Origin: a virus
Lineage: Duplodnaviria; Caudoviricetes
Length of the DNA: 57,122 nt
Strand: one strand, 5' to 3'
IMG/VR virus record: IMGVR_UViG_3300005537_000315
Location: 1-57,122 of that record
The notes beneath the pieces are model-generated. The model was given only the letters and a program-made list of their open reading frames with translations, did not search any database and was not told the DNA's origin. The position numbers were made by a program, and so were the translations under genes. Shown here piece after piece: positions 1 through 57,122 of the stretch (positions are counted from its first letter, which is position 1; each line of letters opens with the position of its first letter).

Positions 1-474
1 GGGCAGCGTGCCCCATTTCCAAAGGTCTTGGGCCTCAATGTAATTGACCCACCACGGGCGAGGTAATGACCCGTACACGTCTATGTTCTCTCGTTCATCG
101 CGCTCGACGTGCATCACTTTGTAATCAGAATCTTTTCCAAACAGATAGTCCCACGTCAGCCCAGCGCCACTGCGATTCATGTCGAATACGGCGTATGACG
201 CTCCTTCCAGCGTCGCTTGAGCGGTCTTGTGATGATCGAGAATTCGAAACGACTTCGCAGCCGCAGCCAAACGGTCGTTTTGTTCCCTAGTGCGGAACGA
301 AAAATCCGTCATAAGGACGTCGTTATTCCAGCTTCTGTTGGTGAAGGCAGCAATCTTATCGTCGGTTAAACCGTGATCGAGAAAAATCACCTCAGCCTTT
401 GGATATCGGCGACGTGCTATCAAAGCGGCGGTGAAACCGTCAGGACAGTGCCCGTGAGAGAAAATGATATCCAT
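1..474 (-). CDS. DHH-family phosphoesterase (runs off window edge)
   Basis: Manual translation [17 protein letters not shown]...TDFSF...ILDHHKTA...FDMNRSGAGLTWDY...PWWVNYIEAQDLWKW. It has the CxDG, DF and DHH motifs. Not in the ORF track because it has no stop in the window. Confidence 0.85.
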   Translation of the reverse strand, partial: MDIIFSHGHCPDGFTAALIARRRYPKAEVIFLDHGLTDDKIAAFTNRSWNNDVLMTDFSFRTREQNDRLAAAAKSFRILDHHKTAQATLEGASYAVFDMNRSGAGLTWDYLFGKDSDYKVMHVERDERENIDVYGSLPRPWWVNYIEAQDLWKWGTLP

Positions 475-749
475 TAAATTGTCTTTCCTCCGTGCATGTA
501 GGGTCGGCCTTCGTTGTAATTCATTTTCTCGATTACCGCCGCTCGAAGGTCGATTCCGAGAATCCCCGCAAGATCCAGCGATTCGGCTAGTTCACTCACG
601 GCCAGCATCAGCTTGGTGGGAATTACGTACTCCAGCGGCACTTCTTTATCTTTTTCGTGAAAACCCTTTGACTCAGAGTTGTCCCCGGCTGACTGCATGT
701 CGGCGATAGTCAAGCCGCCGCCCTTCAGCAAGAAAGTATTAACGCCCAT
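474..749 (-). CDS. MazG-like nucleotide pyrophosphohydrolase, apparently internally shortened
   Basis: [12 protein letters not shown] and [31 protein letters not shown] match small phage MazG-like proteins. The second EExAD helix is missing. Confidence 0.6.
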
Positions 750-1038
750 CTTCGCTCTCCAACACCGCCTGAATTTCCTCTTCGCGAAGAATCAGCAGTT
801 CCTGATTGTCAATCTTAATCTCGGTGCCGCTATACTTTCCAAAAAGAATGCGGTCGCCAGCCTTTACGTCGAGAGGAACCAGCGTGCCATTTTCGCGGCG
901 GCCTGTACCTGTGGCTATAACTTCGCCTTCTTGCGGCTTTTCTTTTGCGACCTCGGGAATAAAGAGACCATTTCTCATCGTCTCCGATTCCTCGATACGC
1001 TTCACGACTACTCGATCATGTAAGGGCCTGATTTTCAT
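739..1038 (-). CDS. groES: co-chaperonin GroES
   Basis: [14 protein letters not shown]...[14 protein letters not shown]...[20 protein letters not shown] is a canonical Cpn10 sequence. Confidence 0.97.
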
Positions 1039-1047
1039 TCTGATCTC

Positions 1048-1332
1048 CTATTTAATAGCCGGAACACTTTCAATCCGGCGAATTCTCATCGTATTATCCG
1101 GTGGAAGCACAACTCGAAACTTGATATAACTCGGGTCAGGACAATCGCACAAGTCCTCCACCAAAATCTGAACACCGTCGCAGCACGGACAATTAGCAAT
1201 CAACGCTCGGCTCTTGCCGCCGCTTTTGTGTCCGCCACAAATGCAGTCTTCCGGTTTCCCAGTCGGCGGCGTGAAGTTCTCCGGCTTCGCGAAGAGGTGG
1301 ATATGCTTTCCGATAATATCTTCGTGCGCCAC
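1048..1332 (-). CDS. hypothetical Cys-rich protein
   Basis: ORF packed in the operon, CxC motifs. Confidence 0.6.
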   Translation of the reverse strand: MAHEDIIGKHIHLFAKPENFTPPTGKPEDCICGGHKSGGKSRALIANCPCCDGVQILVEDLCDCPDPSYIKFRVVLPPDNTMRIRRIESVPAIK

Positions 1333-2006
1333 TAACGACCTCGATTGATTCTTCGACTTTCGCGCTGCTGCTTCCTGATTCTCTTCGCTTCTGCCTCGTT
1401 GCGGTTGCGCAACGTGTTGACCGCCATGCGACGGGCTTCCAGCATCTGGGCCTCTTCTGTTGTGAATCGTTCCTTATTTACGTATGGCATTAACTGGCGC
1501 GTGATCTCGACAAGATGCAACCCGACCGGACTCGGGCGGCGCTTCTTGCGTTTCTTAGCGAAAAACGCAGCGCCAAGGATCGCCTTAGGCGTTCCCTTCT
1601 GCCCAGGCAGCGGGACAGTGGCGTATTGAATCGACAATTCACCAGTCTCCAAATCTTCGTCGACCCACATCTGCTTGAAGACCTGTTTGCAGTCCCTGGC
1701 TAACGGCAGAAGAGTCACAGTCTTTTTGCCGTTCTCGTCGAAGTGCTCGCGATAAACCACGTCGACCTTGCGATGGCGACGGTTGCACACGCGGCAGTTT
1801 ATCATCTTTCCGAGTTCGGAGTTACGGCCTGAGAAAGAACGGTTCGTGATGCTTTCTAACGCGGATGCCGCTGCGGCGAGAGCCTCGGGCGACGCCTTGA
1901 ATTCTGTTCCAGACGCGTCTGTGACGTTTTCGCTTATCACATCGAACGTGCCATTATTTTCAGGGCTAGCGCCGGATACATGCGCCTGTTTTTGTTCGTC
2001 TATCAT
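1332..2006 (-). CDS. hypothetical protein
   Basis: 224 aa ORF with overlapping start and stop with neighbours. Confidence 0.75.
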   Translation of the reverse strand: MIDEQKQAHVSGASPENNGTFDVISENVTDASGTEFKASPEALAAAASALESITNRSFSGRNSELGKMINCRVCNRRHRKVDVVYREHFDENGKKTVTLLPLARDCKQVFKQMWVDEDLETGELSIQYATVPLPGQKGTPKAILGAAFFAKKRKKRRPSPVGLHLVEITRQLMPYVNKERFTTEEAQMLEARRMAVNTLRNRNEAEAKRIRKQQRESRRINRGR

Positions 2007-2356
2007 ATCGTCCAGTCTCCGTCGATCTCTCCGAGTGACCTAGAGAAGGCAAGGTATTTGTTCATCTTCTCGATCTTTTTCGCCTTAATGTCATCGTAAT
2101 CGAAGCCCGTTGGAGGAGGAGCCAACTGACCCGCGTCTTCGAGTAGTTCGCAAATGATCGTCATATCGATCAACTCATTGACTAGTCGCTGACGATTGGT
2201 CAAGCCAGCTTCTCCGCTAGGAGGGGCGACGCCGTCTTTAACTTCGTTTCCTTTTTGAACTTGGTCTGCGCCGTATTGAACCTGCTTCAGCGCTCGTTGT
2301 GCTACCTCAGCGCATTCTTCAGCCAACTTGTTCAATAGAAACTGCTCGCGCCTCAC
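2003..2356 (-). CDS. MazG-like helical protein
   Basis: LAEECAEVAQ...ELID pattern. Confidence 0.55.
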   Translation of the reverse strand: MRREQFLLNKLAEECAEVAQRALKQVQYGADQVQKGNEVKDGVAPPSGEAGLTNRQRLVNELIDMTIICELLEDAGQLAPPPTGFDYDDIKAKKIEKMNKYLAFSRSLGEIDGDWTI

Positions 2357-3060
2357 ATCGCCCTCCCATAATCTACGCTTCGACCGTCAAGATTCCACCA
2401 CCAGCTTTTGTTCTTCGTACCGTCTTTGAAAGTGATTGATCCCGGTGGATATCCGATTCGTGTATCGTTCGGCTCCGGTCTCCCAGGTTTCACGATTTCG
2501 ACTTTCTGCGTTTCGGGATTGATTGCTTTAAGTTCTGCTCCAAACTCACCCAGTTCTTCTTGGATCATTGTCCTGTACTCTTCGATTCGCTGGGCAGCAT
2601 ATTTCAGGTTGTCGATGTAAGCACGAATGATGTGCTTTTTCTCAATGGTAGGGACGCGAGGCGTTTTGGCTCGCGTATTCCAACGATATTTTTTATTCTT
2701 TGGATCAACCGAAACGCTAGACAGCAGAACGATGTCATTGTTGTAGCTCGGAATCTCGCGAGGTTCCTTAACTTTACCTGTGCCGCCACACTCTCCGCAT
2801 ACGATCAAGGTCTTCTTTTCAACCTCGGTCTTTTTCGAACAAAGGGAGCAGTCGACTTCCGCTTCCACGGCCTTCACGGACGTGATGACCCAAGAGGCCT
2901 CGTTTCGCTTCACGAGTTCATTGGCGTACGCGTAATCGACCAGCTTTTTGCAGCGGCATGGAGGGGCTGGAGGCTCGGCGAGGCGCTTCGCTACCAGTTC
3001 CTGACCCATGCAGCCGGAGTGCATTTTGACTTTTCTCGACATGAGGTGGGCTATTTCCAC
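2353..3060 (-). CDS. hypothetical protein with DnaJ-type zinc-finger motif
   Basis: CSLC and CGECGGTGKV. Confidence 0.7.
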   Translation of the reverse strand: MEIAHLMSRKVKMHSGCMGQELVAKRLAEPPAPPCRCKKLVDYAYANELVKRNEASWVITSVKAVEAEVDCSLCSKKTEVEKKTLIVCGECGGTGKVKEPREIPSYNNDIVLLSSVSVDPKNKKYRWNTRAKTPRVPTIEKKHIIRAYIDNLKYAAQRIEEYRTMIQEELGEFGAELKAINPETQKVEIVKPGRPEPNDTRIGYPPGSITFKDGTKNKSWWWNLDGRSVDYGRAM

Positions 3061-3065
3061 TAAAA

Positions 3066-3455
3066 CTACTGAACCAGGGCACGGCTTTTCTTAGGGCGGC
3101 CTCTTTTTGCCCCTAATGCGCCTGTGCCGTTAGCCCTTAACCCTTTGGAAACACGGAAGATACTACGCACTACGAAGTGAACTTTTGTCGTAGTTGAGCC
3201 AATCTCTTCGGCCACTTGAGACTCTGTATACCCCATACGGAAATACAGGTGGATCACTGCCCCCCATCGCGCTGCCCCCTCGTGTTGCTTTTTGTCCGAA
3301 GCCATTTTAGGGAAACTACGCAGCAACAGGTCTCGAACCTTTCGGTCGTTAAATGCCCAAGACGGTGCTTTTCGTTTATACGAGCGTGCGTGTACAATCC
3401 TGTGAGCGCCGACAAACGAATCGCTTTGATCTATGACATTCTTTAGTTTTCGCAT
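3066..3455 (-). CDS. helix-turn-helix DNA-binding protein (sigma region 4-like)
   Basis: VIHLYFRMGYTESQVAEEIGSTTTKV and a C-terminal KRGRPKK AT-hook-like motif. Confidence 0.65.
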   Translation of the reverse strand: MRKLKNVIDQSDSFVGAHRIVHARSYKRKAPSWAFNDRKVRDLLLRSFPKMASDKKQHEGAARWGAVIHLYFRMGYTESQVAEEIGSTTTKVHFVVRSIFRVSKGLRANGTGALGAKRGRPKKSRALVQ

Positions 3456-3724
3456 CGACCGTCAGACCTCAAAATTTTAAGGATTTCTTCTTTGTTCTCG
3501 TGTCCGTCCAACGCTTTCTCGGCGTCTTTGAGGCGTTTGCTTTTCGCCTTTTGCGCACCTTTCAAAATAGACCTATCGAATTTCTTGTCGGGCAACGATC
3601 CGCGCCAATATGCGAGTGGATCGGTGCCCCCGAGAGTGTCATCAAACTGTTGCTCTTGAAAAAAATCCTCTTGCTCCGCTGGCGGACAAATGATGACCGC
3701 CACTTTCTTAGCCGGATCATTCAT
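3443..3724 (-). CDS. hypothetical protein
   Basis: Likely start MNDPAKK, coupled to the upstream stop. Confidence 0.6.
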   Translation of the reverse strand: MNDPAKKVAVIICPPAEQEDFFQEQQFDDTLGGTDPLAYWRGSLPDKKFDRSILKGAQKAKSKRLKDAEKALDGHENKEEILKILRSDGRCEN

Positions 3725-4919
3725 CAGCATCACCGCCATAGTCTGAGAACAAATCATCGAAGTCATCCCCTGTTTTGGTGAAATTTTGATTGCGAAACAT
3801 TTCGTCCTTTTGAACGAAAGCGCGGAAGTAAGGATCGGATGTGTTATCACTTGGATAGCGAATACCGAAACGATTCTCCCACACTCCTCGAATGCGCGAG
3901 TTCACGATATTGATGATCTGACGGCCCGCAATTTCACCTGCATCGTTCGCAGATTCGATGGTCACGAATCCAGCGTTGAATTGCAGGCGCTGCTTAGTCA
4001 GAAAATTAACATGGACAAGCGCCCCAAACTTTGACAGCCACTCGTCGCGACGGGCCTTGGCGACCTTCGTTTGTTCTAACTTGCCGTCTTCCTTGCGGCC
4101 CTGGATGCGTTCCATTTCAGCAATCATAGACTCGTTGGCGAGCACGACTATGTTCTCGCCTTCGGCTGCCGCCACAATAGCCTCTTGTCCAGCCACAAAG
4201 GCTCCCGCTGGCTCAAGGAAAGTTACAAGCGACCCTTTCTCAATCTTGTGGCCTTTCTTCACAAACCACAGGAGGGCGACGTCGCGAATTCCCGTGTGCC
4301 AAGAGTAGCGGCGTAACTGAGTGTCGTGTGCCGACATTCCGTACTGTTCAGGAAAATTGTTGCCTGCCGTTTTGATATCAATTACCACTGGTCGAAACGG
4401 GCCATATTCGGGACGCCAGTTGACCTTTGGCAGCATTGGATGATTCGGATCAACGTAAGCGATAATGTCAACCTTGCCGCCATCTTCGATGCCGCCGTAA
4501 TTCGGGTCTCCTGGGAACACTTCCTTATAAAACTCTTTTTGAAATAACGTTTGACCGCCGAGAGGAATCGGCAGACTCGGCTGGCGTACGATGTACAACT
4601 TCACCATCTCGACGCCTGTCTTGTAAAGCGTGGCCCAGTCCTTCTCTACTTTCGTATACGTCAGTTCCTTATTTCCCGCATGCTCACGCCACTTTTCTAT
4701 GAAGTGATTGACTGCGCCTTCACCGTTGTGCTCATGATGCCACTGAATCGCCTCTTCTAAAGCGCGGCCAAATAGGAATCGAGCCTTCGTTTCACGCTCT
4801 TTCCATCCTTCTACCTTCATCAAGTAGTACTTCAGAGGGCAGTGGTCGAAGACATTCCCGGCACTGTAGCTGTGTTTTCGCCATTCTTGGCCTTTTTGAT
4901 TTATGTATAAATATGCCAT
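3717..4919 (-). CDS. PD-(D/E)xK exonuclease (RecB/AddB-like)
   Basis: SYS...CPLKYYL, GRALEEAI, GKVDII, VIDIKT, QLRRYSW motifs. Confidence 0.85.
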   Translation of the reverse strand: MAYLYINQKGQEWRKHSYSAGNVFDHCPLKYYLMKVEGWKERETKARFLFGRALEEAIQWHHEHNGEGAVNHFIEKWREHAGNKELTYTKVEKDWATLYKTGVEMVKLYIVRQPSLPIPLGGQTLFQKEFYKEVFPGDPNYGGIEDGGKVDIIAYVDPNHPMLPKVNWRPEYGPFRPVVIDIKTAGNNFPEQYGMSAHDTQLRRYSWHTGIRDVALLWFVKKGHKIEKGSLVTFLEPAGAFVAGQEAIVAAAEGENIVVLANESMIAEMERIQGRKEDGKLEQTKVAKARRDEWLSKFGALVHVNFLTKQRLQFNAGFVTIESANDAGEIAGRQIINIVNSRIRGVWENRFGIRYPSDNTSDPYFRAFVQKDEMFRNQNFTKTGDDFDDLFSDYGGDADE

Positions 4920-4920
4920 T

Positions 4921-5409
4921 TTAGCCTTTCACTTGCGCTCTGCGTCTTACGATTTCTCGTAAAACAGGAGCAAGCAGCATCATTTCTTCATAAGATAGAT
5001 CGTGCATCTTTTTCTGGTTACAGCTTCTACAGCATGGAACGACATTGAAGCCAACGTGCCCGATTTCATTATTCATGCAATCTAGCCCCGCTCCGTATAA
5101 GTTCAGAGGCCCGAAGCAGTAATGACAAATGCCGTCTTGAATCAACGCCGTATAAAACTCTAACGACCACAGAGGGTCTTTGCGTGAAATTTTTTCTTTT
5201 CTCAAAGCGACTTTTAGAACGCTGTGTCGCCCTCGAAACGTTCTGCGATACGCAAGCTTCTCCTCCTTATGAATCAAGTACTGCTCTCTTCCTCGTTTTC
5301 TATGCAGAACGACATTGCCGTGGTATCGTTTGTTCGACTTCTTTAAGATACGTTTCCGATTCTTGCGATAGTATCTCTTTTTCTGCTCGGATTTTTGAGT
5401 CGAGTACAT
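4921..5409 (-). CDS. HNH homing endonuclease
   Basis: CHYC...GLDCMNNEIGH..FNVVPCCRSCNQKK with a basic N-terminus. Confidence 0.85.
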   Translation of the reverse strand: MYSTQKSEQKKRYYRKNRKRILKKSNKRYHGNVVLHRKRGREQYLIHKEEKLAYRRTFRGRHSVLKVALRKEKISRKDPLWSLEFYTALIQDGICHYCFGPLNLYGAGLDCMNNEIGHVGFNVVPCCRSCNQKKMHDLSYEEMMLLAPVLREIVRRRAQVKG

Positions 5410-5410
5410 T

Positions 5411-6169
5411 TTATGCTGCCTTTTTCTCCTCGACCCGCAAGTCGGCCCCGCATTCCCGGCACTCATCGCCGCCTGGATTGTACTTACCGCACTGCTCGCA
5501 CTTCGTGAATTCCTTCTTGAGTTCCATAAGTTCCTTTCTTAGTCGCATATTTTCGTTCTTCAAATCTAAAGGGTTGCAACCTGGGCAAGCAAAACCACGA
5601 ACTTCTCCCGTCTCGTGGTCATGATCACAATGAGGCGTTTTACCCAAACCTAGGTTGTTCCAATCGAGGGCCTTTCCACAAAACACGCATGGTTGATCCA
5701 TTAATGGGCGAATTGTAGAATGCGGTATGTCGAGTCTGATTGGAGCGTATCCACGTTTTTGTTTTTTCCTATCACCAGAATTAGAAGCATAAAGTATCGT
5801 CTGAACACGACAAAGCCAGCCGCCTGTTCTTGCAACCGCGAAGACATTCGATCCATCGCTGCGCTCAGGAAGCATCCCTGAACACCCACACGAAAATGTA
5901 TGAACATTGCCCGATCTTTGTGCATAAAAAGAACTTATCTTTTGACCGTGTTCCTGCCTAATCCGCAGGCCCCGACAGTCTCGACATTCCCCTCTGTTTT
6001 TTAGCCACATATTCAGAGAAGTATTTGCGCTGATCAATCGAATCCCGCACCCAGAACAAGTTCCGTTCGAACAGCGACAGAGGTGTCCTGCGTGCGCCGT
6101 GCAAAAACCTCGATTAGCGCCGCTTCTCGCTTTCGGCATTGGCTTGCCACATGTCCGATGCTTGCTCAT
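5411..6169 (-). CDS. endonuclease VII-like HNH protein
   Basis: CVFCG...HCDHDHETGEVRGFACPGCN. Confidence 0.8.
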   Translation of the reverse strand: MSKHRTCGKPMPKARSGANRGFCTAHAGHLCRCSNGTCSGCGIRLISANTSLNMWLKNRGECRDCRGLRIRQEHGQKISSFYAQRSGNVHTFSCGCSGMLPERSDGSNVFAVARTGGWLCRVQTILYASNSGDRKKQKRGYAPIRLDIPHSTIRPLMDQPCVFCGKALDWNNLGLGKTPHCDHDHETGEVRGFACPGCNPLDLKNENMRLRKELMELKKEFTKCEQCGKYNPGGDECRECGADLRVEEKKAA

Positions 6170-7881
6170 ACCAGTCCTAGTGCCAATTCAGCGGCGCTGG
6201 CCTTGTGTCTTGTAGATTCAGCGGCGCGACGCAGCTTCTCGCCGCCAAGGTCTTTGTACTCGTCTGATTCGTCCGAGAACACGGCGACGTCGGCCAGCAG
6301 CGTCGGGTCTAAGAATTCGCTGCGCGGGCCGTCGTAGCTGATTTGCAAACGGTCAGCAGCGCGACTAGCCGCTACAAAGAAGATGCGCTTTTCTTCCGTG
6401 ATCTCGCCATCTGTGTGCGGCATTTTGCCTTGCCTACAACCGATGACGAAGACGTTTTTCCATTCTCGACCTTTGGCTTGGTGAACTGTGGTGAGGGCGA
6501 GGGTAGGATTTTCGGCTCTGCGATCATAACCGGGAGACTTGGCCGCTTCGCATGCGTAAGTGATTCGATTAAGCCATTTGAGGAATTCGCTAACAGTGCC
6601 GCGACTAGTGCTGAGTTTGACGAAATCATTAAGATTTTCAACGGGCGGTTTTTCATTCGGCCCTCCTGTGTTGCGATAAACGTGAGTCAGATTGTGCTGG
6701 GTCATCGCCTGCGTCAGAACTTCGTGTGCGGGACGGGTATCCGATTTCAGCGGCTTGACCAAATCTATCAAGTGCTTTACTTCGGTTGTCTGCCACAAAT
6801 CTTTCTTCCCAAGGATCATCGACTTGATCCCTTTCGACATAGCCCAGCGCTGCGCCGTTCGCAATTGACGATTCGTTCTAGCTATAATCGCGGTGTTATT
6901 CGGGTCTGTGATCTGATTCATGATGCGAAAGCACTCAGAGTCCTCGTTGTCGTACTTTACGATCTTGGGCTTTTCTCCTTCTTGTCGCATGGATCGCATG
7001 TGACTGGCAAGTCCATTGTCGACGGGGAGAATTTTCTTGAGGAAGCTGACGATAGCTCCTGTGCTGCGGTAATTTGCTCCAAGATATAATGTACGGCTGC
7101 CTGGGAAATGATTGGTAAAGTTCGAAAGGTTTCCAGCCACAGCACTGCGCCATTCGTAGATGAGTTGATTTTCGTCTCCCACCACGAATATGTTCCCGCC
7201 ATAGATAAGTTGGAGCAGCCTGAACTGAACCACGTCGGTGTCTTGACACTCATCGACACAAATGTACTTCCTAATCCACCTCGAACGAACGGCATCGTTG
7301 GTCTCCAAAAGCTTCACCGTCTCGCGCATTAGCGAATCGAAATCCAGCCAGCCTTGCTGACGGCACTCGACCTCGTAGTCGCGATACGCGGTGGCGTAAA
7401 AAAATCCGCCTTTCTTGTCGTAGTACATGTCTTGCATCGCTTGCTCAGGCGATACATTCGACGACTTCCACTCGGCTATGCGATCCCTTAACGAATTGAA
7501 CGTCGTGATTGCCGGATATCGCTTGATTAGGTCTTTCAGCAACTGAAAGTCCTGGCCGTATTTTGGAAGGATGAACTCGTTTGCTTGAAAAGGCAGATTG
7601 AGTCTTTCCTTCTGGATCAAGTCGAGGGCGAACGAGTGGAACGTGCGAAAGACTTCTTTCGCGCCGAATAAACCGACGCGCTCCACCATGTTCTTCGCCG
7701 CTTCAGACGTGAACGTCAGATTTAGAATGTTCTCGGGGCGAATACAATGCGTCGAGATCATGCGGACATAACGGTTCGTCAAGACGGTCGTCTTGCCCGT
7801 GCCGGGGCCTGCGATCACCACGACGTTGCCTTGTATCGCTTCGGCGGCGGCTTCTTGTTCTGTGTTTAGCGGTACGATCAT
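6166..7881 (-). CDS. UvrD/PcrA-like SF1 DNA helicase
   Basis: AGPGTGKT, VDECQD, VGDENQLIYEWR, NYRS, TVHQAKGREW, EEKRIFFVAASRA. Confidence 0.95.
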   Translation of the reverse strand: MIVPLNTEQEAAAEAIQGNVVVIAGPGTGKTTVLTNRYVRMISTHCIRPENILNLTFTSEAAKNMVERVGLFGAKEVFRTFHSFALDLIQKERLNLPFQANEFILPKYGQDFQLLKDLIKRYPAITTFNSLRDRIAEWKSSNVSPEQAMQDMYYDKKGGFFYATAYRDYEVECRQQGWLDFDSLMRETVKLLETNDAVRSRWIRKYICVDECQDTDVVQFRLLQLIYGGNIFVVGDENQLIYEWRSAVAGNLSNFTNHFPGSRTLYLGANYRSTGAIVSFLKKILPVDNGLASHMRSMRQEGEKPKIVKYDNEDSECFRIMNQITDPNNTAIIARTNRQLRTAQRWAMSKGIKSMILGKKDLWQTTEVKHLIDLVKPLKSDTRPAHEVLTQAMTQHNLTHVYRNTGGPNEKPPVENLNDFVKLSTSRGTVSEFLKWLNRITYACEAAKSPGYDRRAENPTLALTTVHQAKGREWKNVFVIGCRQGKMPHTDGEITEEKRIFFVAASRAADRLQISYDGPRSEFLDPTLLADVAVFSDESDEYKDLGGEKLRRAAESTRHKASAAELALGLV

Positions 7882-8208
7882 TATGTCAGAATCACTGCCT
7901 TCAAATAGCTCTTTCCTTCATTGTCGGGTTGAAAGGCTTCTACGAGCACGATTTTCTTGTAAAGAGCATAAGCCATTCCTAAATCGAAATGCGATGACGT
8001 CCCAGAACACATGAACTTCGTCTGCTTTTATCATAGCGTCGCGGTGCATTGTGTTAATGACTTTTCCAGTCGGATCATCCTGCGGGACATCATCAGGCGG
8101 ATAATGAACGTCGTGCCCGTTCAATTTTAAGAAATTGACGTAGCCGCGCATTCGTTCTATAACAACGGGATCGGCGTTACGAACTGGACAAATAATGTAA
8201 ATTCTCAT
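7881..8208 (-). pseudogene. nucleoside 2-deoxyribosyltransferase-like gene, frameshifted
   Basis: MRIYIICPVR...ADEVHVFWDV, then SHFDLGMAYALYKKIVLV continues in another frame to a TAA overlapping the helicase ATG. Confidence 0.65.
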
Positions 8209-8387
8209 TTTCCCCTCGCATTCTGGTTCACGAACTCGATGTAGCTCAAGTGCTTTTTTCTCTCGCCTTCATGGTCGTTCAAAATGGCATCCATGTACCC
8301 GAGTGGAAACCGAAAAACGAACCCACATCCTTTTAGATGCGACGGGCCGCTGTAAAGACAGCCTGGGCAAAAGATAGGAATCGTCAT
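8205..8387 (-). CDS. hypothetical protein
   Basis: ATGA-coupled small ORF. Confidence 0.55.
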   Translation of the reverse strand: MTIPIFCPGCLYSGPSHLKGCGFVFRFPLGYMDAILNDHEGERKKHLSYIEFVNQNARGK

Positions 8388-9775
8388 TTCGCACCGATCA
8401 CGTCGTTGATGTATTTCACGAGACCCTTGTCGCTGTTGCGCTCGCGGAAAGACTTCATCCCTTCGAAGAATTCATCCCAGTCTTCCACGGTCATTTGCTG
8501 CGTCGGTTTGCCTGCCATGCGCTCAGCGTAGACGCGCAATTTTGCGCTCGGGCCACCAACGCCTGGGCTGGGCACCATGCCAGCACCAGGGAGGATAACG
8601 TTCGAGTATTCGCGCAAACGCTCGCGGTACAAAGTCTCTTGTTCCTTAGACGGCTTGCCGGGAAAATCGGTTACAGGCGCTGGCTGCGGCGGCGCGAGAA
8701 TCGGTTGATGCGGCGTAGGCGGTGCTGGGAGAGTCATTGTCATGTGTTCTGGGTGCGGCACGGCGGTTACCACAGAAGCTAACGGTAACGCAACAGGATT
8801 TACTTGCGTTGGCACAGCAGGATTTGCTTGTACTGATACAACAGGATTCGCTTGTTTAGACTCACAAACCAAAGCGCTGTTAATCATCCTGTGCACGCTG
8901 AGAGGCAAGCCGCAGTCGATGCACTTGACTGGGGGCGTCGGCTCGACTTCAACGAGCGCGGGGATTTCAACGTTTGCTGAAACCTGCTCTGGGGCTGAAA
9001 TGTCGACGGTGTTCTTCTTGCGTGCGCGTCGCTTCTTAGGCTCTGCGGGAGCCTCTGAAGGACTAGGCAAAGCAGGTAAGGTCTCAGGTGCTATCGACAG
9101 CGGTGCGAGGCTAGGAGCCACGCTGGGCTGCACAGTGGCGGCCTCTAGGGCCTTACGGCTAATCTCAGCGGCTTCGGCTTGGGCCTGGGCGATACTGTCG
9201 GCGGCGACGCGCTCCTTCGGGTCTACCATCTTGCCGGGGGCTGTGCTAGGCGTCGGTAGGCTCGGAGTGAATATCGGGGCCGGGGCCACGGCGGCCAAAT
9301 CGGCAGGGCTGGCTTTGACTTCCACGGGGTCGGTCACTTCAGTGTAGTCGAGGATGCCTAGGCCGCAAAACTTGAGAGTCAAGCGCCTGCCAGCGCGAGT
9401 CTCGGCAGTCGACACAGCGGCGGCCAGTTTCTCGCCTTTAAGACCTTCAGTCGAATGCGCTCCTACGGCGATCTCTTCGCGACCAGTCGCGTCCTTGCCC
9501 TTAGCCGTGAACGAAACGTAGCCTGGGCCGTCGTGTTGCGCCATTTCCGTGATGCTAATCTTACGACGGTCACGCAGAACGTCCGTGGTTCCGCGACGTG
9601 CGTATAGCTGGCGGCGACGGAGACTCGTGTCGGGGTCCGTCATCCACAATACATCGAACCAGTTCATCGACGGATCGAGGCCGAAATATGCCGAAACGTC
9701 GACCTTGTATTTTTCGATGGTAGCGTCGTCCAAGCCTTCGAGATTGTAAATGATCTTAAACGTAGTTGTGCTCAT
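8384..9775 (-). CDS. putative single-strand annealing/recombination protein with Pro/Ala-rich linker
   Basis: LYARRGTTDVLR and AETRAGRRLTLKFCGLG resemble phage RecT/Bet-like proteins. It lies near the helicase and exonuclease genes. Confidence 0.5.
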   Translation of the reverse strand: MSTTTFKIIYNLEGLDDATIEKYKVDVSAYFGLDPSMNWFDVLWMTDPDTSLRRRQLYARRGTTDVLRDRRKISITEMAQHDGPGYVSFTAKGKDATGREEIAVGAHSTEGLKGEKLAAAVSTAETRAGRRLTLKFCGLGILDYTEVTDPVEVKASPADLAAVAPAPIFTPSLPTPSTAPGKMVDPKERVAADSIAQAQAEAAEISRKALEAATVQPSVAPSLAPLSIAPETLPALPSPSEAPAEPKKRRARKKNTVDISAPEQVSANVEIPALVEVEPTPPVKCIDCGLPLSVHRMINSALVCESKQANPVVSVQANPAVPTQVNPVALPLASVVTAVPHPEHMTMTLPAPPTPHQPILAPPQPAPVTDFPGKPSKEQETLYRERLREYSNVILPGAGMVPSPGVGGPSAKLRVYAERMAGKPTQQMTVEDWDEFFEGMKSFRERNSDKGLVKYINDVIGAK

Positions 9776-9783
9776 GGTTCTCC

Positions 9784-9812
9784 ACCCTATCATACTTTCG
9801 GATTTCTGTCAA
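9784..9812 (-). promoter_or_regulatory. sigma70-like promoter
   Basis: TTGACA-17-TAGGGT, very similar to the promoter at 35950. Confidence 0.6.
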
Positions 9813-10261
9813 GAGGGTAATATCGAAACCCCTCTAAATTCAACTATCGGCGCAACGTCCGAGATCGGCTGTACCATTCTACGACGCTTCCACCGAGGAG
9901 CAAGACTAAATACGGCAGGTCTCATCGTTTGTTCCACCACGACGTCACCATTCTCTCCTGCACGATGTGCTAAAAAGCCTTCCATACGAGCGCGTTTCGC
10001 CATAAGCTGTAGCTGAACCTCTTCAGGAACTTTGGAGAAAAAGTTCGGATGCAACATCATCCGCGCTAAGCGATTAAGCGATTTCTTAGCGTCCCGGCGA
10101 TTGTATGCGTTGCCGATGTGCCAGCCTTCACAATATTTACACGGATACGCGTTGATCTTGGCGTAAGGATTTTTAAACTGCATCCTCCACGCCGACATTA
10201 GCGCCGCGTATGACGTGTCGCACCGCACTTTACGACGACAGTTTTCAAGACTCCCGCTCAT
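9809..10261 (-). CDS. hypothetical protein
   Basis: AYPCKYCEGWHIG zinc-ribbon motif common in phage proteins. Confidence 0.65.
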   Translation of the reverse strand: MSGSLENCRRKVRCDTSYAALMSAWRMQFKNPYAKINAYPCKYCEGWHIGNAYNRRDAKKSLNRLARMMLHPNFFSKVPEEVQLQLMAKRARMEGFLAHRAGENGDVVVEQTMRPAVFSLAPRWKRRRMVQPISDVAPIVEFRGVSILPS

Positions 10262-10466
10262 TCTGTTTTTTCCTAATGTCGTCCATCATCACCTTCACCG
10301 TTTCATACGGAGTTTGGCGAATCATTTCCGTTTCCCAATGCATGAATCTATCGATCTCTTCTTGAGTAAAAAGATCGAATTTCTTGATGTCCTCATCCGT
10401 AAGTTCAACCTCGGCGGGTTGTGCGCCGAAAGCAATCCTCGGGTCTGTTCCGCCATTGTTGTTCAT
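10245..10466 (-). CDS. hypothetical protein
   Basis: Coupled ORF with RBS. Confidence 0.6.
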   Translation of the reverse strand: MNNNGGTDPRIAFGAQPAEVELTDEDIKKFDLFTQEEIDRFMHWETEMIRQTPYETVKVMMDDIRKKQNERES

Positions 10467-10903
10467 TTGTTCCTCGTTATCTTGCTTATGTCTCTACGAA
10501 GTTTAGGATTGTGCGGACAATACCCATGAAATCCTAAAGACATATTGCAATTATAGCAGGCGGGCTGATATCGCTTAGGAAATTTCTGTTTAACAATCAG
10601 ACGATAAAGAGAGCCTGAATTCAATTTTTTACCGAGTCTTTTTCTCTCTTCTGCCCCATCATTTTTGACATGGTCGAATGACAGGAATTCAAAACGAGTC
10701 TCTCCACAACAAAAACACTTGTGCCCATATCCATCGAGAGCCGCCTTTTTGAGCCTACGAAGATACCCACAATATCGAGCAGCACAATCTACACACGTCA
10801 GCTTACCTTTGCGATTTGCTGGCTGAACACCGCACATTGAACACAGTCCTGCTTTTTTCCAGCGTCGACGAATTTCTTTCTGGTATTCTTTGCTTGATGA
10901 CAT
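10463..10903 (-). CDS. HNH endonuclease
   Basis: CFCCGETRFEFLSFDHVKNDG...CYNCNMSLGFHGYCPH. Paralog of 41368..41793. Confidence 0.85.
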   Translation of the reverse strand: MSSSKEYQKEIRRRWKKAGLCSMCGVQPANRKGKLTCVDCAARYCGYLRRLKKAALDGYGHKCFCCGETRFEFLSFDHVKNDGAEERKRLGKKLNSGSLYRLIVKQKFPKRYQPACYNCNMSLGFHGYCPHNPKLRRDISKITRNK

Positions 10904-10904
10904 A

Positions 10905-11999
10905 CTATTTCCTGTAAAACGACCCTTCGAATCCGTCCGCTCCTAAAAGCAGCCCCGGTGCCCAATCAATGGGCGTGCTCATAATCTCGATCATTTCTTC
11001 TAGACCAAGACTAAACGGGTCTTTTGGCGTCAGCGTGATCCCTTCGTCGTGAACGTGGCCCACGCACGGCATATCACGCTCTTCGAAGTCCAGCAGCTTG
11101 ACAGCTAGAACGTCTCTCGCGAACCCTTGGACAATATTCTCGAAAATCTTTCCCCCATGAGTGTCGACGACGTCCCAATCTCCTTTCAAGTTCTCTTGGT
11201 GGTAATGCAGCGCTGGACGAGAAACGGGATTGCCATCCTTGTTTGTCCACGGCATTTCTTTTTCCGCGACGAACGCGTCCATATAGTGCAGCTTGCGTCC
11301 GCTCGGCAAGTGAATGCGCATCATCGGCTGACGACCTGCGATATTCAAACGGTCGATTAAAATACACCCGTTGGGACCGACGCGACGCTTTGTGTTCACC
11401 GCTTCGGGCTGCATCACGTCCAGCACGGCCTCTTCTAGCTGAACCCAGATTCCTTTCGGCTCACCGTTATATCCGTTGCCGCAGATTTCTCCGTACGATT
11501 TGCGAAAGACGTCGGTGACCATGTGGGCGTCTTTCATTTCCATATCGACGCCTTGACCGTAAGCAAATCCCCACAAGCCTGTTCTGATGCGGTCGTAAAT
11601 TCTCGGGCACGCGCATTTTGGCGATTTCTTTTTGGCCTCGGAGCACCCCTCTGCGTGCTCGACGTATGATGCCGTCCCGTTGCCCCATCCGCCGCCGCCC
11701 ATACGATAAATCGATCCCAACACGCCAATCTTTCCAAACTGGCGCTTGATTTTTGCTTCGGCCTTCGCCTGTTTCCCGTTAACGCCTTCTTTGTCAAGAA
11801 ACAGTCTTTCGTACGTGTACTGCGGATAAATCTTCGTTGCAAACGCGATGTATGAATCCTTCCCGTTACGACGGTACTTTCCCAAAGGATCGGTGTATGG
11901 ACGAAACACTTCGTGCAGCGAATGGCACTGAGCCACATAGGCTCCGACCCTGGTTTCGATTGCGTTCAGGTCGCATACGTTTAGGCGTTGCTCAGTCAT
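10905..11999 (-). CDS. DNA polymerase family A, C-terminal (palm/fingers) half
   Basis: Motif A DLNAIETRV, motif B RQFGKIGVLGSIY, ENIVQGFARD, motif C HVHDE. Confidence 0.92.
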   Translation of the reverse strand: MTEQRLNVCDLNAIETRVGAYVAQCHSLHEVFRPYTDPLGKYRRNGKDSYIAFATKIYPQYTYERLFLDKEGVNGKQAKAEAKIKRQFGKIGVLGSIYRMGGGGWGNGTASYVEHAEGCSEAKKKSPKCACPRIYDRIRTGLWGFAYGQGVDMEMKDAHMVTDVFRKSYGEICGNGYNGEPKGIWVQLEEAVLDVMQPEAVNTKRRVGPNGCILIDRLNIAGRQPMMRIHLPSGRKLHYMDAFVAEKEMPWTNKDGNPVSRPALHYHQENLKGDWDVVDTHGGKIFENIVQGFARDVLAVKLLDFEERDMPCVGHVHDEGITLTPKDPFSLGLEEMIEIMSTPIDWAPGLLLGADGFEGSFYRK

Positions 12000-12556
12000 A
12001 AACAGATCCTTTTGAGAAAGTCGCTAACTAACTTATCGCACGTTTCGGGAAAAAAGTTTTTAAAGAAGCGCAATCGTTGCCCTGGAGTGAGCTTCGAGAT
12101 CATGCCTTCCGCATGATTGCACGACGGATGACAAAAACCAAAAACGTAGCCTGTCTTGTGATCGTGATGAAGATGTGGGGTTCTCTTTGTTTTCCAGTCC
12201 AGCACTCCTCCGCAACCTACACAGAACTTACTCGTTTTCATAAGATGCAAAAGTTTTTCCGGTGATATGTTCGGTATAACGTGCCCTCTTCGCTTTGCCT
12301 GTGTGTTAAACAACAGCAGCCTATTTTTCGCGAAACTAAAAGGCAAACATTTAAAACACCACACGCGACGAATGCCGTGTGCGCAAATGCTGCCGCCACC
12401 GCAGTCTTTGCATCCGCTTCTTTGCTTTTTGTGCTGGCACGTTTGGCTTCCGCCGCACTCAACGCATTGAATTTTTATTTTCTTATGTTCACAAGTTGCA
12501 GAGCCGCCACATTCGACACAGCGGCTCTTTCTTCTACCGTGCTTGCATTCACTCAT
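11996..12556 (-). CDS. endonuclease VII-like homing endonuclease inserted in the polymerase gene
   Basis: Repeated CxHxxxxxxCxxCGG zinc modules, then HLHHDHKTGYVFGFCHPSCN. Confidence 0.85.
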   Translation of the reverse strand: MSECKHGRRKSRCVECGGSATCEHKKIKIQCVECGGSQTCQHKKQRSGCKDCGGGSICAHGIRRVWCFKCLPFSFAKNRLLLFNTQAKRRGHVIPNISPEKLLHLMKTSKFCVGCGGVLDWKTKRTPHLHHDHKTGYVFGFCHPSCNHAEGMISKLTPGQRLRFFKNFFPETCDKLVSDFLKRICL

Positions 12557-13790
12557 GCTGTGCACTCCCAGGAGCGACGAAAACCGTTCTGATTACAGAT
12601 TTAATCACTTCAAGAACGTTTCCATACTTTTCAACAATTCCTTGGTAGTCTCTTCTGTAAATCAATCTGCGTGCATCTTTAAGGGTGTCTATGTCTTCAA
12701 AATCAGCGCCTTTAACCTTTTTTGGTTGAGAAGGCCGAGGCATATTGTGCAATTGAACGGATGATCCTGACCATCGTCCGCATCTACTGCTGCCTAGATA
12801 TATAAATTGATTTCTTAAACGCCCATCGGGACATAAATGTCTCTTTACGGCATCAAGTTTGGTGTAGCTGGTTGATCCAGCCGACAACCTCTCTTCTAGA
12901 ACCGCTCGGCATTCCGGTGTCATCGTGTACTGTATGTCGCCTAGAGCGGCTTCGACGAACGCTTTATTCAGCGTGTTGTACGGATAACCACGACTGCGTA
13001 CCCACGGTAATAGTTGATCACGAGAGTTTGAATTTTCCAAACCTGTGATGGCGTTTTGTTTTTCTAACGCGATACGTTTCGCTTCCGTCGCGATCCACAA
13101 CGCGGCTTCGACAAACTCAAGATCAACAGGCATGCCTCGATCATTAACGTTTTGATCGAACAACCACACGCGACGCTCAAAATCAGACATCGGCCACGCT
13201 TGCAGAATTTCTTCGCGGCGAAGCAGTTCTTCCTCGGCATCCACGTCTCGCATGCAATACGCGCCAAATTGCGACCACTCCGCAGGATGAGAATTCCAAT
13301 CGTTGAAATATGTGCGAGGGTCGGGATTTTTCTTGGTTTTCTTTTCGACTATGGGTTCACAGAAGAGATTAATGAGGGCTGCGCCGCGCTTATCTTTGGC
13401 TAGGTGCACGGGAACGTCTAGGATAGAGCACATCGACTCCAAGTCAGGAGGCAAGCACAAATAGCGGCCCGCCACCTGGGGGTCGATGAATCTATCCGGG
13501 GCAATCTTTTTGCCTAGCTGAAACCATAGAACATAGCGCTCGAACGCGCTGTTAAACGCTTCGATCTGCACGTTCGGATCGTCCAGAGCGTCGTTAAGGT
13601 CTTTAGGCATCGGGCCTTCATGCGGCATCCACAAACGACGACACGGCCCTGTGTCGCCTGGGAGTTTGTAGCCCTGCATCAAAACCGAGGTGGTCGGGTG
13701 CGTCATATAATTAAATAAGCCGACACCCGTGCTGCCGCCGATTAAGACGTGGCTACGTGTTTCGAAGTCCGTTTTAAGAACTTGAGTCAT
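12549..13790 (-). CDS. DNA polymerase family A, N-terminal (3'-5' exonuclease/thumb) half
   Basis: DFET, AFNSAFER, YCMRDV, GRWSGSSVQLHNMPR. It ends at IRTVFVAP, just before motif A. Confidence 0.92.
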   Translation of the reverse strand: MTQVLKTDFETRSHVLIGGSTGVGLFNYMTHPTTSVLMQGYKLPGDTGPCRRLWMPHEGPMPKDLNDALDDPNVQIEAFNSAFERYVLWFQLGKKIAPDRFIDPQVAGRYLCLPPDLESMCSILDVPVHLAKDKRGAALINLFCEPIVEKKTKKNPDPRTYFNDWNSHPAEWSQFGAYCMRDVDAEEELLRREEILQAWPMSDFERRVWLFDQNVNDRGMPVDLEFVEAALWIATEAKRIALEKQNAITGLENSNSRDQLLPWVRSRGYPYNTLNKAFVEAALGDIQYTMTPECRAVLEERLSAGSTSYTKLDAVKRHLCPDGRLRNQFIYLGSSRCGRWSGSSVQLHNMPRPSQPKKVKGADFEDIDTLKDARRLIYRRDYQGIVEKYGNVLEVIKSVIRTVFVAPGSAQHE

Positions 13791-15852
13791 CCGATTCCAT
13801 TCTGATCAAAATCTGTACTCTGCGCGGGTCTGTTCTGCCGCCCGTGCCTAGCACTCGAACGATACCCGCTTTCTGCAACCCGTAAAACGCCTGACTCCAA
13901 GCCGTTGTGCCCTCGCGATCAGCGTGGCACACGCGCTTCAACTCACGTTCAAGCAGTTCACCTTTCTTCATTTCTAGTGCCTGTCGGATTCGTAATTGTA
14001 GCGCAGCTTCTCGATTCTTGGCATCGTAAGTTCTTAGAAACTGCTTGACCTTGATCTCGTAACGAACGATATCGCAGCCACGGTCTATACACTCGTCGTC
14101 AATAATCGATATTCCCAAGTCTACGGCGATAGCCAAAGCCCACTTAACGGCGCGGCTAACATAGCGATCTCCGAGAGGCACCAACGCTTGTAGCTTCGTA
14201 TTGTTCCAGTTTTCTACTTCGAACACGCCTTGCTGAATTGCGCGGTCGATCAACTGTCGAGTCTGCGTAGCATTTTCGAAAATATTTACTTCCTCTTTTA
14301 TTCTACGCTCAGGGAGAACCTCGGGTTCAAGAAGAAACATAGTACGGTCGTTCAAGCCCGTATCATTGCCGTTCAGTCGAGACCACAGGTCTTGAAATGT
14401 CTCAGTCGTACAGCAAGTGATCAAACTTACGCAGTACGACCCTGGATCAAGCGAAAACTTTTCTTTCGCGTGCTTCACCGAGTTTCCAAATTTTTTCGAT
14501 TCATACAAAGTCAACAACTGAGACGATAACGTGCTTCCATCAACGCCAGCCTTCTTAATCAACTGCGAAAGTTCATCGTAAAAAATCAAGGCGTTTTTGC
14601 AGTTTGTTCTCTGCATATCGATGCCCAGACCTTCCGCAGAGCCGGGTGTCCACACGATAGTCTTGCCGTCTGCGGTCTTCAAGCCGCCGTCGTGAGACAA
14701 GCAGCCGATGTAATTGAAGTAGCTCATCGCGTCTTCCACGCACGATGATTTGTTTGTCAAACCGCGCTTTCCGATCACGACTAGATACTGGCTCATGTTC
14801 AAGGCTTTTTGCGCAAACTGCCCTTTCAGTTGAACCTTGGTGCCAAGATAGTTCGACATCGTCGCCATCGCAGGCAGCCACATGAAATAATCGATGCGGC
14901 TGTTGTGCTTGCAAACAGGCTTTACTAAATTCTCGTACAGCGACGTGTTTGAGAAAACGTAAGTCGGAAACTGCGGATACTCCGCGTCTTCGAAAACAGG
15001 AACTTCGATGTCTTCCGCAGCCGAGACAATGTTTTCATCTGGGCGCTGATTCAATTGCAGCGCCATCGACGCGGCTGGATTCGGCTCGTAGCGCTCAAAC
15101 GAACGTGCTACTTGACGAACTTTTGTTTCGTCGATTGGCGGCTCGCAATTCGCGTGTACCAACCCAATGAGTGTTTGTTCGAGAGTAGGAATATCCATTC
15201 CCATCTCGCGCAGACGACCTGCTTGCGAAACCAGCCAACCATGAATGTATCCATGTGGCACTAGACCGCGTTCGCTTCTCGGCTCAGCACCGCCTTTGGC
15301 TACCACGGGTTTTTTCTCGGTGCGCTGGTCTATCAACCACTGCACAAACCAATCCGGCGCGTGCACAGGAGCCACGCCAGGAGTCAAGCAAACGTACGGC
15401 TGCCCAGAGTCTGGATGGATCGATCCCGCAGCCACGACGTATTGATTACGAACGCGGACAGAAAAGTCGCCGCCGCGCACATAGGTCTGGGGCAGATTGC
15501 CCATCTCAAGAGCGAGCGGCGTGTTGCGAAAGTAAACGTGTCCGCGCCCCATGCGTGAACGCACGAGATACGTCTTTACTTCACCTAGCAGATTGTGCCC
15601 CGTGTCGGCCTGGATGCGGTCAAACACACGAGGGTCGTCGGCTTCAAAAAAGAATATGCCGTCTGATGCGCCGCTCGCTACCGCACCGCAGTTAATGTCG
15701 CCGTACATTCGATCCCAGATTTCAATTTGTTGTGGGTCGGTGGTCGCAGAGGTGGGCCAGTCTGGAAGGAATGCGGCCTTCGAGTTTGCTCTGATAGGAG
15801 TGACAGGAATACCTAAAGCCGCTGTCGGAAGCGCTATGTCGCGAAAACTCAT
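13774..15852 (-). CDS. bifunctional primase-polymerase domain protein with C-terminal helicase-like domain
   Basis: Prim-Pol N-terminus (GIPVTPI..SK...W...ATTD, GRGHVYF, YVVAAGSIHP) and a PriCT-like region. The C-terminus is a degenerate P-loop domain (TNKSS, FYDELS). Confidence 0.85.
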   Translation of the reverse strand: MSFRDIALPTAALGIPVTPIRANSKAAFLPDWPTSATTDPQQIEIWDRMYGDINCGAVASGASDGIFFFEADDPRVFDRIQADTGHNLLGEVKTYLVRSRMGRGHVYFRNTPLALEMGNLPQTYVRGGDFSVRVRNQYVVAAGSIHPDSGQPYVCLTPGVAPVHAPDWFVQWLIDQRTEKKPVVAKGGAEPRSERGLVPHGYIHGWLVSQAGRLREMGMDIPTLEQTLIGLVHANCEPPIDETKVRQVARSFERYEPNPAASMALQLNQRPDENIVSAAEDIEVPVFEDAEYPQFPTYVFSNTSLYENLVKPVCKHNSRIDYFMWLPAMATMSNYLGTKVQLKGQFAQKALNMSQYLVVIGKRGLTNKSSCVEDAMSYFNYIGCLSHDGGLKTADGKTIVWTPGSAEGLGIDMQRTNCKNALIFYDELSQLIKKAGVDGSTLSSQLLTLYESKKFGNSVKHAKEKFSLDPGSYCVSLITCCTTETFQDLWSRLNGNDTGLNDRTMFLLEPEVLPERRIKEEVNIFENATQTRQLIDRAIQQGVFEVENWNNTKLQALVPLGDRYVSRAVKWALAIAVDLGISIIDDECIDRGCDIVRYEIKVKQFLRTYDAKNREAALQLRIRQALEMKKGELLERELKRVCHADREGTTAWSQAFYGLQKAGIVRVLGTGGRTDPRRVQILIRMESDDSSS

Positions 15853-15864
15853 TGTTCCCCTTCG

Positions 15865-15893
15865 TGTATACCACGAATCGGCAAAAAAGTCAA
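15865..15893 (-). promoter_or_regulatory. sigma70-like promoter for the replication operon
   Basis: TTGACT-17-TATACA. Confidence 0.6.
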
Positions 15894-15954
15894 GGGGGAG
15901 TTCTCTCACTCCCCAGTCACACCACTTTGAGCAGGTGTCGCTGCCGAGGGAAAA

Positions 15955-16620
15955 TTAGAAGGGACGGGTCGGGTCTGCTGGCGCTCCAAGATTGACGGTG
16001 TTACCCGCCTTGCTTTGGGCTGCCAGGAAAGCCGCGATCTGTTCCGGCGTTGGCTGCGCCACAGGTGCTGCCGCAGGTAATGTGGCGGCTGCTGCGGCTT
16101 GTGGCGTCGCGTATGTCTGAACAGGCTGGCCGTTCGGTCCTGCTACGGTCTTGGCGCGGTTCTTGAAGCGCACGTAGCCTTGCGGAACCGGAGGCGGCGC
16201 AGGCATCCCTGGAGGGATCGGGCCGATGCCGTCAACGTTGGCAAATGGATCGTTAACGTCCTTCGGGTTCGGCGCGTGAACGACGACAATGATGCTGGAA
16301 CGACCGAGAACCAATCCTTCAAGTTGCTCGGTTGAGGTGATGACTGGGGGTGCTTGCCCCAGAATCTGAGTTAGACGCTTTGGCAATTCGGCCTTCGCGC
16401 CCATGTTGGCATTCAATTGAAGAGTTGCTTCAATCGCCTTGCCGCCTTCCTTGCTGAGATACAACTGTCCGTTCAAGTGAGCCAGCACCCAGTGGAAGCG
16501 TAGACGATCTTTCGTGCCGTATTGCGTTTGCACTTGCGGCAGATCAACGACGTCCACCAACGTTGCCAAATACATTCCGGGCGCGGGGCGCTCGAATTTT
16601 GCTCCTTGTGCGATTTGCAT
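15955..16620 (-). CDS. putative single-stranded DNA-binding protein
   Basis: FERPAPGMYLATLVDVVDL beta-rich domain with a flexible tail ending PF, next to primase. Confidence 0.55.
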   Translation of the reverse strand: MQIAQGAKFERPAPGMYLATLVDVVDLPQVQTQYGTKDRLRFHWVLAHLNGQLYLSKEGGKAIEATLQLNANMGAKAELPKRLTQILGQAPPVITSTEQLEGLVLGRSSIIVVVHAPNPKDVNDPFANVDGIGPIPPGMPAPPPVPQGYVRFKNRAKTVAGPNGQPVQTYATPQAAAAATLPAAAPVAQPTPEQIAAFLAAQSKAGNTVNLGAPADPTRPF

Positions 16621-17091
16621 TTATTTCTCCTTTTTAAGTCTTTCGACTTTTAGTTTTAGTCCTTCGACTTGTCTTTCGAGTCCTTTGATTCGGTGTTTTT
16701 GTCTCCCTAAAATCTTAATCAGTTGTTGATACGTTTGATTTCTTGGAGATGTCCACACTAAATTGCCAGGAACGAAACCTTTTTTGTGATCAATAACGTG
16801 TAGTGTACTTCCAGTTGGCCTTCTTCCTAAATTTGCTATTATCCAATCAGCACCAGCTTTTAAAGACCCGTTCTTCTTTGGATTCCAGCCATCGAAAAAA
16901 GGCATGCCTTTGTAGTTTCTGTTTTTAGGGTTTTTCTTATCAAAAATCCTATGGTAGTGTCCCTGAACCGAAGTGTGCTCTATGTTCTTTTCTCGCCATT
17001 TGGCTTTATACAGTTTTCTCTCTTCTTTGTGCTCTTCGTAATATTTACGGGCTTGTTTTCTCCTCTTAATCAGATGCCCTCTTTTAGTCAC
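16621..17091 (-). CDS. HNH-like endonuclease
   Basis: LGRRPTGSTLHVIDHKKGFVPGNLVW resembles the SLDRIDN..GYxPGNxRW class. Confidence 0.7.
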   Translation of the reverse strand: MTKRGHLIKRRKQARKYYEEHKEERKLYKAKWREKNIEHTSVQGHYHRIFDKKNPKNRNYKGMPFFDGWNPKKNGSLKAGADWIIANLGRRPTGSTLHVIDHKKGFVPGNLVWTSPRNQTYQQLIKILGRQKHRIKGLERQVEGLKLKVERLKKEK

Positions 17092-17833
17092 GTAGGTTCT
17101 CCAGCAGAAAATCCTTCGTGATAGAGATGTCGAACGGCACGCTGGATTTCAGCTTGTCGAAGTCGCACTCTTTCACGCCCTGCCACCACACACGAAAGTC
17201 TGGATTCCAGCGGAAACCCGCTTTCTTCGCGACTTTGTTTGTGGCCTTGCTATTCGCTTGATGACTCAAGACAACGAATGTCGGAGATATAGCTCGCGCC
17301 ATAATTCCGTCAAGGTCGTGCCAGAGAATCAATCGAAGCACCGCTTTGGTGTCATCGAGGGCGCAATGCTTGTCGTAAGTGAAGCTTACGTCTCGACCTG
17401 TTTTGGGGTCTCGCGCGTTGGCACACATTTTGACGAGGGCCTCCCCTTTGACGCCGGGAATGTCCGTCATCGTGTCAACGCCGATTTTCTCAGGCAGAGC
17501 GAGGCCGAGGCGCTTGGCGGTGTTCCTTAAAAGAGGAAGGTCGAACCACGTTATATTGTGACCTATCACCGCGTCGGCTGCGCTAAAATATTCGGCACAT
17601 GCCTCAACCGCGTCTGTCTGAGTGTACCCAAATCTATTCACCATATCTTGATCAATCCTGCTAATCTCGGCGGCCTCGCCTTCAATCACCTTGTCGGTGT
17701 CGGTCACCAAGAAGCTGGTTTGCTCAAGAATTCGTTCGCGTCCTGTTGAATACAGCGCCAACCCGACTTCGCGAATACGATCTTCGTTCGGGTTAGTTCC
17801 GGTCGATTCAAAATCGAAGGACGCTAAAATCAT
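17084..17833 (-). CDS. DEDDh 3'-5' exonuclease (DnaQ-like)
   Basis: FDFESTG, GHNITWFD, HCALDD. Confidence 0.9.
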   Translation of the reverse strand: MILASFDFESTGTNPNEDRIREVGLALYSTGRERILEQTSFLVTDTDKVIEGEAAEISRIDQDMVNRFGYTQTDAVEACAEYFSAADAVIGHNITWFDLPLLRNTAKRLGLALPEKIGVDTMTDIPGVKGEALVKMCANARDPKTGRDVSFTYDKHCALDDTKAVLRLILWHDLDGIMARAISPTFVVLSHQANSKATNKVAKKAGFRWNPDFRVWWQGVKECDFDKLKSSVPFDISITKDFLLENLRD

Positions 17834-18186
17834 TGAATTGTTACATCCTTTCCGCTCGGCACAATCGATTTGCCTTCGGCTTCACTGTACACAGGAACCT
17901 CGCCTGCGAGAAGTTGCACTCGATACGACAAGTGAGTGATCATGTGCAATGGCACCGTGATCCACTGATCGAGTTTTCCGATTTGTCGTTTGTTCGGGTC
18001 GCGATAGGCTTTCATGGCACCAGAGCCTGCAATATCCGCCATCCGGTCATCGATGAAACTGTTTAGTTGGGCATCGGAATCCGCGTCGACATTGAACACT
18101 TGTACGATTTCTTTAGGAAGACTTCCGTCTGGCGGCATCCTCCAAAGATCGATGTGGCCTACAATGCTGACGCGGTATCCCGGCAT
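17830..18186 (-). CDS. hypothetical protein
   Basis: Operon-packed ORF. Confidence 0.7.
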   Translation of the reverse strand: MPGYRVSIVGHIDLWRMPPDGSLPKEIVQVFNVDADSDAQLNSFIDDRMADIAGSGAMKAYRDPNKRQIGKLDQWITVPLHMITHLSYRVQLLAGEVPVYSEAEGKSIVPSGKDVTIQ

Positions 18187-18190
18187 GACT

Positions 18191-18583
18191 TTATCCCTGG
18201 ACGAGAACCGGGCCGCCCGTGCCTGTTTTCAAATTGGCATCCGATTGACGCGCCGCGTCTGCCGCTGCTGCCGCTGCCTTCACTGCCGCTGGCGTTGCGT
18301 TATCGATGATGCGCTTCTGCTCGGGAGGGTTATGAACGCCACTCTTGATCTGTTCGATCTCGCAGATGTCGCCGCAGTATAAAAACTCGCGGCCATCTTG
18401 GGTCTTGACAAATCGAATACTCGCCAACCAAAGATTGTTCTTCTTGATTTCCTCGACGGCGACTTTGTCCATAGCATTGTAACTCGCTTCGTTTGTGCAG
18501 CCGGGGCGGTCACATTTAACGATTGACGTAGCAGCCGAAGGTCTTTCCTGTCCTACCACCTGAGTGATGATATTCGTGATCAT
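18191..18583 (-). CDS. hypothetical Cys-motif protein
   Basis: GGAG RBS, CDRPGC and YCGDIC. Confidence 0.7.
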   Translation of the reverse strand: MITNIITQVVGQERPSAATSIVKCDRPGCTNEASYNAMDKVAVEEIKKNNLWLASIRFVKTQDGREFLYCGDICEIEQIKSGVHNPPEQKRIIDNATPAAVKAAAAAADAARQSDANLKTGTGGPVLVQG

Positions 18584-18599
18584 TCTTTATGCTCCTGTA

Positions 18600-19184
18600 T
18601 TAGATAGACCAATCAAAAACATCTTGTGGCCTACACAATTTGTTGAATCGTGAGAGATAGAGGAGTTTGTTCTGATGGAACGTCCTCTCCGTGATAATCA
18701 CGTCGGCAGCTTTCTCGTCGTCAGACCACTTGAACGTGAATTCTTTTGTCGGCATCAATTGTGCCTTTTCCGCGTATAGCATCCAGTTATCGACCGCTTT
18801 GATACAAGGTGGCTCATGCGGATCGAGTCCGTATTTAACGTAAATCAAATCCTGAATCACCTTCTCAACTTTTCGATACTCTAAACCAACGGGTGTGAAG
18901 TGCTTCAAAGGACGATTGACGTCGCTTATATAACTTTCACTGGCGTCGTGCAATAAAAATTTAAGCGCGTGTTCTCTATCGCTGGCGCAAGTGCAGTCTT
19001 CTGGACGAATAAAGCTACCCAGATACTCGTGCTGCGTCACAGGGTACGGAAATTTGCAATGTCCCGTGAATCGATTCATCTGACTTCCTGCGTGTGCGAT
19101 ATCCTCAATACAAATCATATCCATTATCGGACTGAGAATATCGAACATCTTGCCAGTGAACGTCTGAATCGTAGCTTGACTCAT
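18600..19184 (-). CDS. HD-domain deoxynucleotide phosphohydrolase (YfbR-like)
   Basis: IEDIAH...RFTGH...VTQH...LLHDASESYISD. Confidence 0.88.
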   Translation of the reverse strand: MSQATIQTFTGKMFDILSPIMDMICIEDIAHAGSQMNRFTGHCKFPYPVTQHEYLGSFIRPEDCTCASDREHALKFLLHDASESYISDVNRPLKHFTPVGLEYRKVEKVIQDLIYVKYGLDPHEPPCIKAVDNWMLYAEKAQLMPTKEFTFKWSDDEKAADVIITERTFHQNKLLYLSRFNKLCRPQDVFDWSI

Positions 19185-19185
19185 T

Positions 19186-19485
19186 TTATCCCTTCGCTAC
19201 TTTCTCCTCATAATGGCGCGGTGCAAATTGGCCGTTTGCTCTGAGGTTCTCCAAGGCCGAGATAGCGAGACCCGCGACCTTGATTAATTTCTGTTCTGCT
19301 TCGCTTGGCGGCGTTTTCATCTTGGCCGCATCGCCAGCATACATGACGATGTAGGCGACCCAATCGTTTAGTGTGTTTTTAGAATCGAACTCGGTGCCCC
19401 ACTTCTCACGAGAGTATTCAAGTTCTTTTTCAATGTCTCGATATAGATTGAGACGAACAGCCTGCCGTTCTTGTTCAAATGCCAT
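19186..19485 (-). CDS. hypothetical protein, possible MazG-like fold
   Basis: ELEYSREKWG...LIKVAGLAISALE. Confidence 0.5.
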   Translation of the reverse strand: MAFEQERQAVRLNLYRDIEKELEYSREKWGTEFDSKNTLNDWVAYIVMYAGDAAKMKTPPSEAEQKLIKVAGLAISALENLRANGQFAPRHYEEKVAKG

Positions 19486-20167
19486 GTAAGCCTCTCAAAT
19501 ATTCAACGTACGTGATCGCTAGCTCTCCAGTCAACGCCGCGTGCCCGTCCGAGTTAACGATCTTCAAATCCCACGCCCAACTGTCCAACGCTGTTTCGGA
19601 TATGTGATTCGCTGGGCGATCCGGCGCGACAAAAAGTGAACCGTCCGCGTTCAACCGCGTAACGTTGAAGGTGTACCCGCCCAAGTCCTTAACTGCTTGA
19701 GCCTCGTTCGGGAAGCGCGTGTCGGTGATCAAGGCCACGTCGGGGTTTTCTTTTTTGATTTGCGCGACGGTTTTATCTACCCAATAGTTCTCGCCAAAAC
19801 ATACGCGACGAAGGTCAGTGCCCCACCACTGAAGTAATGCGCCCCATTTACCGTACGGGGCAGCACCGCTCTTCGGAAGCGTCGGGGCTTCTAACACCCA
19901 TTTAGGAAGCCCGAATGGAATACCATCGACGAACACCGCGCCTTTTTCACGAAGTGCGTCTATTCCGCCAGCTTCCGCTATTGCGCCATTAGCCTCGGCG
20001 TACAACGCGTCGGCCCACTTGTAGATTTTGGCGTTAATGATCTTGGAGCCGATCTGCCCGTGCTTGTGAAACAGCTTCGCGTGCCTTTCGTAGTAATCCC
20101 GAACCGCCTCGCCTGCGGTGTCTTTCCCGTGCCTCGCTTTATTTCCAAACCCAATGACCAGTGTCAT
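19475..20167 (-). CDS. deoxynucleoside monophosphate kinase
   Basis: GNKARHGKDT P-loop, LQWWGTDLRR, ITDTRFPNE, HISE. Confidence 0.88.
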   Translation of the reverse strand: MTLVIGFGNKARHGKDTAGEAVRDYYERHAKLFHKHGQIGSKIINAKIYKWADALYAEANGAIAEAGGIDALREKGAVFVDGIPFGLPKWVLEAPTLPKSGAAPYGKWGALLQWWGTDLRRVCFGENYWVDKTVAQIKKENPDVALITDTRFPNEAQAVKDLGGYTFNVTRLNADGSLFVAPDRPANHISETALDSWAWDLKIVNSDGHAALTGELAITYVEYLRGLHGI

Positions 20168-20344
20168 TCAAACACTCCCGTTATGCGAATTTCTTCATCC
20201 AGTACGTCGCCTTGGAGCCTCATCAAGCTGCGATTTCGACATCTGCTTTGCCTTTTGTAGCCCCTCTTCTAAAGAGTCTGCGGGAATCTGGGCCTCGTAA
20301 AGACCTTCGATCTTGTAGTGAACTGTGACTTTTTTCTGCTTCAT
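20164..20344 (-). pseudogene. small hypothetical gene with a 1-nt frameshift
   Basis: MKQKKVTVHY...DEAP, then GDVLDEEIRITGVFE in a shifted frame, ending in an ATGA overlap with the kinase start. Confidence 0.5.
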
Positions 20345-20622
20345 CGAATACTCCCTAGTTCGTGTTCCCTGATTTTGTTTACGACGTACTTTTCGATGGT
20401 CAGAACCCCAACTTGATCCCACGCCATCTCACGCACTTCGTTGCGTAGCTTCTCCCGAAAACCGATGCTCACGAAATTCGATCCAGCTGTGTCGATACGC
20501 TTGTAAATCTCGGCCAGCTTCGCTCGCGCCCATTCCTGAGTGCCGCGCTTAGGCTGATTTGCCTGTGGCTCCTGGGGTTGCTCGTCTTTCGGGACGATTG
20601 GTTTGTCAAACAAATGGCCCAC
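20341..20622 (-). CDS. hypothetical protein
   Basis: Operon-packed ORF. Confidence 0.65.
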   Translation of the reverse strand: MGHLFDKPIVPKDEQPQEPQANQPKRGTQEWARAKLAEIYKRIDTAGSNFVSIGFREKLRNEVREMAWDQVGVLTIEKYVVNKIREHELGSIR

Positions 20623-22284
20623 TTATGCCTTCCACTTCCCCGCGTATTGCGTGATGATCGCACGCTTCCCGTTCTTGTACGTCAGAATGTTGCTGTGACT
20701 TTGAGAATTCGGCCCCTTCATGTAGTCCCAACGGCACTTTGCCAAGGTTCCGGCCACGTACAGCCCGTCGTATATCCCAGCGCTATGAGTGTGCGCCGTA
20801 TTAGCGCGGCGAGCCATTTTCGATAGGTTCTCAGGCGTTCCGAATCGACCCGATGGCCCCAGATGTCCGTGCATGCCGCATTCGATCTTACCACCAGCGA
20901 TCTTGTAAGATTCGTCGGCAATCAAAAACTTCGCCGGAGCCTTATATCCGCCGACTTCTCGCAAAGCATATTCGAGAACGTTAATGTCTCGCACCATTTT
21001 TGGATTCGCAGTGCGAGCACGCGACTGTTCATCGGTTACGCCGTTGCGAATCTGCCCGTACAGATACGCTTGCAGCTTCAAAAAGACCTCAGTATTGGGC
21101 GGGTCTTTTCGATAGTCATACTCGCGGAGCCAGCGCTTCAACCACACGTCATCGTGGTTCGAGTCGACGATCACGGTCTTAACGTCTGGGCGATCAAAAG
21201 CAGCCATGATTTTCGCAGTGTCGACTAATTCATTGTCCAGTTTGTGATAACCGCGAAGCCAAGTGTGAAACTTCTCGTGATTCGTTTGGTATCGGCGCTG
21301 ATGCGGATTAACCGCCGCGCCTTCCATAACATCATGCAAAAACTGAACACGAGGACGAAGTGAATCCAGCATGTTCAAAGATAAACGAACAGCCTCTTCA
21401 TCTGCGAACGTGCCGTGAAGGTCGCCATACGTGATAGCCTCGACCGATTCGTTCTTGCTTACAATATTTCCGCCTTGCGCGAGAATATTCAAATCCTGAA
21501 TCGTGTCGGTACCCTGGTCGTAGTTCAACTGTCGAACGAACCAGTTACCATCGCTGTTCACCTCGACAAGCAAACCACCATAGATGTGGTGAAACTCGGC
21601 CTTGAGTCCTTCGCGTTTTTGAATGTAGTTCTTCTGCGTCACCGTGCCTGTGGTGTAGCTCAGCTTCACACCTTCGCCTTGCATCGTCGGCAGGCTGCGC
21701 ATTGCCAGCTTCGCGTGAGGGAAAATAGCAGACTTGCGTCCCGAGTACGCCTCGAAGCCCGCTAGCGGGTTCACCGCTGTGGGCAGCGTGTTCATCTCGC
21801 CGCACCACACGAGGCCATTAGCTAGCTCGATTCGCCTATCCGCAAAATACGGAGATACATTTGGATCATACCAAAGCAGTCTTCCGGTAGGCTTATGTTT
21901 GCCGCGCTTGACACTCAGTTGGCCGTACGCGTTCTGGTTATAAGTGTACGTGCCAATCAAGATTCGTGCGTTGTAATACTTCGCCAAGGCCTTCAGGTTG
22001 GCCCACACTTCGTCGTGCACTTTGGTGTTGTTCTGCGCAGACGACAGGATGTAGCGGTACACCTCGCCGCTTGGAGGCAGAGGCAGCTTTTCGGTTTCAG
22101 TTCCTAGGATCGTTCCGCCTGATAATGGCTTGCCCATCAGCCCTGTGTTCGCCAGCTTGCGGCGCACAGAGGAACGACTGATGCCCAGTTCCTTCGCCGT
22201 CTTTCTAATGTTGCCTTTGTTACTGTTGAATACCGCAGACACTTCGTCCACGGTCAGCCTATCGGCCTTCGGTACGTTGCTCAT
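20623..22284 (-). CDS. HTH plus metallophosphoesterase-like protein, T5 A1-like
   Basis: N-terminal Fis-type HTH (NIRKTAKELGISRSSVRRKL) and GDLH, HD, SNHD, HGH, HTHS metal-binding motifs in 553 aa. The A1 likeness is from recall. Confidence 0.65.
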   Translation of the reverse strand: MSNVPKADRLTVDEVSAVFNSNKGNIRKTAKELGISRSSVRRKLANTGLMGKPLSGGTILGTETEKLPLPPSGEVYRYILSSAQNNTKVHDEVWANLKALAKYYNARILIGTYTYNQNAYGQLSVKRGKHKPTGRLLWYDPNVSPYFADRRIELANGLVWCGEMNTLPTAVNPLAGFEAYSGRKSAIFPHAKLAMRSLPTMQGEGVKLSYTTGTVTQKNYIQKREGLKAEFHHIYGGLLVEVNSDGNWFVRQLNYDQGTDTIQDLNILAQGGNIVSKNESVEAITYGDLHGTFADEEAVRLSLNMLDSLRPRVQFLHDVMEGAAVNPHQRRYQTNHEKFHTWLRGYHKLDNELVDTAKIMAAFDRPDVKTVIVDSNHDDVWLKRWLREYDYRKDPPNTEVFLKLQAYLYGQIRNGVTDEQSRARTANPKMVRDINVLEYALREVGGYKAPAKFLIADESYKIAGGKIECGMHGHLGPSGRFGTPENLSKMARRANTAHTHSAGIYDGLYVAGTLAKCRWDYMKGPNSQSHSNILTYKNGKRAIITQYAGKWKA

Positions 22285-22295
22285 ATTCCCTCTGT

Positions 22296-23030
22296 TTATC
22301 GATGTAAGCCGTAGCCAATGACAGCACTGATGATCGCGATAAGGATATTGCGCTTCCTTGCTTGTGCTTTCACGTCTTTGATCTCGGCGTCTTTCGTTAC
22401 GATTGTTTGCTTACAGGTGTCATTATCAGACGTGTGGGCCTTTTTCTCATCCTCGAACTTCGTTTGATTGTTCGTAGCGATTTGCATCTCCGCAGTGAGT
22501 GAGGCTTTCAAATCTGTATTGTCCTTCGACAACACCGGAACTTGTATGAGTGCGTCAACCGACTTTTGTGCGAGCGGCAGCGGCACATCGAAATCGCCGT
22601 TCGTGCTGATTGTCGGCGCGGCCTCGTTTGCTGCTGCTCCCCACTTAGTGGCTAACTGAGATGGCGGGAGAGTCTTGATGTCCTGACGATCTTTAAATAG
22701 CTGTGCATCACGAGCCACGATGGACGCACTTAGGCCTGTCAGTTGCGTTTGGAGATTCGCGTTTTGCTGTGTGAGCGTGTCGATCTGCTTCTGTGTCGTG
22801 GCCTGTGTTTGCTCATTCGCTTTTTGCATCTGAGCCAATAGCGCCATGTCTTCGACGTGTTGATCGTGTGCTCTGCGTGCAAGAATGCTCTCTATACCAT
22901 AGATCGAACCTATTACCAATACGCCAACAGCTAGCAAAAGGAAGAGGTGGTGTCTGGCCCAGTCAATGTCCCTGGTTACGACGTTTTGAACCTGTGTGTC
23001 TGTGCTCATTTTTGGTTTGCTACCTTCCAC
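22296..23030 (-). CDS. membrane-anchored coiled-coil protein
   Basis: Hydrophobic segments at both termini flank a Q/T-rich coiled coil. Confidence 0.7.
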   Translation of the reverse strand: MEGSKPKMSTDTQVQNVVTRDIDWARHHLFLLLAVGVLVIGSIYGIESILARRAHDQHVEDMALLAQMQKANEQTQATTQKQIDTLTQQNANLQTQLTGLSASIVARDAQLFKDRQDIKTLPPSQLATKWGAAANEAAPTISTNGDFDVPLPLAQKSVDALIQVPVLSKDNTDLKASLTAEMQIATNNQTKFEDEKKAHTSDNDTCKQTIVTKDAEIKDVKAQARKRNILIAIISAVIGYGLHR

Positions 23031-23038
23031 TAAAACAG

Positions 23039-23473
23039 CTATTGTATGGCACGAATTTTCTTTCGCTTTTCTTTCTCTATTCGTCTCAACATGAGACGGT
23101 GCTTCTTGGTGTTGACCTTGCCGGGATAGCCGTAGTGGGCGTAACCGAGAGCGGTCGTCGCCGGGGGCGTCTGCACGTAGGCCAGGAGATTGCGAACGAA
23201 TTCAACGAAGGACACAGACTCTTGCCTGTGCATGCCTAGGCGAACCCAGGCATTTTCTAGCTTGCCTAGGATCGGGTTACACTGCGAACAAAGAAGTCCT
23301 CGGAACAGCCCGTCTAAGTGAGAGTGATCGGTAGCTAAGCGCTTACCTGTATGGCACGGTCGACCGCACAACGCGCAAACGCCGCGTTGATACGTGTTGA
23401 CAGTTTCCCATTTTTCGATGGTCAGCTTAAAGCCATCCATCAAACGCTTGGCGCGTGCTTTATCGTTCTCCAT
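23039..23473 (-). CDS. endonuclease VII family protein
   Basis: QRGVCALCG...LATDHSH..GLFRGLLCSQCN. Confidence 0.88.
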   Translation of the reverse strand: MENDKARAKRLMDGFKLTIEKWETVNTYQRGVCALCGRPCHTGKRLATDHSHLDGLFRGLLCSQCNPILGKLENAWVRLGMHRQESVSFVEFVRNLLAYVQTPPATTALGYAHYGYPGKVNTKKHRLMLRRIEKEKRKKIRAIQ

Positions 23474-23605
23474 GTCACTAAAACAGGAAAACTATGGCAC
23501 GATTTTTATCCCGGCGTACCCCCATCGTAAAATCTGTTTTGTCGAATGCTCACGCGGCCACTCAAACGAAATTCTCTGAACCAAAATTTGTCTCGCGCCA
23601 AGGTT

Positions 23606-23788
23606 CTAGTACGTCTCGCGCGACAAATAGTTAATGAAGCCCCAACCATACATAGCGCGGATGTTGCGAATAATCTCCACCTCTGGTCCGTCATCGGCTG
23701 GATCGTATGCACACTCATTCCCCGCAGGCGATTTGTAAAACGCCGTCGCGTGCCCACTTGTGTTACTGAAGTCTAGTCGTTCGTACAT
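23606..23788 (-). CDS. hypothetical protein (frame stays open past TAG to 23492)
   Basis: AGGAG RBS. Confidence 0.5.
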   Translation of the reverse strand: MYERLDFSNTSGHATAFYKSPAGNECAYDPADDGPEVEIIRNIRAMYGWGFINYLSRETY

Positions 23789-24072
23789 TTGTCAATTCTC
23801 CTTAACACATTCTTGACATGCGTCGCGCAGCACGCCATTCTTGTCAGGCTTCTGATACCCCGCGATGCGCTCGGGGTGATCTTCGTCTGGCCTTTTCTTG
23901 CAAAAGAAACACACATCTTCCCCGTAGGGACCTAGGTCTTCTGACATGACATTCCTTTCCACGGCACGATCCGGCCACCTTCAAAAGTCACAGGCGCGAT
24001 ACCACACGACTTTAGAAAATCATTGTTTTGGCGATAGCTGCGTTGCTCATTTGGTGGTGCCTCCTATTCATG

Positions 24073-24123
24073 AGTATACGCCTATCCTAAGAGAATGCAA
24101 TAGTACGAATGGCCTAGTACTTT
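24073..24123 (-). promoter_or_regulatory. promoter with upstream AAAGTACTAGGCCATTCGTAC box
   Basis: TTGCAT-16-TATACT. The box is identical to that at 29709-29729. Confidence 0.65.
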
Positions 24124-24235
24124 CTCTCCGGGGGCTTTGGGGCGCGTCGGTCAGACTGGCTGGCTATGACGCACAGAAACAGGCCAAATAAGCCTATAAC
24201 AAGCCCTAGAAATGCTGCGACCGTGATTAAAGTCT

Positions 24236-24640
24236 TCATTCCTCGTTCCCCTCTTTCTTGTGCTTCCTAGGAATAAGACCTACATTGCGCACACCATAAC
24301 GATCCATGCCACAGCGTAGGTACAGCTTAGGACCTTCGTTGTACGGTCTGCACAACACGAGAGCATCGTCAGACAGAGGCGCGGGATGACTACCCTCTAT
24401 CGGCTCAATTGTATAAGCGATGCGTACGTCCTGAGCCTCCATCACGTAACGACCAACAGAATCACGATGGTCAAGCTTGAAAACAACCTGCTCGCCTACG
24501 TGAGCCTCTTGCGCCGAGGCGGGTTTCAAATACCAAATAGCCCAGCCTGAAAAGCCAAACAGCACAGCATAGGAACAAATTGTCAGTCGAACGATCCCTT
24601 TGATTTGTTTTTGCGTTAATCCGGGTACGCGAATTTTCAT
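24236..24640 (-). CDS. hypothetical membrane protein
   Basis: GGAGAGG RBS, N-terminal transmembrane segment. Confidence 0.65.
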   Translation of the reverse strand: MKIRVPGLTQKQIKGIVRLTICSYAVLFGFSGWAIWYLKPASAQEAHVGEQVVFKLDHRDSVGRYVMEAQDVRIAYTIEPIEGSHPAPLSDDALVLCRPYNEGPKLYLRCGMDRYGVRNVGLIPRKHKKEGNEE

Positions 24641-24867
24641 AAAATCACCTCTCCTCGTGTGTCAGCGTAAAACTGATTCGTACTACGTGTAGCGTCCTTC
24701 GCTCCTACAATCCTGACAGCACACTCAGGACAATAAGGGCCATTTAGTGGCGTGCTATCTTTTTCGATAAACCAGTCGCTCCCGTTGTCCTCTGCGCTGC
24801 ATCCTCGACATCGCAGAACACGAAAGCGCTTGATAGCTTCGCGCCACGATATGAGAACCATCCGCAT
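24637..24867 (-). CDS. hypothetical zinc-ribbon protein
   Basis: CRGC and CPEC. Confidence 0.6.
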   Translation of the reverse strand: MRMVLISWREAIKRFRVLRCRGCSAEDNGSDWFIEKDSTPLNGPYCPECAVRIVGAKDATRSTNQFYADTRGEVIL

Positions 24868-25286
24868 TTAAATAATCCCCTGCCCGTAATCCGGCGAAGT
24901 CGTGAAGTTGTCAACGTAATCCTTAGACTCCTTTAAACCCATCGCCGTAGCCGCACGGCTTTTATGGCGTTGATTTTATTTCCCGTCGCCAATTCGCGGG
25001 CAACAATTTCGTTAACCTCTCGGCGGTTGGCACGGTTCTTCAAAGCGTACGCGAGACGATCAAATCCCACGGCAACAATTTCGTTAACCTCTTGACGGTT
25101 GGCAAGGTTCTTCAAAGCGTACGCGAGACGATCAAATCCCACGGCGTCATTTTCAAAAGCCTTGGCAAGATACCGCGAGGCAACTTGATTAGCGACACTC
25201 CTGTATTCTTCCGCCGCAGCTTCTACGGCGAGAAGCAATTCATCGCGTTCCTGCTTGGTGATCTTTAGTGTAAAAAGTTTGTCCAT
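24868..25286 (-). pseudogene. protein with ribosomal bL12 C-terminal-like domain, frameshifted, containing a 72-bp duplication
   Basis: NKINAIKAVR, then ATAMGLKESKDYVDN in a shifted frame, matching KIxxIKxVRxxTGLGLKEAKDLVE. Confidence 0.65.
24999..25145. repeat. 72-bp tandem duplication
   Basis: Two near-identical copies starting at 24999 and 25071 (VGFDRLAYALKNxANRxEVNEIVA). Confidence 0.95.
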
Positions 25287-25305
25287 GTTTTCTCCTTGAA
25301 AAATT

Positions 25306-26622
25306 TTAGCCCCAGGCTACTGTCTTGAGAAACTTTTTCAAATCCACCGCTTCTTTTTGTGCGACCTTCTTGGCGGCTACTTCTTCCGCCGTTGGTTGCA
25401 CCGTCGCGCGAGTAATCATGGTCTGCTTGACTTCGTCGCGAACTTCATGTCGCTTTACGGAAGCTTTGAACGGTGCCACCGTCTGGCCTTGTTCCCAGCC
25501 CATATCGTTCGATGCGAAGTAGGCCAGAACGTTGTTGCCTTGCTTCATTTTGTAAAAGTGTGTCACGCCAAAATCTGATTCGTACGTGTTGGTGTAGACC
25601 ACGAGTACATTCTCGAAAATCATGCGCTCGCCAACCACGCCGACGAACTCAGAATTCTTGTCAGACTCGATCCGGGCATTGCGGCGAATAGTGCGTTCTT
25701 TCTCTCGGGAATAAGCACTGATTGCGGAGACCGCGTATCCGAATTCCTTAGAACGAATAGCCGTTGTGCGAGACAGAAGAGACAGGTTGTACAAGTAGTC
25801 GTCTGTCGTGTTCGCGTCGATTGTGCCCAGCCATTCCATCGTCTCGGCGACTAGGGCTTTATCCTCTTCGCTCACCGTCAGCTTATGTTCGAAATTTTCG
25901 CGAGTCTTGGGGCCACCAAACATCCAATCTCGTGTGCGCTGCGCCGTCGAAGTTTTGTCGAACTCACGCGCCGACTTCCCAGACAGCCAGCCATATTGAC
26001 GGATAGCAGATGCGCCGATTTCGAGCACTTCAGACATCAAGTAGCGATCCAGCGCAGAAGAGCCGCCACCGCCAAAACCTTCATCCTCTGCCATCCCCAT
26101 CAAATCATCCGCGTCGATCAAAATCTGTGCTAGTTCTGCGAGAGTCTCGGGATTCGTCAGTCCCAGATAATACGCGAGACAGTTGCGACCGATTTGGCGA
26201 AAACCATTTTCGTTCGCAATCACGAACGTTTCAAGACGGCGACGGTGCGTCTTGCAGTGGTCACAGTAATTGTCTGCGTTGCGGAAGTGCTCAGGAATAC
26301 TGCCCTCGAATCCAGGAACTTGACGCATGACATTGCCCAAGAGATTACCGTTTTCATCGAACGCAGGCGACAGCACAGCGGCAAACTCATACCCGTTGAT
26401 CTTGGGGCGACCTTCAGACCGGAGAGTCACAGAGTAGATGCGGCGCACCACTTTGACATATTCGTCGAACTCATTCAGCTTGCTATGCGTTTCCTCGCGG
26501 TACTCACCAACCGTCATCACAGGCGCGGCAATTTTGGCGCGATTGCAGCGGCGCGTCAGCCTGTCCATTTGCACCCGTAGCTTATCGAGATTCTGCTCGG
26601 GAACTTGGTAGGTGTTTTCCAT
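25306..26622 (-). CDS. hypothetical protein, possible C-terminal OB-fold
   Basis: 438 aa, CDHCKTHRRR, C-terminal SEFVGVVGER beta-rich region, own promoter. Confidence 0.8.
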   Translation of the reverse strand: MENTYQVPEQNLDKLRVQMDRLTRRCNRAKIAAPVMTVGEYREETHSKLNEFDEYVKVVRRIYSVTLRSEGRPKINGYEFAAVLSPAFDENGNLLGNVMRQVPGFEGSIPEHFRNADNYCDHCKTHRRRLETFVIANENGFRQIGRNCLAYYLGLTNPETLAELAQILIDADDLMGMAEDEGFGGGGSSALDRYLMSEVLEIGASAIRQYGWLSGKSAREFDKTSTAQRTRDWMFGGPKTRENFEHKLTVSEEDKALVAETMEWLGTIDANTTDDYLYNLSLLSRTTAIRSKEFGYAVSAISAYSREKERTIRRNARIESDKNSEFVGVVGERMIFENVLVVYTNTYESDFGVTHFYKMKQGNNVLAYFASNDMGWEQGQTVAPFKASVKRHEVRDEVKQTMITRATVQPTAEEVAAKKVAQKEAVDLKKFLKTVAWG

Positions 26623-26628
26623 GCCCTT

Positions 26629-26656
26629 AGTCTACGCTTATCCTCGCCAGTGTCAA
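26629..26656 (-). promoter_or_regulatory. sigma70-like promoter
   Basis: TTGACA-16-TAGACT just upstream of the ATG at 26622. Confidence 0.6.
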
Positions 26657-26669
26657 CAACAAAAAAGTA

Positions 26670-26903
26670 CTAGGACTCTAGCTCTGTCATCGCTTCAAAC
26701 GTTCGTACTAGGTCTGAAACATCAGCCTCGGGTAACTCATCTACGGTCGGCCACATTTCAGGTTTAGTACTGGTAATCACCTGAATCATTTTGTCGATTC
26801 TATCCATTGGTATCCTTTGCATTTCTAAATTTTGTCGAGCCTCCTGCCGCCTGGGCAAATACTGCCTGGGGTGTGGATTTTTGCGTCCTGGGCCTTCAGT
26901 CAT
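26670..26903 (-). CDS. hypothetical protein
   Basis: 77 aa ORF directly after the large structured RNA. Confidence 0.45.
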   Translation of the reverse strand: MTEGPGRKNPHPRQYLPRRQEARQNLEMQRIPMDRIDKMIQVITSTKPEMWPTVDELPEADVSDLVRTFEAMTELES

Positions 26904-27405
26904 GCTGCCTACCTTTCGAGTAGGCCACCTAGCTCCCCTTCACCTTCGCAGGTCGTTTCTAAGGCAGTGATAACGGCTCGGTCGAACCCTTTGCCCTGAT
27001 TCACGCTGGCTCACAGCCCGTGTTCCCATTGTGACGACTGTGCATTTCTGCCTTTTGCGTCACGGGTAACGTTTTCTCGGGTGACATGCCTCTGCGCTCA
27101 GTCGCCGTGGTTCTCTACTACTTCCGACGAACTCACATCGAGTGTGAGCGCTTGCCGGAAAATCGGTTTTGGTGAGTAGCCCGAGGTAGGCGCGGATGAG
27201 TCGCCTCGTTCTCAGTGTTATGCTCCCCCCGCCAGGATTCGAACCTAGGTCTTCCGCGTAGTGTTTGCAAGTGTCTAGGGCACTTTGGTGAAGACCTAGA
27301 AGCTTCACCGCATCACGTACGGACGTTCTAAACCGCTAAACTACGGGGGGCCAGTTTGAATGGCTCCCTAACACTCCTGAGCCACTCACCAAAACCAATT
27401 TACAA
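26900..27405 (-). ncRNA. candidate large structured RNA containing a tRNA-like domain (27224-27350)
   Basis: 7-bp acceptor stem, D arm, TTCGAAT T-loop, 23-bp enclosing helix, many further hairpins, no credible ORF. Confidence 0.7.
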
Positions 27406-27409
27406 ATTC

Positions 27410-27438
27410 AGCTTACATGAAACACAAAACCTTGTCAA
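27410..27438 (-). promoter_or_regulatory. sigma70-like promoter of the structured RNA
   Basis: TTGACA-17-TAAGCT with an A-rich UP element. Confidence 0.7.
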
Positions 27439-27586
27439 GCACTTTTTTCAATTTTTTCGTCTTCGGGCTTTTGCCACAAGTTCTCAAGGTTTTGTTGAAA
27501 ACGCTTCTCTTCCTCTTCGACGCGACGGCTTGCCTGAAGTTCAAAATACCTATCAATCCAATCCAGAATTTTATTAAACGGCCACA

Positions 27587-27802
27587 TTACCGCTTCCTCC
27601 CTTTGTTCTGTGCTTCTCGACTAGCTCGGCACGCATCGCAGCGCGTCCTACGTTCTGCCTTGCGTGTGCAGCATCGAAGGCACCAAAGTTTTTCCTGGGG
27701 GCCTCCGTTCAAAGCTTGGACGCGCAAACGCTCGTTATCGTCCCTGAATCCTGCACGTCGAAAACGCGTTGGCAAGGCGAGGGTCACAACCCGCGTCTCC
27801 AT
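27587..27802 (-). CDS. hypothetical zinc-finger protein
   Basis: CLRC and CDAC. Confidence 0.5.
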   Translation of the reverse strand: METRVVTLALPTRFRRAGFRDDNERLRVQALNGGPQEKLWCLRCCTRKAERRTRCDACRASREAQNKGRKR

Positions 27803-27978
27803 GTTCCCATAAGCTGATTCGCGATTGCACCAAAAAATTCGCTGCCCAGGTAACCCTGCACGTACAGTCCAGCTTTCACGGCGTGAAGCGCTGCCTCGTC
27901 GAGAAGCATAATCAGCTTACACAAATTCTGGCGCTCCTCTTCGGTCTTCGGTATATTGACTGCCATTCCTATTTGCAT
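27784..27978 (-). CDS. hypothetical protein
   Basis: GGAGG RBS, TAATG coupling. Confidence 0.6.
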   Translation of the reverse strand: MQIGMAVNIPKTEEERQNLCKLIMLLDEAALHAVKAGLYVQGYLGSEFFGAIANQLMGTWRRGL

Positions 27979-28485
27979 TATGGTTTTCCTCCTTCCTTCA
28001 TTGAAAAGAACTTATCAGGGACGCAGGTCGCCGTATCGCTACAATAAAACGCCTTGTATGGTGTGCCTTCGATGTCGGCATACATCAGCCCGGAATTCTT
28101 GCGCGATCCGCACGCGAGGCACTGCACGATACAAGGTATCGAGTCCGGGCTGTCCATCGGAATTAAGAGCATATTCTCCAGCCTTCTTGACGCATGCGCG
28201 TCACGTCCTGTTTCCAACACGTTTGTAGCCATTCGCAAAAAATATCGAAGTGTGCGTACGATATTACCAATACCCGCAAGCCTGTGGGCAGTTTATACGT
28301 GCCTATCCATCTTCTGTCTTCCTTCTTAATCGTGACCCGCATTCGTAACATTTAGCGTACCGCCCTCCGGTAGAACTGAATAAGAAACAGACCGACGCGG
28401 CCAATTATCCAGCCGCGTGCTTGCAGCCGCTCGGCTTGCTTGAGTCCCTTGAGAGTGCTCGTGTCAACTGTACGGTATTCAATCC

Positions 28486-28917
28486 TCACGATTGCGCCTC
28501 CGTGTTGCGAACTCGAATTGTCTGATACGCGAGCATATTCTTCCGTGCCTCGCCGATAGCCTCACGAATCATATCGTGAAAATAAGAGCCACAGCGACCG
28601 AGACTACCAGGAGTCAGCTTCTGGCGCTTCTCGCGACGCGCGTACTTGGCATTCTGTACACCACACTCGCGGTGATTCATGAAGTCTTCAAGCGATTTGT
28701 ATATGCAGCCTCCCAAGTAATCGGTGCCTACTTCGTGGCCTTGAAAGAAAACGCGCACACGAGCCACAAACGCCATTAGCTCGCCGGATTGCAGTCCTTT
28801 AAGCGTGCTGCCGTCTTCGTCAAAAGACAAGTCTAGGTCGTTCTCCTCAAGCGCGTCGCAGACGACCTTGAAGTTTTTCGTGTTGAACTCCCGCATGGTG
28901 CCAATTTTGTGACTCAT
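28486..28917 (-). CDS. hypothetical protein
   Basis: GAGGAG RBS, downstream of a promoter. Confidence 0.75.
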   Translation of the reverse strand: MSHKIGTMREFNTKNFKVVCDALEENDLDLSFDEDGSTLKGLQSGELMAFVARVRVFFQGHEVGTDYLGGCIYKSLEDFMNHRECGVQNAKYARREKRQKLTPGSLGRCGSYFHDMIREAIGEARKNMLAYQTIRVRNTEAQS

Positions 28918-28957
28918 TTTTTATCTCCTCGCTCGCCCTTTGGGCTTGCGTGATACC

Positions 28958-28996
28958 ATCATACGCTTCTGAGTACCGAAGTCAATGGTACGAATG
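28958..28996 (-). promoter_or_regulatory. promoter with partial upstream box
   Basis: CATTCGTACCA-TTGACT-16-TATGAT. Confidence 0.65.
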
Positions 28997-29081
28997 TACT
29001 ACCTTCTGAATCCAAACGTGCGGGTATCGTCGCGCACTTCCCATGAGCAGACCTGACAGGTGCCGAGGTGTGTGGCTTTGG

Positions 29082-29330
29082 TCATTGCGCCGCCTTGACA
29101 TCAGGACACTGAGCCGTTTGTGACCCTTGACATACGTGGCAATACGTCTTCTTTGGCTCGACGTGAAAAACTTCGGCGTTGACTGAGCCGACTTTGTGCT
29201 GTGTCCCGCGCTCGTCCTCATACCCTCGCGCCGACATCTTGGTGCAGCGCAGATAAAAACTGTTGTACATGGGCTTGGCGTCGTTGAGCCAGTCGAACGT
29301 GTCGCCTACTTTCAAGTCGCGAAATTTCAT
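29082..29330 (-). CDS. hypothetical protein
   Basis: GGAGG RBS before MKFRDLKVGDTF. Confidence 0.65.
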   Translation of the reverse strand: MKFRDLKVGDTFDWLNDAKPMYNSFYLRCTKMSARGYEDERGTQHKVGSVNAEVFHVEPKKTYCHVCQGSQTAQCPDVKAAQ

Positions 29331-29659
29331 GCTGTCCTCCGGTTGTCGAATCGACCGTGACGAAAGCGGTCGCGAAACAGAACAGAGCCATCGAACTCGG
29401 GGTCGTTTACGTCGCCAGCGATTTTCTTTTTGTCTGGCGTGCCATAGCCCTTGATGCCATAGATGATGCCTGTTGAAATTTCCACCATCCATGCTCCTGA
29501 TCCGCCGACGTCTAAGCGGATGTACTTCGCGCCTTCATGCGTGTGCTTCTGTTCCTGGGTGTCGAACGTAGCCATGAGGTTGGTGTATCCGCGACGTACG
29601 AAGTCTTGACGGTGCGCTTCGTGCCACTGTGAGAGAATCTGATTGAGTCGCTCGGTCAT
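29327..29659 (-). CDS. hypothetical protein
   Basis: AGGAG RBS before MTERLNQ. Confidence 0.7.
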   Translation of the reverse strand: MTERLNQILSQWHEAHRQDFVRRGYTNLMATFDTQEQKHTHEGAKYIRLDVGGSGAWMVEISTGIIYGIKGYGTPDKKKIAGDVNDPEFDGSVLFRDRFRHGRFDNRRTA

Positions 29660-29678
29660 GGTGTTTTCTCCTGCCACC

Positions 29679-29729
29679 ATCATACTCCAGCGAGTTTAGA
29701 AGTCAATGGTACGAATGGCCTAGTACTTT
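29679..29729 (-). promoter_or_regulatory. promoter with upstream AAAGTACTAGGCCATTCGTAC box
   Basis: TTGACT-16-TATGAT. Confidence 0.7.
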
Positions 29730-29739
29730 AGGCTTCCCT

Positions 29740-29946
29740 TTATTGCACCTCTTCAATCTCTTCGAAGTTTGCCACGCGTTCGACGATGCGCAAAGTGGCC
29801 TTCTCTGCGGCTTGGTCTGATTCGTCATTGCTAGTCTCGCTAAAGTAAATGGCGCGACCGAGCAGAGTGTTTAAATCGTCGGCTACTTCGTTCTTCCATT
29901 GTTCATCGTGTTCAGTGCTAAACATCGTGTGAATTGTGGTTTTCAT
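29740..29946 (-). CDS. hypothetical acidic protein
   Basis: AAGGAG RBS. Confidence 0.65.
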   Translation of the reverse strand: MKTTIHTMFSTEHDEQWKNEVADDLNTLLGRAIYFSETSNDESDQAAEKATLRIVERVANFEEIEEVQ

Positions 29947-30317
29947 TTTTGTCTCCTTGTGCGTAGTGTGACAAATCTCGAATTGAATGTCAAGAAGAAA
30001 CTACGAGCGACTCAAAACTTCCGTACACAATCCAGCCAATGGGTGTAGGTTGCTCATGAGAACAGCGCCACGAATTCAGACCACTGAATGATGAGCGAAT
30101 CGGCAGCGCGTCGATACGTACGCTTGCGGTCTTCTTTCAGTCGAGACCACGTCGCGTCATCATAACCTGACAGCTTCTTGGCGATGGTCTCCTGTGTTGG
30201 CCGGGTCGCCGACACTGGGAAGGTAGGCGTAAGGCGAGCGTCTAATTCTTTCACCCACCCTGCGGCCGTCGCGGACAAAGTCCTCAAGCTTTTCGTAATC
30301 GTGGTAGAAGTCGGCCA

Positions 30318-30755
30318 TCAGGCTTTCATCCTTTCTAAGATGTGCTGAGCCAGAATCGGCATCTCGCGCTCTAACATCTCAACCACAGTGGCTGCCTTAA
30401 TCACCTCTCCATTCGGGGATTTCCATTCCCCTGTCGGCTTCTCTTTGGCATTGACTAGCACCTTGCCTTGCCAGTCGTAAAAGCTTTTCAATATGTCAAC
30501 CGAGGTATGCTCGTAGACTTCCACGTCGTAATAAGGATTCTCCAAAGTGAATGGCTTGAGCACGCCTGCCCTGATTTTCTTCTGCTCGTGGTATATCTGC
30601 CTACGGCGATCCGACTCACAAACACGACACACACGTTGTCCATCACCGCGAACGCGCACGTTCGGGTTACCTTCGGCCATCGAGTGACCTTTACGACACG
30701 TCGTATAAATACCGTGGCGGCGCTCGGGCTGCCTCGTCTCGCTAAACTTTGTCAC
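30318..30755 (-). CDS. hypothetical protein with HNH-associated zinc-binding module
   Basis: TCRKGH...RVCRVC, GGAGG RBS, promoter TTGACT-17-TAGGCT at 30777-30805. Confidence 0.7.
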   Translation of the reverse strand: MTKFSETRQPERRHGIYTTCRKGHSMAEGNPNVRVRGDGQRVCRVCESDRRRQIYHEQKKIRAGVLKPFTLENPYYDVEVYEHTSVDILKSFYDWQGKVLVNAKEKPTGEWKSPNGEVIKAATVVEMLEREMPILAQHILERMKA

Positions 30756-30812
30756 TGTGCTGTCCTCCAGCCTGGGAGCCTATCACAAACACCTGAAGAA
30801 GTCAAGAGTTTT

Positions 30813-31060
30813 TTGACGTTATTGTCGGTGATTCGCGGTGAACACGGTGACGAACGAGGAGTACTACACAGAGAAAACAGCCAACACGAGCGCACGCCAA
30901 GTTAACCATAATCTGAGCATATTTAATAACTCTTTTATTATCATATAGTTACAAGATAAAACATAAGTTGGACATACAGAAATAGGACAAAACGAACAAT
31001 TAAAGACTCTGCGTGTAGTACGTCTCGTTCATCACCGCGACCACCGACAATCACCGTCAA
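30813..31060. repeat. imperfect ~55-bp inverted repeat flanking an AT-rich core
   Basis: 30813-30873 pairs with 31006-31060. Confidence 0.8.
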
Positions 31061-31164
31061 TCGCTACTAAAACGAAGTGTCACCAATTGTTTGGTGTTCG
31101 CTATTTATTCTCTGCACCAAAGTTTTGGTGGTGTCAAGATTGACACAGTGTCACACTAGCGATC

Positions 31165-32037
31165 CTGAGACAGCCGAAAAGCGAGCGTATCAGATTGAGA
31201 CGATGAGATTTGAGACGTCTTACGAGCTTGAGACACAGACTAGTCGACTTGAGACGTCACGTCAGGACGCGACAAATAGTGAGACAAGCACGTAACTCCA
31301 ACAAAATAAAGGGTATATAAGTTTCGTGAATTGGAAACAAGGCAACGGGTCATCCAGGCGAGAGGTGCGCGAGTGCAATAATTACACAAAATCACGCAAT
31401 AATTTTCGCTTTTTGTTCTACGATGGAGAATAATTAGTTCTCCAGCGCTTCGCAAACCCGCGCAAGTTGTTGATTCGGCGTGAGTTAAGCTTCGCAATCG
31501 TATTCTGCAACGCGCAACGCAGGCAGCAACCGATCCGCGCTGAGGTCGCGCAACGCAACGAGGCGAACCTTGGGCGAAGCAATTGCTGTTGAAAACAAAG
31601 GAGTTAGCCTTTGGTCGTTCAGTTGCTCCCCTAGCAATTCGGTCGCCAAAGTTCAATGGGGCCGGGGGGTGGCGGGTCGTACCCGCCCCCGACGCCTTGA
31701 GGCTCAGGCCGACGTCGACGTGGCTCACCCGCACCTTTCCCTAACAGTGACCGTCACGCCAGAAGTCCCCTGTTATCAACTATTTAAAATCGGTGCCATG
31801 CTTCATCTGTTTTAGTGGAGGGCTACAACCCTCCTGGCAGTACTGCGACCTCCCTGTCGATACCAACGCAAACTCGCAAATGCCTCGTCTCAAAATGAGA
31901 TGAGAAACAGGGATTTCTCGACACAGGCCAGTCGTACTCGCCCCAGGGGCGTCTCATTGTGAGACGACCTCAACGTGGCTCATCTCAATCTGAGACGGGT
32001 GGGACACGTCACGTCTCAAAATGAGACAGTAGTCTCG
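31165..32037. repeat. TGAGAC / GTCTCA-N3-TGAGAC repeat clusters in the non-coding strand-switch region
   Basis: About six direct TGAGAC copies at 31165-31290, and four palindromic or near-palindromic copies at 31887-32030. Confidence 0.85.
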
Positions 32038-32065
32038 TGGTGAATCAAAGAATAGGTGTCTACAA

Positions 32066-32332
32066 ATGGTTCCTGATCCGATTTTTATCGAAGACGGCGA
32101 CACGATTGTTGTGATTGCGAAGACTTTTGGCCCGACAGTATCTGATTCAGCCGATGCGCACCCGTACGTCTCTAAAGCTTATCGCGTTGTTGCTGATCGT
32201 TCTGGGCCTACCTTGGCTCTTGTACCGCTCGGCGAGAGAGCGACTCGGGTGTCTCAAGTTGAGATTGACCAGTTCGAAGCGCGGAAGAATCGCGAGAGTG
32301 TCGTCCAAAATAATGTAACGAGTGGATCGTGA
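32066..32332 (+). CDS. hypothetical protein
   Basis: First ORF of the right arm, AGGTG RBS. Confidence 0.6.
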   Translation: MVPDPIFIEDGDTIVVIAKTFGPTVSDSADAHPYVSKAYRVVADRSGPTLALVPLGERATRVSQVEIDQFEARKNRESVVQNNVTSGS

Positions 32333-32628
32333 ATCGCCGATCATTTCTAAAGTGGCTTGGTATTGGAGTTTCCGCCGCAGTGGCGGTCGCCCCCAGGGCC
32401 GTCGAAGCGGTGTGCAGTTGTACGCGTGGCTCAAAGCCACTAATAGGCACCGCTGAAGAGTGGTGTGACATTCATGGAACCCCGCTCGTCGAATGCAGTC
32501 CTGTCGTTAAGAACTATTACGAGTACGCCAGCTTTTCTGAGTTCGCGAATTGCGAAGCCATTGATGAGTGCGTCATGAAAGTGGCTGAAGAGTTGGGTCG
32601 CTCCGCAGGTGAAGCAGCAGGCTGGTGA
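32329..32628 (+). CDS. Tat-signal-like protein with a capsid-like C-terminal segment
   Basis: MNRRSFLK twin-arginine motif. The C-terminus aligns to this phage's major capsid protein. Confidence 0.65.
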   Translation: MNRRSFLKWLGIGVSAAVAVAPRAVEAVCSCTRGSKPLIGTAEEWCDIHGTPLVECSPVVKNYYEYASFSEFANCEAIDECVMKVAEELGRSAGEAAGW

Positions 32629-32631
32629 TCC

Positions 32632-32826
32632 GTGCCATTTTATTACATGCCTGTGGACTGGAGCGCTCCCGAGAAGGGACTGCTTTACACGAACGAAGAG
32701 TTTAACAAAAGGATCGCAGCGAACGTTGAGGCGCTAGGTCTTCAACCAGGAACCAACGAATACGCGATCATCAACGATACCCAGTTTTTCCTACTGGACA
32801 AGTTGTTCAACGGAGCGCCGAACTAA
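32632..32826 (+). CDS. hypothetical protein
   Basis: Operon-packed ORF. Confidence 0.5.
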   Translation: MPFYYMPVDWSAPEKGLLYTNEEFNKRIAANVEALGLQPGTNEYAIINDTQFFLLDKLFNGAPN

Positions 32827-32840
32827 GGCGAGGAGATTTC

Positions 32841-33113
32841 ATGGCATCGACAGTCACAGGAAGTTTGGGCGCAGCGAACAACGGTGCGATTGTCAGTGCC
32901 ATCAAGTTGCTGAACAACGTTCCCGCTGGTGTCATAACGTCCGACGTGGTAGCGAGCGGAAACTTTTCTCTAAGCGGACTCGCCGCTGGTACGTATTAAA
33001 TCAAGGCCGTGCTTGCCAACGGAAACATTTCTAGGCAGGCGGGTTCCGACATCACTAACGTTTTGTTCGTGAACACGATCACGGTCGACGGATCGACGAC
33101 TTACAAACTGTAA
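32841..33113 (+). pseudogene. small beta-sandwich (carboxypeptidase-regulatory-like) gene with in-frame TAA
   Basis: GAGGAG RBS. ...SGNFSLSGLAAGTY*IKAVLANG... has its stop at 32997-32999, inside the conserved GxYxIxA motif. Confidence 0.6.
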
Positions 33114-33176
33114 GCGGATCGAGTCCATAAATTTTGTAAGCAGTACTACAACTTAATCTGTGTCTAGGAGAAACTT

Positions 33177-33449
33177 ATGTCCCAAGTCGCTTCTCAGGCC
33201 CTTAGTCTTAATGTTGCTGCTGTGCCCGTATTGCAGATTACAACCACGTCCTTACCGGATGCCGTTGAATTTTCTGCTTACTCTCAGCAGCTTCAAGCAA
33301 CTGGTGGAACGGCACCGTACTTCTGGTCTTTGGCTTCTGGCGCGTTGCCAGCGGGTTTGTCGTTATCTCAGAACGGTACTTTGCAAGGTATTCCGACAGC
33401 GTCGGGGCCGTTCAATTTCACGGTTCACGTTCAAGATTCTGGTGCTTAA
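33177..33449 (+). CDS. putative Ig (He_PIG-type) domain protein
   Basis: LQITTTSLP...YSQQLQATGGTAPYFWSLASGALPAGLSLS..GTLQGIPTASGPFNFTVHVQDS. Confidence 0.85.
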   Translation: MSQVASQALSLNVAAVPVLQITTTSLPDAVEFSAYSQQLQATGGTAPYFWSLASGALPAGLSLSQNGTLQGIPTASGPFNFTVHVQDSGA

Positions 33450-33568
33450 TGCAGGCTAGCAAAGCCCTGACATTAAGAGTTGTAAAAAAGAAACATCCGA
33501 GGGGGATTAAGTCCCCCTCACTAATTCCGTCGTGGTTGAGAAAACTAATCGTAGGAAAAAATAAGTGA
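33449..33568 (+). CDS. small peptide beginning with an Ig G-strand-like sequence
   Basis: TAATG-coupled, MQASKALTLRV. Confidence 0.4.
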   Translation: MQASKALTLRVVKKKHPRGIKSPSLIPSWLRKLIVGKNK

Positions 33569-33740
33569 GTCTTAAAAACATTGTCCATCGCGAAGTGAAG
33601 GATGGCCGCGAGCACATCACGTTCAAGACCGACACGCACGAGCACACGTACTCGTTCGACAAGCGACAACAGAAGAGTTTGAAAAACGGCGCTGATCCAT
33701 CCGACCTGAAAGGCCGACTGGAGAAATCGAAGAAACTGTA

Positions 33741-34454
33741 ATGAGAGTTCTTGTTGGCATCTTGGCTTGTGAAAAAGACAGATGGGCGCACGACAGCGTC
33801 CTTCAGATGTGGGTGCCAAACAACGTAGACAACTGGGAACATGCGGGGCACGTAGCCACTTTCAGATTTTTCGTTGGCGCTGGCCGCAAAGAATATTCTA
33901 ACGAATTCATCAACACAGAAGTGGCCGACGAAAACGGAACTGGAAAAACAAGGCGTATGATAAAGTACGCTCTCGACAAAGGCTTCGATTATTTGTTCAA
34001 GTGCGACGTAGACACATTTGTTCGAGTTTGCAGCCTTCTAGAATCTGGATTTGAAAAGCATAATTGGCTTGGTGGTTACGGTAGCAAAGACATCGGCCCG
34101 TACGGCGGCAGCGGTTATTGGCTCAGCAGGAAAGCGATGGGTCAATTACAAGACGACGTAGAAGACGCCCGTACGCCAAGACCTTGGGATGAAGATCGTT
34201 GGGTCGGAGCCAATTTGATTTACAAGGGTTTATCTCCAGATTTAGACGAAAGGTATGACTCGGTTGGGGAGCCGCACAACATCAGGGAAGATTTTATAAC
34301 GTCCCATTTGTATGCTAGACGTGGCTCGTATTCTGGCCCGATAGCACCACCCCCAGTGCTTCTTTCTTCAAACGACAGATTGCAATTGATGCATGAGTAT
34401 CATCAAAGATTCAAGGAGATAAGACGAGCACAACTTATTCCGCAGAGTCACTAG
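33741..34454 (+). CDS. glycosyltransferase (GT-A, fringe/galactosyltransferase-like)
   Basis: DYLFKCDVDTFV (DxD), GGSGYWLSRKAM, EDRWVG. Confidence 0.85.
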   Translation: MRVLVGILACEKDRWAHDSVLQMWVPNNVDNWEHAGHVATFRFFVGAGRKEYSNEFINTEVADENGTGKTRRMIKYALDKGFDYLFKCDVDTFVRVCSLLESGFEKHNWLGGYGSKDIGPYGGSGYWLSRKAMGQLQDDVEDARTPRPWDEDRWVGANLIYKGLSPDLDERYDSVGEPHNIREDFITSHLYARRGSYSGPIAPPPVLLSSNDRLQLMHEYHQRFKEIRRAQLIPQSH

Positions 34455-34456
34455 GG

Positions 34457-34837
34457 TTGGCGTCTGGTTCAGCTTTCTTCGGGTACGTTAAAAATCTTTT
34501 CGTTGATACGACAGAAGTACATGTGCCGTTGATTGGTTCCGGTTTGGATACACCTTTGGTTCTTTATGATGTGACTAGTGTCGGCGGGCATCTTCTTGTT
34601 CGTCTAACGTCTCCGCTAGATAGCAACATCACTGGCAATCTCAAAGTTTACGTAAAGAATTTAACCACCTCGGGGATTTTGGGATACATTAACATCGGGG
34701 CTGGCGGACAAGAAGGGTATGTCAACACTTCTTCTGTTGCCGTTAACAACGGCGATCAAGTGGCTCTAGTGATTGTATCTACGGCTGGAAGCGGATTCGT
34801 TCCGTTTTTGTCTTGGGAAATTGGAGAGAGCGAATAA
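34457..34837 (+). CDS. hypothetical beta-rich protein
   Basis: 126 aa ORF, start uncertain. Confidence 0.55.
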   Translation: MASGSAFFGYVKNLFVDTTEVHVPLIGSGLDTPLVLYDVTSVGGHLLVRLTSPLDSNITGNLKVYVKNLTTSGILGYINIGAGGQEGYVNTSSVAVNNGDQVALVIVSTAGSGFVPFLSWEIGESE

Positions 34838-34848
34838 GCGAGTTAATT

Positions 34849-35145
34849 ATGGCGAAAGCGAACAACCCCGATGCGTCCTTGAAGAAGGACATGAAAGCGT
34901 TTGACGCTGCAAGTGAAGGCACTCGCGGAGGCAAGAGCGCAGGCGAGACGGCCACGCTTCGCAGCGGCAACCTCCCGAAGGCTGAAGCCGTGCGTGAAGC
35001 GAAATGTGATGAAGGCGCAGCCGTTCGTTGCGCTCAGAAACAGAACACGAGTGATGGCGGCGAATATCCGAAGCACCGCAATGTGATTCCGAACAAGAGC
35101 GATGAGTCGCTTGTTGTAACGGCGGTGGCGAAAGTCAAGGAGTAA
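34849..35145 (+). CDS. hypothetical protein
   Basis: Operon-packed ORF. Confidence 0.6.
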   Translation: MAKANNPDASLKKDMKAFDAASEGTRGGKSAGETATLRSGNLPKAEAVREAKCDEGAAVRCAQKQNTSDGGEYPKHRNVIPNKSDESLVVTAVAKVKE

Positions 35146-35148
35146 GCC

Positions 35149-35379
35149 GTGCCCTGGATGAAGGTGACGGTCGGCATGAAAGACGGTGATCAACCCGTCG
35201 AGAGCATAGTCAACACCGACACGATCATTCGTTTCCAATCGTCGACCGGGGGAACGTGGATCAAGTTTGTTGATGGATCGAATCTCGAAGTCCTCGATCC
35301 GATAGACGAAATTACCGAGGCCGTACTGAAGGCCGACGCTAAGAAGGCAAATAATGGTCTACCAACTAACCAGCGATGA
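35149..35379 (+). CDS. hypothetical protein
   Basis: AAGGAG RBS. Confidence 0.65.
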   Translation: MPWMKVTVGMKDGDQPVESIVNTDTIIRFQSSTGGTWIKFVDGSNLEVLDPIDEITEAVLKADAKKANNGLPTNQR

Positions 35380-35557
35380 CTTGATTCTGGTTATGGGCGG
35401 ACACGCGAAGCCAGGATTTGGATCGCAGCGACACTTACCAATTTTCCGAGGCGAAGACGGCGTAGAATATGTGAGTCTCAACGGACAAACACTGACGCCG
35501 ATTTCAAATCTACAAACGGATCGATACACACGTCGAGAAAACGTGCAAAGGGGATAA
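35354..35557 (+). CDS. hypothetical protein
   Basis: Operon-packed ORF. Confidence 0.55.
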   Translation: MVYQLTSDDLILVMGGHAKPGFGSQRHLPIFRGEDGVEYVSLNGQTLTPISNLQTDRYTRRENVQRG

Positions 35558-35559
35558 CA

Positions 35560-35802
35560 ATGTTCGTAGCACTCGCAGTTGTGGCAGCCGCAGCAGGCTT
35601 GCTTGATATTGGCTACATGTTCGGCGCTCGCGCTAAGGCGAAGGCCGTTCAGATTGAGCAAGAAGCGAAGCAACTTTACGTTAAGGCCCATAGCAAAGTC
35701 AGCGTAAAGCTGGCTGCTGTCAAGGCAGAAGTTGCAAAGCTGGAAGCGGAAGCCAAGGCCGAAGAGAAGGCCGTGGTCGCACGCATCAAGTCTCTTCTGT
35801 AA
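35560..35802 (+). CDS. membrane-anchored Ala/Lys-rich protein
   Basis: N-terminal hydrophobic helix followed by a coiled coil. Confidence 0.65.
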   Translation: MFVALAVVAAAAGLLDIGYMFGARAKAKAVQIEQEAKQLYVKAHSKVSVKLAAVKAEVAKLEAEAKAEEKAVVARIKSLL

Positions 35803-35809
35803 AAAGTTC

Positions 35810-35839
35810 TTGACAAGTCGCCATCTTTCGTAGTAAGAT
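35810..35839 (+). promoter_or_regulatory. promoter of the tRNA array
   Basis: TTGACA-18-TAAGAT. Confidence 0.7.
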
Positions 35840-35851
35840 GTTTGTGTCTAC

Positions 35852-35928
35852 GGCGGATGAGGCGAAACAGGTGACGCGCTCGACTGTGAATCGGGCTAGA
35901 GTGGGTTCGAGTCCCATCGTCCGCCCCA
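35852..35928 (+). tRNA. tRNA-His(GTG)
   Basis: Cloverleaf, G-1, CCA. Confidence 0.92.
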
Positions 35929-35949
35929 AAACATTTTTGAAGAAAGCTC

Positions 35950-35978
35950 TTGACAGAATTCCAAATCCATGATAGGCT
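35950..35978 (+). promoter_or_regulatory. second promoter in the array
   Basis: TTGACA-17-TAGGCT. Confidence 0.65.
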
Positions 35979-36001
35979 TCTTTTGAGAGTGAGGGCTGCT
36001 C

Positions 36002-36148
36002 ATGAAAAAGATTGCAGTCACGGATTCGTTGAAAGACCTGAAGTTGAAGGTCGGTGATAAAGTGGAGTTGTTCAAGAGGGTCTGGCAGTACGGCGAAACG
36101 ACCGATAAGAACGGCAAGGTCTCATCGCGCTATCTCGACCCGCTCTAA
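36002..36148 (+). CDS. small hypothetical protein
   Basis: GAGG RBS, MKKIAVTDSLKDLKLKVGD. Confidence 0.5.
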   Translation: MKKIAVTDSLKDLKLKVGDKVELFKRVWQYGETTDKNGKVSSRYLDPL

Positions 36149-36215
36149 AGTTTTTACGAGTTCTCAACTGGCGGCCCTTGCTGGAGGTTTAAATCCTTCA
36201 ACCCCGACCAATTTT

Positions 36216-36353
36216 ATGATTTGTCAACGTTGTCATCAAGAAAAAGCAACAGTCGTGCCTCGTCTCAACCCGTACGATGAAGATGTACGTGGGGAACAGA
36301 ACGAAGAGATTCTTTGCGACGGATGCTACGACGCGTTGTGTGACGAGATTTAA
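36216..36353 (+). CDS. small zinc-finger protein
   Basis: CQRC...CDGC. Confidence 0.55.
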   Translation: MICQRCHQEKATVVPRLNPYDEDVRGEQNEEILCDGCYDALCDEI

Positions 36354-36354
36354 T

Positions 36355-36439
36355 CCGCTGCTGGTGGAACGGCAGACACGTCAGTCTTAGAAACTGATGC
36401 CCTTGTGGCGTGGGAGTTCGAATCTCTCGCGGCGGACCA
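36355..36439 (+). tRNA. tRNA-Leu(TAG)
   Basis: Cloverleaf with V arm, CCA. Confidence 0.92.
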
Positions 36440-36445
36440 AGTTTT

Positions 36446-36531
36446 GCGCGTGTGGCGGAATGGCATACGCAGGGGACTTAAAACCCCCGGCCCGAAAGGG
36501 ATTGTGAGTTCGACTCTCGCCTAGCGCACCA
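36446..36531 (+). tRNA. tRNA-Leu(TAA)
   Basis: Cloverleaf, two acceptor mismatches. Confidence 0.88.
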
Positions 36532-36625
36532 AGTTTTACGAGCGTGATTGGCAGACGTGCCAGTCCTCGGCCATCGACGGATGGTTTGAGTTTAAGCCCA
36601 GCACGCAACACTGGCTGGCAGATCA

Positions 36626-36724
36626 GACGGAGACCTTGGTTCGAATCCAAGTTGGTTCAATGAGCGTGGTCGGCCTTGCATGAGGCGCGTCTCGAACCTG
36701 TCGTCTAGAGGATAGGACGCCGTC
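36626..36724 (+). ncRNA. circularly permuted tRNA-like RNA (YrlA-like topology)
   Basis: T arm precedes D arm, and GACGG/CCGTC closes the structure. Confidence 0.7.
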
Positions 36725-36732
36725 AAAAATTT

Positions 36733-36807
36733 AGCCCTGTCGTTCAACGGACAGGACACACGGCTTCTACCCGTGTAATCTCGGTTCGAATCCGAGTGGG
36801 GCTACCA
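36733..36807 (+). tRNA. tRNA-Arg(TCT)
   Basis: Cloverleaf, CCA. Confidence 0.92.
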
Positions 36808-36968
36808 ATCTTCCCGTGTCGTGGGATACGTCGGCACATATCATGATTCGCTACGCGTTGTTCCGTGGCGAGAGGAAACAGACTTTCTCGATCCGTCTCT
36901 TTGGAATCGCATATACGGATCGAACGACGCGATACGGCAACACGAAGAGCGCGTCGTTGGTTTTAAGT

Positions 36969-37043
36969 GGACTGTTCGTTCAACGGATAGGATAGTGGTC
37001 TACGAAACCACGGATAGAGGTTCGAATCCTCTACGGTCTACCA
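36969..37043 (+). tRNA. tRNA-Arg(ACG)
   Basis: Cloverleaf, CCA. Confidence 0.92.
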
Positions 37044-37049
37044 GATTTT

Positions 37050-37124
37050 GCACCTGTCGTTCAATGTACAGGACTCGGCCCTCCGAAGGCCGTGATCTGG
37101 GTTAGATTCCCAGTGGGTGCTCCA
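37050..37124 (+). tRNA. tRNA-Arg(CCG)
   Basis: Cloverleaf, variant T-loop TTAGATT. Confidence 0.88.
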
Positions 37125-37127
37125 GGT

Positions 37128-37189
37128 TTGATGCATCAAGGGAAGGGATGCCCTAACACCCCAACCCACTCTTTAGGGAGAGTGAGATG
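37128..37189 (+). promoter_or_regulatory. kissing-loop leader of HNH gene (copy 1)
   Basis: Loops CCCTAA/TTAGGG, SD inside hairpin 2. Confidence 0.8.
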
Positions 37190-37567
37190 AAAATCTGTAG
37201 TCGATGTATTTTGTCGAAACACGAGAAAGATTTTTATACCCAAAGCGGCAGGTCGACAAAAATGTCTTGGTGTAAGGCCTGTTTGAAAGATTACAGGTCT
37301 GAGACTCAACTCGCTAATAAAAAGAGGGCAGTTGAATTATTGGGTGGGAAATGCGTTCGCTGTGGGTATTCGAAATGTTTGGGTGCCTTAGAATTTCATC
37401 ACGTAAACCCAGCAGACAAGTCCACGTACACGGGACTTAAAAACAGAAGTTGGAACACGATATCGGAAGAAATTAAAAAGTGTATTCTTCTATGTGCTAA
37501 TTGTCACAGAGAAGAGGAAGAGAAATTAAGGCCACGTAGCGCAGCGGACAGCGCAACTCTTTCCTAA
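37187..37567 (+). CDS. HNH endonuclease
   Basis: CVRCGY...LEFHH...EEIKKCILLCANCHRE. Confidence 0.9.
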   Translation: MKICSRCILSKHEKDFYTQSGRSTKMSWCKACLKDYRSETQLANKKRAVELLGGKCVRCGYSKCLGALEFHHVNPADKSTYTGLKNRSWNTISEEIKKCILLCANCHREEEEKLRPRSAADSATLS

Positions 37568-37605
37568 AGAGTGGGTCGTGAGTTCGAATCTCACCGAGGC
37601 CTCCA
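37530..37605 (+). tRNA. tRNA-Arg(CCT)
   Basis: Cloverleaf, overlapped by the HNH 3' end. Confidence 0.9.
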
Positions 37606-37718
37606 GATTTGAGCGGTGGGTAGCGAGTGGCTAACCAGTGATTCGGGCCGGAGTAGGGCGTGAAACTCGCCAACGTGTCGCGCAGCGGACAAGGCTCAGG
37701 CGCTCAAAAAGTTTACGT

Positions 37719-37805
37719 GCCTTTGTGGTGGAACAGGCAGACGCGCCGCACTCAAAACGCGGTGGGCTAACGCCCGTGTCAGTTCGAGTCTGACCAGAGG
37801 CACCA
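37719..37805 (+). tRNA. tRNA-Leu(CAA)
   Basis: Cloverleaf with V arm, CCA. Confidence 0.92.
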
Positions 37806-37811
37806 AAGTTT

Positions 37812-37886
37812 GCACAGATCGACAAGTGGCTAAGTCAATCGTCTGCAAAACGATTACCGTGAGTTCGAATCTCACTCTGTGCTCCA
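37812..37886 (+). tRNA. tRNA-Cys(GCA)
   Basis: Cloverleaf, U73, CCA. Confidence 0.92.
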
Positions 37887-37888
37887 AG

Positions 37889-38209
37889 TTGGTTGTCCAG
37901 ATGTTCGCGAAGGTCCGATCCCTTCGAGGAAGTTCAGGACACGAGTCAACACCGTGCCGTGGAAGTTGCGGGACGCGTAAGCGTACGGGTAAGCCTCGGT
38001 AGTGGACTGGGTAACGCACTCGAAAGAGTCGAGCACCAGCACCACTCATTGGAGCCGAGACAATCCACACGAGTGCAACTGCAAATAGGCGCAGAGGACT
38101 TTGTTGGCGTTCAGTGACAGCGCGGGTAGCAGGCTTCGCCTTCGGGCGACTAGAGAGGAATGAACGTCACCGCGTAAGCGGAAACAGAATCCTGGCTACG
38201 GACGACCAA
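37889..38209 (+). ncRNA. rnpB: RNase P RNA (bacterial type)
   Basis: P1 GGTTGTCC/GGACGACC, P2 ATGTTC/GAACGT, P3 GAAGG/CCTTC. CR-I GAGGAAGTTCAGGA pairs with CR-V ACAGAATCCTGGCTA to form P4 with a bulged U. Also GTGCAACTGCAAATAGG and AGAGGAATGA. Confidence 0.9.
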
Positions 38210-38210
38210 A

Positions 38211-38582
38211 GTGATGGGCAAGAAAGAAGATCAAGCTAAGTGGTATAGAAACCACCGAGAAAAGCACATGGAAAACTGTGCTGCTCGAAAAGCAGAACAG
38301 ATTGTTCGAAATCAGCAAATGATTATCGACTATTTGTTGCAGCATCCTTGCCTCGATTGTGGTGAAACAGATATAATGGTTCTTCAATTTGACCACGTTC
38401 GCGGAGAGAAGAGAGACGACATGAGTCGTTTGCTTTCGTTCTCAGAGAAAACGGTTCGTGAAGAAATTGAGAAATGTGAAGTACGTTGTGCTAATTGTCA
38501 TCAAAGAAAGACGGCAGAACGAAAACAAAGCTATAAGGTTCTATGGGTCGCAGGTGTTAGCGGCAACATTCCTCCCTCTTAA
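38211..38582 (+). CDS. HNH endonuclease
   Basis: HPCLDCGE...LQFDHVRG...EEIEKCEVRCANCH. Confidence 0.9.
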   Translation: MMGKKEDQAKWYRNHREKHMENCAARKAEQIVRNQQMIIDYLLQHPCLDCGETDIMVLQFDHVRGEKRDDMSRLLSFSEKTVREEIEKCEVRCANCHQRKTAERKQSYKVLWVAGVSGNIPPS

Positions 38583-38620
38583 GGAGCGAGTTCCGAGTTC
38601 AAGTCTCGGGCAACCCACCA
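38545..38620 (+). tRNA. tRNA-Lys(CTT)
   Basis: Cloverleaf, atypical positions 8-9, overlapped by HNH. Confidence 0.82.
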
Positions 38621-38623
38621 AGT

Positions 38624-38672
38624 TTTGTCAACTTATAGGTTGACGTTTGACAACTGTTTGTCAACTTATAAG
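38624..38672. repeat. TTTGTCAACTTATA direct/inverted mini-repeat spacer
   Basis: Two direct copies plus inverted GTTGAC and TTGACAA. Confidence 0.75.
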
Positions 38673-38680
38673 TGTACAGT

Positions 38681-38755
38681 GGGCTGCGGATGCGAGCGGC
38701 AGCAATGGGGCCTTTTAAGCCCAATGTCCGAGTTCGAGCCTCGGGCGGCCCACCA
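38681..38755 (+). tRNA. tRNA-Lys(TTT)
   Basis: Cloverleaf, atypical D region. Confidence 0.82.
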
Positions 38756-38763
38756 AAAGTTTT

Positions 38764-38839
38764 AGCCGACTAGCAAACTGGTCGTATGCGCCTCTCCTAC
38801 AAAGAGGTGGGCACGGTTCGATTCCGTGGTTGGCTACCA
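38764..38839 (+). tRNA. tRNA-Val(TAC)
   Basis: Cloverleaf, C at position 33. Confidence 0.88.
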
Positions 38840-38929
38840 AGTTCTGTGGGAAGAGTGACGGGATGTCCCAGATCGTATGCTGGGGTGCTGCCCCGTAATG
38901 GGTAACCATCCCCCGTCTTCTCAGCCTTT

Positions 38930-39019
38930 AGTCGGTAGCATGGGTATGCAGCGCGGCCTTATAAACCGCGAGCACCCGATTAGTGCGCCGAGTCGGTTCG
39001 AGTCCGACACCGACTACCA
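38930..39019 (+). tRNA. non-canonical tRNA with TAT anticodon (Ile?) and long V arm
   Basis: AGTCGGT/ACCGACT acceptor, tiny D arm, CTTATAA loop, GCAC/GTGC V arm, CCA. Confidence 0.75.
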
Positions 39020-39026
39020 AGTTTGT

Positions 39027-39100
39027 GGGGTTATCGTTTAGTGGCAGGACGCTCGGTTCTCAGCCGAATAGCCGGGGTTCGAATCCCCGTAGCCCTACCA
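39027..39100 (+). tRNA. tRNA-Glu(CTC)
   Basis: Cloverleaf, CCA. Confidence 0.9.
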
Positions 39101-39109
39101 AGTTTCAGC

Positions 39110-39185
39110 GGAGTTATCAGCTAGCGGCCTAGGCTGCCACCCTTTCAAGGTGGTCACATCGGTTCGAATCCGATTAGCTCTGCCA
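39110..39185 (+). tRNA. tRNA-Glu(TTC)
   Basis: Cloverleaf, CCA. Confidence 0.92.
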
Positions 39186-39200
39186 ATTTTAGGAGTGAAC

Positions 39201-39296
39201 ATGAGCGGACAGCTTGCAGTTATTTTCGGAGCGATTGCCGCAGCGGTGGCACTCGTGGTATACTTGCTGAACAAGTACGTGACGAAGAGCAAGTAA
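39201..39296 (+). CDS. small single-pass membrane peptide
   Basis: AGGAG RBS, MSGQLAVIFGAIAAAVALVVYLLNKYVTKSK. Confidence 0.55.
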   Translation: MSGQLAVIFGAIAAAVALVVYLLNKYVTKSK

Positions 39297-39452
39297 TGAG
39301 TTTTCAAGATTGGTTAGAGAAGCATCCGAAGATTCAAAACGTTGTTGAGTTTTTTGTTTTCATCGCGGAAGTGACCGCGTCGCCGTTCATCGACTTGTAT
39401 AATCGAGTCGCCGTGAAGTTCGGCTGGAAGGTCTATCAGTAAAAGTTTTCGT

Positions 39453-39528
39453 GGGCAGTTAGTAGCAACTGGGAAAACGCCTCGCTTGCACCGAGGAGTT
39501 GAGGGTTCGAATCCGTCACCGTCCACCA
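39453..39528 (+). tRNA. tRNA-Ala(TGC)
   Basis: Cloverleaf with G3:U70. Confidence 0.92.
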
Positions 39529-39538
39529 AATTTTATGT

Positions 39539-39612
39539 AGTCGGTTCGTTCAACGGTAGGACCGTTGCCTGATTAGCGACTGATGAGGGTTCGATTCCTT
39601 CACCGACTACCA
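39539..39612 (+). tRNA. tRNA-Ile(GAT)
   Basis: Cloverleaf, U at position 37. Confidence 0.88.
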
Positions 39613-39629
39613 AGTTTTTAGGAGAAGAG

Positions 39630-39830
39630 ATGGCCGCAAATTCAAACATTCCAGCAGTGAACGCAAAGAATCTTGCGCTGTCAAACGATACGGCGCTGGA
39701 TGTGAAAGCGATTGAATTGGAAGATACGGAGATCGTGAAGGCATTGGTGGCTAACCCGAATCGCCCTGACGCTGGAAAGCTGAACGCAAGACGCGGCTCG
39801 ATAGCAACGGCCAAAAAGAATCACGAATAA
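39630..39830 (+). CDS. hypothetical protein
   Basis: AGGAG RBS. Confidence 0.6.
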   Translation: MAANSNIPAVNAKNLALSNDTALDVKAIELEDTEIVKALVANPNRPDAGKLNARRGSIATAKKNHE

Positions 39831-39843
39831 GAAAGATTTTAAT

Positions 39844-39921
39844 TGCGGGTTAGCACTTCTGGTGAAGTCACCTGTCTCATAAGCAGGTCTAGGCTGGGTT
39901 CGATTCCCGCATCCGCAACCA
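39844..39921 (+). tRNA. tRNA-Met(CAT)
   Basis: Cloverleaf, CTCATAA loop. Initiator, elongator or Ile2 identity is unresolved. Confidence 0.85.
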
Positions 39922-40096
39922 TCTTGACACATCGGTTTCGCTGGTGAGACGCTAAGGTCGTCGACGACCAAGCTGGCGAGACTTTATCGGTTGAAGCGCG
40001 GGTTGCTTATAACAATCTGGGCATTCATAGCCTGACCAGCCCTCATTGAAAAGGCGTTCGGTTCGAAACGTTTTCCTTGGGGAATACAGTTTTTGA

Positions 40097-40170
40097 GCGG
40101 GTGTGGTGTAACGGTAGCACCTCATTATTCCAAGTTGAGTGTCGGGGTTCGAGTCCCCGTACCCGCTCCA
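40097..40170 (+). tRNA. tRNA-Gly(TCC)
   Basis: GCGGG acceptor, U73, weak anticodon stem. Confidence 0.85.
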
Positions 40171-40257
40171 AGTTCGAACGCACACGTTCCTTGCCGTCGT
40201 ACGGCGGTTGTGTGGTAACCAGTTGAAGAGGACGATAACACTGGTGTAAATTTCTGA

Positions 40258-40331
40258 GCGAGTTTGGCGTAGTGGTAGCGTGGAACCTTGCCAAGGTTCA
40301 GGCGCGGTTTCGATTACCGCAATTCGCTCCA
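40258..40331 (+). tRNA. tRNA-Gly(GCC)
   Basis: Cloverleaf, CCA. Confidence 0.92.
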
Positions 40332-40339
40332 AGTTTTGA

Positions 40340-40415
40340 GCATGGTTCGTCTAGCGGTTTAGGACATCCGGCTTGTACCCGGAGAACGTAAGTTCGAATC
40401 TTACACTTTGCTCCA
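40340..40415 (+). tRNA. tRNA-Thr(TGT)
   Basis: Cloverleaf, CCA. Confidence 0.9.
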
Positions 40416-40423
40416 AGGTTTAT

Positions 40424-40672
40424 ATGCCCAACGAATTTCTTTACTCCATAGCCCATAAGGCTCGTAAAGGCCCAAAGATAACGATGGGCAAAGGCATGCA
40501 GAGAGTTGAAACGCCTGACCCGATGCGCGGCGTGACTGATCCAGCGAAGTTGTTGAAGTCGGACACCCAGCGCATAGATAGGAACGTCGGCACTCCTGAT
40601 TTGATGTGGCAGAGGTCTCCCGCGACAGGGTCTTCGTCCGATGCAGCGGGACTGGAAATAAAAAAGATTTGA
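40424..40672 (+). CDS. hypothetical protein
   Basis: ORF exactly fills the gap between two tRNAs. Confidence 0.55.
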   Translation: MPNEFLYSIAHKARKGPKITMGKGMQRVETPDPMRGVTDPAKLLKSDTQRIDRNVGTPDLMWQRSPATGSSSDAAGLEIKKI

Positions 40673-40746
40673 GCACTGTTGATCTAATGGCATGATGCGG
40701 CCCTCGTAGCGCCGACGCCGTGGTTCGATTCCACGACGGTGCTCCA
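40673..40746 (+). tRNA. tRNA-Thr(CGT)
   Basis: Cloverleaf, CCA. Confidence 0.88.
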
Positions 40747-40753
40747 AGTTTGA

Positions 40754-40827
40754 GCAGGGATGATGTAATGGTAGCCTAGTTCCTTGGTAAGGAACCTGTC
40801 CGGGTTCGAGTCCCGGTTTCTGCTCCA
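40754..40827 (+). tRNA. tRNA-Thr(GGT)
   Basis: Cloverleaf, CCA. Confidence 0.9.
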
Positions 40828-40835
40828 AATTTTAC

Positions 40836-40923
40836 GGAGAGGTTCGGTAGCGGCAAACTAGGCAGGCTGTAACCCTGCCGTCCCTTGCGGACTTCCAAGG
40901 TTCGAGTCCTTGTCTCTCCACCA
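40836..40923 (+). tRNA. tRNA-Tyr(GTA)
   Basis: Cloverleaf with V arm. Confidence 0.92.
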
Positions 40924-41061
40924 GTTTCTACGGGGGTGTGTGAGTAGCTCTCACATCCGTAGCGAGCAGAGTGCGACGCGATCTCGGCAGAGATCGAACG
41001 GCACGTAACGATCTGACTGCACGATGCGGATTGCTGCATCCCCACCGATTTAGTTTTCTGT

Positions 41062-41136
41062 TGTAGGTTCGTCTAACGGTAAGACGGGGCACTGTTAATG
41101 CCTACGATGAAGGTTCGAATCCTTTGCCTACAGCCA
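41062..41136 (+). tRNA. tRNA-Asn(GTT)
   Basis: Cloverleaf, G73. Confidence 0.92.
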
Positions 41137-41145
41137 ATTTTCTTT

Positions 41146-41220
41146 TCACGATTAGCTCCAACGTAGAGCGGCTCCCTGTTAAGGAGAAGGTTCTTGGTTC
41201 AAGTCCAAGATCGTGAGCCA
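41146..41220 (+). tRNA. tRNA-Asn(GTT), second divergent copy
   Basis: Cloverleaf, G73. Confidence 0.9.
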
Positions 41221-41228
41221 TTTTCAGC

Positions 41229-41304
41229 AGGGAAGTCGTATAGCGGCCATTACGTACGTCTCCAAAACGTTAAGACGGGAGTTCGAGTCTCTCCTCCCCT
41301 GCCA
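41229..41304 (+). tRNA. tRNA-Trp(CCA)
   Basis: Cloverleaf, G73. Confidence 0.9.
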
Positions 41305-41306
41305 TT

Positions 41307-41370
41307 TTGAACGTTCAATTGGGTGGGCGACGCCGACACGTCGCCCCTCGCCTTGTCGGAGGCCGAGATG
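41307..41370 (+). promoter_or_regulatory. kissing-loop leader of HNH gene (copy 2)
   Basis: Loops CCGACA/TGTCGG. Confidence 0.8.
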
Positions 41371-41793
41371 AACCTGTGTCAAGTAGAAGGCTGCAATAGA
41401 GAAGTTGGTTTTCATTTAAGAAAGACCTGCTCCCAAGAGCACAAGGCCCTATACAGGCAGCAATTTGACCGTGGGCGATATGCTCGGCTGAGAGATAAAG
41501 TCTTAGAACACTACGGCAAAAAGTGCGTTTGTTGCGGTGAGACTAGAAAAGAATTTTTGGCTCTCGATCATAAAAATGGTGAAGGTCAAAAACATAGAAG
41601 AGAGTTAGGTGGCGGTGCCTTTAGAATGTATCGATGGGCGGTCAGAAACGGCTATCCTGATACATTTCAAATTCTTTGCCATAATTGTAATATGGCACTT
41701 GGATGTTGTGGCTATTGTCCGCATCAAAAAGAAAAGACCGAACAGAGGGCTTCTACAGAAGGCGGTCATTCGGACGGTAGTGCTCTGAACTGA
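41368..41793 (+). CDS. HNH endonuclease
   Basis: CVCCGETRKEFLALDHKNGEG...LCHNCNMALG..GYCPH. Confidence 0.9.
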   Translation: MNLCQVEGCNREVGFHLRKTCSQEHKALYRQQFDRGRYARLRDKVLEHYGKKCVCCGETRKEFLALDHKNGEGQKHRRELGGGAFRMYRWAVRNGYPDTFQILCHNCNMALGCCGYCPHQKEKTEQRASTEGGHSDGSALN

Positions 41794-41814
41794 GCCGTTC
41801 GTAAAGGTGCCCTT

Positions 41815-42651
41815 ATGAGACGTGTGCTGTCTGTGCTTTTAGCGATGGTTCTTTCTGTTGCGCCTGCGTTTGCAAACGTCAAAGATTTGAAAGGCTTTGA
41901 CAAGAAGGTTTACGACGGCGCTCTTGCGTTGTACGCGAGTTCGCACGACCTGGGCATTCGTGATCGTTTTATTTGCACGGTTCAAGTCATCAGTAAAGCT
42001 GGCGACCGAGGCTACTATTTGTTGGGCGCAGGACATTGCACCCCGGCGAATCCCGATTTGCCGAAAGACATGGAGTTCTCAGTCGCCGAAGATATCAACG
42101 GGTCGTTAACTCCCGTGACGTTGCTTCAATCAGCGATGAACGAACCGCTTGATTACGCTGAGTATTATTTGCGCACCGACAAGAAGTATCCAGTCACGCC
42201 GCTCGGAGACGAGGGCGATGCTCGCATCGGCGACCAAACGATTGACGTCAACTTCAGTCTTGCTCTAGGCAAGTTCGCAAGTAACGGTCGCGTCTCTTCT
42301 AAAGTAGCTCAAAGCGGAGAGATGAAAGGGTTTTTCGGCGTCGACGAATTCGATTCTCATGGCGCATCTGGAAGTTCGGTTGTCGACAAGCGCACGAAGA
42401 AAGTCATCGGTATCGTGATCGCTGGTGTGGATGGCGCTACGGTTTCTACCTGGGTCGAGCCGATATCAGTGATTAAGAAAGAGCTAGCAAGGGTGACCTT
42501 GCCTCGTTCAACAAAACCGTACGTTCGTTCGAAGTCCCCAGTATCCGTGCCTAGTGTGGACGACAGCATGCCTAAGCTGCCAGTGGGTACGCCAGAAACG
42601 GCCCCTGCTATCGGCGTGGTGGCTGATCAAAACAAGCACTATGATGAGTGA
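41815..42651 (+). CDS. secreted trypsin-like serine protease
   Basis: Signal peptide ending APAFA, catalytic GAGHC, DYA, HGASGSSV. Confidence 0.82.
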   Translation: MRRVLSVLLAMVLSVAPAFANVKDLKGFDKKVYDGALALYASSHDLGIRDRFICTVQVISKAGDRGYYLLGAGHCTPANPDLPKDMEFSVAEDINGSLTPVTLLQSAMNEPLDYAEYYLRTDKKYPVTPLGDEGDARIGDQTIDVNFSLALGKFASNGRVSSKVAQSGEMKGFFGVDEFDSHGASGSSVVDKRTKKVIGIVIAGVDGATVSTWVEPISVIKKELARVTLPRSTKPYVRSKSPVSVPSVDDSMPKLPVGTPETAPAIGVVADQNKHYDE

Positions 42652-42835
42652 TTATCGTGAGATGAGAAAGTGGCGCAGGCTAGCGATTGCGTCCTTCTTA
42701 GCGTTCTTGTTTACTGGCTTGGTCAGCATGTGGCAGAATCATGTGATTCAAGTTCAACGCAAACAGATATTCGAACTTTGGGACGCGTATCAAAGTGTTG
42801 CGCACGGTTGTGGCGACAAGAATTTTGTTCTATAA
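42644..42835 (+). CDS. small membrane protein
   Basis: Hydrophobic segment LAIASFLAFLFTGLV, start approximate. Confidence 0.5.
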   Translation: MSDYREMRKWRRLAIASFLAFLFTGLVSMWQNHVIQVQRKQIFELWDAYQSVAHGCGDKNFVL

Positions 42836-42839
42836 TTTT

Positions 42840-42926
42840 GGATCAGTGGCGAAATTGGTAGACGCAATAGTTTGCTAAACTATCAACCGAAAGGTTGTGG
42901 GGGTTCGAGTCCCTCCTGATCCGCCA
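42840..42926 (+). tRNA. tRNA-Ser(GCT)
   Basis: Cloverleaf with V arm. Confidence 0.92.
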
Positions 42927-42930
42927 GTTT

Positions 42931-43021
42931 GGAGAGCAGCACTGAATGGTCGGTACTCGTCTCGAAAACGATGACGCGTTCGAAAGGGCGCGACAGAGTT
43001 CGATTCTCTGGCTCTCCTCCA
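42931..43021 (+). tRNA. tRNA-Ser(CGA)
   Basis: Cloverleaf with long V arm, atypical D region. Confidence 0.85.
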
Positions 43022-43032
43022 GTTTTGTGTTA

Positions 43033-43123
43033 GGAAGGCGGCGAGCGATGGCGTTCATCCGTCTTGAAAACGGCGACACGTTCGAGAGGGCGTGACTCGG
43101 TTCGATTCCGGGGCCTTCCTCCA
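43033..43123 (+). tRNA. tRNA-Ser(TGA)
   Basis: Cloverleaf with long V arm, atypical D region. Confidence 0.85.
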
Positions 43124-43124
43124 T

Positions 43125-43198
43125 CCTCGCTTGGTGTAGTGGTTGCACTCCTGTTTGAAACACATGAAGTCGTGGTTCGATTCCACGGGCGAGGGCCA
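43125..43198 (+). tRNA. tRNA-Phe(GAA)
   Basis: Cloverleaf, CCA. Confidence 0.88.
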
Positions 43199-43206
43199 TT
43201 TTCTGA

Positions 43207-43270
43207 ACCGTCGATAATCGTCATTAAGGACAACGCGAAAGTGCACGGTGCAACTCCGTCGATGGCTCCA
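43207..43270 (+). ncRNA. 64-nt D-armless tRNA-like RNA
   Basis: CCGTCG/CGATGG acceptor, ACGG-TGCAACT-CCGT T arm, TCCA end. Confidence 0.55.
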
Positions 43271-43279
43271 ATTTTCTGT

Positions 43280-43355
43280 TGGAAGATAGTGTAATTGGTA
43301 GCACGGCTGACTTTGAATCAGTCAGGTGAAAGTTCGAGTCCTTCTCCTCCAACCA
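43280..43355 (+). tRNA. tRNA-Gln(TTG)
   Basis: Cloverleaf, CCA. Confidence 0.9.
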
Positions 43356-43360
43356 AGTTT

Positions 43361-43609
43361 ATGCAGAAATCACATGAAGTAGCAAAGCAATTGTTGCAGT
43401 CATTGAAGAACGTGCCTTGCAAGGATTGCGGAATACAATACCCGCACTACGTGATGGAATTTGATCACCTTATTCCACGCAACGGCAGTCTAACGATTGC
43501 AGCCCTTTCTCAGAAGGTCGGTCTGAAAAAACTTCTTGAATTGGTTTCTCAGTGCGAAGTAGTTTGTGCGAACTGCCACAAAATCCGTACGTATTTTCGT
43601 CGTAAATAA
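43361..43609 (+). CDS. minimal HNH endonuclease
   Basis: PCKDCG..YPHYVMEFDH...CEVVCANCHKIRT. Confidence 0.85.
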   Translation: MQKSHEVAKQLLQSLKNVPCKDCGIQYPHYVMEFDHLIPRNGSLTIAALSQKVGLKKLLELVSQCEVVCANCHKIRTYFRRK

Positions 43610-43714
43610 GTTTTTGCCGCTGATCCGGTAGTCAGTAAGGCTCTGCCTAGGTAACAGCCAGGACTGATGAAAAGTGATCCCTTCGCCCTTGTGGGGGCGG
43701 CAACGTTTTTCTGT

Positions 43715-43789
43715 TGGGATGTCTTTCAATCGGTAGGAAGCGCGGCTCTGAACCGCGTAATAGTGGTTCGAGTCCACTCGCCCCAACCA
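43715..43789 (+). tRNA. tRNA-Gln(CTG)
   Basis: Cloverleaf, CCA. Confidence 0.9.
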
Positions 43790-43806
43790 AAATATTTTGT
43801 TCAACG

Positions 43807-43832
43807 AAACCCCCTCGCAAAGGGGGTTTTGT
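43807..43832 (+). terminator. intrinsic terminator closing the tRNA array
   Basis: AAACCCCCT-CGCAA-AGGGGGTTTT. Confidence 0.85.
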
Positions 43833-43870
43833 GTATTAGACTGTTAGCCGCGTCGCGGCAAGGAAAAAAC

Positions 43871-44215
43871 ATGGCAGCCACTTTACAAGCAATGCTGGGT
43901 CGTCTTCAAGGGACTTCCTGGGCCACCGCGCTAGCGAATAACGTTCAGGCGTTGGACATGATTCAAATCGTCGATCACAGTGGCAACATTCTTGTGAACG
44001 TCGATCAAAACGGCGTGGTCAATAAGCCAGCGTCTAGCCCGACGAACGGAACGCACTATGGCCCGTATTACACCCGTTTGACTAGCTCGGCTTCTCTTGC
44101 AGCGATCTTCGCTGACGCATTCAGTGACTTCGATAATTCCGATATTCTTCAGTTGATCTCTCCTACTGGCGGTTCAATTCTCAAGTGGATTGACAATCAG
44201 GGCGTTTCTCACTAA
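43871..44215 (+). CDS. hypothetical protein, possibly virion-associated
   Basis: AAGGA RBS, MAATLQAMLGRLQ. Confidence 0.7.
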   Translation: MAATLQAMLGRLQGTSWATALANNVQALDMIQIVDHSGNILVNVDQNGVVNKPASSPTNGTHYGPYYTRLTSSASLAAIFADAFSDFDNSDILQLISPTGGSILKWIDNQGVSH

Positions 44216-44314
44216 CTAGTCCTGCGGGGGTTCCATGTGGGAACGTCGCTGTCCGAGATGTGGCGCGACTTTGAGAAAGAAAAACCCTTGGGACGTAGTA
44301 GTGTGCGTATGTAA

Positions 44315-44638
44315 GTGGGTGTGGAAGTGAATAAGGTTAAGAAACTCGAACTCGAAATTCAAAAGCTGAAGGATTTAGTTCTTCAGCTTCAGTCGCAAGT
44401 CATTATGCTGCAAGCACGCGACACGACGATCTTGATGCCACCGATTACGGTGCCACCTATTCAAACAACACCATCGATTCCCGTTCCAACAACGTGGTCG
44501 CCATTTGGCCCGTTTATTGGTGATACTCCGCCAATGTGGCAGGGAACACAGAAGCCAACAATTATCTGTGGTGAGGTGATCTCTGGTAACAGCACCAACA
44601 GTGCCAATAACACCCAGGTTAGTCGTTGCATTAAATAA
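44315..44638 (+). CDS. hypothetical protein (coiled coil plus Pro/Thr-rich tail)
   Basis: ORF track. Confidence 0.55.
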   Translation: MGVEVNKVKKLELEIQKLKDLVLQLQSQVIMLQARDTTILMPPITVPPIQTTPSIPVPTTWSPFGPFIGDTPPMWQGTQKPTIICGEVISGNSTNSANNTQVSRCIK

Positions 44639-44767
44639 AAGTTTCCCCGCGACGCGGGGGATGAATGGTATTGCTAGACGCGAGAGCGTCAATCCAAAGC
44701 GATCCCATAAAAGCGGTCTCCGATTTGTGATCCGAGTCGGATATCGTACACTAAAAGGAAAGCACTC

Positions 44768-45403
44768 ATGTTTTTAATTCAAGACTTCGGCGTGAACGGG
44801 CAATTCCCGTCATCCGTAGGCGGAACTGGAACGGCGATTAAATATTTCGGTCGCAACGCCGCGTTCGCAGCAGGTGCAACGTGGACTAACCCAGCAACTC
44901 CGTCGTCGAGCAACGCTAACGGCGCGTTGATCGTTCCAGCAGACAACAAGCTGAACGGCCAGTTGATTGAAGTCGTAGCGAGCGGCGCATTCTTGCCTTC
45001 TTCGGCGATCACCTCGTCGGAAACGGTCAAGGTTGAGTTGTACGCGGTAACTGGTTCATTCGCCAGCCCGACCTACACTTTGCTAGCTGACATCAACGGC
45101 GGATTCGCTCCGGGCGTTGACGGCATCTGGTACAACTACGCGTTCGATGTTTGCCTACAGGGCAACAACGACAGCGGCATCGTCGGCGGCTTCTACACCT
45201 CGCTTGTCAACAACACTGTTGAGCGCAATAACGTTGCGTTGCAGAACTCGTTGACTGGCATTGTGTTCGGCTCATCGAGCGGCGCTTCGAACCAGCTTCC
45301 TGGTGCGTTGGGCGGCCCGTTCGGCTTGGTTGTTGGCGTGACCTTCAGCCAGAGCGACGCAGGCAACAAGGCAAAGCTGTACGAATTCTCGATCAGCGCC
45401 TAA
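44768..45403 (+). CDS. hypothetical beta-rich protein, possible virion decoration protein
   Basis: G/S/A/N-rich, AAGGA RBS, followed by a terminator-like hairpin at 45410-45437. Confidence 0.75.
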   Translation: MFLIQDFGVNGQFPSSVGGTGTAIKYFGRNAAFAAGATWTNPATPSSSNANGALIVPADNKLNGQLIEVVASGAFLPSSAITSSETVKVELYAVTGSFASPTYTLLADINGGFAPGVDGIWYNYAFDVCLQGNNDSGIVGGFYTSLVNNTVERNNVALQNSLTGIVFGSSSGASNQLPGALGGPFGLVVGVTFSQSDAGNKAKLYEFSISA

Positions 45404-45545
45404 AACCATCGGGGGTCGGAGATGGCCCCCATTTTATTCTGAGTGGTAGTGAGAGCCTCATGCGTGAGGCGCACCCCCAGAAGACCGTGTGGAATCCACA
45501 GCCTAGGACGGTAATAGCCCGACCTACATTTTTCCCAGGGACATC

Positions 45546-45827
45546 ATGCTCAACCCAGGTCAGTTGACTATAGGTGAGTTGAGTTCCGCTGTAAAAGACT
45601 ACGGAATTTTTATCACGGTGGTTGTCGTCGGCTGGAAAAGTCGAGCCGCAATTCAACCGTGCATCGATTTCGTTAAGAAAGTCAGCGACTTCATTGATAA
45701 GGTCGACGCTCGTTTCATGAGAGCCGATAAACACATGTCGCTCATGGAAGCCAACATGAGTACTTTGTTGAACAATCATCTATCGCACTTAAAGTCTGAC
45801 GCGGAGCCAACCAAAAAGTCGGAGTAA
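45546..45827 (+). CDS. membrane protein (holin-like)
   Basis: One transmembrane segment followed by a coiled coil. Confidence 0.5.
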   Translation: MLNPGQLTIGELSSAVKDYGIFITVVVVGWKSRAAIQPCIDFVKKVSDFIDKVDARFMRADKHMSLMEANMSTLLNNHLSHLKSDAEPTKKSE

Positions 45828-45833
45828 GTTTTT

Positions 45834-45903
45834 GTGGCCGTAAGGCTGCGAGGTTTGGGTGGTGCCTCTATCACCGCCCTTACTCTATAGAGGAGAGTAA
45901 ATG
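45834..45903 (+). promoter_or_regulatory. kissing-loop leader of endonuclease gene (copy 3)
   Basis: Loops CCTCTAT/ATAGAGG. Confidence 0.85.
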
Positions 45904-46320
45904 CCGTACAAAAATAAGGCAGAAAGAAACGCGCACGCTCGTCGGTGGAGAAGAAAGCATCCAGAAGTGAGTAGGCGTTGGAGAAAGAACAACCTACTTC
46001 AAAACAGAAATATTCAATTAGAAGATACAGCCAAACGCAGATATGGACTGACTCGTAAAGAACAGAGGGTACTTCACGAGAAAGTTTGTGATATTTGTGG
46101 AAAACGCGCTAAGAAAATGTGCGTAGACCATTCTGTCCCTAAAACCCATCGCGGGGTTTTGTGTCAGCAGTGTAATACGCGTTTAGGCTGGTTAGAAAAA
46201 CACGCAGATGTAATTTTGAGTTACATCAAGAGAGGGCCTTGTGCCTGCTGTATCACAAAAACAAGCAATCGCCATGCGTATCGCAGAGCACGAGCCAGAA
46301 AAGCTATACGAAAGAAATAA
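45901..46320 (+). CDS. endonuclease VII family protein
   Basis: RRYGLT...CDICG...CVDH...HRGVLCQQCNTRLG. Confidence 0.88.
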   Translation: MPYKNKAERNAHARRWRRKHPEVSRRWRKNNLLQNRNIQLEDTAKRRYGLTRKEQRVLHEKVCDICGKRAKKMCVDHSVPKTHRGVLCQQCNTRLGWLEKHADVILSYIKRGPCACCITKTSNRHAYRRARARKAIRKK

Positions 46321-46432
46321 AGGCATGGCGGACATGAGCCACAAGCAATTGCACGAATTTGCTTCAACTCCCAATAAGGGCTTACCCACGTACGCTCACG
46401 CGCATAAGGCACGACAGGCTCATGGCGGATAA
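46241..46432 (+). CDS. DUF3008-like small protein
   Basis: MPAVSQKQ...MSHKQLHEFAST..KGLP, overlapped by the endonuclease 3' end. Confidence 0.6.
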   Translation: MPAVSQKQAIAMRIAEHEPEKLYERNKGMADMSHKQLHEFASTPNKGLPTYAHAHKARQAHGG

Positions 46433-47045
46433 ACTGGTACAAATCAAATCCGTTATTGGTGTGCAGAGATGGGCGCTGGCCTTCGTCGGCGGTAAAGATA
46501 CAGGCAATCAGCCGAAGTCGTGTTTCAATTGTCCGTTTCTATACATAAACCAGAAGCGATGCCAGATTCACGGCCCGGACATTGTTATTGATCGAGCCAT
46601 GAAGGACGGAGAAGCCTATACGCCCGTGTGCGTTTACCAGCGTGGTGGGACTCCTCTCGCGGTTGCAGATAGCGAAGTGGTCTATAACGTCAACACGCTA
46701 GGCGACAAGGCGGCGGATCAGACTGGATTGGAATGGGCTAAGAGTCCTACTGGAACCAACTGCGGTGGATTTAAGCAGGGCGCTCCTTGCAAGCATTTCG
46801 TTTCAACAGACGACAAGGGGAAAGACGGCATTTGTCTTCTTATGTCTGAGAAACAAGATGAAGCCAGCGACGCCATGTCGGAGCACAAAGGCCGAGGCGT
46901 CGATTGGGACGACTGCTGTGACGGGCACGAAGGCGAAAACATCTCCTGGCGAGAAGCACAGAAACTCATGCCGTCACACGATAAAGAACAAGAAGAGGAT
47001 TTTGGCGGCGGCTACAAATACCGTCGCGGCGAAAAGAAACCATGA
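46422..47045 (+). CDS. Cys-rich hypothetical protein
   Basis: Two Cys clusters (SCFNCPF...RCQ and NCG...PCKHF...GIC...DCC). Confidence 0.7.
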   Translation: MADKLVQIKSVIGVQRWALAFVGGKDTGNQPKSCFNCPFLYINQKRCQIHGPDIVIDRAMKDGEAYTPVCVYQRGGTPLAVADSEVVYNVNTLGDKAADQTGLEWAKSPTGTNCGGFKQGAPCKHFVSTDDKGKDGICLLMSEKQDEASDAMSEHKGRGVDWDDCCDGHEGENISWREAQKLMPSHDKEQEEDFGGGYKYRRGEKKP

Positions 47046-47674
47046 AGAGGATCGTCGCATTTTTCGTCAGACACGGTGAGACCGATCTGAATGATCCCCC
47101 AGACGGCGGCAAAGAAAGATTTCGCGGCGACGCGGATGTTCTTCTGAACGACAGCGGCAAGAAACAGGCAGAAGCGCTTGTTCCTTTATTCAACGCCAGG
47201 GACTTCAGTGCAGCGTTTCACAGCGGCATGCAAAGGACTGCGCAAACTCTAGAGCCTTTGATGAAGGCCAAGGGAATGGAAGCGCACGAGATCGAGGGCT
47301 TGAACAGTCTTAACACTGGTGACTTCACGGGCATGCCGAAGAGTGAAGAGAACAAAGAAAAACTAGAGTACTACCGAAAGAATCCGAGTGTACGAATCCC
47401 CGGTGGCGAGAGCGTGAATGAGTTTCGAAAGCGAGTTGATCCTCGTTTGATGAGGATTATTCGACTGGGAGAAGAATCGGGTAAGCCGACCATTAGCGCT
47501 ATGCACGGCTCGATCATGAAAGAATTGTCTCGCCTGTTGTGTGGCGGGGATTACAAAGCGGCCAGAGTCGATCCGGGCGGCGTAGTCGCCGTTTATAAAG
47601 ACTCAGACGGCTACAGCGCCGTTCCGATTTTGAGAGAAAGTCTCGTAGACGAAGATGTTGAGCCAGGAAGTTGA
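47042..47674 (+). CDS. histidine phosphatase (phosphoglycerate mutase family)
   Basis: RHGET, R..QT, PGGES, HG motifs. Confidence 0.92.
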   Translation: MKRIVAFFVRHGETDLNDPPDGGKERFRGDADVLLNDSGKKQAEALVPLFNARDFSAAFHSGMQRTAQTLEPLMKAKGMEAHEIEGLNSLNTGDFTGMPKSEENKEKLEYYRKNPSVRIPGGESVNEFRKRVDPRLMRIIRLGEESGKPTISAMHGSIMKELSRLLCGGDYKAARVDPGGVVAVYKDSDGYSAVPILRESLVDEDVEPGS

Positions 47675-47687
47675 TAAAGGACACACC

Positions 47688-47948
47688 ATGAAACACGCAG
47701 GACACGGCTTTACGCACACCGAGATCGAGATTCATAACGACGGCAGTGCGACGATGGAACATCATCACGAGAAGGGCGCGGATTTTAACAAGCGATACTC
47801 TAAGCCCGACCTCGACGGTATTCACGACGGCCTAGAAGAAAACCTTCGCGTCGATCCTGACAAAGAGGATGAGGACGAAGAGGCCGCTGAAGAAAAGGTT
47901 CACCCTAGCATTCACGAAGAAGTAAAGAAGATTGCCAAGGGAGAGTAA
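47688..47948 (+). CDS. His-rich hypothetical protein
   Basis: Paralog of the next gene (DLDGIHD). Confidence 0.65.
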   Translation: MKHAGHGFTHTEIEIHNDGSATMEHHHEKGADFNKRYSKPDLDGIHDGLEENLRVDPDKEDEDEEAAEEKVHPSIHEEVKKIAKGE

Positions 47949-47949
47949 A

Positions 47950-48219
47950 ATGGCGAAAAAGAAGCTACACAAGATTCGCATCGATCATCACAAAGACGGC
48001 AGCCACACTAAGACCCGTCACTACAAGCATGAAGACGGCTCGATGTCGTCAGAGAGTTCTGCACACCACGATCTAGATGGTGTTCACGATTCGTTGCAAG
48101 ACCACATGGGTATGCCTAACCCAGGTGAGATGGAAGCAGACGGCGGCCAGCACGGGGTTCCAGCGGCGCAAGCAGGCCCAGCGGGTTTGCCGATGCCGTC
48201 TCCAGCGGCAGGAGCATAG
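47950..48219 (+). CDS. His-rich hypothetical protein
   Basis: DLDGVHD, GGGAG RBS. Confidence 0.65.
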   Translation: MAKKKLHKIRIDHHKDGSHTKTRHYKHEDGSMSSESSAHHDLDGVHDSLQDHMGMPNPGEMEADGGQHGVPAAQAGPAGLPMPSPAAGA

Positions 48220-48224
48220 CAAAT

Positions 48225-48290
48225 TTGTAGTACTGCAATAGGCGGGGCGTGCCCTACACACGCCCTGTTATCCTGTAGGGGGATATCATG
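48225..48290 (+). promoter_or_regulatory. kissing-loop leader of HNH gene (copy 4)
   Basis: Loops CCCTACA/TGTAGGG. Confidence 0.85.
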
Positions 48291-48824
48291 CCGAGAAGAG
48301 GACAGATAAATCCTGCAATCAGAGATGAAGCAGGTAAAATTATTCCGTGGAAAAAGCGAAATAAAGAAGCGGCTAACGTAGCAGAGCGAGATCGTAGACG
48401 TAAAAGCCGAAATAGGATTCGTAAAGAGAATCGACTTTGGCGAGAACGGAATCCATTTGCCACCGCTGCCCTCGTCGCCAATGGCCGTGCTAAGAAATGG
48501 CACGCCGTTTCTACTCTTACAAAAGAAGAGTGGAGAATCGTTGTAGAGAAGCGTGGTTTTCTGTGTCATCTTTGCGGAGGACAAGTCTCGTTAGAGATCG
48601 GAAGTCCGTTTAGGTTGAGTCTTGACCATATTATACCGCTGTCAAGAGGCGGTGCAAACGTTAAAGAGAACGTTGCCCCCGCTCACAATCACTGTAATCA
48701 AAAGCGCTCAGACATGACGTTGAGTGAGTTCGACGAGTGGTTGGATAAAGTTTATGCGGCCCGGAGAATAAATCGTGGAGAAAGCAAAAAACCCCTCACT
48801 TTACAGGGCCATCCATCATCTTAG
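48288..48824 (+). CDS. HNH endonuclease
   Basis: CHLCG...SLDHIIPLSRGGAN..ENVAPAHNHCNQKR. Confidence 0.92.
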   Translation: MPRRGQINPAIRDEAGKIIPWKKRNKEAANVAERDRRRKSRNRIRKENRLWRERNPFATAALVANGRAKKWHAVSTLTKEEWRIVVEKRGFLCHLCGGQVSLEIGSPFRLSLDHIIPLSRGGANVKENVAPAHNHCNQKRSDMTLSEFDEWLDKVYAARRINRGESKKPLTLQGHPSS

Positions 48825-48969
48825 AAAAGGCGGTTTGCATCGCGCTCTTGGTGTTCCAGAAGGCGAAAACATACCGCAGGAAAAAGTCGAAGCGGCAACG
48901 CATTCGTCTAATCCACACGTTGTTCACATGGCGAATTTTGCCAAGACGCTGAAGGGATTCAAGAAGTAA
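48775..48969 (+). CDS. hypothetical protein
   Basis: KGGLHRALGVPEGENIP motif common in phage head-region genes. Confidence 0.6.
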   Translation: MEKAKNPSLYRAIHHLRKGGLHRALGVPEGENIPQEKVEAATHSSNPHVVHMANFAKTLKGFKK

Positions 48970-48983
48970 AAACGCAGGCACGC

Positions 48984-49259
48984 ATGTCTCTTCTTTCAAG
49001 AGCGCTTGATGACAAAGACAGTTCTGTAAATGCTGCGCATCTGACCGCGTTCATTCTAGTCATCGCCTCGATTTGCTGGGTGACATACTTGGTCCTTAGA
49101 AACGGAGCAATGCCGGATTTGTCGGGCATAGCGTATCTTCTAGGCGGAAGTGGGGCGATGAACGTTTGCTCAAAGGCAGAGTCTATCATCGCCAAGTTTA
49201 AGAAACAGCCCAACGACAATCCAGCGCCGCGCATCATACCGACACCGACGCCTGATTAG
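48984..49259 (+). CDS. two-TM membrane protein (holin-like)
   Basis: Two hydrophobic helices and a basic tail. Confidence 0.55.
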   Translation: MSLLSRALDDKDSSVNAAHLTAFILVIASICWVTYLVLRNGAMPDLSGIAYLLGGSGAMNVCSKAESIIAKFKKQPNDNPAPRIIPTPTPD

Positions 49260-49275
49260 TTGCAAGGATAATCGT

Positions 49276-49551
49276 ATGCCAAACGACGCAGTATCAGACG
49301 CATTGAACAGCGCAAAAGACACGTTGGCGAAAGCGAACAGGTTTACAGAATCAGTCGAAGGAAACTCGACATCTTCGTTCGCGCCAAAGAAGCCAGAAGC
49401 GCCGCATGTTCCACAGGCTCGCGCTCCCAAAGCGCCGTCGTATAGTTTGGCTCATCAAGCTAAAGCCCTGGTGAGTGGTTTCGGAAACGTCGCCGAGGGC
49501 TTGAAGAATCGACAAGAGAACGTGAAGCAGTACGCAGACGCGCAGAAGTAG
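49276..49551 (+). CDS. hypothetical protein
   Basis: AAGGA RBS. Confidence 0.6.
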   Translation: MPNDAVSDALNSAKDTLAKANRFTESVEGNSTSSFAPKKPEAPHVPQARAPKAPSYSLAHQAKALVSGFGNVAEGLKNRQENVKQYADAQK

Positions 49552-49587
49552 GCCCGCCAATCTAATAGGGCCAAGGACAATATTGAA

Positions 49588-51879
49588 ATGGCTCTATCAG
49601 CAGCAGAACGTAAAAGGAATCAGAGGGCGAGGGAGAAGCAGGAACGCGAAAAACTCGCGGCTCTTCAACCCGCAAGACCGACCGAGGAACAAATAACGAA
49701 TCGGTTGTCTCAACACGTCCGTGATTTGGAATGGGCGCAAGAGCAAGATGCGCTCGGGCTTTTCTATAAGAGTGAATGCCGACCGCTGGTTCAGCTTTTG
49801 GCGACCTACGAAGGCGCGAACATCAACGAGAAAGAACTAGAGGAAGAAGACGAGCCTCTCGAAAAGAAAAAGCGCGAGACAAAAAACAAGCAACGTCGTC
49901 CTAATCCGTCTGTAGACGCGGTGTCTATTCGCGCTGTTGAGTTGGTCGATAGCGGCATCACCGTTAAGATTGATCCTGATCAGTGGGAATATGAAACCCT
50001 GTCGGGACAAAAAGTCAATCTTCGTAAGCTGTACGAAGTGGACGAGGTGGTTTCATTTCGTCGCTGGCTAGACCTTCGCGACAAAGCCCGAAAGGATTTG
50101 TTCTGGCTATGCAGTCTTGTGAACATGAGAATGTTTCACAAGGCCCATCAGATGATCTGCGACATGTTCGTGCAGAAGAATTTTGACGGGTTGTTTTTTC
50201 CAAGTTTCTCCCGCGCAGATTTGCCTGTGATGTTTGACAAGCAGGTACGCGTAGCCCAAGACGGCAAGACGCCGACGAAGACGATGATGTTGTTTGCGCC
50301 CCGCTCGGGACGTAAATCGACTATTGACGGAATCGACGCAGTGCAGTGGATGTTGAATTGTCCTGACGTTCGTATTCTTATTGCTACGGCTTTTCGTGCT
50401 CTGGCTAAGCAGCTATTTGGCGAAATCAAAGGCTATTTTTATCTGCCCGTAAATGGCGAGCCTTCATCATTTCAGATTTTGTTTCCCGAGTATGTGCTGT
50501 ATGGTCGCGCAGGCGAATCGGATTCGTCGTTAAAATGTCCAGCCGCAATTCACAAGTCAAAAGACGCGCATGTTTGGAAGACGTCTATGGAATCGTCGTT
50601 TACGGGTATGCGCTGCGATATCCGAAAACTGGACGACGTCGTTGATTATTCGAACTCGAATACAGAAGAACTTCGACAAACGCTAGTTGGTAAAATCAAC
50701 AGCACTGGTGATATCGTCGAGGGCTGGGGCTTCACAGACGTAGTCGGCACGCGCTACTTTACCAAAGACTGGTACGGCACGCGCATGAACAGGGACGCAG
50801 ATAATAACGACCCAGAACCGTATTCGTTTTTGTCGATTTCAGCTTGGACTCCTAAACCACAGTACCGCGCCCTTTACGAGCAGTTGCTGAAAGAGCCGAA
50901 CGGCATGTTCAAGGTCACCGAAGAAATGGTTGACCTGTGGTGGCCGGAGAGCAAGAGCCACAACTTTAAAGCGCTGATGAGAAAGCTGAAAGAAAAGAAG
51001 GAAATTTCTTTCAAGAACCAGCAGCTTAACATCGCAACAGACCCGAAAGAAATCGATCTGTATATCAATCAGTTCGATCTCGATACGCTACGTGCTCATC
51101 AGTACGACCGCACGGCAGCGCCCCAGAACATGGAGATCATCCAGACCTGGGACATCGCGTACAGCGAGCACAGCCGCACGTCGGACTATTCAGTCGGCGT
51201 AACGCTGGGCATCTACAAAAACAAAAATAACGAATATTGCGTGGTCGTAATCGAAGTATTTCTTGATAAGTGGAAGGCGTCGGAATTGGCGTCTAACATG
51301 ATCAAGTACTACGAGAAGCACCGACCGAAGTGCGTCTACATCGAGAACTCGAATGGCGTGAACTTCTTGATGGAGAACATTAAGAACTACGCCAAGTTGC
51401 GCGGCTCGGACATTTTCTCCAATGTTCGACAGCGCCCAGTATCAAACAAGCCGAACGCAAAACGTGAGCGCATCAAGGACGCCGAATTCTTGTTGGGTCA
51501 CGACCGCTTGTGGTTTGTTAGCGGGCACTGGATCGACGAGACGTACAAGCAATTAACCGAATATACGGGCGGAAAGAGCACGACGTATCGTAAGGACGAT
51601 ATCCCAGACGCTCTATCACTGGGAATCACATCGCACTTACCATCAACGGCGTTGCAGCACAACCCCGACCCGAAAGACGTGGAGAAGGAACACGAACAGC
51701 GTCAAGCCAAGGCGGCAAAAGATGCCGCGTACAATCGCATGTTCGGTAGTAATTCTCCGACAAAACCATCAGGTGGTGCGCCACCAGCGGCAGCGCCAGC
51801 ACAACCGCCAGTTAACCCTAGAGCGGAGCAATTGAAGAAATTACTCGGCAAAATCCTGCCGCCTGGAATGAGGTACTAA
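49588..51879 (+). CDS. terL: terminase large subunit
   Basis: APRSGRKST Walker A, LDDVVD Walker B, VGTRY coupling motif, TWDIAYS and DDIPDALS nuclease motifs. Confidence 0.92.
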   Translation: MALSAAERKRNQRAREKQEREKLAALQPARPTEEQITNRLSQHVRDLEWAQEQDALGLFYKSECRPLVQLLATYEGANINEKELEEEDEPLEKKKRETKNKQRRPNPSVDAVSIRAVELVDSGITVKIDPDQWEYETLSGQKVNLRKLYEVDEVVSFRRWLDLRDKARKDLFWLCSLVNMRMFHKAHQMICDMFVQKNFDGLFFPSFSRADLPVMFDKQVRVAQDGKTPTKTMMLFAPRSGRKSTIDGIDAVQWMLNCPDVRILIATAFRALAKQLFGEIKGYFYLPVNGEPSSFQILFPEYVLYGRAGESDSSLKCPAAIHKSKDAHVWKTSMESSFTGMRCDIRKLDDVVDYSNSNTEELRQTLVGKINSTGDIVEGWGFTDVVGTRYFTKDWYGTRMNRDADNNDPEPYSFLSISAWTPKPQYRALYEQLLKEPNGMFKVTEEMVDLWWPESKSHNFKALMRKLKEKKEISFKNQQLNIATDPKEIDLYINQFDLDTLRAHQYDRTAAPQNMEIIQTWDIAYSEHSRTSDYSVGVTLGIYKNKNNEYCVVVIEVFLDKWKASELASNMIKYYEKHRPKCVYIENSNGVNFLMENIKNYAKLRGSDIFSNVRQRPVSNKPNAKRERIKDAEFLLGHDRLWFVSGHWIDETYKQLTEYTGGKSTTYRKDDIPDALSLGITSHLPSTALQHNPDPKDVEKEHEQRQAKAAKDAAYNRMFGSNSPTKPSGGAPPAAAPAQPPVNPRAEQLKKLLGKILPPGMRY

Positions 51880-51883
51880 CCGC

Positions 51884-54010
51884 ATGTCATTGGACGCGCA
51901 GGAACAGAGGATCGAGCAAAAGCTGCACGACCTCTACATTGACCCGTCCGCCGAAATAACCAGGGACGACATAGCGGTCTCAGACGAGACCGATGTGCTT
52001 CAGTTTAAGGATTCGGCAGCAGTCAAGTTGGTTATCGACGACGTAGCCGAGGCCGACAACTATATCAATATTCAGCAGTGGTCGAACGGCTGGACGATGG
52101 CCGACTTGTTGTATCAGTCGCCAGCGACTCAGTCAGCGTTTGACGGCGGAAACGTCGGCAACGCTTCGGTACCAAAGTACATGGTATCGAATCACATTTC
52201 GTCAATTGTTCCCAAGGTTATGGGGGGTCTCTTCTATGAAGACCCTCCGTTCTCGCTTCGTCCTCGTCCATCAGTGACACAGGACATGGTGAGATCAAAA
52301 ACGGCGATCTTTGCCGCGCAATTGGGCGCGATGCGCTTCGAGGAAGAGGTAGAGCGTACGCTTGAACAGGCCGCATTGTTGGGCACTGGTATCATGAAGT
52401 ACGGCTACGTTGAGTACAACAAGAGGATGCGTCGTTACAAGAGGAAGGGCGAGCGTCAGGCTCTTGAACAGCCAGACGGCACGATCAAGTTGATCGACAC
52501 CCCCGACTCAGACGATTACGAAGTCGAGTTTTACAACAAGAAAATCTCGCATCCGTGGATCAAGTGGACGGACATTCGTACCGTTCTCGTGAACCCAGGA
52601 TGTCGTGTCGGAGACATTCGCCGCGCGGGTTGGGTCGTGTATCGCGATTACGCGACATACGCGGACTTAGATCAGCTACGTGGCGTGGATGGCTACAACA
52701 TCCCAGATGAGTCTGTTTTGAAACAGATTTTCTTTGGTGAGAAGCCAACATCCGGCCCAGATAATATTACCATGACGTTGCCAGAAGGCATGATGGGATA
52801 CATCCAGCATGCACTTCCGCGCAGCTACAAGACATCAGCGGACCCGACAAAGGCTCCGATTGAAATCTTGGAACGTTGGGACGACGAGAAGGTCATCGTT
52901 ATTCTTTCGTTCAATGGTCGCAACATTCTTATTCGCAATGAAGAGAATCCGTACGGAAGAATTCCGTTCTTCTCGTTCAACTGGCGCAACATCCCAGATT
53001 GTTTTTATGGACAGGGGTTGGGCCTGCTAATCGGAAGTGAACAGATCGTGGAACAAGGCGTAACAAACCTTGCACTCGATCTTCTTGCTTATGGTTTGCA
53101 GCCGACCGCAGTTCGTAAGAAAGGGTTCAACACGTTAAGCCAAGACGTCAGATGGCGTCAGGGCGGCATCATCGATGTGGAAGAGGACGTCGACAAGGCG
53201 TTCAAGTTCCTTCAGATGCCTCAAGTCCCAGGCGAGGCGTGGCAGTTCATCGCACAAGCACAGCAGTCGGGTGCATCCACTTCGGGCGCAAACGAGCAAG
53301 TAATTCAGGGCGCAGGTGCCGCTGGTGTTCGTACCACGGGCATGCGTTCAGGGACGGGTGCAGCGGCGGTCATTCAGGCCAACGCATCGCGTCTTGACGG
53401 CCCAACAGGCCGTTTTGTTCGTCAAGTGTTCGAGCCGTGGTTGTACCAGATGGACGAACTAAACAACTTGTTGTTGCCGACTTCGGTCATCCGCGACATG
53501 TTGGGTGACGAACTCGGCGAACCGAACTTGATTGACCACATGGATTTCCGTGAGGCCAACATCGAGTATGAAGTCCTTGCAGGCGCTAAGCTTGGTGCCA
53601 AGAAAGAAATGGCCCAGGCACTTCCGATCATCATCCAGTTGTTGAACAACCCAACGTTCGTGCAAAACGCGAACGACGCGGGATATGAGTTCGACGCGGT
53701 GGCGATCTTCAAGGCTTTCACGGACGCAGCGGGTTGGAAGTTCAGCCAGTCGTTCTTGAAGCCGATGACACCAGAGCGAAAGGCTCAGCATCAAGCGAAC
53801 TCGCCAGCAGCATTGCAGGCGAATCAGCAGAAGTTCATGCAACAGCAGTCGGAACGTCAGTTCGCGCATGAACAGCAAATTGAGCAAGCGAAGCAGTTGG
53901 GCAAGGCGGGCAATGAGGCGTTCCGTCAAGCCATTGAAAAATCAACAGCCCCAGAGTTGGTTACAGGGCAGCCGGGAAATGAATCGTTTGGGTCTACAAC
54001 AGCGTTGTAG
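51884..54010 (+). CDS. portal protein
   Basis: 708 aa, follows terL, ENPYGRIPFF...FYGQGLG motif typical of podovirus-type portals. Confidence 0.88.
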   Translation: MSLDAQEQRIEQKLHDLYIDPSAEITRDDIAVSDETDVLQFKDSAAVKLVIDDVAEADNYINIQQWSNGWTMADLLYQSPATQSAFDGGNVGNASVPKYMVSNHISSIVPKVMGGLFYEDPPFSLRPRPSVTQDMVRSKTAIFAAQLGAMRFEEEVERTLEQAALLGTGIMKYGYVEYNKRMRRYKRKGERQALEQPDGTIKLIDTPDSDDYEVEFYNKKISHPWIKWTDIRTVLVNPGCRVGDIRRAGWVVYRDYATYADLDQLRGVDGYNIPDESVLKQIFFGEKPTSGPDNITMTLPEGMMGYIQHALPRSYKTSADPTKAPIEILERWDDEKVIVILSFNGRNILIRNEENPYGRIPFFSFNWRNIPDCFYGQGLGLLIGSEQIVEQGVTNLALDLLAYGLQPTAVRKKGFNTLSQDVRWRQGGIIDVEEDVDKAFKFLQMPQVPGEAWQFIAQAQQSGASTSGANEQVIQGAGAAGVRTTGMRSGTGAAAVIQANASRLDGPTGRFVRQVFEPWLYQMDELNNLLLPTSVIRDMLGDELGEPNLIDHMDFREANIEYEVLAGAKLGAKKEMAQALPIIIQLLNNPTFVQNANDAGYEFDAVAIFKAFTDAAGWKFSQSFLKPMTPERKAQHQANSPAALQANQQKFMQQQSERQFAHEQQIEQAKQLGKAGNEAFRQAIEKSTAPELVTGQPGNESFGSTTAL

Positions 54011-54020
54011 AAACTAAACA

Positions 54021-54072
54021 GGGTTGAGGGGTGCCTTTACCACCCCTCGATCATCTCTGTAAAGGAGGGATG
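54021..54072 (+). promoter_or_regulatory. kissing-loop leader of endonuclease gene (copy 5)
   Basis: Loops CCTTTAC/GTAAAGG. Confidence 0.85.
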
Positions 54073-54486
54073 ATGACTGCGAAAGAAAACAAAGAATACC
54101 ACAAAAGAAAATCCAGCGAGTGGGAAAAGAAGCACAAGCGATGGCGTACTGCTAAACGAAAAAAGTATATAAGAGAAAGGTACGAATCTGGCGATCAGAT
54201 GAAAGTAGCCAGAAAACATAGGTACGGAATGACGCACGAGGATTATAAAAAACGCGTCAAAAAACAAAATAATCGATGCGCTGTTTGTCGTAGAAAAGAA
54301 CGACACATCAATCCGTACACGGGAAAAAGGCAGGCTCTCGCCGTCGACCACGATCATAGAACTAATCGTGTTCGTGCCTTGCTTTGCGCTGATTGCAATC
54401 GCGGCATCGGCCTGTTTAATGAAAATCCAGTTTTGTTGTTACGGGTAATCAAATATCTGAAGAAACACAAGAGAGTCCAATGGTGA
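54070..54486 (+). CDS. endonuclease VII family protein
   Basis: RYGMT...QNNRCAVC...LAVDHDH.TNRVRALLCADCNRGIG. Confidence 0.92.
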   Translation: MMTAKENKEYHKRKSSEWEKKHKRWRTAKRKKYIRERYESGDQMKVARKHRYGMTHEDYKKRVKKQNNRCAVCRRKERHINPYTGKRQALAVDHDHRTNRVRALLCADCNRGIGLFNENPVLLLRVIKYLKKHKRVQW

Positions 54487-54941
54487 ATAAGAAACCTGAA
54501 AAGGAAGCACAGTCAATTTTAAGTCCAGACATGACGCAAGGCGAAAAGGTCTTAGTGGCTCAGACCGTTATGACCCCTGGCTGGAAAGTCATAGTCAAGA
54601 TGGCAAATGACGCATGTGCAAGATTCACTCAGGACGTTATCAAAGTCGACCCAGAAAGTCTCGATGCGGAGCATGTCGTTTCCGAAAGGCAGCGACGTGC
54701 TCGTATCGCCATCGAATTTTCAGACCTCCTAATGAGGTCAGTCTATGCGCACGCGGATTCGATCCGACACGTAGACAGGAAAGAAGAGGAAGAGGCCGTG
54801 AGCCGCGTCGCTGAGATGTTTGGAATTCACCCAGCCGCTCCTTCCGATAAAGGGAAAGCACCAATAGACGCAATCACGCGCACATTCGGAATTCACCCAT
54901 CACGACCAAAGGCCAAGAAATCCCCTGCCGAGGGGAAGTAG
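54480..54941 (+). CDS. hypothetical head-region protein
   Basis: Lies between portal and scaffold. Confidence 0.7.
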   Translation: MVNKKPEKEAQSILSPDMTQGEKVLVAQTVMTPGWKVIVKMANDACARFTQDVIKVDPESLDAEHVVSERQRRARIAIEFSDLLMRSVYAHADSIRHVDRKEEEEAVSRVAEMFGIHPAAPSDKGKAPIDAITRTFGIHPSRPKAKKSPAEGK

Positions 54942-54970
54942 TACGAATCGAATTTTTGGAGAAATGAATC

Positions 54971-56314
54971 ATGAGACTATTGACTATCGAGCAGATCAAC
55001 CTTGATTGGTTGAAATCTGCCAATCTCGAAGAACTAAAGAACGCGATGCGTTCCGGTGGTGCCGTATTGGGCGCTGTCAACGCGTTGCTTCAAACTCCCG
55101 AAGGCAAGAAAATTGCCTACGAGATGATGAACGATCCCGACTACGTGCCGTTCTCGCAGCGCCAACCCGACTCGGAAGAGGCCGCACAGATCGCAGCAGA
55201 TGAAGCCGAAGCCGCTCGTCAAGCCGCCGTATCAGAGGCTGCTCGTCAGGCCGATGAGTTGGCTGCGAATCAGCCAGAATCAGTCGAGGCCGTAGCGGAA
55301 ACTCCTACGGTTGAGGAAAAGAAAAAGTACGCCATCGATTATCAAGTGACGGATGAGGACTCAGGGCGTCCTATCGGACGCGCCACGCACTTCGAGTTTT
55401 TTGGGACTGAAGTCGAAGCACTACGTGTCTTCGTTGAGAAATTGAAAGCGGCGCACATTAACGCCGTCCGATACGCTGAGCGTATCAAATCCAACAGATT
55501 TAAGCAGTCCGCTGCCGCGCTGGAAGCAACAGAGCGCAGCGTGGCCGCGAACGCAGCCCAAGCAGAGAGTGATCGTCTCGCTACTGAAGCCGCGAAGGAA
55601 CAAGACCCAGCCAAGATGCAGGAAGCCGTTAAGAAAGCAACGGCTGCCCAGCGCGACGCTGATATTGCCCGTAAAGCCAGTCTCGAACACGGGCGCATCA
55701 TCGCCGCTACTTGGATGGAAGATCACAAACACGATTTTCTACCGTGCGATGCCTCGACGAACATCATGGGCGATTATCTAAAGGCCAACAATTTGGTCCT
55801 TTCCTATGACAATCTCGAAAAGACATTTGCAGCGGTAAAACACCAGTTGCCACCTGTAAAGGATGGACAACAAGGTGCAGCAACTGATGTAACAACATCT
55901 GCTGTCACTGTGGACAATTCCCAGTCGGCAGCCGCAGCAGCTTCCGCCGCGCCAGCGTCGTCAATCACGCCGCCCGTGGCCGCAGCAGCCGCGCCAGAAA
56001 CAACTAGCCAGTCGTCAGTGGCACCTCCCGCATCGACGACCACGGCACAGGCTTCTACGCCTGCCGCGTCTAATCAGACACCAGCGGCCCGTAAGCCTGC
56101 GGTCAACGGTGGATTGCAACCCGGACAGCTAAGTGCACAGCGCCCGAGTGCGTCGACAACGACGCAGCAAGACCCCGCAGCGACCCGTGCCCAACTACTC
56201 CGAGAAATCGGCAAGATGAACCCCGCAATTTATCGCAAGAAGCTCGCAACGGACAAAAATTTCCGTGAGAGATTGATTGCAGCGGGAATTCAGGTAGTAG
56301 GACACCGCTCGTAA
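54971..56314 (+). CDS. putative capsid scaffolding protein
   Basis: Ala-rich, helical and low-complexity, directly upstream of the capsid gene. Confidence 0.65.
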   Translation: MRLLTIEQINLDWLKSANLEELKNAMRSGGAVLGAVNALLQTPEGKKIAYEMMNDPDYVPFSQRQPDSEEAAQIAADEAEAARQAAVSEAARQADELAANQPESVEAVAETPTVEEKKKYAIDYQVTDEDSGRPIGRATHFEFFGTEVEALRVFVEKLKAAHINAVRYAERIKSNRFKQSAAALEATERSVAANAAQAESDRLATEAAKEQDPAKMQEAVKKATAAQRDADIARKASLEHGRIIAATWMEDHKHDFLPCDASTNIMGDYLKANNLVLSYDNLEKTFAAVKHQLPPVKDGQQGAATDVTTSAVTVDNSQSAAAAASAAPASSITPPVAAAAAPETTSQSSVAPPASTTTAQASTPAASNQTPAARKPAVNGGLQPGQLSAQRPSASTTTQQDPAATRAQLLREIGKMNPAIYRKKLATDKNFRERLIAAGIQVVGHRS

Positions 56315-56354
56315 AACAGCGTAACAGTCAGAGGTCTTAGATGGATATGATCCG

Positions 56355-57122
56355 ATGAGCGGGCCAACACCATCAGCTTCAAACGTAGGAAACGTACTCA
56401 CCGCGCAGGCGATCCTTTTCGACAAGGAATTGATCCCGAACCTAAAGGGTGAGACCGATGCATTTGTGACCGTCGCTGAACGTCGTGTTCAGGGACTTCA
56501 CATGGGCATCAACCGTCAGTTCTTCCAGTACAACACCTTGGTTGGTGACACTGCGCAAGCTGCTGACGGAAACGTGGGCGCTCCTGAAGTCGTGAGCCAG
56601 ATCACTGCACCTGCAACCGTGGGTGAGTGGAACAACTACACGAACTTCTCGGCGTTCGCAATTGCGGCGTCGATTGACGAATTGGTAGGCAACTCGGCAG
56701 TTGAGTTGGGCTATCAAGCAGGTCAGTCGATCAGCGAGTTGTACAGCGCGGTTGCTGACTCGGCTTCGACAGTCGACGGCAACGTGAGCCAGAACGGGTT
56801 GCTTTCTTCGCCTTTCACGCTAGACCTAGCCACGGTTCGTGAAATGAAGCAGCAGCTTGTGTCGATTGACGTACTGCCTTGCAAGAAGGGCATGTACTAC
56901 GGGGTTATCAGCCCGAACGTGTTGGGAGACATCTACAACGCAACGACTGTTAACAACTCGATCATCGACAACTGGAAGCACACGGAAAGTGGACAGAAGA
57001 AGTTCGACGAAATGGCTGGCAGCGACCAGACCAAGGAAATCGTTCTTCCTGGCACGAACATCCTCTTCCGTCAGACCCCGTTCGTGACCAAGACCGCCAA
57101 CTTCAGCGGCACCAAGACTGGT
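56355..57122 (+). CDS. major capsid protein (N4-gp56-like, truncated by window end)
   Basis: Manual translation MSGPTPSASNVGN...QFFQYNTL...GEWNNYTNFSAFAIAASIDELVGNSAVELGYQAGQSI...YYGVISPNVLGDI, open to the window end. Confidence 0.85.
   Translation, partial: MSGPTPSASNVGNVLTAQAILFDKELIPNLKGETDAFVTVAERRVQGLHMGINRQFFQYNTLVGDTAQAADGNVGAPEVVSQITAPATVGEWNNYTNFSAFAIAASIDELVGNSAVELGYQAGQSISELYSAVADSASTVDGNVSQNGLLSSPFTLDLATVREMKQQLVSIDVLPCKKGMYYGVISPNVLGDIYNATTVNNSIIDNWKHTESGQKKFDEMAGSDQTKEIVLPGTNILFRQTPFVTKTANFSGTKTG

Follow-up and report, generated by a model that had tools for sequence, protein, structure and literature searches.

A phage tRNA array holding a homologue of RNase P RNA, and related phage RNAs with a rewritten P4 helix

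The window analysed here, an entire IMG/VR record of 57,122 bases, is a linear contig that CheckV estimates to be about 54% complete and that encodes a DNA helicase, a primase, a DNA polymerase, a large terminase and a portal/adaptor protein. Cultured phages are only remotely related to it, with terminase identities of at most 24%. ARAGORN identified an array of 32 tRNA genes on the plus strand (35853..43789), all in the same orientation and all 32 with an encoded CCA. The preliminary description of this DNA had counted 33 tRNAs; the array itself holds 32, and a 33rd tRNA-like gene, carrying a 54-nt insertion, does exist elsewhere in the window, outside the array and on the minus strand. A promoter-like site (35810-35839) closely precedes the first tRNA, and a terminator-like hairpin (43811-43826) closely follows the last. 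The placement of these sites at the two ends of the array is suggestive, though their counts across the scans are not above those in shuffled sequence (11 versus 7.1±3.2 for promoters and 15 versus 10.5±3.1 for terminators).

An RNase P RNA-like gene of 321 nt lies inside this array at 37889..38209 on the plus strand, its limits, from P1 to P1', being set by the match to Rfam family RF00010 and by the ends of P1. Its placement between tRNA-Cys and an HNH gene, as first described, was verified: tRNA-Cys (GCA anticodon, encoded CCA; 37812..37886, +) ends 2 nt before P1, and an HNH endonuclease ORF (38211..38582, +; phrog_2255, E 5.4e-25) follows directly 3' of the RNA gene. A second HNH endonuclease ORF of the same protein family is found on the other side of the RNA gene (37187-37567; phrog_2255, E 2e-31). 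The ORF at 38211-38582 is probably a homing element and no part of the ribozyme. The spacer after tRNA-Cys starts with AGTT, as do 12 of the 32 array spacers, so that the RNA occupies the array in the manner of an additional tRNA unit. In one soil DNA sequencing run, 93% of the words sampled from 37400-38700 are present; this run may come from the source sample, and hence is not independent. Among the matches listed for the same words there was no RNA sequencing run.

In a focused scan of 37800-38300, the covariance model RF00010 (RNaseP_bact_a) matched 37889-38213 on the plus strand with 79.6 bits (E 1.4e-24), spanning model positions 1-367 without truncation, and a search of the whole record returned this as the sole RF00010 match (E 3.8e-26). 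The score does not reach the RF00010 gathering score of 100 bits, and for this reason a default Rfam scan of the whole window at gathering thresholds misses the gene, listing tRNAs alone and no RNase P RNA. The covariance-model search that had been proposed as a check on the assignment is therefore significant over the full length, though under the gathering score. The match is far beyond chance and confirms that 37889-38209 is homologous over its full length to type-A RNase P RNA of bacteria, the class for which E. coli M1 RNA is the textbook example. Consensus blocks matched in the RF00010 alignment are GAGGAA, GCAA, AAAUAGG, CGGGUAG, AGA.GAAUG and ACAGAA, and the alignment together with constrained folding places helices P1, P2, P3, P4, P5, P7-P11, P15, P16/17 and a short P18. 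Folded as a single sequence, the RNA is not clearly more stable than its shuffled counterparts (z of -1.63; 7 of 100 shuffles fold as well). An attachment-site remnant was also considered as an identity for the element and was ruled out, the element being full length and having its own P4.

P1 is formed by 37889..37898 and 38200-38209 (10 of 10 positions paired), and P2 by 37900..37906 and 38162-38168 (GAUGUUC with GAACGUC, 7 bp). The P3 hairpin occupies 37908..37926 (CGAAGG with CCUUCG, 6 bp and a 7-nt loop), and CR-I with the 5' strand of P4, GAGGAAGUUCAGGAC (37926..37940), aligns with the RF00010 consensus GAGGAAAGUCCGGgC. On the 3' side, alignment to the consensus places P15-P16-P17 at 38079..38132, including the consensus-aligned AAAUAGG of J15/16 and CGGGUAG of L15, whose GGU lies at 38125-38127. 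A short P18 hairpin with a UUCG loop (38137..38148) was located by RF00010 alignment and constrained folding, and is followed by J18/2 (CR-IV; 38149..38162), which contains AGAGAGGAAUG and aligns with the consensus uAGAugAAUG. Folding predicts an extra hairpin in J2/4, CCGC-GUAA-GCGG (38170..38181), beyond which CR-V with the 3' strand of P4, ACAGAAUCCUGGCUA (38184..38198), aligns with the consensus ACAGAACCCGGCUUA. All of these elements are on the plus strand. The four helices named from the first inspection of the sequence (P1, P2, P3 and P4) were all recovered, and in the sequence as read GCAA, CAAAUAGG and AGAGGAAUGA follow one another in the order that had been claimed.

P4 consists of AGU(U)CAGGA paired with UCCUGGCU, giving 8 bp with a bulged U. 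Compared in register with the consensus, all eight pairs form and the bulged U is kept, while four of the eight pairs differ: three changes are fully compensated, and the remaining pair has become U.G. The compensatory changes noted in the preliminary description thus stand up to the RF00010 alignment, pairing and bulged U being retained despite the four changed pairs. The flanking GAGGAA and ACAGAA are those of the consensus, and it is eight P4 nucleotides adjoining the catalytic site that depart from it. The pair that is U.G in the window RNA is C-G in 19 loci of the related family described below and U-A in locus L016. The 5' strand of P4 is identical or one base off in 48 IMG/VR loci, a near-invariance that is partly by construction, as the family members were found through P4 motifs.

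The specificity domain (37952..38072, +) is reduced. It comprises P7, P8, P9 with a GUAA loop, P10, P11 and a long P12-like hairpin with an internal loop, UCAUUGGAG; P13 and P14 are absent. In known RNase P RNAs, CR-II and CR-III read the tRNA elbow. No CR-II/CR-III consensus is found in the window RNA, where the RF00010 stretch with ACAGAAA and GUGAAA is left unaligned and the place of these elements is occupied by the long hairpin and its conserved internal loop. The specificity domain had been described as divergent in appearance, and the failure of CR-II/CR-III to align to RF00010 bears this out. CR-II/CR-III-like strings are retained in some members of the family (L066 and L182). A candidate P6 pseudoknot is formed by the 5' strand GUCAACA (37944..37950, +), which pairs with UGUUGGC (38101-38107) in the P17 loop.

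A family of related RNAs was defined by the motifs GAGGAAG(U/C)UCAGGAC and ACAGAAUCCUGGCUA on one strand, with P1 closing 0-4 nt after the 3' strand. The window RNA belongs to it, with both exact motifs 258 nt apart, a 10-bp P1 and a position within a same-strand tRNA array. An exact scan of IMG/VR with the 5' 17-mer gave 21 loci, of which 10 have both exact P4 strands and three (L007, L014 and L016) have a partner strand with one mismatch. Resemblance to the window RNA by blastn or nhmmer is confined to L017 and L019, which have a 334-nt RF00010 match of 78.0 bits within a 25-tRNA array, a tRNA-Ser starting 4 nt after P1. The 3' strand, scanned likewise, gave 61 loci. In 23 loci both exact motifs share a strand and are separated by 103-540 nt, and allowing one mismatch in one of them extends the family to 48 IMG/VR loci with 42 distinct RNAs of 158-342 nt, a lower bound for its size, beyond which there are two further RNAs with large insertions. 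A scan with the commonest 5' variant gave 97 stretches, and the 80 of these that were listed include four new loci whose partner strand has at most three mismatches; three more relatives came from a metagenome scan. Family GC ranges from 33 to 60%. A closing P1 is present in all 42 distinct members, with a different sequence each time, so that every one is full length from P1 to P1'.

Detection of these RNAs by existing models is uneven. RF00010 detects 8 of 23 related records at E≤1, and the gathering score is passed by 2 of the 23. L031 scores 111.8 bits, and L033, from a complete 118.8-kb genome with direct terminal repeats, scores 100.2 bits. The mini forms of 158-175 nt gave no RF00010 detection in the related-record search at E≤1, and the 158-nt form scanned alone matched no Rfam family at E≤10. 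The 261-nt L030 has its best match to RNaseP_arch (39.6 bits, E 5.5e-10). Mini forms hold only P1-P5 and P15-P16, the whole specificity domain being gone; P18 is missing from them and from L017.

Association with tRNA genes recurs through the family. At least two same-strand tRNAs lie within 6 kb of 38 of the 42 distinct members, and the tRNAs near the 42 members number 456 on the same strand and none on the opposite strand. Nineteen members adjoin a tRNA within 10 nt, 12 of them upstream and 13 downstream. Encoded CCA is all-or-none by lineage, being found in 32/32 tRNAs of the window, 25/25 of L017 and 0/32 of L009 (249/456 overall). The terminase lineage of the window is shared by only 2 of 30 records compared, those of L017 and L033, at 38-39% identity; among the remaining records are complete genomes of 101-482 kb. 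The RNA family thus extends across phage lineages; it appears to be previously undescribed and to occur in many unrelated phages.

Beyond the family, the paired odd-P4 motif had 0 matches in 185,579 bacterial and archaeal species genomes (one genome per species) with the two strands set 243-273 or 274-304 nt apart. A blastn search with four RNA forms (the window RNA, L033, L010 and L030) against 50,697 GenBank phage records gave no match and hence no cultured example. The canonical P4 pair was found at 25 IMG/VR viral-contig loci. Eight of these lie inside same-strand arrays of 6-26 tRNAs, and seven of the eight have RF00010 scores of 181-280 bits and are ordinary type-A RNAs; the 17 loci with no nearby array may be host flanks. 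The canonical-P4 RNAs indicate that the occurrence of RNase P RNA genes within tRNA arrays of viral contigs extends beyond the odd-P4 family.

Three alignments were used to evaluate covariation: A1, five full-size members aligned by MAFFT with the type-A structure written in by hand; A2, seven mini forms; and A3, fifteen members of about 200 nt. In A1, 83.8% of cells are paired versus 33.5-43.0% with the partners slid, and 28 of 67 pairs are compensatory versus 3-9 when slid, values reached by 0 of 500 shuffles. These compensatory pairs include 3/7 in P2, 4/4 in P7, 4/5 in P11 and 3/4 in P15, and the fraction of paired cells is 97.1% in P2 and 100% in P3. In A3, where P2 was added to the structure in the one register that pairs, 91.2% of cells are paired versus 29.2-40.4% slid and 27 of 39 pairs are compensatory (P1 9/9, P2 6/7, P5 4/5, P15 3/3, P16 3/4), again with 0 of 500 shuffles. 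Given no structure, RNAalifold finds P1, P3, P4, P5, P15 and P16 in both A2 and A3, recovering unaided the 8-bp P4 with its bulged U, and 21 of the 32 pairs that it predicts on A3 are compensatory. The RF00010 order of the catalytic-domain helices P1, P2, P3, P5, P15 and P16 is thus kept, with covariation support. Two blocks are also conserved in A3: the GGT of L15 is invariant, and the AGAUGAAUG-like block of J18/2 is kept throughout.

In A1, P6 and part of P1 were wrongly aligned by MAFFT, leaving P6 at only 32% there, and P6 was retested per sequence. The best complementarity between J5/7 and the P17 loop falls at one offset, with differing sequences, in the window RNA, L017, L031 and L033, that is in four of the eight full-size members, and 40-204 of 1000 shuffles reach each of these, none of which is strong by itself. 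In L054 the pairing is one position off the common offset; P6 was looked for per sequence in L066, L023 and L067 and was not found.

The full-length RF00010 match, the phage hallmark genes of the contig, the covariation among relatives and the finding of this arrangement again and again on phage contigs support the identification of the gene as an RNase P RNA homologue within a phage tRNA operon, and the identity originally put forward for it is upheld on these same grounds. Bacterial RNase P RNAs require protein in vivo. The preliminary description had found no rnpA in the window, in agreement with a search for RnpA (PF00825) that was empty at E≤10; RnpA was likewise found in 0 of 19 related phage records, 5 of them at least 90% complete. 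No conserved protein gene was noticed next to the RNA, the neighbours seen being tRNAs and HNH endonucleases.

From these comparisons we consider it probable that 37889-38209 encodes a working phage RNase P RNA, of bacterial type-A descent, that uses host RnpA. The protein partner is assumed rather than seen, since RnpA was found neither in the window nor in the 19 related records. The RNA would be transcribed together with the 32-tRNA array and released by cleavage at the flanking tRNA boundaries. It is predicted to fold into a complete catalytic domain (P1-P5 and P15-P18, with the bulged U in P4) joined to a reduced specificity domain, and with host RnpA it would cleave the 5' leaders of the phage pre-tRNAs. 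The conserved GGU of L15 could pair with the CCA encoded by all 32 array tRNAs of the window, a contact that may offset the lost CR-II/CR-III reader of the tRNA elbow. The presence of both, a conserved GGU and a CCA in each tRNA, suggests that CCA pairing could make up for the missing CR-II/CR-III in the window's lineage only; the argument is limited to that lineage because encoded CCA is not general in the family (249/456 tRNAs, and 0/32 in L009). The benefit to the phage would be a capacity to process a burst of tRNA precursors independently of host RNase P RNA.

An RNase P-derived RNA could also have taken on a changed job, either as a decoy that, by capturing host RnpA, stops host tRNA maturation or diverts it, or as a ribozyme retargeted to phage mRNA, spacers or host RNAs. 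The rewriting of P4 and the loss of the CR-II/CR-III substrate-recognition modules would be consistent with such a change, as would the conservation of the protein-facing blocks J18/2 and J2/4 in phages where rnpA was not found (the window and the 19 related records) and the existence of mini forms from which the specificity domain is gone entirely. The surroundings of the RNAs point instead to tRNA substrates, with 38 of 42 placed in same-strand tRNA arrays and many adjoining tRNAs directly. The L15 GGU, the reader of the tRNA CCA end, is conserved, and the geometry of P4 with its bulged U is kept under covariation, which would be needless for a mere protein sponge. A changed job thus seems unlikely.

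If the RNA is a working RNase P ribozyme, it might act without host RnpA, either alone or with an unrecognised phage protein cofactor. The absence of a PF00825 protein from 20 records, the window included, would fit such action, and the spread of the family over very different phages, and presumably hosts (GC 33-60%, genomes of 50-500 kb), would favour independence from host proteins. The general protein requirement of bacterial RNase P RNAs in vivo argues the other way, however, and the neighbours seen are tRNAs and HNH endonucleases, with no conserved protein gene noticed beside the RNA. We therefore regard RnpA-free action as improbable.

A captured host rnpB, no longer functional and in decay, that is carried along in the tRNA array would account for a Rfam score under the gathering threshold, for the missing specificity-domain consensus and for the weak single-sequence fold statistic. 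It would not be expected to show extensive compensatory covariation over 15 and over 5 sequences, nor to keep both P4 strands across unrelated phages and full length from P1 to P1' in 42 of 42 members, and is for these reasons very improbable. The covariation strongly disfavours both this reading and contamination. That the element is bacterial DNA, through host contamination, chimeric assembly or an attachment-site fragment, is hardly credible: IMG/VR contigs can carry host flanks, and the 17 of 25 canonical-P4 loci that lack an array may be such, but the window RNA lies mid-contig between phage replication genes and the terminase and portal genes, inside the array, is full length rather than a 3' fragment, and bears a P4 signature with 0 matches in the 185,579 cellular genomes at the spacings tested.

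Returning to the reading of a working phage RNase P RNA, a wider proposal can be put forward tentatively from the sequences. Many unrelated tailed-phage lineages may share an RNase P ribozyme lineage of their own, with a rewritten and fully compensated P4 that is absent from the 185,579 cellular genomes at two spacings. Its members would form a series, from near-standard RNAs of about 340 nt, through the 321-nt form with a novel specificity domain, to a 158-nt form with the catalytic domain only, which would be the smallest bacterial-type RNase P RNAs known. The tRNA array could then be a self-contained cassette of substrate and enzyme, independent of host RNase P RNA.

The window RNA shares with bacterial type-A RNase P RNA (RF00010) the helix order P1-P2-P3-P4-P5-P7..P11-P15-P16/17-P18-P2'-P4'-P1' and the conserved blocks, as well as the bulged U of P4, a GNRA loop on P9 and the candidate P6 pseudoknot. 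It differs in being phage-encoded in a tRNA array, in the exchange of four of eight P4 pairs and in the absence of CR-II/CR-III and P13/P14, and also in its short UUCG-loop P18, its extra J2/4 hairpin and the lack of an rnpA partner gene. The canonical array-embedded RNAs (L164, L177, L172, L180, L167 and L162/L169), likewise from IMG/VR contigs, resemble it in lying on the same strand within arrays of 10-26 tRNAs, with the nearest tRNAs 16-42 nt from the P4 motifs; unlike it, they have RF00010 scores of 181-280 bits, and their P4 is canonical.

Naturally minimised RNase P RNAs include the Pyrobaculum 'type T', archaeal type A (RF00373) and organellar forms, in which the specificity domain is lost or reduced and the catalytic core kept. 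The phage family is similar in its reduced specificity domain, and L030 matches RNaseP_arch; the natural minimised RNAs are, however, the sole RNase P RNA of their cell or organelle, whereas the phage RNAs are accessory copies with a bacterial-type L15 and a distinct P4. Engineered RNase P RNAs of the C-domain-only or 'mini' kind keep roughly P1-P5 and P15-P16. The phage mini forms have similar helices but are natural and conserved; the window RNA differs from the engineered constructs in that its specificity domain is still present. Theta (HDV-like) ribozymes also lie beside phage tRNA genes, and a role in tRNA maturation has been proposed for them (PMC10879173). They are small and self-cleaving and act in cis, whereas the window RNA is a homologue of the trans-acting RNase P; both are found beside phage tRNAs.

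A search of the open-access texts in PMC and of bioRxiv found no description of an RNase P RNA encoded by a phage or other virus. A term search of a 2024 RNase P review finds phages mentioned only as sources of substrates. The ribozyme family itself is known; what appears to be new is the lineage carried by phages, with its rewritten P4, altered specificity domain and 158-nt forms.

RNase P RNA is regarded as a core gene of cells and organelles. Rfam annotation at the gathering threshold, which two of the 23 related records pass, misses the phage family. In rewriting P4, nature has run an experiment on the helix of the enzyme that is conserved most, with geometry and the bulged U kept, and the range of sizes, 342 down to 158 nt, amounts to a series of natural deletions that defines how much a catalytic core can do once its specificity domain is gone. 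RNase P RNAs of very small size, set within tRNA arrays, could serve in cell-free or synthetic processing of such arrays. With a family borne by viruses, the translation-related functions that phages bring would come to include a ribozyme acting in trans.

Standard RNase P RNAs with the canonical P4 helix (loci L164, L177, L172, L180, L167, L162/L169 and L158) are located inside same-strand arrays of 6–26 tRNAs each, on IMG/VR contigs of 24–369 kb. These RNAs score 181–280 bits against the type-A model, except for L158, which falls below the gathering score.

Within the tRNA array of the window, the gaps of 81–426 nt between tRNAs (35929–36354, 37125–37529, 39186–39452, 39613–39843, 40416–40672 and 43356–43714, among others) gave no Rfam match at the gathering score, and one array gap contains an HNH ORF (37187–37567). 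Two further ORFs are found within or next to the tRNA region: the one at 47042–47674 (+) belongs to the histidine phosphatase family (PF00300, E 4.2e-30), and the one at 41815–42651 (+) is of the trypsin-like peptidase type (PF13365, E 3.4e-09). A tRNA-like gene at 27224–27350 (−), distant from the array and encoded on the opposite strand, matches RF00005 with 46.5 bits. Its anticodon loop is the site of a 54-nt insertion, and ARAGORN called the gene, as Ser(act), only when the intron option was used.

Seven members of the family with the rewritten P4 are mini forms of 158–175 nt: L010 (9884–10041, +), L016 (1291–1448, −), L022 (12219–12378, +), L015 (3963–4129, +), L003 (457–628, −), L014 (5433–5604, +) and L008 (666–840, −). 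Their helices are limited to P1–P5 and P15–P16, with both the specificity domain and P18 missing, and L010 matched no Rfam family at E ≤ 10. The mini forms are often flanked on both sides by tRNAs at a distance of 2–6 nt, and they occur on AT-rich contigs, five of which are 121–380 kb in length. Other members have a long stretch between the P4 strands, which are ~540 nt apart in L032 (6210–6902, +), carried on a 482-kb record rated 100% complete, and ~300 nt apart in L007 (10521–10986, +), where the 3′ P4 strand has one mismatch. In each of these two RNA genes, for which P1 is tentative, an intron, an ORF or some other insertion may be present.

Among the larger RNAs, the internal-loop 9-mer UCAUUGGAG of the window (38046–38054) is conserved in L017, L033, L031 and L183, reading CCAUUCGAG or UCAUUCGAG in two relatives. 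The 9-mer is positioned on the 3′ side of a P12-like hairpin, the site expected for CR-III. Additional relatives include the full-size L181 (117–403, +), L182 (204–480, −) and L066 (2778–3113, −). In the latter two, strings resembling CR-II/CR-III, for example ACAGAGACGAGCC and GGGUGAAACGGGC, accompany the rewritten P4. L182 and L066 appear intermediate between standard type A and the reduced domain of the window, in which the conserved loop may serve as a replacement tRNA-recognition module.
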